This document shows, in pieces, positions 1-34,938 of a stretch of DNA of 34,938 nucleotides (the stretch's first letter is position 1; every line of letters begins with the position of its first letter). The stretch spans positions 1 to 34,938 of IMG/VR virus record IMGVR_UViG_3300023118_000124. One strand, given 5' to 3'. The notes below the pieces were generated by a model. The model was not told the origin of the DNA. It ran no database searches and worked only from the letters and a program-made list of their open reading frames with translations. A program made the translations under genes and the position numbers. Source of the DNA: a virus (lineage: Duplodnaviria; Caudoviricetes).

Positions 1-1
1 T

Positions 2-2242
2 GCTGTAGCCGCCCTGAGATACGCCGTAGGTTGTGTATGTGCTGCTCTGGCTGCGGAATGAACCGCCGATCGACCATTTTTCGAGGTCGCCCGGCAATTG
101 ATAGGTGGTGGACAGCTTGAGCAGGTTGTATGGCGTGTCGCTGTCGAAGCGACCGCTGCCGCCCTTGACGTTCTTGGCGCCGGCGTAGGTGTAGCCGGCG
201 GAGGCCTGCCAGCCACGGGCAAGCATGCCTTGCAGTTCGAGGTCGACGCCTTTGGTTTCCACTTCACCGGAGGCCACGGAGCAGGAAGCAACACCCGGTG
301 CACAGGCATCAAGCCCTTGGGCGAGATTTTCCTGGTTCAACTGGAAGTAGGCCAGGCTAGCGTTCAGCGCCCCGTCAAAGTACTCGCCCTTGATCCCGAC
401 TTCACGGTTGGTACCCGTGACCGGCGGCAGAAGGCTGCCCTGGAAGTCCACGTTGGCTTGCGGCTGGAAGATTCTGGTCCAGCTGGTGTACACCGAGTAG
501 GTATCGTTTATGTCGTAGATCAGGCCGGCATAGGGGGTGTATTCGCGCGTAGCCTTGTAGTCGGCGCCGAACGTGTAGTCGCCGGAAATAGTGTTCTGTT
601 CGTACTCATACCAATCCAGGCGTGAACCGAGGATCAATTTCAGGTCGTCGCGCAGATGGAAGCGCACGGTGGCGTAGGTGCTGTATTGATCGACCTTGCC
701 CTTACGAGACCAGTTGTAGTTGATGGCCGGTTTTTCTACGCCGTGATAGTCGAAGTTTGATGGGTCGAGCACGATGTTTGGGTCATTGAGGAAACCACCG
801 CCGGGGCCATCGTCGGTTTTATCATTGCGATAGCTGCCACCGAGTACCAGTTCGTGGGTCGCACCAAACAGGGTGAAGGGGCCGGAAACGTAGCCGTCGA
901 CGCTTTTTTGTGTGTGCTGGTAGGTGTAGCGGCCCACGTTCAGGTTCAACTGATCTGCACTGGGGTCCAGTCGATAGAAACTGGTGCCCAGCATGTCCAG
1001 GTCGCCTCGCAGCCACGTGGTATTCAGGCGCAGTTTCCAGTCGTTGTCGAAGCGGTGCTCAATTTCGGCAAATGCGCTGGTGTTTTTCTTGTTCCAGTAG
1101 GTCCAGTTCGGGCTCATGCGCGTCGAGCGGGATATCGGCAGGAACGTGCCATTGGCCCTGGTCGGGATGCCCGACCAGTCGGCTCCCGGGTTGTCTTCAC
1201 GGTTGTAGTACGCACCGAGGGTCAGGGTCGTGGCTTCGCTCAGGTCAAATTCGGTGATGCCGTACAACAACTGGCGCTTGCTGCTGTAGCCATCGGTAAA
1301 GCTGTCTTTGTCCTGGAAGGCACCGACCACGCGGCCTCTGATCGAACCGACAGAATTGAGTGCGCTGCTGGCATCGATTTCGGTGCGGTAGTTGTCCCAC
1401 GAGCCGGCGCCCAAGGTGACTGAAACTTGCGGCTCGACGGTGGGGCGCTTGCGGATCAGGTTGAGGGTGCCGGAGGGGTTGCCGGCACCGAGCATCAGGC
1501 CCGACGCACCGCGCACGACTTCAACCCGGTCGAACATCGCCAGGGTCGACGTGCCAAGGGTGTCGCTGTCATACGCGACTGGCAGCCCGTCAATCATGAT
1601 GTTGTCGATGGCGGAACCGCGGGAATAGAACTCTGGGCGCTCACCACCGGTCTTGCGCATGGTCAGGCCTGGGGTGTGAGTCGAAATGTCCTCCAGAGAC
1701 TGCATGTTCTGGTCATCCATGCGTTGGCGAGTGATTACCGTGACCGACTGCGGCGTCTCGCGCATGGAGGTGGCCAGTTTGGTCGCGGTACTCATGGAGC
1801 CGGTGGTGTACGATCCGCTCCCCTCTGTCGTCGCTCCCAGCGATTGGCCCGTGACACTCGTCGCGCCAAGCACCACCGTGGTTCCGTTATTGGCAGGGAT
1901 CAACACGTAGCCACCATTGCTCTGACGCTGCGCTTGTAACCCGCTGTTTGCCAGCAAGCGCGCCAGTCCCTCCTCGACGCTGTACACGCCAGTCAGGCCC
2001 GCCGTAGTCAGACGGCGGGTTTGCTCGGTATCAAATGAAATAGTCACGCCCGCCTGCACTCCGAACTGGGTCAGGGCAGTGCCAAGCAGGCCTGAGGCGA
2101 TCTGGTAGGACGTCTGGCTTTGCGCCAAAACTGGCGTGGACATTAGCGCCAGCCCCGACAGACTCGCGAGGCTCAGTCCAAAGAGGGCCAAGCGAACCGG
2201 GCGGGTCATTGAAGTCTTCGCATAGAGGGGAAGCAGGGGCAT
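2..2242 (-). CDS. TonB-dependent siderophore receptor with N-terminal signalling (STN) domain, FpvA/FhuE-like; 3' end outside window
   Basis: Not in ORF track (open to the edge). Manual translation from ATG 2242 (RBS GGAAGG): MPLLPLYAK...signal peptide, STN-like IASGLLGTALTQFGVQAGV, plug TTEGSGSYTT...ATKL..SMRETPQSVTVITRQRMDDQN, FDRVEVVRGASGL..GAGNPSGTLNLIRKRPT; the same frame reads VSQGGYS at the left edge. Confidence 0.93.
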   Translation of the reverse strand, partial: MPLLPLYAKTSMTRPVRLALFGLSLASLSGLALMSTPVLAQSQTSYQIASGLLGTALTQFGVQAGVTISFDTEQTRRLTTAGLTGVYSVEEGLARLLANSGLQAQRQSNGGYVLIPANNGTTVVLGATSVTGQSLGATTEGSGSYTTGSMSTATKLATSMRETPQSVTVITRQRMDDQNMQSLEDISTHTPGLTMRKTGGERPEFYSRGSAIDNIMIDGLPVAYDSDTLGTSTLAMFDRVEVVRGASGLMLGAGNPSGTLNLIRKRPTVEPQVSVTLGAGSWDNYRTEIDASSALNSVGSIRGRVVGAFQDKDSFTDGYSSKRQLLYGITEFDLSEATTLTLGAYYNREDNPGADWSGIPTRANGTFLPISRSTRMSPNWTYWNKKNTSAFAEIEHRFDNDWKLRLNTTWLRGDLDMLGTSFYRLDPSADQLNLNVGRYTYQHTQKSVDGYVSGPFTLFGATHELVLGGSYRNDKTDDGPGGGFLNDPNIVLDPSNFDYHGVEKPAINYNWSRKGKVDQYSTYATVRFHLRDDLKLILGSRLDWYEYEQNTISGDYTFGADYKATREYTPYAGLIYDINDTYSVYTSWTRIFQPQANVDFQGSLLPPVTGTNREVGIKGEYFDGALNASLAYFQLNQENLAQGLDACAPGVASCSVASGEVETKGVDLELQGMLARGWQASAGYTYAGAKNVKGGSGRFDSDTPYNLLKLSTTYQLPGDLEKWSIGGSFRSQSSTYTTYGVSQGGYS

Positions 2243-2303
2243 TCGTTGATCCTTCCGTTGTCATGGCAGAAAGTCGCCGTCATCGCGGCTTGTGTCATTG
2301 ACG

Positions 2304-2322
2304 GATGAGAATCAAAATCAGC
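2304..2322. promoter_or_regulatory. Putative Fur box upstream of the receptor
   Basis: GATGAGAATCAAAATCAGC resembles the Fur-box pattern AATGAGAATCATTATCATT (14/19) and lies ~60 bp upstream of an iron-uptake receptor. Confidence 0.5.
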
Positions 2323-2354
2323 AAGGTGACTCGTTAAACATTTTCAAATCGAAC

Positions 2355-2969
2355 TCATGCCGGTTCGATGCTAGCCCAATAGCGCGTCAGGTAGTGCACT
2401 CTCACCGGTAAGGCCTGGCTCAGGTTTTCCGGCACGGTATCCGTATCATGGAGGCGGAACGCGCCTGAGATGCCCAGCCCCTGAACCGATGCAGCGCAGT
2501 ACGCCAGGGCGATAGCGTCCCAGCTCTTCGATGAAAGCCCCCAGCCGCCAGTCATCAACGCCCAGCATGCCCTGTACGGGGGTAACAGGCTGGCTACATC
2601 GACTGCATCGCGGTCAAAGGTGCCTTGCTCTCCAGCATTGAGGCGCAGAGTGCGTTCAACATGCTGGTGCGGATTTACTTCAACAGCGGCTTACAGTACT
2701 CCAACACGCGTTTGTTCGATCAGATGACGGACGCTAAACCGGGTGCCGAGCGCACGTACCCGACCTTCGCCGGTCTGAACGATAAATGGCCGCTGGGTGG
2801 GATCCTGGGCGGTGTTAACAAGCATTTCGCCACGGTACAACTGGATCGACCGCTGTTTTGAGTCGGAGCGGATATCCGATGCAGTATCCGCGTTCAGTGC
2901 CAGTTGTGAGCCATCGTCTAGGCGCTGCGGGGGACGCTCATGGATACTCGTACGCTGTTGAGCGAGCAT
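2355..2969 (-). pseudogene. fecR: FecR-family anti-sigma/sensor pseudogene
   Basis: Fragments LDDGSQLALNADTA..RSIQLYRGEMLV..DPTQRPFIVQTGEGRVRALGTRFSVR; in-frame TAA at 2691-2693 (GVL*AAVEV); DDWRLGAFIEELGRYRPGVLRC, then a frameshift into GISGAFRLHDTD..LSQALPVRV..TRYW; N-terminus and TM segment missing. Confidence 0.85.
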
Positions 2970-3119
2970 TGAGCCATACGGGACTTGCTCGGTTGATGCG
3001 TTGTTGTTCGCAGGCGACTCCAGTAGTGAGATTTAATGGGTGGATTAAATGTGCCTGACGGGATGCTGTAACGACGTTCATGCCTGTTGTTGCTCGATTG
3101 CTTGAGATCGCTATCGCTA

Positions 3120-3142
3120 TCGCGAGCAAGCTCGGCTCCTAC
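3120..3142 (-). repeat. Pseudomonas GTAG-type REP
   Basis: Minus strand GTAGGAGCCGAGCTTGCTCGCGA (GTAG head plus internal palindrome). Confidence 0.8.
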
Positions 3143-3193
3143 AGAGTGAGGTAGATCCGGGGTTTGTTGTTCTTGTGTTGGATGACGCCTTCC

Positions 3194-3213
3194 CAGCTTT
3201 CGGCAGCTCCTAC
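3194..3213 (-). repeat. Pseudomonas GTAG-type REP (second class)
   Basis: Minus strand GTAGGAGCTGCCGAAAGCTG. Confidence 0.7.
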
Positions 3214-3230
3214 AAAAATCTAGCGCACAC

Positions 3231-3260
3231 AAAAAAGGCCCACCTTTCGGTGAGCCTTTT
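3231..3260 (-). terminator. Intrinsic terminator downstream of the tRNA 3' end (possibly bidirectional)
   Basis: AAAAAAGGCCCACC-TTTC-GGTGAGCCTTTT hairpin with A and T tracts. Confidence 0.8.
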
Positions 3261-3273
3261 CGGGTACTGCGTA

Positions 3274-3319
3274 TGGTGCGGCACCAGGAGTCGAACCCGG
3301 GACCTACTGATTACAAGTC
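3274..3319 (-). other. Prophage attachment junction: 3' half of tRNA-Thr(UGU), not an intact tRNA
   Basis: Minus strand GA-CTTGTAA-TCAGT-AGGTC-CCGGG-TTCGACT-CCTGG-TGCCGC-ACCA: anticodon loop, T arm and CCA present, no D arm or 5' acceptor strand; near the integrase. Confidence 0.88.
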
Positions 3320-3359
3320 GTCCACTCTACTCAGAAGATTCAATGCTTTGAGCGACATC

Positions 3360-3432
3360 TTTGTACGCGTCAGGCTGTTGCTGGCGCCCGCCGAGCCTAG
3401 AGTTCTTCGTGTTTTGTACGCGTTGTCCACGG
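3360..3432. repeat. Putative integrase arm-type sites
   Basis: Direct repeat TTTGTACGCGT at 3360-3370 and 3413-3423, plus related TGTCCACGG at 3424-3432, just inside the att core. Confidence 0.5.
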
Positions 3433-3551
3433 GCTATTATTGGATCTGGTCGCTCGAGCGGTGAGCAATTGGGCTTTCAGGTAGCGTTACGGGTATGGTT
3501 TCTCTTGTCCAAAATTGCTTCTTTCTGGTAGGGTAGACGCCATAATGTTCT

Positions 3552-3599
3552 CCTACGACCGCGCCCCGTCTGCATCTGCAGACGGGGCGCGGTCGTAGG
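3552..3599. repeat. Perfect 23-bp inverted repeat with 2-nt spacer
   Basis: CCTACGACCGCGCCCCGTCTGCA-TC-TGCAGACGGGGCGCGGTCGTAGG. Confidence 0.95.
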
Positions 3600-3834
3600 T
3601 AAAATTGGTTTTGTTACAAATCTTCATTTAGGGCGTAAACACTACAGGCGGGGGGGCTGGGGCGATTTAGACACAACTTCTTGTGCCCTACATGAATAGG
3701 CCCTTCTTCTGTCCCCGACCTAGATGGGCCTGAGCCCAGCTTCTGACCTATGATGCTGTTGAACCTGTGTGTATAAGGGCTGCTCAAAGGAACGTGACTC
3801 CACTCATAAACGGATTTTTACTGAGGCGACTGAC

Positions 3835-4224
3835 GTGAGTACTAAATCTCTTTCCAATTTTTTCGACCTGGATGCGATGCTGTCTGTCCTTGAAATTGGA
3901 CGGACTGCTAGCTATCAGGTGGAACTGGGGCGGCTCGTGAAACTAGCGGTCCTTCATTCCCATCCGGATGAGTTGAGCTCGAAGCATTTTTCCAAAGCTA
4001 TGATGGTTGCATTTCATGGTAGTGAAGGTGATTCGCTTAAGGCTGACCTGCGCGCGCTCGAGTCTGACTGGCTTGCTGTAGGCCTCGACATTCAGTCAGC
4101 CACTCACAAGCATGCTGACTTGCCTGAGGTCTGTTCCGTGGCCAAGGATGTGAGCAAAAAATGGAAAGGTTATTTCAATTCAAGGAATGAAACCGCTCAT
4201 GAACCTGAGAAGCCCTCATACTGA
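3835..4224 (+). CDS. Hypothetical moron protein upstream of the DUF2335 gene
   Basis: ORF 3769-4224, likely GTG start at 3835 after GAGG; motif ALESDWLAVGLDI; overlaps next gene; lower GC. Confidence 0.65.
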   Translation: MSTKSLSNFFDLDAMLSVLEIGRTASYQVELGRLVKLAVLHSHPDELSSKHFSKAMMVAFHGSEGDSLKADLRALESDWLAVGLDIQSATHKHADLPEVCSVAKDVSKKWKGYFNSRNETAHEPEKPSY

Positions 4225-4795
4225 TTCAGATGAAAGTGATTTCGATTGCGATGAGCATAGGGCGGAAATTTTGTCAGAATCGCTCGATGATGAAGAACTG
4301 AAACACGAAGCAGAAAATGCAATTGAAGCCGTTATTCGCGATGACGAGCATGTTGGTGAGCTCCTTGACCAACCAGGCACCAAGGCGGCTATGACTAAGG
4401 TTGTAATGTCTGCGATGATGCAAAGCGAACGTCATCGAGGACCGCTTCCATCTCCTCGTCAGCTGCATGATTATGAGAAATGCTTGCCAGGTGCGGCAGA
4501 AAGAATTGTTGCTATGGCCGAGCGGGAACAGATTCATCGCCACGGTACTGTTGACGGCTTTTCTGAGTTTCGGAATGAAACGTTAGCTCATGTAAAAACT
4601 CGCGATGCACGCGGCCAGTATTTGGGCTCGTTTCTGTGTCTCTCTGTGATTGGCCTGAGCTTCTATATGGCTGCTATAGGTCATGCGGCTGTTGGTGGCT
4701 CATTAGCGGGCGTGACGTTGGTCGGCCTCGCGGGTGTGTTTTACAGCAGACAAAGAAAGGCTGAGAATGCGGGCGAAGTAGATCTTTCAGATTGA
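4187..4795 (+). CDS. DUF2335-family predicted membrane protein
   Basis: HRGPLPSPRQLHDYEKCLPGAAERIVAMAEREQIHRH motif followed by two hydrophobic helices. Confidence 0.85.
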   Translation: MKPLMNLRSPHTDSDESDFDCDEHRAEILSESLDDEELKHEAENAIEAVIRDDEHVGELLDQPGTKAAMTKVVMSAMMQSERHRGPLPSPRQLHDYEKCLPGAAERIVAMAEREQIHRHGTVDGFSEFRNETLAHVKTRDARGQYLGSFLCLSVIGLSFYMAAIGHAAVGGSLAGVTLVGLAGVFYSRQRKAENAGEVDLSD

Positions 4796-4796
4796 A

Positions 4797-5948
4797 TCAT
4801 TGGTCTCCCGAAGGATTTACGAGTGGAACGCTTAGGTCGTAGACGTCCATCATTGACTCATCGCGGTGACCTGACGCTTGCTGTTTGTCTGCTCTAGTTC
4901 CCGCGGTATCGGTGATACCTTTGCGCTTGAAGTCGTGCATTCCGAAGCGCTGCTCTTCAGTGAGAATCCCTTTCTCGATCGCCTGGACGATCAGCCGCTG
5001 GAAAGCTGTATCAAGCCCTGACTTCGACAACTGCCTGCCGGTTGCTGCAATGACCAGGAAGCGCTGGTCTGCTCGAATCGGCACCGGCACGCGCTTTCGC
5101 TCCCACGTCTCTGACCTGACGGCCTTGGCAGCGTCCCAGGCGGCACGCAGCCGAGGAGTCCACCGGACAATATTGTCTCGGCTACCTTTACGGCGATTGG
5201 TGAGCACCCCTTCGTTGAGTTCGTTCTCGTCGGTGAGTGTGATCGTCTCGATCCCGCGCAGGCGGCATAGGTATCCAATCTCCATCACATACCACAGGTA
5301 GGGCGAGCAGGCCCCAGGCTGGCCGCTCTTAAGCTGGCCTTGCTGCTTCGCGAACCTGATCAGGTTAACCATGACCGTGTCTTCGGGCAGTCGGCGCTGC
5401 TTGCGCTCTTTCGGCGACTCAATGCCCTTGGCCGGGTTGTCCTTCACAAAACCACGGTTACGGCCCCACTGCATCACGCGGCGCAGGTAACGCAGTGAGT
5501 GGGCGGCTTTGGAGGGGGTCCCATCCTGGGCTATCTTGTCGATGATGCGCTGGACCAGCGCCGGCGTGAATTTGAGCACCGCCAGTTCGCCCAGCGGTTT
5601 GCCAAGCTTCGTCGGAAACGCCAGAAGCACGTCGCGGGAGTAGACATAGTCGTCGTGGGTTTTATCGCTGAGGACGTTGTACTGGTCGCTCTTGTGGAAC
5701 TCATCACAGAGGTATTGCAGGCTGTCGCGGTCTACGCCGTTGCGCTCCTCAATGAGGCGGTGAAGCTCTGAAAGCGTCACGTTGCCCGCGCAAAGGTTCT
5801 GCCGCTGTCGCCGCCCGGCCTCATTGAAATACAGGATGTACCAGCACCCAGCGCCCCTATGGTCGAAATACACCGAACGCGGCAAAGCCGTCTGGTCAAT
5901 GTGCTCAGGGATGTTTGGATTGTGTTGGCGCTTTCGACCACGTTTCAT
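4797..5948 (-). CDS. int: Tyrosine recombinase / phage integrase
   Basis: Start MKRGRKRQHNP (ATGA overlap with upstream gene); core-binding DNPAKGI; catalytic R (CRLRGIE), K, HDFKRK, SGH, Y; points toward att. Confidence 0.92.
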   Translation of the reverse strand: MKRGRKRQHNPNIPEHIDQTALPRSVYFDHRGAGCWYILYFNEAGRRQRQNLCAGNVTLSELHRLIEERNGVDRDSLQYLCDEFHKSDQYNVLSDKTHDDYVYSRDVLLAFPTKLGKPLGELAVLKFTPALVQRIIDKIAQDGTPSKAAHSLRYLRRVMQWGRNRGFVKDNPAKGIESPKERKQRRLPEDTVMVNLIRFAKQQGQLKSGQPGACSPYLWYVMEIGYLCRLRGIETITLTDENELNEGVLTNRRKGSRDNIVRWTPRLRAAWDAAKAVRSETWERKRVPVPIRADQRFLVIAATGRQLSKSGLDTAFQRLIVQAIEKGILTEEQRFGMHDFKRKGITDTAGTRADKQQASGHRDESMMDVYDLSVPLVNPSGDQ

Positions 5949-6151
5949 ACGATGTCCGCACTGTAGCTGTCGGTATCCACGGGTTTTAGCCCGCCCGCCT
6001 GGTTGATCAAATCCACCGTGGTCCATGGCCCCCTTCGCCCACTGAAAATTCGAATGCCTTGGGAGCGCAACGCTTTTTCAACGTCAGCCCGGCGGCTATA
6101 TCCGGTTACGCGTTGTAAGTCTTCAAACTCTAGTACACGGGCTGCGCTCAT
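5945..6151 (-). CDS. Excisionase-like small HTH protein (DUF4224-like)
   Basis: MSAARVLEFEDLQRVTGYSRRADVEKALRSQGI, GGAGG RBS, immediately upstream of int. Confidence 0.7.
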   Translation of the reverse strand: MSAARVLEFEDLQRVTGYSRRADVEKALRSQGIRIFSGRRGPWTTVDLINQAGGLKPVDTDSYSADIV

Positions 6152-7134
6152 GCTGCCTCCACGGTTATTGGCTCCCAGGCCGACTCGCACAGCCCGTAGG
6201 CGCTGGAGCAGGCGGAGGCGTCAGTAGCAATCAGTAGGTCGTATTGGATGCCGCCTCGGGCTGTCTTGGACCATTCAACTGCCTGGCGAATGCTTGCGAT
6301 CTCCATGACTTCAATGGCAGTCATGTCCGCGATAGAGCCTTTCGGATGCTTGGCATTTGATCCGGCAAAGAACGTGGCAGCACCGCGCTTGCTGGCCTGC
6401 TGGACGGTTCGCTCCCAGCGATCGATACGGTCAATCGCTTCAGGGAATCGAAGGGCAATTTCGCGTAACTCATCCTTGCGGCAGTTGATGCAGGGCATGC
6501 AGCCGACGCGCCCCATGCCCTGGGAATAAAGCGGATTTGGTTTGATACCCATGTAGCGGTGAGCTTCGAACACGGCTGGAATATCCCACTTTAAGATCGG
6601 CCGGTAGTTAAATAGGCCGTCACCAACTTCGTCGCACTCGGGCAAATATCGCCTGTTAAGCGATTCCTCTGCGCGCACACCCTGCCAGCTCAGAATCATG
6701 TCGCCGGCACCCATCAAAGGCATGACTACTTGTTCAAACATAGGGTCGCGTTTCAGCTCCATGGTGCAGAACTGGGCTTTGCGGCTAGGGGACCGGCCTT
6801 TCCAGATGCACAGGTCTAGGAACGGGTTACCGGTTGGCTGCAGCACGTCCAACGCTGCCAGCACTACCTCCTCTGCTATGCCTTGCGCCCGCCATTTCGA
6901 TTCGATGAATCGGCGCTTGCCTTCAATACGCTGGGTGAAATCAGCACGCACGCGGGTTATTTTCGTGCGTGTGGCTTGTTCCAGGTAATCCAGGTATTCG
7001 TGGGTCTGTTGATGCTCGTTGCCGGTGTCCGCGAAGACGGCCTGCAGGTTGGGTGCCTCTAAGGCAATGGCGACCAGTAGCGTCGCCGTGCTGTCTTTAC
7101 CGCCGCTGAGGCTGATGATGTTGTGCGTAGTCAT
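6148..7134 (-). CDS. Phage PAPS-reductase-family protein
   Basis: SLSGGKDS PP-loop, FADTGNE, FCTMELK, GVRAEESLNR, NPLYSQGMGRVGCMPC. Confidence 0.9.
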   Translation of the reverse strand: MTTHNIISLSGGKDSTATLLVAIALEAPNLQAVFADTGNEHQQTHEYLDYLEQATRTKITRVRADFTQRIEGKRRFIESKWRAQGIAEEVVLAALDVLQPTGNPFLDLCIWKGRSPSRKAQFCTMELKRDPMFEQVVMPLMGAGDMILSWQGVRAEESLNRRYLPECDEVGDGLFNYRPILKWDIPAVFEAHRYMGIKPNPLYSQGMGRVGCMPCINCRKDELREIALRFPEAIDRIDRWERTVQQASKRGAATFFAGSNAKHPKGSIADMTAIEVMEIASIRQAVEWSKTARGGIQYDLLIATDASACSSAYGLCESAWEPITVEAA

Positions 7135-7631
7135 TGATGGTCTCCCGAAGCATCACCATCAGCAGGCGCATCCAGTAAGGCGTGCAGCCCCTCAAGGTTC
7201 TGCATTAGGATCAGCTCAAGGGCTTTGACGCTGATATGAACAGAATCTGGATTGTCATCCGGCTCATGCTCGCAGATGTCGCGGATGATGGTTGCTACGG
7301 TTTTGGTGGTAGTGACGGGTTTGGCAGGCACAACTAGCAGGGCGCGCACATCCTCATCCGCCCTGAAATCCCGTAAGGCCTCCTGAACCTCCACGGAATC
7401 AAGGATGCGGCCAGACAAAACTCTCGCCGTCGTGATAATCGAATCAATTAGCCCAACTGTAACGCCGACATCAGTTCGGCAATCGGTTTGCGTAACCGGT
7501 TTACACAAGCCTTCGTTAATCTGATCAATGTCAGAACACAGGTATACCGATTCACGCCGAGAAACACCCCATTCGCCAATGCTTACCCGGTATCGTTTCG
7601 GCATGCCGTCTATCGTTTGCTTGATGGTCAT
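7131..7631 (-). CDS. Hypothetical phage protein
   Basis: ORF 7131-7778; likely start MTIKQ at 7631 after GAGG, avoiding overlap with upstream gene; ATGA coupling downstream. Confidence 0.6.
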   Translation of the reverse strand: MTIKQTIDGMPKRYRVSIGEWGVSRRESVYLCSDIDQINEGLCKPVTQTDCRTDVGVTVGLIDSIITTARVLSGRILDSVEVQEALRDFRADEDVRALLVVPAKPVTTTKTVATIIRDICEHEPDDNPDSVHISVKALELILMQNLEGLHALLDAPADGDASGDHQ

Positions 7632-7641
7632 GGTCAGGGCC

Positions 7642-7905
7642 TCAGTTGTGATTGCGGATCGAATAGCCCGCCAGCTTCTGCAGGGGATTCGGTCGTTCGC
7701 CGCGAGGATGAATGCCAATGCGCGCCTCGAGACCATCAAGGCTGACAGTGGCGCCGTCATAGTTGAGTCCTGGCTCAAGGCCCATGAACTGCATCGGAAC
7801 GCCGCATTGCATACATACGATGCTGATCTCTGCCATAAACCGACCTTTGTTTTCGATGCGAGTAACGCCCACAGTTGCCTTCAAATCTTCATGTTTACAG
7901 GCCAT
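7642..7905 (-). CDS. Hypothetical phage protein with CxxC
   Basis: 87-aa ORF MACKHEDLK...CMQCG, GAGG RBS, fits operon. Confidence 0.65.
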   Translation of the reverse strand: MACKHEDLKATVGVTRIENKGRFMAEISIVCMQCGVPMQFMGLEPGLNYDGATVSLDGLEARIGIHPRGERPNPLQKLAGYSIRNHN

Positions 7906-8371
7906 GGCAACCCACCTCTGACTGGATCGCGGCGTCGATCGATTGGTCTAGATCCTCTCCGTTCAATACAACGTTCTGAGGTGTTTTCCCTGCGAACACA
8001 CCGCCCAAGTGAATGGTGTTAAGGGGGCGATCGCGCAGCCACCGATAACGTTCGACGTCTGTACGCATGCCTGTGTTTTCGGCCACCAGCAGATCCAGCT
8101 GCTCATCCGCAGCGGTCAGGCGCTGTTGCAGTTCATCCGCGCGGCGCCAAAGATCGAAGTCTGGTACCGGTTTACCGGCCATTCGGTGCTTAAGCATTGC
8201 CCAGACCAGGTGGTACTCTGGCCAATCGCTTTCGATAACCACGTATTGGCGCGGTGATTGACCGATTGCTGTGAGGGCACGCCCGAGCATTTCCCGATCC
8301 TTGGCGCGGTGATTGACCAGATCGCTGCGTTTGATGACGATGTAACGATCTTCGGTTTTGAAATCGCTCAT
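7895..8371 (-). CDS. Hypothetical phage early protein (ead-region type)
   Basis: MSDFKTEDRYIVIKRSD..YVVIESDWPEY..VW; coiled coil; DVERYRWLRD..DQSIDAAI; GGAGG RBS. Confidence 0.75.
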   Translation of the reverse strand: MSDFKTEDRYIVIKRSDLVNHRAKDREMLGRALTAIGQSPRQYVVIESDWPEYHLVWAMLKHRMAGKPVPDFDLWRRADELQQRLTAADEQLDLLVAENTGMRTDVERYRWLRDRPLNTIHLGGVFAGKTPQNVVLNGEDLDQSIDAAIQSEVGCHGL

Positions 8372-8417
8372 ACAACCTCCATCGTTACCAGATGATGTGT
8401 TCATGACCATCTCCCTG

Positions 8418-8669
8418 TTACATCCGAAACGATTGATGAGCACGCGACGGCAGTAGCTTCTGCTCTGCGGGTTGTGCGCCGTCGGATTGGATCTCACACA
8501 CGAATCTATGTCGTTTCCGGTTGTGCGCAGTCAACGCCTTGGTCAGATCAGGCAGAACGTCAATGCATTGCTCGTAGGCGTGAGGTCCCTTCCAGCTATT
8601 AGCCTTCACCACCTGGCAGTCTGTGCGGGTTGCGTCCGCGCACAGGTACAGCAGTAGGAAAACAGTCAT
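8418..8669 (-). CDS. Hypothetical small protein
   Basis: MTVFLLLYLCADATRTDCQVV; GGAGG RBS; ATGA overlap. Confidence 0.65.
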   Translation of the reverse strand: MTVFLLLYLCADATRTDCQVVKANSWKGPHAYEQCIDVLPDLTKALTAHNRKRHRFVCEIQSDGAQPAEQKLLPSRAHQSFRM

Positions 8670-9162
8670 ACAGCCTCCGAAACGATAGGAGGCAGCGATG
8701 CCTCTGCCTTCATGAAAACAATCCAGTGCGTGCCACCTTTCTTGCCGCTTGGGTGCCCGAACAGGGGCTGCTGGTCGGTAAGCGATAGAATTTGGCTGGT
8801 GCGGATCTGCGTTTCGTTCCACTTGAAAACCAGTACGCCGTCTGTGGCCAACACTCAGAAAAGCCACGCCGCAGGTCTTCCTGCCATGTATTCGGGTTGA
8901 GCACCCCGTACTTAGCCTTCATCCAACTTTCAGCCCCGGCACGTACCAGGTGCGGTGGGTCAAAAGAAACCAGCTTGAAGGCGCCGTCTGCATAGGGAAG
9001 GTCACGAAAATCAAGGGTGACATCGGGGCTGACAGTCAGGGTTCGTCCATCGCACAGGGATTTTTGCTCAGTTCTGATGTCACCGAAGATGACCGCTGGG
9101 TGCTTCTTATCGAACCAAAACATCCGGCTCCCGCAGCATGGGTCAAGGATTGTCTTGATCAT
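8666..9162 (-). pseudogene. Phage SAM-dependent (DPPH, amino-type) DNA methyltransferase, frameshifted
   Basis: ILDPCCGSRMFWFDK..FDPPHL..WQEDLRRGFSEC in one frame; LATDGVLVFKWNETQI..THWIVFMK in another; break near 8850. Confidence 0.85.
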
Positions 9163-11150
9163 GGCTGCTGCTCCAGTTGAGCCAGGCTCAACGCAATCGC
9201 CACCGGCTGCACCCAAATCGACACGTTGCTGAGCATGAACGTCTCCCCAGCCTCGGAAAGCAGCAGCGTCATGCCGAACACATCCGCCATTGCCCGTGCC
9301 GCTGCGCGTGGTACGGCGTTGCCAATCCGCTCCCGGTGCTGGCCGTCGTTGATTCCGTCCAGACGGAAGACTCCCGCCTGTTCAATCTTGCGAACGCGCT
9401 GCATGCGCTCAATCTCATGGGAGGTCTGTGGATCTGCTGACCAGTGATCTTCTGGGTCGAACAGTGATTGCAGCGCGGCCAACTCCAGAGTGGTGAACGG
9501 CCGGTGCCAGGCCCCGTCGAGGCTGGTGATCATGCAGGTCAGTCGATCGTTGTGCGCCGGCATGCGCTGATCGGCAACTGACCAGCGGCCGTTATCGTGA
9601 CAAGCACTGGCAGATACGGCGCCGGCCGGTGCGCTGTATTCGACCACGCCGTAATGCCCGCCAGTCAGGTACGCATCGCCCTTGCTGCGCGACATTCCTG
9701 GGCGAGGATCTGCGATCGATAACGCGCCGCTGGCAACCTGTTGCGAACCAGTCACGGTCTTGGCGCTCTCGCACCAGGGCGTGATCCGCAACTTTTGCGT
9801 GCTGGCATTCGGGTGCCATGTTTTATAGGCGGGATCTGCCACGGCGAAAGCGCCTTGCCCGGTGGTGCTGCCGGCGATGACGGTGCCGGCCGGCTTGCTG
9901 TAGTCGGTGACCAGGTACTTGCCGAAACCCTTGGACGGTTGCCGAGGGTCGGCCACGGCCTGCCCGCCAGAGCTCGGCCCGTGTCCTGCAGTGACAGTGC
10001 CGGCGGTTTGGTCATTGCGTACCACGCGGAACACATTATTGTGGCGCTCGCCGGTCATGCGCGGGTCAGCAACGCTGAACGTCCCTTGCCCCGGGCTGCG
10101 CTGACCGGTTACGACACCGCAGTGGCGGTCATAGGGCAGTACGCCGAATTGGGTGTACTCGAATTTGTTGGTGGGTCGCGGATCTGCCACGGAAAACTTG
10201 CCGTTCATTGGGCGGCTCGCACCTGCAACCACCCCGGCTGTATCGTCCCAATCGACAACCCCGAGTACGCCGTTGTGGTAGTCAGGCACGATCACAAAGT
10301 CGCGTAGGTGCCCGTCCTCGATCGCAAACCGGCTCAGGCTGCGCCAATCCTTCCCGGCCTCGACCAAGGCCAGGCGTACCCATGTTTTCCACTGCAACGC
10401 CGGCACGCGGTGCATCGGCCCAGCCTGATCTATATCGCCTGCCAGGGGCATGCGGCTCAGCACGTCACCGACGGCACGCAGGCTGCGTTTCTCTGGTTCG
10501 TACAGGAACGCCGGCACCTTCTCGACGTGCCTGGCCACCAGCAAGAAGCGCTTGCGGCTCTGGGCCAACCCGCCAATTTCGCCACAGTCGTGGGTGGTTT
10601 CAGCCACCGCGTAGCCGTAGTGCCTTAGTAGCTTGGTGATCTGGTCCAGCAAGTACCGGCCACGAGTGGCCAAGCGCGGTACGTTTTCGAACACGATCAG
10701 CGACACCGGGTTGTGCTTCCAGGCTTCGCACATCAGCCATACGCAACGCAACGTCAGCTCATTGAGCGCCCGGTATTTGGGCGTCTGGCTCATGGTCTCG
10801 GACAAAAGGCCCGAGGCACCCTTGCAGGGACTGCTGATGAACACTGCATCCGGATCTTCGTTGCCGGCAGCGCGGCGCAGATCCTCGGCGGTGGCTTCCT
10901 TCCAACCGGTGGGAGGCTGCTGGCCATGGAACGCGGTGAACTGCTCGCGTGTGAACAGATCCATGAGCGTGCCAGGCACACCGGTCATCATTTGGAAATC
11001 GCGCAACCCGGCGGGGTCGACGTCGACGCCACCCAGGCAGCGCCATTCAGCTTGCACAGGTCCTAGGACCGGTTTGGAGTCGCTGAAACCAGCAGCGCCG
11101 CTGCCGAGGCCGCAGCAAAGATGGAAGTGGGTGAGGGTGCGCTTAAGCAT
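9159..11150 (-). CDS. DNA (cytosine-5) methyltransferase with repeated variable region
   Basis: Start MLKRTL (GGAGG RBS); motif I LCCGLGSG, IV SSPCKG, VI FENVP, VIII QSRKR, X IGNAVP; six ~40-aa ADPR repeats. Confidence 0.92.
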   Translation of the reverse strand: MLKRTLTHFHLCCGLGSGAAGFSDSKPVLGPVQAEWRCLGGVDVDPAGLRDFQMMTGVPGTLMDLFTREQFTAFHGQQPPTGWKEATAEDLRRAAGNEDPDAVFISSPCKGASGLLSETMSQTPKYRALNELTLRCVWLMCEAWKHNPVSLIVFENVPRLATRGRYLLDQITKLLRHYGYAVAETTHDCGEIGGLAQSRKRFLLVARHVEKVPAFLYEPEKRSLRAVGDVLSRMPLAGDIDQAGPMHRVPALQWKTWVRLALVEAGKDWRSLSRFAIEDGHLRDFVIVPDYHNGVLGVVDWDDTAGVVAGASRPMNGKFSVADPRPTNKFEYTQFGVLPYDRHCGVVTGQRSPGQGTFSVADPRMTGERHNNVFRVVRNDQTAGTVTAGHGPSSGGQAVADPRQPSKGFGKYLVTDYSKPAGTVIAGSTTGQGAFAVADPAYKTWHPNASTQKLRITPWCESAKTVTGSQQVASGALSIADPRPGMSRSKGDAYLTGGHYGVVEYSAPAGAVSASACHDNGRWSVADQRMPAHNDRLTCMITSLDGAWHRPFTTLELAALQSLFDPEDHWSADPQTSHEIERMQRVRKIEQAGVFRLDGINDGQHRERIGNAVPRAAARAMADVFGMTLLLSEAGETFMLSNVSIWVQPVAIALSLAQLEQQP

Positions 11151-11427
11151 GGGAGGCCTCCCGCGCGGCAAAGCAGCAATTCCCCGAAACGTGCATATAC
11201 CCCACGACAGGCTGCGCGGGCGGGCGTCCCGAAGCGGTAAGCGTTGCATCACTGACCGCTGCCCCGCGCAGCTTTTCGTGGGGTATACGTGCCTCGGCAG
11301 TGGCGCTGGAAGGAGCAATAATGCCTGCTGCTGCGCAGCAGAGACTGTTTGTTTCTGACGTGTCGACACCACTGGTGCTGCGGAGCAAAGCGGGCAGGGC
11401 GCAGGTGTTTTCCTGTTGGTTCTTCAT
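11143..11427 (-). CDS. Hypothetical protein
   Basis: MKNQQENTC... fills the gap with overlaps at both ends. Confidence 0.5.
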   Translation of the reverse strand: MKNQQENTCALPALLRSTSGVDTSETNSLCCAAAGIIAPSSATAEARIPHEKLRGAAVSDATLTASGRPPAQPVVGYMHVSGNCCFAAREASHA

Positions 11428-11966
11428 GCCGCTTTCCTCCGATGTTCGACAGCGAGTTGGTCCATCAGGCGCTGGTGGTACGTGAGTCGGGCTTCTGCGG
11501 CAGGCCATGGACGGATGATTTCGGCCATAGGTTGTATGCCGACCAAACAATCCCAGATAGCCGGATCGGTTGGCATGAGATCGCGGCGTTCGGTGGCCAG
11601 CGCAATCAAGTCGGCCTGGTGAACGCATGCAGGAAGTTCTGCAGCAATATCGAAGCGCTGGCACACGCGTTGCCATACCCAGTCTTCAAAGTCCTGGTAT
11701 GCATGTATCCACTGCTTAAGTGGCTTGGTCATGTCGCCCAGGTACGCCTCTGGCGCGTCGTGGAGCAAGGCGGCGAGCTTGTGTTCTTCCGGCACCAGCT
11801 CGGCGACGATGCAGCTGTGTTGCGCCACGCTGTAGAATTCGCGGCTGTGCCCGTTGAAGCGGCAGAGGTGTGCCAGTGAGTGGGAGATGTCCCGGGGATC
11901 GATCATATCGGCGTCAGGCTCGAACAGATCAAAACGTTTGCCGGTGTGGGTGAGGATCCAGTTCAT
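11424..11966 (-). CDS. HD-domain phosphohydrolase (YfbR/YfdR-like)
   Basis: DISHSLAHLCRFNGH..YSVAQHS..ALLHDAPEAYLGD..ADLIALATERRDL. Confidence 0.9.
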   Translation of the reverse strand: MNWILTHTGKRFDLFEPDADMIDPRDISHSLAHLCRFNGHSREFYSVAQHSCIVAELVPEEHKLAALLHDAPEAYLGDMTKPLKQWIHAYQDFEDWVWQRVCQRFDIAAELPACVHQADLIALATERRDLMPTDPAIWDCLVGIQPMAEIIRPWPAAEARLTYHQRLMDQLAVEHRRKAA

Positions 11967-12184
11967 GCGGCCTCCTTCACGAGATCTGCCAGCAACAGGG
12001 CATTGTCAGCTGCCTTATGCAACTCGCGCAGGGCGTCGTAACCGATCAGCGCTTTCAACTGCCGGTCGAACTCTTTGTTATGGCGAGTCACTGCGCTCAG
12101 TTCCTTCATGGCCTTGGTGTACTGCTGTTGCAGTGTTCCGGCGGCCTGGGGCGTCAGACGCAGCGCTGGGATTGGGCGGCTCAT
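11963..12184 (-). CDS. Hypothetical protein
   Basis: 73-aa ORF translationally coupled on both sides. Confidence 0.65.
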   Translation of the reverse strand: MSRPIPALRLTPQAAGTLQQQYTKAMKELSAVTRHNKEFDRQLKALIGYDALRELHKAADNALLLADLVKEAA

Positions 12185-12579
12185 GCTGGATCCTCCTGGT
12201 GAAAGGAATCCAACTCGGCAGCCATGCTCAAAGCGTGGTCACGCAAAACGAGTGCTTGAGTAGCGTGGCTTTCCGAATTGATCGCTTGAAAGAAATCGGC
12301 GGCGAGTTTGAGTTTTCCCGCGATGGCCGTCAGGATCTGACGATCCTGGGGTTCCCTGATCAAAATCAGTTCCAGGCGTTCGCATCGGCGCGTGGCCTTT
12401 TCAAGAGCGGTAGCACTCGACGACTCGCCCTCTTCAATGCCCTCGATGTAGCCATTAGTGTGGCCATCGTCGTAACCTTCGCTCCAGCCATCCTTCAGTC
12501 CGCCTCGATACCCGACCCAGTACAGAATGGCGAGGGCGATTACGAAGCTGATCAGGGCGAAAATTTCAAATGCTGTCAT
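12181..12579 (-). CDS. Hypothetical membrane-anchored protein
   Basis: N-terminal TM helix, GxxxG-type repeats (GYRGGLKDGWSEGYDDG), AAGGAG RBS. Confidence 0.75.
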   Translation of the reverse strand: MTAFEIFALISFVIALAILYWVGYRGGLKDGWSEGYDDGHTNGYIEGIEEGESSSATALEKATRRCERLELILIREPQDRQILTAIAGKLKLAADFFQAINSESHATQALVLRDHALSMAAELDSFHQEDPA

Positions 12580-12668
12580 TTGGTTTGCTCCTTGGGTTGT
12601 ATACCGCTTGGCTGGTGGTGCAGCGGTTGCGGTGGTGCAACTGTTATCGACGTGTCTCGGTCAAAAAG

Positions 12669-12989
12669 TCATCGCTCGTCTGGCTGGGGTTGAGTGTTTG
12701 TCAGCTCCTCGTCCGCAGCATCTGCCTGTGTATCAATGAAGATGGCCAGATGGCGGATGTCGATAAAGCGGGGGCGCTTGGCGCTGGTATCCAGAGTGGT
12801 GATGGGTAGCGCTACACGGCCGCTTGTCAGTGCACGAGTGAAGTTGTCCTGGTTGAGATTGCTGAAGTAGCGTTCACGTACCTGTTCGACGGGTACGAGC
12901 AGATCCCCGAGCGTTCGGTACAACAGGTCAACGGTCTGACTTCTGGGCGCTATCGGCAGGCGCAGTTCGCGCTGTACGGAGGCCGTCAT
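12669..12989 (-). CDS. Pyocin activator PrtN-family protein
   Basis: TVDLLYRTLGDLLVPVEQVRERYFSNLN..LPITTLDTSAKRPRFIDIRHLAIFID. Confidence 0.85.
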   Translation of the reverse strand: MTASVQRELRLPIAPRSQTVDLLYRTLGDLLVPVEQVRERYFSNLNQDNFTRALTSGRVALPITTLDTSAKRPRFIDIRHLAIFIDTQADAADEELTNTQPQPDER

Positions 12990-13453
12990 GCTGCATTCGC
13001 CTTATCTACTTGCGCCTTGAGCGTGCCGAGCGTCAGCTTTCCAGATTTACGTCGCGTCGGTTCTTTAGTGCGGGGTTGGTGGCTCGCTCGAATGTCTCGG
13101 TTGATGGCTGCCAGTGCTGTACGTGCCGTGCTGGCAAACGCTACGAAACGCGGTAGTGGTGAGGTACTGTCTAGCGGTTCGAGAACGGCACCCAGTTCAA
13201 CGCCTTCAATGCCATTGCCAAGGCGCAGCATGGCTCGAGCACGGTAGTTGGGGCCGAGATCGATCACGAGTTGGTCGAGAGCGGCCGCCAGTTGAAGATG
13301 CTCGATTTGCAGCGGTGCGCCGGTGATGGTGAGGGAGACGTCGGCGGCAGTTGCGGCCAGGGTGAGGTTGGCAAGAATTTTCTCAGCCGTACGACGTTCT
13401 TCAGGCAGGTTCAGTAGTTCGATCAGTAGGGTGTCAATCAGTTTGCGGTCCAT
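12986..13453 (-). CDS. Hypothetical protein
   Basis: MDRKLIDTLLIELL..., GAGGG RBS. Confidence 0.65.
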   Translation of the reverse strand: MDRKLIDTLLIELLNLPEERRTAEKILANLTLAATAADVSLTITGAPLQIEHLQLAAALDQLVIDLGPNYRARAMLRLGNGIEGVELGAVLEPLDSTSPLPRFVAFASTARTALAAINRDIRASHQPRTKEPTRRKSGKLTLGTLKAQVDKANAA

Positions 13454-13616
13454 GTGTGTTCCCTCGGGGGTGGTTCCATGCGATCTCAACGTGGGTACGT
13501 ACCAGAGCGCGTAGGTGCTCCGGTACTTCTGCCAGCGCGGCGACGCGTTCCTCGCGGGTTCGCATCGCCGTGATCTGGCGGGCGTACTGGCGCGGCCATG
13601 CTTCGGGCTGTCTCAT
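13434..13616 (-). CDS. Hypothetical phage protein
   Basis: WPRQYARQI..REERVAALAEVPEHLRALVRTHVEIAW. Confidence 0.7.
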   Translation of the reverse strand: MRQPEAWPRQYARQITAMRTREERVAALAEVPEHLRALVRTHVEIAWNHPRGNTHGPQTD

Positions 13617-13906
13617 TACGCGACTTCTCGCGGATCAGGCACGGCGGGTGGGGCTGGGCGCTCAATACCGATCTGCCTGGCCAGCCAGGAAATGCCAATA
13701 TCGGTCACGCGCGTAGTGCGCTTGTACTGCATGCCATGCTTCTCGTGAAACCAGCGACTTTCACGGGTGACCAAAAAGTCTTTGGTCAGGGCAGGGTTGG
13801 TTGGAAGGTTGCGTTGATCCAGCAGGCCTTTGTCGCGCATGCGTTTCATCAACTCGCGGTGCCCAAGGCCCAGGCGTTCGGCTACGCGTTTGAGGGATAG
13901 GCTCAT
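13616..13906 (-). CDS. Phage antirepressor KilAC-domain protein
   Basis: LKRVAERLGLGHRELMKRMRDKGLL..NLP..TTRVTDIGISWLA. Confidence 0.8.
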   Translation of the reverse strand: MSLSLKRVAERLGLGHRELMKRMRDKGLLDQRNLPTNPALTKDFLVTRESRWFHEKHGMQYKRTTRVTDIGISWLARQIGIERPAPPAVPDPREVA

Positions 13907-13915
13907 GGCGGCACC

Positions 13916-14473
13916 TCATGCAGCGGCTGCGAGGCTATTGCGGTAGCCCTGCAGGAATTGGTTGAGGTATTCAGCCAGGATTGCGTGGGCACGCTGGTTG
14001 TCGGCGGGCAGGGTGAACAAGTAGCCGGCGTCGTCGAGTTCGAGCGTGGCGATATAACCGCCATGTGGGTTGCGCTGGATCTGAAGTGACGGCTCTAGTT
14101 CATCGGCGATAAGGTGGTAGATGCCGCGCCCACGTCGGATAGCCAGACGTAGGGTGGCCTCTATATCGCTGACAGCTTCATGCTTATCTACGTCGGGCAC
14201 ACCGGTAGGGCTGCGGCCATTGGCGATACCTTCAATAAAGCTCGCAACGCGCGTGGCGTTGTTTTTGCGGTGCTTATCAAGGGTGACGGAATTGAGCGTC
14301 CCGCAGATCTGCACCAAGACCTTGATGCCGGCATTGCACTGATCGATCTCGACCCGAGCCGCTACGGATTGGCAGCCATCACACGAATGCAGGATGTGAT
14401 TGAACGTGCCGCTAAGGTTTACCTGGGCCTGTAGACGGATGTAGGCGCTGGCATTGAGAGATAGTCTACTCAT
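13916..14473 (-). CDS. Hypothetical protein
   Basis: 185-aa ORF, GGAGGG RBS. Confidence 0.65.
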   Translation of the reverse strand: MSRLSLNASAYIRLQAQVNLSGTFNHILHSCDGCQSVAARVEIDQCNAGIKVLVQICGTLNSVTLDKHRKNNATRVASFIEGIANGRSPTGVPDVDKHEAVSDIEATLRLAIRRGRGIYHLIADELEPSLQIQRNPHGGYIATLELDDAGYLFTLPADNQRAHAILAEYLNQFLQGYRNSLAAAA

Positions 14474-14640
14474 GCTGCACGCCCTCCATCGTCTGGATTG
14501 AAGGGGGTAGGAGTTGGGCTGGTAGTTGATTTGCGTTTAGTGGGGGCGAAGGCGCAGCCGTGGATTATGGCTAGGCGGCGCACCTCGAAAACGCGGCTTT
14601 CTGGGCACGTTGGTAGGACGTGCAAGGTTGCGGTTTGCAT
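14470..14640 (-). CDS. 56-aa protein, first gene of the leftward early operon
   Basis: Manual translation MQTATLHVLPTCPESRVFEVRRLAIIHGCAFAPTKRKSTTSPTPTPFNPDDGGRAA*; GAGG RBS; ATGA overlap with next gene; below ORF-track cutoff. Confidence 0.7.
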   Translation of the reverse strand: MQTATLHVLPTCPESRVFEVRRLAIIHGCAFAPTKRKSTTSPTPTPFNPDDGGRAA

Positions 14641-14676
14641 GGGAGTTGCCTCGCTCTGTGGTGGGAGAGTGAGGCA

Positions 14677-14705
14677 ATTAAAGTTCTCTTAACTTTTTAA
14701 GTCAA
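14677..14705 (-). promoter_or_regulatory. PL-like sigma70 promoter
   Basis: TTGACT-17 nt-TTTAAT on minus strand. Confidence 0.75.
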
Positions 14706-14738
14706 GATCGCTTAATGTATTTTGTTAAGAGATCTACA
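14679..14738. promoter_or_regulatory. OL-like operator triplet (TTAAG-N4-CTTAA)
   Basis: TAAAGTTCTCTTAA (14679), TCAAGATCGCTTAA (14702), TTAAGAGATCTACA (14725): exact 23-bp period, overlapping PL. Confidence 0.75.
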
Positions 14739-14739
14739 G

Positions 14740-15396
14740 CTAGAGGGCTCCAGCGTGCCATACGGCCCGTCCGATGATGAGTAGATGACCAATGCTTGTA
14801 TCGGTAGCGCTCTCATCCGGATAAGCGCGTTTGTCCTCGTTGTCGCTTCGAATTATCCAACCGTTGGTGAGCGTGTGGACTAAGCGCTTGATGCTGATGT
14901 CTCCGTCTGGGCGCTGAATTGCATAGATTCTGCCGTTCAACGGCTCGCGCTGGCCTTCGTCAATCAGCAGCACATCATCATCAGCAATGGTCGGGAACAT
15001 GCTCATTCCTGTGCTGTAGATGACCTTGAGGTTCTTTTCCTTCAAGCCCATTCGGGTAAGCCAGTCTCTCCTAAACATTAGGCCGCCGAGGTCTTCTATG
15101 TGGTGGTTTGTGTGACCCGGGCCTGCACCCGCCTTGGCGGTGAATTGGGGAATCAGCACATGGCCCTCCTCGAGGGCACCGGCGTCATATTTGTCCCCTA
15201 TGCCTTCGGCAAGCCACTGTGCTGAGAACCCGGTAGCGCGTGCGAATAGGAAAAGATTTTCAGCTTTGAGGCTCCCGTCTCCCTGGGCTAACTGGCTAAT
15301 TCTGGCAGCACTCAGGTTGGACTCTATGGCCAAGACGCTGGCTTTCTTTCCGCACTTGGAAATGGCGTATGCGATTCTTTCTGCTGGAGTATTCAT
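14740..15396 (-). CDS. cI: CI-like repressor (HTH + S24 peptidase; PrtR-like)
   Basis: N-terminal HTH, AGAG cleavage region, GMSMFPTI (Ser), SIKRL (Lys), IIGRAVW. Confidence 0.92.
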   Translation of the reverse strand: MNTPAERIAYAISKCGKKASVLAIESNLSAARISQLAQGDGSLKAENLFLFARATGFSAQWLAEGIGDKYDAGALEEGHVLIPQFTAKAGAGPGHTNHHIEDLGGLMFRRDWLTRMGLKEKNLKVIYSTGMSMFPTIADDDVLLIDEGQREPLNGRIYAIQRPDGDISIKRLVHTLTNGWIIRSDNEDKRAYPDESATDTSIGHLLIIGRAVWHAGAL

Positions 15397-15465
15397 TAAG
15401 CTAGCTTAAGGCTTACTTTGTTTGGAGTCCTTCATTTGCTTGCCAAATAAGTTAAGTGTACTTAC
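15396..15465. promoter_or_regulatory. OR-like operators
   Basis: Perfect palindrome TTAAGCTAGCTTAA (15396-15409) and TTAAGTGTACTTAC (15452-15465), same consensus as OL. Confidence 0.7.
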
Positions 15466-15468
15466 TGT
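15440..15468 (+). promoter_or_regulatory. PR-like promoter
   Basis: TTGCCA-17 nt-TACTGT upstream of cro. Confidence 0.6.
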
Positions 15469-15494
15469 ATTGGGCAGGCAAACAGGAGAGCACC

Positions 15495-15683
15495 ATGCTC
15501 ACGACAGACGTAATCGCCTTCTTCGGAGGGAAATCTAAAGTGGCTGCGGCTCTGAAAGTCTCCCCCGCTGCAGTATCGCAATGGGGTACTGAGCCGCCGC
15601 AGTCACGCCAATACCAGGTTCAAGTGCTTACAAATGGAAAGCTCCGGGCGACAGTTAAGGCGTCAACCCAGCAAGCCGCTTGA
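15495..15683 (+). CDS. cro: Cro-like repressor
   Basis: MLTTDVIAFFGGKSKVAAALKVSPAAVSQWG..PQSRQYQVQVLTNGKL; AGGAG RBS; divergent from cI. Confidence 0.9.
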   Translation: MLTTDVIAFFGGKSKVAAALKVSPAAVSQWGTEPPQSRQYQVQVLTNGKLRATVKASTQQAA

Positions 15684-15958
15684 ATGAAGTAAAGGGCAGA
15701 GCGGCGCGGAGCAAACCAATACCACGCGCCGTTCTACCACCCCCCTAGGGCACGGATGCCTTGGGTTGCCTGCTAACCCACCACGGTCTGCAGGCTGTAA
15801 CGACAGGGCACATGCGGAGCGTGAGCCTTGCCATTGGGGTGCAGCCGGGTTTTCTACCACAGAGCAACCGGCTGCATGCGACCACCTGTGAGTGACCACG
15901 GCACAACTGTACCAAACAGGCATGCGGCGGTCACTGGCAGAGTTTTTGGAGTTTTGCC

Positions 15959-16468
15959 ATGAACCGTAAACAGTTCAATTCCATTGAGCGCGCACGGCGT
16001 TCGCTGTTGACTCTACCGCAAGCTTTGCTCCACGCCGCACGTGATTATCCGGGCGGCGCCACTGCCATTGCCGCTATCGACGGCGGAAACGCCACCACTC
16101 TCAATCATAAGCTGAGCCTGACCAATACCAGCCACACGCCTAACATTTGCGATCTTGAATTGGTGCTGGATGCCACGCGCGATCCGCGCATCGTAGATGC
16201 GTTGCTGCATCCCATTGGTTGGGTGGGAATCGACGTTTCCGAGTTGAGCGACACCGACACGGCGCAGTCGTTAATGGCAGGCATTGGCGAGTTGCTTTCT
16301 CGTGAGGGAGAGTTAGCCACACATGTATCGACCTCATTGTCCGATGACAAGTTGGACGATGACGAACTGGCTGAGTTTGAACTGCTGGCCGAGCGCATGG
16401 TGCAGGCGGTGTTCAAGTTGCGCGCGGTACTCCGCAAGATGCATGCGGAGGATCTGACCTATGTCTGA
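15959..16468 (+). CDS. Phage CII-family regulatory protein
   Basis: AARDYPGGATAIA..TLNHKLS..HTP; position after cro. Confidence 0.75.
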   Translation: MNRKQFNSIERARRSLLTLPQALLHAARDYPGGATAIAAIDGGNATTLNHKLSLTNTSHTPNICDLELVLDATRDPRIVDALLHPIGWVGIDVSELSDTDTAQSLMAGIGELLSREGELATHVSTSLSDDKLDDDELAEFELLAERMVQAVFKLRAVLRKMHAEDLTYV

Positions 16469-16679
16469 TAACGCAGATGTGGCAGATAACGTCATTGCTC
16501 TTAATCTCGCAGTGGCCATGGCCGCCCGGCCTATTGCCAATCCAGGCCAATGTACGCTCGAGTGCGTGGACTGCGGGGATGTCATCCTAGAGGCTCGGCG
16601 GTTGGCAATGCTTGATCGCGGCTGTACGCGCTGCACTGACTGCCAGGACCTGGCAGATCGGCGTGGGGTACGGGCATGA
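16461..16679 (+). CDS. TraR/DksA C4 zinc-finger protein (PA0612-like)
   Basis: MSDNADVA..CVDCGDVILEARRLA..CTRCTDCQ. Confidence 0.88.
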   Translation: MSDNADVADNVIALNLAVAMAARPIANPGQCTLECVDCGDVILEARRLAMLDRGCTRCTDCQDLADRRGVRA

Positions 16680-18898
16680 CTAATCACGAACTACTTGATG
16701 ATGTGTTGGCCCAGTTGCAGGGCTACGGACTTAAACCAGAAACGCCACTGATGATTGGTAAGCGAACGCGTTGCGAGTGCGACGGTGATAAGGCCCCGGA
16801 GAAAACGGGCTGGTATGTGATCTATGACCATCTGACTGGTGACGGCAAAACACTGTATTGCGGCGCGTTTGGCGACTGGCGTCAGGGTGAAAAAGGCAGT
16901 TGGCAGAAGATCAAGGCTAAGGGCGGGCGGCTGAGCGCTGAAGATCGAGCGGTGATGCGCGCCAGGGCCGAGGAGGGTCAGCGTAAGGCCGCCTTGGCCG
17001 AGGATCGAAAGCATCGCACTGCCGCCCGGCGCGCTGCTGGTATGTGGAAGCACCTATCTGAAAAGGGCGGTTCGCGTTATTTGGATGCCAAGCGGGTAGT
17101 CGGCATCGGTCTGCGTTACAAGGCGAAAAGCGGTACGGCTTTTGTGCCGATGCGCAATGTGAAAGGCGATATTATCGGCCTGCAGGTGCTGTATCCCGAA
17201 AAGCAAGCAGCTACGGGCAGGAACAAAACCTACTGGCCGTACGGTTTGGCGAAGGAAGGCGCATTTCACCTGATCGGCCCAGAGCCCGAGCCGGGCGATG
17301 TGATTTTGATTGCTGAGGGATACGCGACCGGCGCCAGCCTGCACATGGCGACCTCGCTGACGGTATGTATTTGCTTTGACGCCGGCAACCTGCTGCCGGT
17401 GGCACAAGCCATGCGCACAAAGTATCCCGGCCGGCAGCTGGTGTTTTGCGCAGATGATGATTGGAAGACTGTGGTGAATGGGCACCCGTATAACGCGGGG
17501 GTAATCAAGGCTGGCAATGCGGCGGTTGTGATTGGTGGCCAGGTGGTTATGCCGGTATTCGACAACAACCGGGAAGACAGCTGGACCGATTTCAACGATC
17601 TTCACTGCGCTGAGGGCCTGGATACGGTGCGCCGTCAGGTGCTAGCGGTGGTGCGTCCGTCTGCTGATGAGGGATGGCGCGAGAAGCTGCAGTATTCCGA
17701 AAAAGGCGGGTTGATCGTACATCCATTCAATGTTGCATTGATTCTGGGTAATGATAAACGCTGGGCCGGCGTAATCGCCTGGGATTCGTTCAGTTCAAAG
17801 ACCCGCAAGTTACGTACGCCTCCATATGGTGGAGGCAAGGGCGACTGGAGTGATCTGGACGATATTAGGGTGGCGCTGTGGCTTGCGGATGTGTACGGGC
17901 TGCGGGTGAAGACTGCCCACGTGGTTGAGGCTGTAAGTGCGGTGGCGAATGACAACGCTTACCACCCGGTGCGCGAGTATCTAGAAAGCCTTGAGTGGGA
18001 TGGGCTGCCACGCCTTGAGCGTTGGTTGCAGGATCGTCTGGGTGTTAAGGATAGTTCGTACACCCGCAAGGTGGGCAAGCGCTGGATGATTTCTGCGGTG
18101 GCCCGCGTGTGTCGACCTGGCTGTAAGGCCGACTCAATGTTGATTTTGGAAGGCTTGCAGGGTGAGGGGAAATCCACGGCTGCGCGGGTATTGGGCGGCG
18201 AGTGGTTCATGGATACATCGTTTGACCTGAGCAGCAAAGACGCCTATCAGGCGATCCGGGGCAAGTGGATTGTTGAGATGGCCGAGCTGGACTCACTGAA
18301 CAAGGCAGAGTCGACCAAGGCCAAGCAGTTCGTCTCATCGCCCATCGACACCTACCGCGAGAGCTATGGCCGGCGAATGCTGGATGTGCCCCGGCAGAGC
18401 GTTTTTATCGGCACGACCAACCAGGATGAGTACCTGAAGGACGACACGGGCAACCGCCGTTACTGGCCGGTGATGTGTACAAAAGTTGATCTTGAGGGCC
18501 TGAGAGCCGACCGTGATCAACTCTGGGCCGAAGCGTTAGCCTGTTTTCGCGCAGGTGACATATGGTGGGTGGAGCGCGATGAGGCTGATGTGTTTGCGGC
18601 TGAGCAGGATCAGCGTTATCAGGCTGATATGTGGGAAGACCTGGTGGTCGGCTACCTGGCCGACAAGCATATTGGCGATACGGTGACAGGCGCGCATTTG
18701 CTTGAGCATGCGCTTAACATCGACCCAAGCCACTGGGGTAGACCCGAACAAATGCGCATCGGCAAGATTATGCATCGGATGAATTGGCCCCGGCGGCGCA
18801 AGGGTAACTGTGTGCGTGGTGTGCGCAGCTATGAGTATGTGAAACCGCCGGAGTGGAAGCGAGGATCGGCGGTGCCCAGACAGGAGACTGCATTTTGA
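16676..18898 (+). CDS. Primase (TOPRIM)-VapE-type helicase replication protein
   Basis: IAEGYATGASL, FDAGNL, CADDD, TDFND; Walker A GLQGEGKST; RQSVFIGTTN, DDTGNRRYWP. Confidence 0.9.
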   Translation: MTNHELLDDVLAQLQGYGLKPETPLMIGKRTRCECDGDKAPEKTGWYVIYDHLTGDGKTLYCGAFGDWRQGEKGSWQKIKAKGGRLSAEDRAVMRARAEEGQRKAALAEDRKHRTAARRAAGMWKHLSEKGGSRYLDAKRVVGIGLRYKAKSGTAFVPMRNVKGDIIGLQVLYPEKQAATGRNKTYWPYGLAKEGAFHLIGPEPEPGDVILIAEGYATGASLHMATSLTVCICFDAGNLLPVAQAMRTKYPGRQLVFCADDDWKTVVNGHPYNAGVIKAGNAAVVIGGQVVMPVFDNNREDSWTDFNDLHCAEGLDTVRRQVLAVVRPSADEGWREKLQYSEKGGLIVHPFNVALILGNDKRWAGVIAWDSFSSKTRKLRTPPYGGGKGDWSDLDDIRVALWLADVYGLRVKTAHVVEAVSAVANDNAYHPVREYLESLEWDGLPRLERWLQDRLGVKDSSYTRKVGKRWMISAVARVCRPGCKADSMLILEGLQGEGKSTAARVLGGEWFMDTSFDLSSKDAYQAIRGKWIVEMAELDSLNKAESTKAKQFVSSPIDTYRESYGRRMLDVPRQSVFIGTTNQDEYLKDDTGNRRYWPVMCTKVDLEGLRADRDQLWAEALACFRAGDIWWVERDEADVFAAEQDQRYQADMWEDLVVGYLADKHIGDTVTGAHLLEHALNIDPSHWGRPEQMRIGKIMHRMNWPRRRKGNCVRGVRSYEYVKPPEWKRGSAVPRQETAF

Positions 18899-19254
18899 TT
18901 CCTGAAATGGATGAGATGTTGAAGCTGTGGGCGCTCGATATGCACGGTGGCGGTGGCCCTGACGGATCTGCTAGCAGTATGTTGGGTCAGTTGATCGATT
19001 GCCGGGGAGAATTGATTCGAGGCACACGCGGCGGTTCGAAGATGTTGCTGCCATGGAGTGCAGACATTGAGGTGATCGTAAACAAGCGTCTGTCCTGGCA
19101 TCTGGCCCAAGTGGTGCAGGAACATTACCTGAACCGTGAAAGCGTGGAACGCCAGAAATGGGCGCACTGCGGGTGTGGTCGGACGCAGTTCTACGCGCGC
19201 TTGCACTCGGCACATCTGGAAATCGCAGGCATGTTGCTGGAGCGCGTAGCCTGA
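18895..19254 (+). CDS. PA0613-like / Q-like late regulator
   Basis: TTG start overlapping upstream stop, AGGAG RBS; MDEMLKLWA..HY..CGCGRTQFYARLHSAH C-terminal HTH; lies before late promoter and holin. Confidence 0.75.
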   Translation: MIPEMDEMLKLWALDMHGGGGPDGSASSMLGQLIDCRGELIRGTRGGSKMLLPWSADIEVIVNKRLSWHLAQVVQEHYLNRESVERQKWAHCGCGRTQFYARLHSAHLEIAGMLLERVA

Positions 19255-19259
19255 TGGCG

Positions 19260-19530
19260 CCTCCCGTCCCTGTATGGCATGTTAGTGTTTTGGCAAGTGG
19301 GCCATCTGCGCGCCGCGTGTTAATTGATGATGGCCCACCGTCCCACCTTTTTTCAATCTTCCCGCATGTGACGCAACCACCCACATACGCGCGCGCGCAC
19401 GCGCAGCGTTTATTAATTCTCCCTTTACATGGAAAAGGTAATAAATAGTAGGACGGAAGGGCGCCGCTTTGATTTATCGGTGTTTCAGACGTCGCGCCTC
19501 TCTTGAAATCAGTGGGGCAAGAGGGTCCAT
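19260..19530. other. Putative replication origin
   Basis: Non-coding; converging CCGTCCCAC (19338) / GTAGGACGG (19448) with related motifs, central CG-alternating run, AT-rich 19409-19447. Confidence 0.4.
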
Positions 19531-19559
19531 GCCTGCGGCGCTAGAGCCAGTAACGTTAT

Positions 19560-19601
19560 ATGTCCGTTGATTGCTGGTGTATTGCCGTTGATTGCAGGGT
19601 G
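19560..19601 (+). promoter_or_regulatory. P-box-like repeats (PrtN target)
   Basis: ATGTCCGTTG, ATTGCTGGTGT, ATTGCCGTTG, ATTGCAGGGT at ~10.5-bp phasing, resembling the pyocin P-box consensus ATTGnn(n)GTnn(n). Confidence 0.65.
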
Positions 19602-19615
19602 GCAGCGCTGAGCTC

Positions 19616-19644
19616 TTGCTGCCACCGGACTGGAGGGGTATAAA
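19616..19644 (+). promoter_or_regulatory. Late promoter (pR'-like)
   Basis: TTGCTG-17 nt-TATAAA followed ~40 nt later by a terminator. Confidence 0.65.
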
Positions 19645-19684
19645 TCAGTCATGTTCAAAGAGGTACGCAAATAGCGACCTCACC

Positions 19685-19713
19685 AAAAACCCGGCCCTCG
19701 CGTCGGGTTTTTT
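19685..19713 (+). terminator. Intrinsic terminator (tR'-like)
   Basis: AAAAACCCGGC-CCTCGC-GTCGGGTTTTTT. Confidence 0.8.
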
Positions 19714-19769
19714 CATTTCTCCTCAGGCGTACGACTCCGTACAGATAAATTTTCCTTTGGAGCTAAGAG

Positions 19770-20069
19770 ATGGAGCGAGATCAGAGGCTGTTGGTGAAAA
19801 TCCTAGAGGTGTGCATTCAGGACTCAGAGGAGTGGAGGATTGATGCATCAGCGAAGGACATTCGTAGTCGCTTCTCCCCTGAGCAGCTAGGCCAGTGGTC
19901 TGCCGTTATTGTGGATGGCCACATTGAGCTGCTCGTCGACATGGGCTGTGTTAACGCTGATGGGGAGGCGCCGAATGCACGTATTCAGCGAGTTACCAAC
20001 GCCGGATACAACTATCTCGACAGAAGCAAAAGGTTGAGTTTGCACGGCAATGTGCTTCCCATCCATTAG
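19770..20069 (+). CDS. DUF2513-like winged-helix moron protein
   Basis: MERDQRLLVKIL..GHIELLVDMG..RVTNAGYNYLD pattern; GGAG RBS. Confidence 0.7.
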   Translation: MERDQRLLVKILEVCIQDSEEWRIDASAKDIRSRFSPEQLGQWSAVIVDGHIELLVDMGCVNADGEAPNARIQRVTNAGYNYLDRSKRLSLHGNVLPIH

Positions 20070-20084
20070 CATGACAATGATTTG

Positions 20085-20109
20085 AACCCTGCCTAGTGCA
20101 GGGCTTTTT
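20085..20109 (+). terminator. Intrinsic terminator
   Basis: CCCTGC-CTAGT-GCAGGG-CTTTTT. Confidence 0.8.
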
Positions 20110-20163
20110 GTTGGCGCGTCGACGCGATGATGAATTCTCAGCGAGCTCTGATATGATTGCGCC

Positions 20164-20251
20164 GCCATTCCTCAGTCCGCCCTCCATCCCTCTCATTTGG
20201 GGGCTGGACTGAGGAGTGGTCTTAACCCGACCATCGAGTCGGTTTTTTTTT
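20164..20251 (+). ncRNA. Candidate phage small RNA
   Basis: Extended -10 TGaTATGAT (20149-20157), ~20-bp hairpin 20165-20219 with C/U-rich loop, terminator CCGAC-CATCGA-GTCGG-T9; no ATG inside. Confidence 0.55.
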
Positions 20252-20310
20252 GCGCTCACATTGTCGAAGGCCGAAAAATAGGGCCTGTGACTACACACAG
20301 GGAGAGCGTC

Positions 20311-20535
20311 ATGGTTTTGCGTGGCATGGCACAGATGCATGTCGACGACTTGGCTGAAAGATTCAAGACGTTGGTCGTTGGGCATTCTGGTGAAGCGGAC
20401 ATCCAATTTGCATGGGTTGTTTTTTATCAAGGGCGAATGTTTGGCGCGTATTCAACTGCTGAGCAAGCTCTCCAGAAAATCACGGATATTGAGCACTGCA
20501 TTAGCGTTGATGAGGTCCCCGTCCCTCAAACCTAA
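20311..20535 (+). CDS. Hypothetical moron protein (74 aa)
   Basis: ATG after AGGGAG; bounded by terminators; lower GC. Confidence 0.6.
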   Translation: MVLRGMAQMHVDDLAERFKTLVVGHSGEADIQFAWVVFYQGRMFGAYSTAEQALQKITDIEHCISVDEVPVPQT

Positions 20536-20556
20536 TCTGACTAACTTCCCATTCAA

Positions 20557-20580
20557 GTCCTGCCCAGTGCAGGGCTTTTT
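20557..20580 (+). terminator. Intrinsic terminator
   Basis: GTCCTGC-CCAGT-GCAGGGC-TTTTT. Confidence 0.8.
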
Positions 20581-20598
20581 CGTTTAAGGGGCAAGGCA

Positions 20599-20943
20599 AT
20601 GACGAACGAACAGCAAGCGCTGGCAGAAATGCCGATCTGGTTAGTGATCGTCCTGGCCCTGGTGGGCGGTGTGTCGGGCGAGATGTGGCGAGCGGACAAG
20701 GAGGGTGCCCGGGGTTGGGCATTGATGCGGCGGTTGGCCCTTCGGTCCGGCGCCTGCGTGGTGTGCGGGGTATCGGCGATCATGCTGCTGTACGCTGCGG
20801 GTATGTCGATCTGGACGTCCGGCGCACTGGGATGCCTCACCGCCATGGCAGGGGCAGACGTTGCCATCGGGCTGTACGAGCGCTGGACTGCCAAGCGCCT
20901 CGGCCTCCAGGAGGCTGAAGCCAAGGGTGAGGCCGGACCTTAA
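20599..20943 (+). CDS. Phage holin (PA0614-like)
   Basis: MTNEQQALAEMPIWLVIVLALVGGVSGEMWRADK..three TM segments..AGADVAIGLYERW. Confidence 0.88.
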   Translation: MTNEQQALAEMPIWLVIVLALVGGVSGEMWRADKEGARGWALMRRLALRSGACVVCGVSAIMLLYAAGMSIWTSGALGCLTAMAGADVAIGLYERWTAKRLGLQEAEAKGEAGP

Positions 20944-20956
20944 TCATCCAGGGGCA

Positions 20957-21694
20957 ATGACCATGATGCGACTTGAGATGCGTGACAACATCGACAAGAT
21001 CGTCAGGGAGATGCGTGGGCTCAGCAAGTCGAAGGTCCCAATAGCTGCTGCCAAAGCGCTGACCTTCACCGCCGAACGCGTCCAAGCAGCTGAGAAGGCC
21101 GAGCTTGAGCGGGTGTTTGATCGACCCACACGTTGGACGCTCAACTCGGTCTTTAAGCGCAGTGCCACGACCAGCCGGCTGTTCGCCCGGGTGTGGATCA
21201 AGGACGAAGCCAGTTCAGGCGTGCCCGCGTCCAAGTACCTGCCGGTGCACATTGACGGTGGTAACCGACCACACAAGCGATTTGAGAAAGCGCTGATCCA
21301 CTACGGCTTGATGCCAGCTGACATGTACGCCGTCCCTGGTCGGCGCGCCAGGATGGATGGCAACGGCAATATCAGTCGCGGCCAGATCGTGCAGATCTTG
21401 TCCGCACTCGGAGCAGCTGAGCGGGTGTCGGGCTTCATGGCCAACCGCACTCAGCGCAGCCGGCGCCGTAACCGCAACGTACCGGACTATTTCGTGGGTC
21501 GACCTGGCAACGGCACCGGCCCTTTGGGTATCTGGCAGCGGATCGGCAACGGGGCACGGCCCATCCTGATCTTCGTCAAGCGCCCGACCTATCGGCGGCG
21601 CTTTGACTTCTACGGGGTAGCCAATCGCGTCGCCGAGGCCGAGTTCGAGCCGCTGTTCCGGCGTGCCCTGGCACGGGAGATGGAGCGAGGCTGA
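20957..21694 (+). CDS. Conserved phage morphogenesis-type protein (basic)
   Basis: AAAKALTFTA..FDRPTRWTLNS..DGNGNISRGQ..YRRRFDFY; lies before terminase. Confidence 0.75.
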   Translation: MTMMRLEMRDNIDKIVREMRGLSKSKVPIAAAKALTFTAERVQAAEKAELERVFDRPTRWTLNSVFKRSATTSRLFARVWIKDEASSGVPASKYLPVHIDGGNRPHKRFEKALIHYGLMPADMYAVPGRRARMDGNGNISRGQIVQILSALGAAERVSGFMANRTQRSRRRNRNVPDYFVGRPGNGTGPLGIWQRIGNGARPILIFVKRPTYRRRFDFYGVANRVAEAEFEPLFRRALAREMERG

Positions 21695-21795
21695 CCTCTT
21701 GTCGGCTTCGTGCATTTCTCCTTAAAAAAATGGCGATTTTTCAATGATTTGTCGGGGTTTTGGCTTGACAGGTCGACCTTCGACCCAAAATCAAT

Positions 21796-21839
21796 GGGTC
21801 CTTCCAGGCAGCGGGGCCATCGGGGTAATTCGAACCCCG
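21796..21839 (+). other. Putative cos packaging site (cosQ + cosN-like)
   Basis: GGGTCCT (identical to lambda cosQ) followed by symmetric CGGGGT-AATTCGA-ACCCCG, directly upstream of small terminase. Confidence 0.6.
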
Positions 21840-21903
21840 ACTTTTATGCAGATTCAACCCGACATGGGGGGTTCCGCTTCCCTCCCAGCATCAGGACCAG
21901 ACC

Positions 21904-22398
21904 ATGCCAACCCAACATGAAATCGCCGAGCACCTGGACATGAGCGAGCGTAATGCCCGCGACGTGCTCAAGGGTCTGACTCTGGATTGGCAAACGGCAA
22001 GCATGGACGAGATCCGAACGGCCTATATCCGTGATTTGCGCGCTAAAGCCGCTGGGCGCGGGGGCAGCCAACTTGAGGAGCTCAACAGAGCACGGATCGA
22101 TGACCTGCAGCAGAAGTCAGCCAACGGGCGGTTGGTGTATTACGAAAAACTGCGCTCATTGATTCCCTCCGGTGAGGCAGAGCGTGCGCTGTCTGACTGG
22201 GCCAGTTTCGCAAACCGGGAATACCTGGGCGGCCTTGAACGCATCATTCAGGAAATCGAGAACGTGCAGAAACTCACGGTTGATCGAACAGTGGTGGCCA
22301 AAGTTGCTGGACCTACGACCGAGCGAATTGCAGGCTACGCGCGAAAACTTGGCGCGGAGCTTGTCGGCAGCAGCGGGGAAATTCAACCCGCCGCGTGA
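21904..22398 (+). CDS. Terminase small subunit (Nu1-like)
   Basis: N-terminal HTH MPTQHEIAEHLDMSERN, AYIRDLRAKAAGR, coiled coil. Confidence 0.85.
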   Translation: MPTQHEIAEHLDMSERNARDVLKGLTLDWQTASMDEIRTAYIRDLRAKAAGRGGSQLEELNRARIDDLQQKSANGRLVYYEKLRSLIPSGEAERALSDWASFANREYLGGLERIIQEIENVQKLTVDRTVVAKVAGPTTERIAGYARKLGAELVGSSGEIQPAA

Positions 22399-24433
22399 CA
22401 TTCCGACCGCGCACTACCTGAGCACCGAGTTTTACCTGCCCGCTGAAAGCGGCGTGTTGCACGGCCTCTACGATTTCCAATACACACCTTACTTTCTCGG
22501 CGTTGCCGCCGCCTTGGACGATCCACGGGTGAGTGAGGTGGATCTGATGAAAGCGGCGCAGATCGGCTGGACGTGGTTCTTGATCGGCTACCTGTTCAAG
22601 TTCATCCATAACCTGCCGCGCCCAATCATGATCCTGTTCGCCAAGGAAAAGGACGGCAAAAACTTTCATGACGAAAAGCTCAAGTTCGGCGTGACGGCCA
22701 ACACTGAAGTAGCCAAGTTGATGCCGGTCGACGTTAGTCGCACCTCGGGCAACCGTTGGGACCATAAGACATTCCCGGGCGGGTTCCTCAAACTGGTGGC
22801 GTCGAACTCTCCCGGCAACGTTAAGTCCACGTCCTCGGTGGGCTTGTCGGTGGTGGAAGAACCGGACGACACGAGCGACGACGTGAAGGGGCAGGGTGAT
22901 GCGATCGCCCTGCTGGAGGAGCGTGGCAAGCGCTACCCCGGCTCCAAGATGCTGGTGGGCGGTACGCCGGCGATCAAGGGCGCGAGCAAGACCGAAGCGC
23001 GCCTGGCCCAGACCGATTGCCGCGTGTTGCCGATCATCTGCCACGCGTGCGACAAATCGCATGTGTTGGACTTCGCCCATATCAAGTGGCTCGACATTGA
23101 TGAGGACGCCCAGCCCCACGAGATCTACGGCCGAGCGGATCCTGAGACCGCCGGCTACGGGTGCCCGCACTGTGGCGAAATTTGGGACGACTATCAGCGC
23201 AAAGAGAACATCCGCAACACGGTGTTCAATGCGATCGATGCCGGCGACCCTTATTGTGGCTGGGTACCGACTAAACCCTTTGCTGGTCGTGCCGGATTCA
23301 TTGAGTTGAACGAACTGTACGCGTGCCTGCCCGGTACCAGCCTGGCCGACATCGTGCGGGAGAAACTCAACGCCGAACACCAGGCATCGATTGGCAATCT
23401 GTCGTTGCTGATCAAGTTCGTCAACCAGAAACAGGGCCGTGCCTACGAGTACAAATCCGATCTGCCTGAGGCCGAGAAATTAGCTGAGCGGGCAGAGGAC
23501 TACCCGGAGATGTTTGTGCCCATGGGGGGGCTTGTCGTCACCGCCGGCGTCGACGTGCAGCACGATCGCCTGGCGGTGGTGATGCGGGCCTGGGGCCGAG
23601 GCGAGGAATCCTGGCTGATCTACTGGGGCGAGATCTACGGCGAGGTGGTGCTGCCTGACCAGGGCGTCTGGCTTGATCTGGAAAAGTTATTGTTTGCGCC
23701 GATTTCACACGCCTGCGGCGCCAAGCTGAGAGTGCTGGCTACTTCGCTGGATACCTCGGACGGCACCATCACCCAGGACGCAGCGTATGCGTTCTGCCGT
23801 AAGCATCAGCGCAATGGTGTGATGGCGATCAAGGGCGCGAGCGAGCGCGGCAACACCCGCGACGATGAGCGTCGGGAGATCTTCAGCGCGCCTCGGCAGG
23901 GTGTTGACACTGACAAAGAACAAAAGGCCTCGAAGTATGGCCTGCGCCCTTACATTGTCGGTACCTCGCGAGCCAAGGATCTGTGGATTGAGGGCCGTCT
24001 GCCGTTGACCGGTGACGGTCCTGGTCGGATGCACTTTTACAAAACGGTGCGTCCGGATTATTTCCGGCAGATCACCGCCGAAGTGAAGGCGCCCAGCCGG
24101 CGACACCACTACCGCAAGGTCTGGCAGAAAAAGGCCGGCCAGCCGAACGAAGGTACCGACTGCGAGACGTATGCGTTGCACGCGGCCCGCTCCCTGAAAA
24201 CGCACTTGATGCGGGAGCAAGATTGGGCAGGGCTTGATGCACAGATCCGTCAGGGGGCGTTGTTTGACCCGCCCGAGCCCGATCAATCCGAGACAGATCC
24301 CGATCCCGAAACGGACGGGGCTAGTCCGGAGCCCACACCACCCGTCGAACCACCCAATCTCCCGCCCTCTGGCGGGAGAGTTGTTTCTGGGCGCCGTAGT
24401 GCAATGCGCGTGCTCTCCCAACGCAGGAATTAA
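22349..24433 (+). CDS. Terminase large subunit (lambda gpA family); start uncertain
   Basis: MKAAQIGWT, VVEEPD, GTP, CHAC/CPHC zinc motif, GVDVQHDRL, NEGTDCETYA; ORF opens at 22172, TTG 22349 chosen. Confidence 0.92.
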   Translation: MARSLSAAAGKFNPPRDIPTAHYLSTEFYLPAESGVLHGLYDFQYTPYFLGVAAALDDPRVSEVDLMKAAQIGWTWFLIGYLFKFIHNLPRPIMILFAKEKDGKNFHDEKLKFGVTANTEVAKLMPVDVSRTSGNRWDHKTFPGGFLKLVASNSPGNVKSTSSVGLSVVEEPDDTSDDVKGQGDAIALLEERGKRYPGSKMLVGGTPAIKGASKTEARLAQTDCRVLPIICHACDKSHVLDFAHIKWLDIDEDAQPHEIYGRADPETAGYGCPHCGEIWDDYQRKENIRNTVFNAIDAGDPYCGWVPTKPFAGRAGFIELNELYACLPGTSLADIVREKLNAEHQASIGNLSLLIKFVNQKQGRAYEYKSDLPEAEKLAERAEDYPEMFVPMGGLVVTAGVDVQHDRLAVVMRAWGRGEESWLIYWGEIYGEVVLPDQGVWLDLEKLLFAPISHACGAKLRVLATSLDTSDGTITQDAAYAFCRKHQRNGVMAIKGASERGNTRDDERREIFSAPRQGVDTDKEQKASKYGLRPYIVGTSRAKDLWIEGRLPLTGDGPGRMHFYKTVRPDYFRQITAEVKAPSRRHHYRKVWQKKAGQPNEGTDCETYALHAARSLKTHLMREQDWAGLDAQIRQGALFDPPEPDQSETDPDPETDGASPEPTPPVEPPNLPPSGGRVVSGRRSAMRVLSQRRN

Positions 24434-24436
24434 TTT

Positions 24437-24658
24437 ATGGCTATCACCCTGGAACAAGCGCAGGGCCAGCTGCAAGCCTGGCTCGATGCGAGTATGAAGG
24501 TCAGCCAAAAGCAGAGCTACCGCATCGGTACCCGGCAATTGGAATACGCCGACCTTGCCGAAATCACCAAGACGATCGACTACTGGCAACAGCAAGTTGA
24601 TCGCCTGGAAAGCGGTCGCCCTCGGGGGATCGTCCTGCGTGGGATTACGCCGCGATGA
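24437..24658 (+). CDS. Head-tail joining protein (gpW-like)
   Basis: QSYRIGTRQLEYADLAEI; between terminase and portal. Confidence 0.85.
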   Translation: MAITLEQAQGQLQAWLDASMKVSQKQSYRIGTRQLEYADLAEITKTIDYWQQQVDRLESGRPRGIVLRGITPR

Positions 24659-26265
24659 GTCGCGCGCCGAAAGTGCCAGAGCCGACGTTGCTGGATAAGG
24701 CCATCACCTGGCTCAGCCCCGAGCGCGGCGCCAAGCGCATGCACGCCCGGTTGACCATGACTGCCTTGGGCGGTTACAGCGGCGCGTCGAAGGCCAAGCG
24801 TTCGCTGAGCGCCTGGACCCCAACGGCGGGCAGTGCGGCGGCAGATCTGCTGCCCGATTTGCCCACGCTTCGCGAACGCTGCCGAGATCTAGAACGCAAC
24901 AACCCTATCGGCGGCGGTGCGATCAATACGGTGACGACTAAAACCGTCGGCACCGGCCTGGCGCTTAAGTCGGTGGTCAATCGGTCGATTTTGGGTTGGG
25001 ACGAAGACCAGGCCAGGGAGTGGCAGCGCAAAACCGAATCGCTGTTCAGGTCCTGGGCGGAAACCACCAGTTGCGACATCACCCGCGAGCAGAATTTTTA
25101 TGGCCTGCAGGACCTGACCTGGCGGTCGGTGTTGAGCAGCGGTGACGTCTTTACGTTGCTCACGCACAAAGAACAACCGGGTCAGCACTACTCGGCGTGC
25201 ATCCAACTGATTGAGGCAGACCGGGTTTGTAACCCAAGCAACAAGGCCGACACGGAAGCCCTCACCGCCGGCATTGAACGTGACGCGGATGGTGCGCCGA
25301 TCAAGGCTCACATTCTGCGCAGTCACCCGGGGGCATTGGGTGTTAAAGAGCGCGCCTGGGATGACCGTCCGTTCTTCAATGAGCGTGGCGGTCGCGTGCT
25401 GCTGCATGTGTACCGTCGCCGTCGAGTGGGCCAGCCACGCGGCGTGCCGTACCTGGCGCCGGTTATCGAAAAGCTCAAGCAGTTGGACCGTTACACCGAT
25501 GCCGAGCTGGAAGCGGCGGTGGTGTCTGCGTTCTTTGCCGTGTTCATCAAGCCGGGGCAGGGCGGCAATCTGAGCCCTCTGGCATCGGCCGTTAGCGGCA
25601 ACACCCCGGTGGGTGGCGATAGACCCGCAGGGAGAGACCAGGGCGGTTGGGATGGTTCACTCAGCGGCGGCATTGTCGCCGAGCTGGACGACGGTGCGTC
25701 CATCGATACCGCATCACCCGGTCGCCCGAACATGGCGTTCGATCCGTTCGTGCTCGCCATGCTTCGGCAGATCGGCATGGCCCTGGAGCTGCCCTATGAG
25801 GTGCTGATCAAGCACTTCACCGCCAGCTACACCGCCGCGCGTGCTGCGGTGATGGAGGCTTGGCAGTTCGTTCGTGGTTGCCGTGACTTCCTGGGTCAAC
25901 ATTTCTGCCAGCCCGTTTACGAGCATTGGCTTGAAGAGGCCGTGGCACAGGGAGACATCGAGGCTCCCGGTTTTTTCGACCACCCGTTGCTGCGCTATGC
26001 GTACAGCGGGTCGCTGTGGGTGGGTGATGGACCTGGCACCGTTGATCCTCTCAAAGACATCAATGCTGCCGAAAAGCGCATCGATATTGGCGTCAGCACG
26101 CTCGCCAAGGAATCCATGCTTTACGACGGCAGCGACTGGGAAGAGAACCACGAACAGCGTGCGCTTGAAGTGAAGCGTAGGCGCGATGACGGCCTATCCG
26201 TGTCACCAACGGCTCGCCCCGAGGATGAGCCTGCGGCCAATCCTGATCTTCCTGAACGGACCTAA
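24655..26265 (+). CDS. Portal protein (lambda gpB family)
   Basis: LRERCRDLERNN..GQPRGVPYLAPVI..YTAARAA..VDPLKD. Confidence 0.93.
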   Translation: MSRAPKVPEPTLLDKAITWLSPERGAKRMHARLTMTALGGYSGASKAKRSLSAWTPTAGSAAADLLPDLPTLRERCRDLERNNPIGGGAINTVTTKTVGTGLALKSVVNRSILGWDEDQAREWQRKTESLFRSWAETTSCDITREQNFYGLQDLTWRSVLSSGDVFTLLTHKEQPGQHYSACIQLIEADRVCNPSNKADTEALTAGIERDADGAPIKAHILRSHPGALGVKERAWDDRPFFNERGGRVLLHVYRRRRVGQPRGVPYLAPVIEKLKQLDRYTDAELEAAVVSAFFAVFIKPGQGGNLSPLASAVSGNTPVGGDRPAGRDQGGWDGSLSGGIVAELDDGASIDTASPGRPNMAFDPFVLAMLRQIGMALELPYEVLIKHFTASYTAARAAVMEAWQFVRGCRDFLGQHFCQPVYEHWLEEAVAQGDIEAPGFFDHPLLRYAYSGSLWVGDGPGTVDPLKDINAAEKRIDIGVSTLAKESMLYDGSDWEENHEQRALEVKRRRDDGLSVSPTARPEDEPAANPDLPERT

Positions 26266-26267
26266 CT

Positions 26268-27632
26268 ATGAGCGACAACCCAACCGATGCACCTCCCGTG
26301 CACCGGGTGACGGCGTTCGACTTGGTATCACGCGAGCCCTGGGCGATCACCCCGGACATGCTGCAGACCATCACCGCCATTGCCCGCCGGGAGCATGAAG
26401 GCCCGGAAGCCTTGGAGGCCAGGCAGGGCAAACCCTTGCAGAACAGCCGCGCGGTGACCCAACGCGGCAATGTGGCGTTGCTGCCCGTCACCGGCCCAGT
26501 GTTCCGCTACGCCAACTTGTTTACGGCGCTGTCCGGTGCGACGTCGCTGGATGTGCTGGCCAAGGAGTTCACTACCGCCGTCGACGATCCGCGCACCGAC
26601 ACCATCATCCTGGTGATGGATACCCCCGGTGGGATTGCCAGCGGCATCGCTGAATTCGGCCAGATGATCCGTGCATCGCCCAAGCGGGTGGTTGCGTATG
26701 TATCCGGCAACGCGGCCAGCGCTGGCTACTGGATAGCTGCCGCAGCCCATGAAATCGTCATGAGCCGCACCGGCGCCGTGGGCTCCATCGGCACGGTACT
26801 GACGGTGCGCAAAAGCGACGACGACGGCAGTTTTGAGATCGTCAGCAGCCAGAGCCCGAAAAAGCGCCCTGACTTCGGTACTGAGTCAGGCCGAGCGGTG
26901 GCCCAGGCGCACGTCGACCGGCTGACTGACATCTTTGTCGAGGACGTCGCCAATTACCGCGGCCTCAGTGTTGAAACCGTTTTGGCCGACTTCGGCCAGG
27001 GCGATATGCGGATTGGCTCCGATGCCGTGGCATTGGGTATGGCCAACCGTGAATCCACCCTTGAACAACTCATCGCCGAGTTCAACAGCAGTTCTTCTGG
27101 AGAAAGACCTATGTCTACTACCACCAACAGTAACGCACCCGCGCCGACTGCAGACAAACCTGTCATCAACCGCGAATACCTTGCCGCGAATCATGCCGAA
27201 CTGCTCGCCAGTCTGGAACATGACGCGCACGCCGCTGGTGCCGCCGCCGGTGCCCGCGCTGAGTGCGAACGCATCCAGGCGGTGGAAGCGGCCGCGCTGC
27301 CCGGGCATGAAGAGTTGATCGCCACGCTCAAGTTCGACGGCAAAACCAGCGGTGCCGAAGCGGCGGCGCAGGTTATCGGCGCCGAAAAAACCAAACGTGC
27401 CGGTGCTCTGGCCGACATTCGCACCCAGGCGCCTGCGCCGGTGCCCAACGTGTTGACGCCACCGGCAGCCCCTGAGGCTGTGAAGGAGGATCCAGAGGCG
27501 CCGCTGGAGGACCGCGCCAAGGCGACCTGGGACAGCGACAAGGAGCTGCGGGCCGAGTTTGGCACCTTCGAGGCCTATCACGGCTACCGCAAGGCCACCG
27601 AGCGTGGTCTGGTCAAGGTCCTGAAAAAGTAA
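26268..27632 (+). CDS. S49-family prohead protease with C-terminal scaffold region
   Basis: DTPGG, AASAGYWIA, VGSIG motifs. Confidence 0.92.
   Translation: MSDNPTDAPPVHRVTAFDLVSREPWAITPDMLQTITAIARREHEGPEALEARQGKPLQNSRAVTQRGNVALLPVTGPVFRYANLFTALSGATSLDVLAKEFTTAVDDPRTDTIILVMDTPGGIASGIAEFGQMIRASPKRVVAYVSGNAASAGYWIAAAAHEIVMSRTGAVGSIGTVLTVRKSDDDGSFEIVSSQSPKKRPDFGTESGRAVAQAHVDRLTDIFVEDVANYRGLSVETVLADFGQGDMRIGSDAVALGMANRESTLEQLIAEFNSSSSGERPMSTTTNSNAPAPTADKPVINREYLAANHAELLASLEHDAHAAGAAAGARAECERIQAVEAAALPGHEELIATLKFDGKTSGAEAAAQVIGAEKTKRAGALADIRTQAPAPVPNVLTPPAAPEAVKEDPEAPLEDRAKATWDSDKELRAEFGTFEAYHGYRKATERGLVKVLKK
27111..27632 (+). CDS. Putative nested in-frame scaffold protein (Nu3-like)
   Basis: Internal GGAG RBS + ATG (MSTTTNS) in protease frame; Ala-rich helical region. 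Confidence 0.6.
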   Translation: MSTTTNSNAPAPTADKPVINREYLAANHAELLASLEHDAHAAGAAAGARAECERIQAVEAAALPGHEELIATLKFDGKTSGAEAAAQVIGAEKTKRAGALADIRTQAPAPVPNVLTPPAAPEAVKEDPEAPLEDRAKATWDSDKELRAEFGTFEAYHGYRKATERGLVKVLKK

Positions 27633-27674
27633 GTACCGGGTAACCCCTTCCCACCCATGGCTCTGGAGAATCCT

Positions 27675-28091
27675 ATGCCTCTTACACTCGACACCCCCCG
27701 CGCTTACGAGATCGGGGAAATTAACGATCTATCGGTTGCGGCCGGCGTGCAGATTTTCGAAGGCTCGGCGGTTGGAATTGTTGCGGCTAACGGATTCGCA
27801 CGTCCCCTGACGGCAGGCGATCTGTTCGTGGGCTTCGCCGATCGCGGCGTCGACAATCGAATCGGTGCCGCTGCAGCAGCGCGCGTGCGTCTTCGCGAAG
27901 TGGGCAAAGTTGAACTGCTCGTCACTGCGCTGGCGATCACCGACATCGGTAAGCCGGTGTATGCCAGCGATAGCGGCACGTTTCTGCTAACCGCCGCTGG
28001 CAACAGCCTGATCGGGCATGTTCACCGATTCGTACGCACCGGCGTCGGCATCGTCAAGTTCACCGCCCAGGCCATCCCGGTAGCGGCCTGA
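27675..28091 (+). CDS. Capsid decoration/cement protein
   Basis: VAAGVQIFEGSAV..FVGFAD..DIGKPVYASD; GGAG RBS; between protease and capsid. Confidence 0.75.
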   Translation: MPLTLDTPRAYEIGEINDLSVAAGVQIFEGSAVGIVAANGFARPLTAGDLFVGFADRGVDNRIGAAAAARVRLREVGKVELLVTALAITDIGKPVYASDSGTFLLTAAGNSLIGHVHRFVRTGVGIVKFTAQAIPVAA

Positions 28092-28155
28092 CGCATCACT
28101 CAACCCGTTTTTTCAAACTTTCCTCTGACCGTATCCTTTTTCAGGAGAATCACCC

Positions 28156-29103
28156 ATGGGTGCTGAAGTACTTTCCAGCCGTGCCATCATCGGCATGTTT
28201 TACGAACTGCTCGAGCAGAATGTGGGGTCGAACTGGATCGACGCTGTGTCCAACCTGTTCGACTCCGACCAGGCCAAAGAAACCTATCCGTGGATCGGTA
28301 TGGTGCCGACCTTGCGTGAGTGGATTGGTGGTCGCCACGCCAAGGGCTTTATCAGCGCTGATCTCGAAATCGAAAACCTGCATTTTGAGGCCACCCTCGA
28401 AGTGCTGGTCACCGAGCTGCGCCGCGACAAAACCGGACAGTTGCGCATTCGCCTGGGCGAGCTGGCCGACCGCACTAACGCGCATTGGGCGCGACTGCTG
28501 TCGGTGCTGCTGCTTAACGGTGAAAGCCAGACCTGCTATGACGGCCAGTACTTCTTCGATACCGACCACGAAGAAGGCCAGAGCGGCGTGCAGTCCAACA
28601 AGATCACCACCGACATTTCCGAACTGCCAGCGACACTTCACGGGACGCCCAGTCGGCCGAGCGTTGAGGAGTTTCAGCAGGCGGTTGCCCGATCGGTCAC
28701 CCAGTTGACCAGCTTCAAGGATGACCAGGGCGAACCCATCAACGAACTGGCACGCGAGTTTCTGGTGATGGTGCCGTTCAACCTGCTGAGCGTTGCGCAG
28801 ACGGCGCTTAGCGTGCCGCGCGGTACCAACATCAGCGAGATCGTCATGCCGGACAACGTGGTTGTCCGCGTGGTGGGCAACGTGCGTCTCAACGCCTGGC
28901 AGGACAAATTCGTGACCTTCCGCACTGACGGTCGTTTGAAAGCGTTCATCCGCCAACAGGAAACCGACGTGGCCATGAAAGCCAAGGCCGAAGGCTCGGA
29001 GTACGAGTTCGACAACGATGCCCATCAATACGGCGTCGATACCTGGCGCAACGTGGGTTTTGGGCGCTGGCAGTACGCCGTTCTCAACCAACTGGTGGCG
29101 TAA
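28156..29103 (+). CDS. Major capsid protein (Mu gpT-like family)
   Basis: YPWIGMVPTLREWIGGR..FEATL..CYDGQYFFDTDH..GFGRWQYA. Confidence 0.88.
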   Translation: MGAEVLSSRAIIGMFYELLEQNVGSNWIDAVSNLFDSDQAKETYPWIGMVPTLREWIGGRHAKGFISADLEIENLHFEATLEVLVTELRRDKTGQLRIRLGELADRTNAHWARLLSVLLLNGESQTCYDGQYFFDTDHEEGQSGVQSNKITTDISELPATLHGTPSRPSVEEFQQAVARSVTQLTSFKDDQGEPINELAREFLVMVPFNLLSVAQTALSVPRGTNISEIVMPDNVVVRVVGNVRLNAWQDKFVTFRTDGRLKAFIRQQETDVAMKAKAEGSEYEFDNDAHQYGVDTWRNVGFGRWQYAVLNQLVA

Positions 29104-29138
29104 CCCTTCCGGCCTGACACCTCACTGAGGGCATTGAT

Positions 29139-29387
29139 ATGCCGAAATACCGCGTGGAACAGACGATCACCCTTTATGGGGGTGAGCTGATCCTGAATGC
29201 GGCCCAGGCCAGTGCGCGTGCGCACAACCTGGAGCCGGTTGAAAACAAGAAGGGTCGCTACACCATTGTGTCGCCCGTTCAGTTCAAAGCCGGGGAGGTG
29301 ATTGTGATCCCCGGTGAACCGGACAAGGCGTTGGGGCAGCGGTTGTCGAAATTGGACAAGGTCGTAGGAGAGCGGAATGCCGAATAA
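29139..29387 (+). CDS. Hypothetical head-region protein
   Basis: 82-aa ORF, GAGG RBS. Confidence 0.65.
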   Translation: MPKYRVEQTITLYGGELILNAAQASARAHNLEPVENKKGRYTIVSPVQFKAGEVIVIPGEPDKALGQRLSKLDKVVGERNAE

Positions 29388-29586
29388 ATCCTACACGGTG
29401 CTATCCGGCTCCTTTCGCGGGCCAGATGACAAACTGACCGGCCCGGGGGGCGTGATCGAGTTGCCTGACGACGTGGCCCAGCGCTTTCGCCACCAGTTGG
29501 AAGTGTTGGCGGTCGAGCCGGCACTGGCCCCTTCCGCTGCGGCTGAGGGAGGACGTAAGACCGTCAAGGTGAGCCCTGATGCTTGA
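29377..29586 (+). CDS. Hypothetical head-region protein
   Basis: 69-aa ORF, AGGAG RBS, overlaps neighbours. Confidence 0.6.
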   Translation: MPNKSYTVLSGSFRGPDDKLTGPGGVIELPDDVAQRFRHQLEVLAVEPALAPSAAAEGGRKTVKVSPDA

Positions 29587-29866
29587 CGAAGATCTCAGGG
29601 AATTCCTTGAGGACTTTGACGTCGGCGGTATGGTTGATGGTCAACCGTTTCTGGCTGCGCGGGATATGCCGGACGAGATCCACGGGATGGGCGGCACCAA
29701 CAGCCAGTCGACTGGCTACGAGATCCTGATCATCACAGCCGAGGCCGAACGCCTGGGCATCGACAACCCCAAACTGATCACCGTCGCCGGCGTAAATTTT
29801 CGCGTCCGTGACCGCCGGATGATCGATGACGGCGCCTTTAGCCTGGCCTCCCTCACCAAGGTTTAA
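29579..29866 (+). CDS. Head-tail joining protein
   Basis: MLDEDLREFLEDF..ITVAGVNFRVRD..DDG; position. Confidence 0.7.
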   Translation: MLDEDLREFLEDFDVGGMVDGQPFLAARDMPDEIHGMGGTNSQSTGYEILIITAEAERLGIDNPKLITVAGVNFRVRDRRMIDDGAFSLASLTKV

Positions 29867-29871
29867 CCCTC

Positions 29872-30324
29872 ATGCCCTCGATCCAAGAACGCATCGTCGC
29901 AAAGGCGCAGGCGCTGATTCTGGCCGCCGATACGTTGGCGGCAGACCGGGTGTATCGCAGTCGTACTGAGGCGATCAGACGGGACATGACGCCAGCGATC
30001 GTGCTGCGCCCTGATCTTGAAACGTGTGAGTGCGAAAGCGCTGCAGTGGACCGCAACCAGTTCGAGCTGACGGTGGAAATCCTCGCCCGGGAGGACACGG
30101 TCACAGGTGCTGCCTGGGACCAGGTGGCCGACTTGGTCAAGGTTGCCGTGCATGCGGTCCTGATGGCAGAGGACGCCTTTGAGGAGGCGGATCGGGTGCA
30201 GCGCTTCTATATCGACTGGATCGAGGACGAATGCGATAACACCGCCGGCAACTGCATGGTGCGTTACCGCTTCACCTACCTATGCAACACCGGCGACCTG
30301 ACGGCCGGACCTACTTTTTACTGA
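29872..30324 (+). CDS. Tail terminator-like protein
   Basis: SIQERIV..RVYRSR..PAIV; before tail tube. Confidence 0.7.
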   Translation: MPSIQERIVAKAQALILAADTLAADRVYRSRTEAIRRDMTPAIVLRPDLETCECESAAVDRNQFELTVEILAREDTVTGAAWDQVADLVKVAVHAVLMAEDAFEEADRVQRFYIDWIEDECDNTAGNCMVRYRFTYLCNTGDLTAGPTFY

Positions 30325-30334
30325 GGAACACATT

Positions 30335-31090
30335 ATGCAAATCGCATTCGGCAGCGGGTTGTTTTACGCCACTCCGCTGATGGACGCTTATGGCAATGCC
30401 ATTTCCGCGCCGACTCCCATCCTGCTGGGCATCATGCAAGAAGCATCGGTGGACCTGTCGTTTGATTCTAAAGAATTGTTCGGCAGCGAGCAGTTTGCGG
30501 TTGACGCGGCGCGGGGCCAGGGCAAGCTGACGGGCAAGGCCAAGTCCGCCCAGATAAGCCTGCTGCAGTGGAATCAACTGGTGTTTGGGCAGACCTTGAT
30601 CACCGGCCAGGTGCTAGTCCATCACGCGACGGTACCCACGGTGATCCCAGCAGGGGCCACGATAAGCGTGTCGCCCCCAGCGGGCGGGACGCTCTCCGGT
30701 GATCTTGGGGTACGGGGGGCCGGTGCGATCCCTTACGTACGGGTATTGAGCGCGCCGACAGTTGGGCAGTACACCTTTGATGCCGCAACGGGGGAATATG
30801 CATTTGCCGCTGCAGACGTGGCCAAGTCGGTGTTCATTGATTACCGCTACACCGTTACGACGGGCAAAAGCCTGTCGGTGAAAAACCTGCCCATGGGCGA
30901 CATGCCGGTGTTCCAGGGCGAGTTGGTCCTGAAATACAAGGGAAAGACCGTGTATGTGCGCGTACCTAATTTCGTCAGCAACAAGCTAGGCATCGCCACC
31001 AAACAGGACGACTACGCCATCCCGGACTTTGAATTCACCGGCTACGCGGATGAGTTTGGGGAGGTTTGCTATTGGAGTGCCAACGAATGA
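30335..31090 (+). CDS. Major tail (tube) protein
   Basis: FGSG..SVDLSFDSKELFG..KQDDYAIPDFEF; before chaperone and tape measure. Confidence 0.8.
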   Translation: MQIAFGSGLFYATPLMDAYGNAISAPTPILLGIMQEASVDLSFDSKELFGSEQFAVDAARGQGKLTGKAKSAQISLLQWNQLVFGQTLITGQVLVHHATVPTVIPAGATISVSPPAGGTLSGDLGVRGAGAIPYVRVLSAPTVGQYTFDAATGEYAFAAADVAKSVFIDYRYTVTTGKSLSVKNLPMGDMPVFQGELVLKYKGKTVYVRVPNFVSNKLGIATKQDDYAIPDFEFTGYADEFGEVCYWSANE

Positions 31091-31434
31091 ACGTCGTAAA
31101 TGTGCCTGGAGTTTCGTTTCCGTTTCCAGGGAAAACGCTCGTCATCCCACCCCTGGCGCTGGGGGATCTGGAGCAACTGCTGGAGCGGATCAACGCGGTA
31201 ATGGCCGGCAATATGGACCGGGACAGTATCGCCACGGTGATCGATGCCACCCATGCAGCATTGCGTCGGAACTACCCGGACATTGAGCGTGCAGAGGTGG
31301 CAGCGCTGCTGGACCTTCGCAACATGCGTGACGCGTTGGATGCTGTTATGAGCGCCTCGGGCTTGGAGGTCACAGAGTCCGCAGCGGGGGAAGGATTGGC
31401 CCCTTCGACTGGGGCCAACTCTACGCTCACCTGA
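31087..31434 (+). CDS. Tail assembly chaperone (G-like)
   Basis: ATGA-coupled start MNVVNVPG; ALRRNYPD; slippery site near 3' end. Confidence 0.8.
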   Translation: MNVVNVPGVSFPFPGKTLVIPPLALGDLEQLLERINAVMAGNMDRDSIATVIDATHAALRRNYPDIERAEVAALLDLRNMRDALDAVMSASGLEVTESAAGEGLAPSTGANSTLT

Positions 31435-31697
31435 TCGCCAGTACCGGGCAAAGCCCGGTCACGCTTCGACGTGATTGGGACATGGTCATGGTTGGGCATA
31501 TGACTGATTACTGGCGTAGCTATCCGCCGGTTCATGTTCTAGTCGCTGGCTATATGGGCTACAAACCGGATCGAGATCTCACAGATGCGCCTTATTTTGC
31601 AGAAGCCCTTACAGGTATTGCTGCTGATCTGCGTGATGAATTACCTGAACATCTCCGGAGCGCTCTAGACAACTTTTTTAAGAGTAATAATTGTTAG
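31386..31697 (+). CDS. -1 frameshift extension of tail chaperone (GT-like)
   Basis: GGGGGAA at 31386-31392; -1 frame open: GRIGPFDWGQLYAHLIASTGQ..DYWRSYPPVHVLVAGYMGYKP to TAG 31697. Confidence 0.75.
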   Translation, partial: GGRIGPFDWGQLYAHLIASTGQSPVTLRRDWDMVMVGHMTDYWRSYPPVHVLVAGYMGYKPDRDLTDAPYFAEALTGIAADLRDELPEHLRSALDNFFKSNNC

Positions 31698-31903
31698 CCT
31701 ACGAGTTCAGTACCGGTGATAAAGCTAACGGCACTAATATGCTTGTGTAACAGGACAGTCTTCCCGTTACGTTCAATCTCAACTAGAACGTAGTCTTCTG
31801 AAACTGCGGCTATTCTTCCAGAGAATAGGTCGCCTGCAAATTCAAAAAGCGCTCTTACGTCTTGGTTGTGCATGTGTTTAAGTTTTTCTTTAAATGCCGG
31901 CAT
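31694..31903 (-). CDS. Hfq/Sm-like small protein (moron)
   Basis: AGDLFSGRIAAVSEDYVLV (Sm1-like) and LLHKHISAV (cf. Hfq YKHAISTV); CAGGA RBS; AT-rich, antisense to tail genes. Confidence 0.65.
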   Translation of the reverse strand: MPAFKEKLKHMHNQDVRALFEFAGDLFSGRIAAVSEDYVLVEIERNGKTVLLHKHISAVSFITGTELVG

Positions 31904-32102
31904 AGTGTTTCCTGAGATAACTCTCTGTATCGTTTAAATGTGTAGCTTTTCCAGCTTGCATGTGTGTTAGGCATGCCTGGTTGTTAAAAGTTTAAAAAGA
32001 ATTATTTTACGATGTTGCTGAATTTTGACTATTTTGAGAGCGCTTATTATTTGGTTTTGTTTCGCGTTTCTTTGGGGCTCGGTGTTTGAATGAGGTAGCG
32101 GT

Positions 32103-34874
32103 ATGGACAGGAATATTACTTATCAATTCACAGCCGGCACTCAAGGTTTTGATCGCGCAGTTGAAAGTATAGAGCGCAATATGCGTGATGCCCGTGCGAC
32201 GTTTGGTCGCGAGCTGAGAGCAATCAACACCGAGATGGTCGGTAGTCAAACCCGGCTCGCTCGTTTTGGTCCGGCAGTCAATGAAGCGTTCTCCGGCGTC
32301 AGTACCATCATGCGTTCGGGGCTCGGTGGTGTGGCGGCTGGCATTGCCGGTGTGTTTGGTCTTGGCGCTTTCAAGCTGGGTCAAATCGTTAGCGATAGCA
32401 AGGACGCGGTGATCCAACAAGAGTCTGCTTATCGTGGTCTGGAAGCGGTGGCCAATCATGCTGGCGTCGGTATTGGCCGGGCCATGGATGAGGCCAATAA
32501 GCTCGCCTCCGACGGCTTGCTCAGCGTCGGTGACGCGGCCAAAGCCCTGCAAAACCTGCTCAGTCGTGGCTACAACGTCGACCAGTCCGTGGCGGTGATC
32601 AACCGCCTGAAGGACGCTGCAGCGTTCAACCGGCAAGCCAATCTCAGCATGTCGGAAGCAGTTGTGTCGGCCACCGAGGGTTTGAAAAACGAAAACTCGG
32701 TGTTGGTGGATAACGCCGGTGTCACCAAAAACGTCGCTAAAATGTGGGACGAATACGCCAAAAGTATTGGTACTAGCCGTGACAAGTTGTCCGACTCGCA
32801 AAAGATCACGGCCGAATACAACGGCATTATGAAAGAGACCGAGGCCCAGGTCGGTAATGCTGCCAAGGCGGCAGATGGGTTGACCGGCAGCCAGGCCGAG
32901 CTCGACTCCAAAAGCAACCAGCTGCAGGTCACCATCGGTACCATTCTTGAGCCTGTCTTCATCAGCCTGAACAAGCGGCTGTCTGAGACTGCCAGTTGGT
33001 TCAATAACCTCCTGAAAAGCATGACGGGGGTTGGGGTGACCGTTGATGAGGTCGCTGCCAATGTCGCCCGCTATGAACAAGTGCTGTCGAATTTCACGGC
33101 AGGTCCACGTGCTGGAGGCAGTAAGGCACCGCTTGAAGCCACACTGGCCGAGGAGCGCCTGCTGCTGGAAAACATGCAGTTGGTGTCCAACAAGCTAGAA
33201 GAAGTGGACGCGGGTATGCGCTCCCGTTCCGCTCGCATCGAAGAGCAGCGGCGCAAAGTGGCCGAGATGGCCGCGACCGGTAATACAGCCCTGACCAAGG
33301 CACCACAACAGGGCAGGACAAGTCCGACCGCTTACGGCGTTGAAGTCGCCCGGTTGACCAAGCTGGAGCAGGCATACGCTGCAGCGGTCGAGCATCGGAA
33401 AAAAGTGGTTGAGTACACGACGCCTCCTAAAAAAGCGGATGACCCGGTGAGCGCGCCGGCGAAGACCAAGTCACGGGTCAGTGAGTGGGCCGAAGCATTG
33501 GACGCGCAGAAGGTCGCTCACGCCCAGCAGCAGGCCGAGCAGGGCACGTTTCTGCAGTTCTCCGAACAGCAGGAAATGCAGTACTGGCAGGGCATTCTCA
33601 AGCGTACGGATTTGAGCGCGGCCGAACGCTTGAGCGTTCAACGCAATTACCTGGCGTCATTGAATGCGTTGCGCCGGCAGGACGAAGGCCAGGCCTTTGC
33701 CGATCTGCAGGCCCAGGCACAGCAGTACCGCAACAATATGGACGCGCGCCTGCAGATCGCTCAGCAGACATTAGAGCGCAGCCGGCAACTCTACGGCCAG
33801 GACAGTCAGGAATACCGCAAGGCTGCGGCTGAGGTGGTTGCTGTCGAGCGCGAAAAGCAGCAGCAAATCACCAACATGAAACAGCAACAGCTGGCCGCTG
33901 ATCAGCAGGCGCGGCTTACCGATGTTGCCCATGCCGAACAGATGGCCCAGCTGGATCTGCAGGCCAACCTGATCACCCAAGGCCAACTGCTGCAGGCCCA
34001 AGCCGAGTTCGAAAAGCAACGGTATGCGATCGAAGCTCAGGCATTGGCCGAGCGTAAAGCACTGCTGGAGCAGGATCCTGACCGTAACCCGGTCGCCCTG
34101 CAGCAGGTCCAGCAGCAGATCCTGGCGCTGGAGCAAACCCACCGAAACAGCATGGCGGTGATGGGCAGGCAGCAAACCTTGGAGTCGCAAAGTAACTGGA
34201 CGGGCATGGTCGACAGTTTGCGTACCAGTTGGTCGAGCGGGTTGAGCGGGATCTTGAGCGGCACCTTGAGCACCCAGGGCCTGCTGCGTGGGATCTTCAC
34301 GAGCATCGGGACCGCATTCGTTGAAAACATGGTCACGAAGCCATTGATGGCCTGGATTTTTGGAGAGACGGCTAAAACCGGTGCGACGGTAGTCGGAGTT
34401 GGCGTTCGAACGGCAGCAGAGGCGGGCGGTGCAGCTATGTCCGTGGCGATCTGGGGTGCGGCGACGATCAAGAACATCATCGCCAGCGCCTGGCAAGCCA
34501 TGGCTGGTGCTTTCGCAGCCATGTCCGCCATTCCAATCATTGGTCCGATCCTCGGTGCGGCGGCTGCAGTGGCTGCCGGCGCATTCGTATTTGGCCTGGT
34601 GAAAAACGTCGCCTCTGCCGAGGGCGGCTACGACATCCCCGCTGGTACCAATCCCATGACGCAACTCCACGAGCAGGAAATGGTGCTGCCCAAGCAATAC
34701 GCCAATGTCATTCGCCAGGCAGCCAATGGCGAAGGGCAGTTGGGAGGCGCTGGCAACAGCTATCACTACCACGACAACAGCGGGCGAATGTCACCTGCTG
34801 ATATTCGGCGTGGTGCCCGGGTGCTGGCCGAGGAAATGCAGAAAATGCGGCGCAACGGCGCCATCAAAACTTAG
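32103..34874 (+). CDS. Tape measure protein
   Basis: 923 aa, Ala/Gln-rich helical, LVDNAGVTKN, C-terminal ASAEGGYDIP..QLHEQEMVLP; GAGG RBS. Confidence 0.92.
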   Translation: MDRNITYQFTAGTQGFDRAVESIERNMRDARATFGRELRAINTEMVGSQTRLARFGPAVNEAFSGVSTIMRSGLGGVAAGIAGVFGLGAFKLGQIVSDSKDAVIQQESAYRGLEAVANHAGVGIGRAMDEANKLASDGLLSVGDAAKALQNLLSRGYNVDQSVAVINRLKDAAAFNRQANLSMSEAVVSATEGLKNENSVLVDNAGVTKNVAKMWDEYAKSIGTSRDKLSDSQKITAEYNGIMKETEAQVGNAAKAADGLTGSQAELDSKSNQLQVTIGTILEPVFISLNKRLSETASWFNNLLKSMTGVGVTVDEVAANVARYEQVLSNFTAGPRAGGSKAPLEATLAEERLLLENMQLVSNKLEEVDAGMRSRSARIEEQRRKVAEMAATGNTALTKAPQQGRTSPTAYGVEVARLTKLEQAYAAAVEHRKKVVEYTTPPKKADDPVSAPAKTKSRVSEWAEALDAQKVAHAQQQAEQGTFLQFSEQQEMQYWQGILKRTDLSAAERLSVQRNYLASLNALRRQDEGQAFADLQAQAQQYRNNMDARLQIAQQTLERSRQLYGQDSQEYRKAAAEVVAVEREKQQQITNMKQQQLAADQQARLTDVAHAEQMAQLDLQANLITQGQLLQAQAEFEKQRYAIEAQALAERKALLEQDPDRNPVALQQVQQQILALEQTHRNSMAVMGRQQTLESQSNWTGMVDSLRTSWSSGLSGILSGTLSTQGLLRGIFTSIGTAFVENMVTKPLMAWIFGETAKTGATVVGVGVRTAAEAGGAAMSVAIWGAATIKNIIASAWQAMAGAFAAMSAIPIIGPILGAAAAVAAGAFVFGLVKNVASAEGGYDIPAGTNPMTQLHEQEMVLPKQYANVIRQAANGEGQLGGAGNSYHYHDNSGRMSPADIRRGARVLAEEMQKMRRNGAIKT

Positions 34875-34882
34875 GGGGCGAG

Positions 34883-34938
34883 ATGTCGTTAGGACCTTTT
34901 TGGCCGGCGCGCTGGATCGCCAATTACCCCGATATGGG
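34883..34938 (+). CDS. Start of next tail gene (partial)
   Basis: ATG after GGGGG, open to window edge (MSLGPFWPARWIANYPDM). Confidence 0.5.
   Translation, partial: MSLGPFWPARWIANYPDM

What the first reader, a model, noticed from the sequence alone, without database searches (positions are those of the whole stretch)
31694..32090. Prophage moron encoding an Hfq/Sm-like protein inserted antisense in the tail operon
Seen: a 69-aa ORF on the opposite strand, in an AT-rich patch between the tail chaperone and the tape measure. It has its own RBS and a possible promoter (TAGTCA-16-TAAAAT, ~32004-32031). By-eye alignment to E. coli Hfq: N-terminal helix, GDLFSGRIAAVSEDYVLV vs GIKLQGQIESFDQFVILL, and LLHKH-ISAV vs MVYKHAISTV. 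K56/H57 and an aromatic at F42, which form Hfq's U-binding face, are retained. Inference: a lysogen-expressed RNA chaperone, a partner of the phage sRNA at 20164, or a subunit that poisons host Hfq/Crc hexamers. It could also be a defence protein.
Basis: partly seen in the sequence, partly recalled or inferred. Interest (0 to 1): 0.78.

Follow-up and report, generated by a model that had tools for sequence, protein, structure and literature searches.

The report
Prophage add-on gene with Hfq-like fold
A Pseudomonas prophage carries, in a frequently swapped slot among its tail genes, a small conserved gene whose protein is predicted to fold like the bacterial RNA chaperone Hfq but lacks most of Hfq's RNA-binding residues, so it likely works by binding another protein, possibly to protect the host from other phages.

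Summary
The gene is real. The 69-aa antisense ORF lies in a 40% GC insert between tail chaperone and tape measure, belongs to a small family whose named members are all Pseudomonas, and is under purifying selection. The slot is a moron hotspot: of 27 complete related loci, 9 carry this gene (always antisense), 7 are empty, 11 carry other cargo. AlphaFold predicts helix plus five strands, with Hfq as top match (Z 8.2-8.6, near background). It is not an Hfq-family member: no Pfam hit, hhalign probability 3%. The F42 position is Asp, Y25 is always acidic, Q8 is absent, and the protein is acidic. The K-H pair is conserved, but the model places it two residues out of register. The 20164 hairpin does not co-occur with the gene (3/12 versus 3/16). 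Two new observations: a 1.5-kb chromosomal phage remnant keeps the gene under selection, and a distant clade sits behind a lipoprotein gene. Best reading: a lysogen-expressed protein binder, likely anti-phage. Expression, oligomer and function are untested.

The parts
31694..31903 (-). 69-aa gene, predicted Sm/Hfq-like small beta-barrel with N-terminal helix
   Evidence: (dN/dS 0.04-0.08 where measurable)
31910..31913 (-). Shine-Dalgarno-like AGGA, 6 nt before the ATG
   Evidence: purine-rich sites before the start in the other leaders
32004..32031 (-). promoter-like site; positionally conserved block in relatives, function untested
31698..32102 (.). low-GC cassette filling the variable slot between tail chaperone and tape measure
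31087..31697 (+). two-part tail assembly chaperone (31087-31434 plus an overlapping second frame open from 31362 to 31697; frameshift inferred); its stop overlaps the moron's stop
   Evidence: PHROG matches of unknown function only, so the name rests on position and layout
32103..34874 (+). tape measure protein
   Evidence: phrog_27190, E 6e-31
19690..20649 (+). second accessory block (99-aa gene, hairpin, 74-aa gene, holin start) that is joined directly to the Sm-like gene in the chromosomal remnants of G001 and G177
20164..20220 (+). strong hairpin with C-rich loop, followed by a terminator-like stem; not linked to the Sm-like gene
   Evidence: z -6.2; no Rfam match

Best explanation
This is a swappable prophage accessory gene (moron) whose small acidic protein is predicted to have an Sm/Hfq-like barrel, is likely made in the lysogen from its own promoter, and likely acts by binding a partner protein rather than RNA, most probably to hinder other phages. 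Shown: real conserved gene, swappable slot, loss of most Hfq RNA contacts, retention under selection on a chromosome after the phage was deleted. Predicted: the fold. Inferred: lysogen expression (antisense orientation, upstream block), protein-binding mode (acidic surface, Rof precedent), anti-phage role (slot precedent, allele turnover). The target is unknown; the conserved polar residues E21, E44, N46, K54 and H55 are the candidate binding surface.
For: Slot survey found with the neighbouring chaperone, not with the gene: 9 of 27 complete loci carry it, all antisense; 7 empty; 11 carry lipoproteins, an acyltransferase or a peptidase pair. Alleles are 48-97% identical to the window's while the tape measure is 85-96% in the same nine loci, with synonymous sites saturated: old alleles exchanged among close phages. 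The HK97 gp15 exclusion moron occupies this same slot (PMC3594210, passages); Tab is a minus-strand, self-promoted defence moron in a Pseudomonas late operon (PMC10884400, passages). In G001 and G177 a 1.5-kb remnant keeps the ORF and the upstream block, pN/pS 0.09 between them, beside a broken holin: benefit to the host. Fold: five of five models pLDDT 82-86, Hfq top in VIA and Foldseek. Rof is an Sm-like protein that works by binding Rho (PMC11018626, passages).
Against: No defence-library match (PADLOC 0 hits). The other slot cargo is mostly envelope proteins, while this protein shows no signal peptide or membrane helix by eye. No counter-defence partner is evident. Survival in a remnant fits any host benefit, not only defence. 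The promoter site is chance-level on its own and no terminator was found on its strand. K54/H55 conservation could mark a remaining nucleotide or ring contact. Best Z 8.2-8.6 is only just above the 7-8 typical of unrelated models, and a designed SH3 barrel ties with Hfq.
Confidence: 0.42

Rival explanations
1. The protein is an Hfq mimic: it enters or caps host Hfq rings through the edge strands and, with its acidic faces, damps Hfq/Crc regulation or Hfq use by incoming phages.
For: Hfq chains fill 7 of the top 8 VIA rows; same length and topology; acidic where Hfq is basic; T4 uses host Hfq as a neck gate (PMC12929587, abstract).
Against: 10-16% structural identity to Hfq chains; profile scores at most 5 bits; poisoning a global regulator would likely cost the lysogen; rows within 1 Z unit are tied and include non-Hfq barrels.
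Confidence: 0.15
2. It is a Rof-like regulator of a host enzyme or transcription factor (for example Rho) that aids the lysogen's physiology without acting against phages.
For: Rof/YaeO appears among fold matches (Z 7.1 and 5.7); acidic; kept on the chromosome.
Against: No sequence link to Rof; rapid cargo exchange in the slot fits an arms race better than housekeeping control.
Confidence: 0.15
3. It is a true RNA chaperone ring serving phage or host small RNAs.
For: Fold; G34 counterpart kept in 18 of 20; K54/H55 conserved and aligned to K56/H57 by hhalign; the 20164 region lies next to the gene in two remnants.
Against: Q8 absent, F42 = D/E/G, Y25 = E/D, K31 never basic, mean net charge -2.4 against +3.7; no co-occurrence with the hairpin; hairpin z falls from -5.8 to -1.9 and -1.0 in the remnants.
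Confidence: 0.11
4. It is the cytoplasmic partner of an envelope lipoprotein; the phage captured the small gene from a two-gene chromosomal unit.
For: The most distant clade lies 14-22 nt behind a roughly 260-aa lipoprotein gene in 3 of 3 loci fetched, and accessions or locus tags are adjacent in three named Pseudomonas records; slot cargo is envelope-centred.
Against: The lipoprotein has no match in the window or the phage loci held nor in viral contigs; that clade is 28-38% identical; a distant lipoprotein relative shows no such gene behind it by eye.
Confidence: 0.12
5. The protein is incidental; the antisense transcript running into the tail genes is what matters.
For: Stops overlap and no minus-strand terminator was found.
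Against: Purifying selection on the protein, also where the tail genes are gone.
Confidence: 0.03

Closest known systems
Hfq (PF17209; S. aureus 1kq1, Synechocystis 3hfo, Listeria 4nl2)
   Same: Predicted helix plus five-strand barrel of the same size; top structural match (Z 8.6, rmsd 1.8, 58 aligned; second model Z 8.2, rmsd 2.1); Gly in strand 2; a K-H pair late in strand 4.
   Different: No significant sequence or profile match; longer strand 3-4 hairpin; proximal, distal and rim residues mostly replaced; acidic; patchy and mobile rather than core; ring not shown.
Rof/YaeO
   Same: Small Sm-like protein of Pseudomonadota acting through a protein partner.
   Different: No sequence link; Rof is chromosomal with a known target (Rho).
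HK97 gp15 moron (superinfection exclusion)
   Same: Same slot between tail chaperone and tape measure; small; has non-phage chromosomal relatives.
   Different: gp15 is an inner-membrane protein; this one is a predicted soluble barrel.
Tab of Pseudomonas phage JBD26 (and Tai systems, seen in a search listing only)
   Same: Small minus-strand moron with its own promoter inside a late operon.
   Different: Tab lies between the terminase genes and has an anti-Tab neighbour; no such partner is seen here; no similarity was tested directly.
DUF6897 / DUF2642 / Veg small barrels
   Same: Nearest Atlas clusters by features (0.92-0.93; family on 10-17% of members where given); one source names a relative 'DUF2642 domain-containing'.
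   Different: No Pfam hit to these families; those clusters are mostly Bacillota or Planctomycetota.

Membership tests
Hfq (PF17209) | Profile match above the curated cut-off | tested here: not met
   No hit for the query or 12 relatives; at most 5 bits against an Hfq profile of 23 sequences; hhalign probability 3.2%; BLASTP no alignment
Hfq (PF17209) | Sm fold: N-terminal helix and five bent strands | tested here: met
   Predicted only; fold searches
Hfq (PF17209) | Conserved Gly in strand 2 (PMC3710371, passage) | tested here: met
   G29 in 18 of 20 rows
Hfq (PF17209) | [Y/F]KH motif before the last strand (motif seen) | tested here: inconclusive
   K54/H55 conserved and aligned by sequence; model secondary structure shifts the register by two; no residue-level superposition was available
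Hfq (PF17209) | Proximal uridine pocket Q8/F42 (residue roles recalled) | tested here: not met
   No Q8 counterpart; F42 position D11/E6/G3 of 20
Hfq (PF17209) | Distal face Y25/K31 and basic rim (K31, R16, R17 named in PMC5606850; Y25 recalled) | tested here: not met
   Y25 = E18/D2; K31 = L/P/V/M; R16 = K10/E9/N1; median pI 5.6 versus 9.9
Hfq (PF17209) | Homohexameric ring | not tested
   The complex tool's queue was full; no job ran
Hfq (PF17209) | RNA binding and annealing | not testable with these tools
   needs biochemistry
Prophage moron | Addition relative to related phages, with different base composition | tested here: met
Prophage moron | Own promoter | tested here: inconclusive
   chance-level alone; similar block in 6 of 9 leaders
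Prophage moron | Own terminator | tested here: not met
   none on the minus strand in 31400-32200 by consensus scan
Prophage moron | Expressed from the repressed prophage | not testable with these tools
   no RNA holder listed
Catalogued defence systems (PADLOC 2.0) | Profile match | tested here: not met
   0 hits for 4 family members
DUF2642 / DUF6897 | Pfam profile match | tested here: not met
   Atlas resemblance only

The most novel reading that the evidence does not exclude
A prophage-encoded Hfq mimic: an acidic Sm subunit or ring that mixes with, or competes against, host Hfq, and so blocks phages that need host Hfq (as T4 does for its neck gate) or rewires Hfq/Crc control in the lysogen, and that bacteria have kept after discarding the rest of the phage.
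Probability: 0.13. Interest if true: 0.85.

Novelty: new variant of a known kind. Interest (0 to 1): 0.5.

Why it matters
It adds an uncatalogued family of Hfq-fold proteins that travels as prophage cargo, is retained by hosts, and appears to have dropped RNA binding. It is a ready candidate for a new small defence protein or an Hfq antagonist, testable with one 210-bp gene in a laboratory Pseudomonas strain. If it proves a plain accessory barrel, it still shows that an Hfq-looking K-H motif in a phage ORF need not mean an RNA chaperone.

Tried and rejected
Pfam, PHROGs, NCBIfam, PADLOC and PDB sequence searches gave nothing significant for the family. Long hits in the representative search: 4 of the 5 scanned are Tudor-repeat proteins and one is a low-complexity repeat; dropped as not fused family members, 4 others not examined. 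L006, L007, L015 and three weak genome matches were dropped as chance. No match in 50,697 phage or 72,556 plasmid records. No Rfam family in the window. Expression: no RNA holder listed; the four runs laid were contigs of relatives that did not cover the gene, no evidence either way. Oligomer prediction: queue full, no job ran, no verdict. The lipoprotein has no family or PDB match and close copies were not found in 401 genus or 401 phylum genomes sampled. Bona fide Hfq in viral contigs: 5 loci, 4 look like host flanks by eye. Earlier scan findings: none returned. Literature searches listed no paper on this family or on a prophage Hfq-like moron; the library lacks most subscription papers.

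Full report
Setting. The window is a 34.9-kb virus record of a temperate phage with integrase, CI-like repressor, primase, holin, lambda-type terminase and portal, head and long-tail genes. A 97% identical copy of the gene lies in a Pseudomonas contig, and every named relative is Pseudomonas.

The observation. The ORF is at 31694-31903 on the minus strand, 69 aa. The insert is 40% GC against 58%. Upstream lies a two-part gene with an overlapping second frame, the usual layout of a tail assembly chaperone (the name is inferred from layout and position), and downstream the tape measure. Among five gene copies, variable sites fall 24/14/65 on codon positions 1/2/3; dN/dS is 0.04-0.08 in the 3 of 10 pairs where synonymous sites are not saturated. 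The protein is therefore under selection. The promoter-like site is at chance level alone, but leaders that are otherwise unalike share a block at the same distance; a pattern written after seeing that alignment matches 6 of 9 leaders at -128 to -150 and 1-3% of shuffles. The spacer is 15 in five of them, which is short for sigma-70, so the block may be another kind of site.

The family. Searches gave 21 clusters at 90% identity, 28-100% identical to the query, plus one more from a metagenome. It was found in 5 of 401 sampled genus genomes. No Pfam, PHROG, NCBIfam or PADLOC family fits.

The slot. I fetched relatives with the neighbouring chaperone, independently of the gene. Of 29 loci, 2 were cut short and dropped; of 27, 9 carry the gene, all antisense, 7 have an 84-95 bp gap, and 11 carry other low-GC cargo: lipoprotein-like genes, an Acyl_transf_3 protein, a VasI-like protein, a peptidase with DUF4019. 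Several loci are near-identical phages, so these are not 27 independent events. Three further genomes carry the gene in the same slot; phage KT1 carries a different gene there. In the nine carriers the allele is 48-97% identical to ours while the tape measure is 85-96%. HK97 gp15, a superinfection exclusion moron, lies in this slot (PMC3594210, passages).

The fold. With six sequences one of five models was confident; with twenty, all five were (pLDDT 82-86): helix 2-13, strands 17-22, 25-34, 38-45, 48-55, a short helix 56-58 and a last strand from 61. VIA ranks S. aureus Hfq first (Z 8.6, rmsd 1.8, 58 aligned; Z 8.2, rmsd 2.1 for the second model), Hfq chains fill 7 of the top 8 rows in both, and a designed SH3 barrel, a Streptococcus protein of unknown function, YaeO and Tudor domains follow closely. 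Foldseek also ranks Hfq first, with no E below 0.001. The tool notes that unrelated models often reach Z 7-8. The call is: Sm-like small barrel, nearest to Hfq. Phage proteins with such folds are common in the viral library, two of them already named Hfq-like.

Is it Hfq? Against an alignment of 23 Hfq cores fetched here, hhalign gives 3.2%. Mapping onto the Pseudomonas Hfq: G34 is kept (18 of 20 rows); Q8 has no counterpart; F42 falls on D37; Y38 falls on V43 and is kept in 11 of 20; Y25 is E or D in all 20; K31 is never basic; R16 is K in 10 and E in 9. Mean net charge is -2.4 against +3.7. K54 and H55 are conserved throughout. By sequence they match K56/H57, at the price of a one-residue gap; but Hfq's short helix covers K56-A58 (recalled), and both models put it at I56-A58, which makes H55 the counterpart of Y55. 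I could not see coordinates, so this stays open. Proximal uridine binding, distal AAN binding and the basic rim are Hfq's working surfaces (PMC5606850, passages); most are not retained.

The sRNA link. The hairpin at 20164-20220 is real as a structure (z -6.2) with no Rfam match. Its full match occurs in 3 of 12 phage records with the gene and 3 of 16 without (Fisher p = 1); 28 records were counted, the two remnants apart, four slot loci were not submitted, and some records are fragments.

A domesticated remnant. In G001 and G177 the gene is not in a tail operon. Window 19690-20649 (two small genes, the hairpin region, a broken holin start) is joined straight to the end of the gene, and nothing else of the phage matches in 20 kb; in G177 a tRNA-Ser lies about 1.7 kb away. 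The junction is the same in both, so this is likely one event. Since then the gene shows 13.5 synonymous and 4.5 replacement differences (pN/pS 0.09), keeps the upstream block, and the hairpin has weakened (z -1.9, -1.0). This supports a host benefit from the protein.

A chromosomal clade. The most distant members lie just behind a roughly 260-aa lipoprotein gene on the same strand in 3 of 3 loci, and adjacent identifiers show the same pair in three named Pseudomonas records. The lipoprotein is not in the phage loci. The tree is unrooted, so the direction of capture is not shown.

Mechanism. Shown: conserved gene, swappable slot, loss of Hfq contacts, retention without the phage. Predicted: fold. 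Inferred: made in the lysogen, binds a protein as the Sm-like Rof does (PMC11018626, passages), and most likely hinders other phages, as gp15 and Tab do (PMC10884400, passages); 0.42. The Hfq-mimic reading (0.15) gains interest from T4's use of host Hfq at the neck (PMC12929587, abstract and two passages) but has no direct support; the ring prediction could not be run. Sm domains also occur as monomers and outside RNA biology (PMC3710371, passages). No supplements were read.

Verdict. Real and uncatalogued; a new variant of known kinds (moron, Sm-like barrel), not a phage Hfq on present evidence. Interest 0.5.

Noticed in passing
L081:10408-11979 and L082:8709-10273: A 1.5-kb chromosomal remnant that keeps only accessory genes of this phage type; the homolog of the 99-aa gene at window 19770 is also under selection there (pN/pS 0.11).
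   Followed up: partly
window 20164-20252: Strong hairpin with a C-rich, anti-Shine-Dalgarno-like loop plus terminator; present in 6 of 28 related phage records, no Rfam family; candidate phage small RNA.
   Followed up: partly
L039:3608-4614: Two cassettes stacked in the slot (this gene and an exported protein), separated by a duplicated 3' piece of the chaperone gene, pointing to exchange by recombination in that gene; the chaperone's 3' part is 65-74% identical in most relatives.
   Followed up: no
L116:17-865, L117:4184-4978, L118:2175-2951: Unnamed low-GC lipoprotein family with conserved cysteines, directly upstream of the distant members.
   Followed up: partly
L022, L024, L026, L027, L031 (slot regions): Other cargo of the slot: acyltransferase, VasI-like protein, papain-like peptidase with DUF4019, several lipoproteins; candidate exclusion or surface-modifying genes.
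   Followed up: partly
L114:2980-3216: A true Hfq-family gene in a 12-kb low-GC viral contig near an ORF that looks by eye like a terminase fragment; may be a phage-borne Hfq.
   Followed up: no
window 21215-21715 (-): Another antisense 166-aa ORF in the late region, just before the small terminase, without a family match; it overlaps the 20861-21694 gene and may be spurious.
   Followed up: no
window 6148-11372 (-): Early region carries a PAPS-reductase-domain gene and a 737-aa cytosine methylase-like gene.
   Followed up: no
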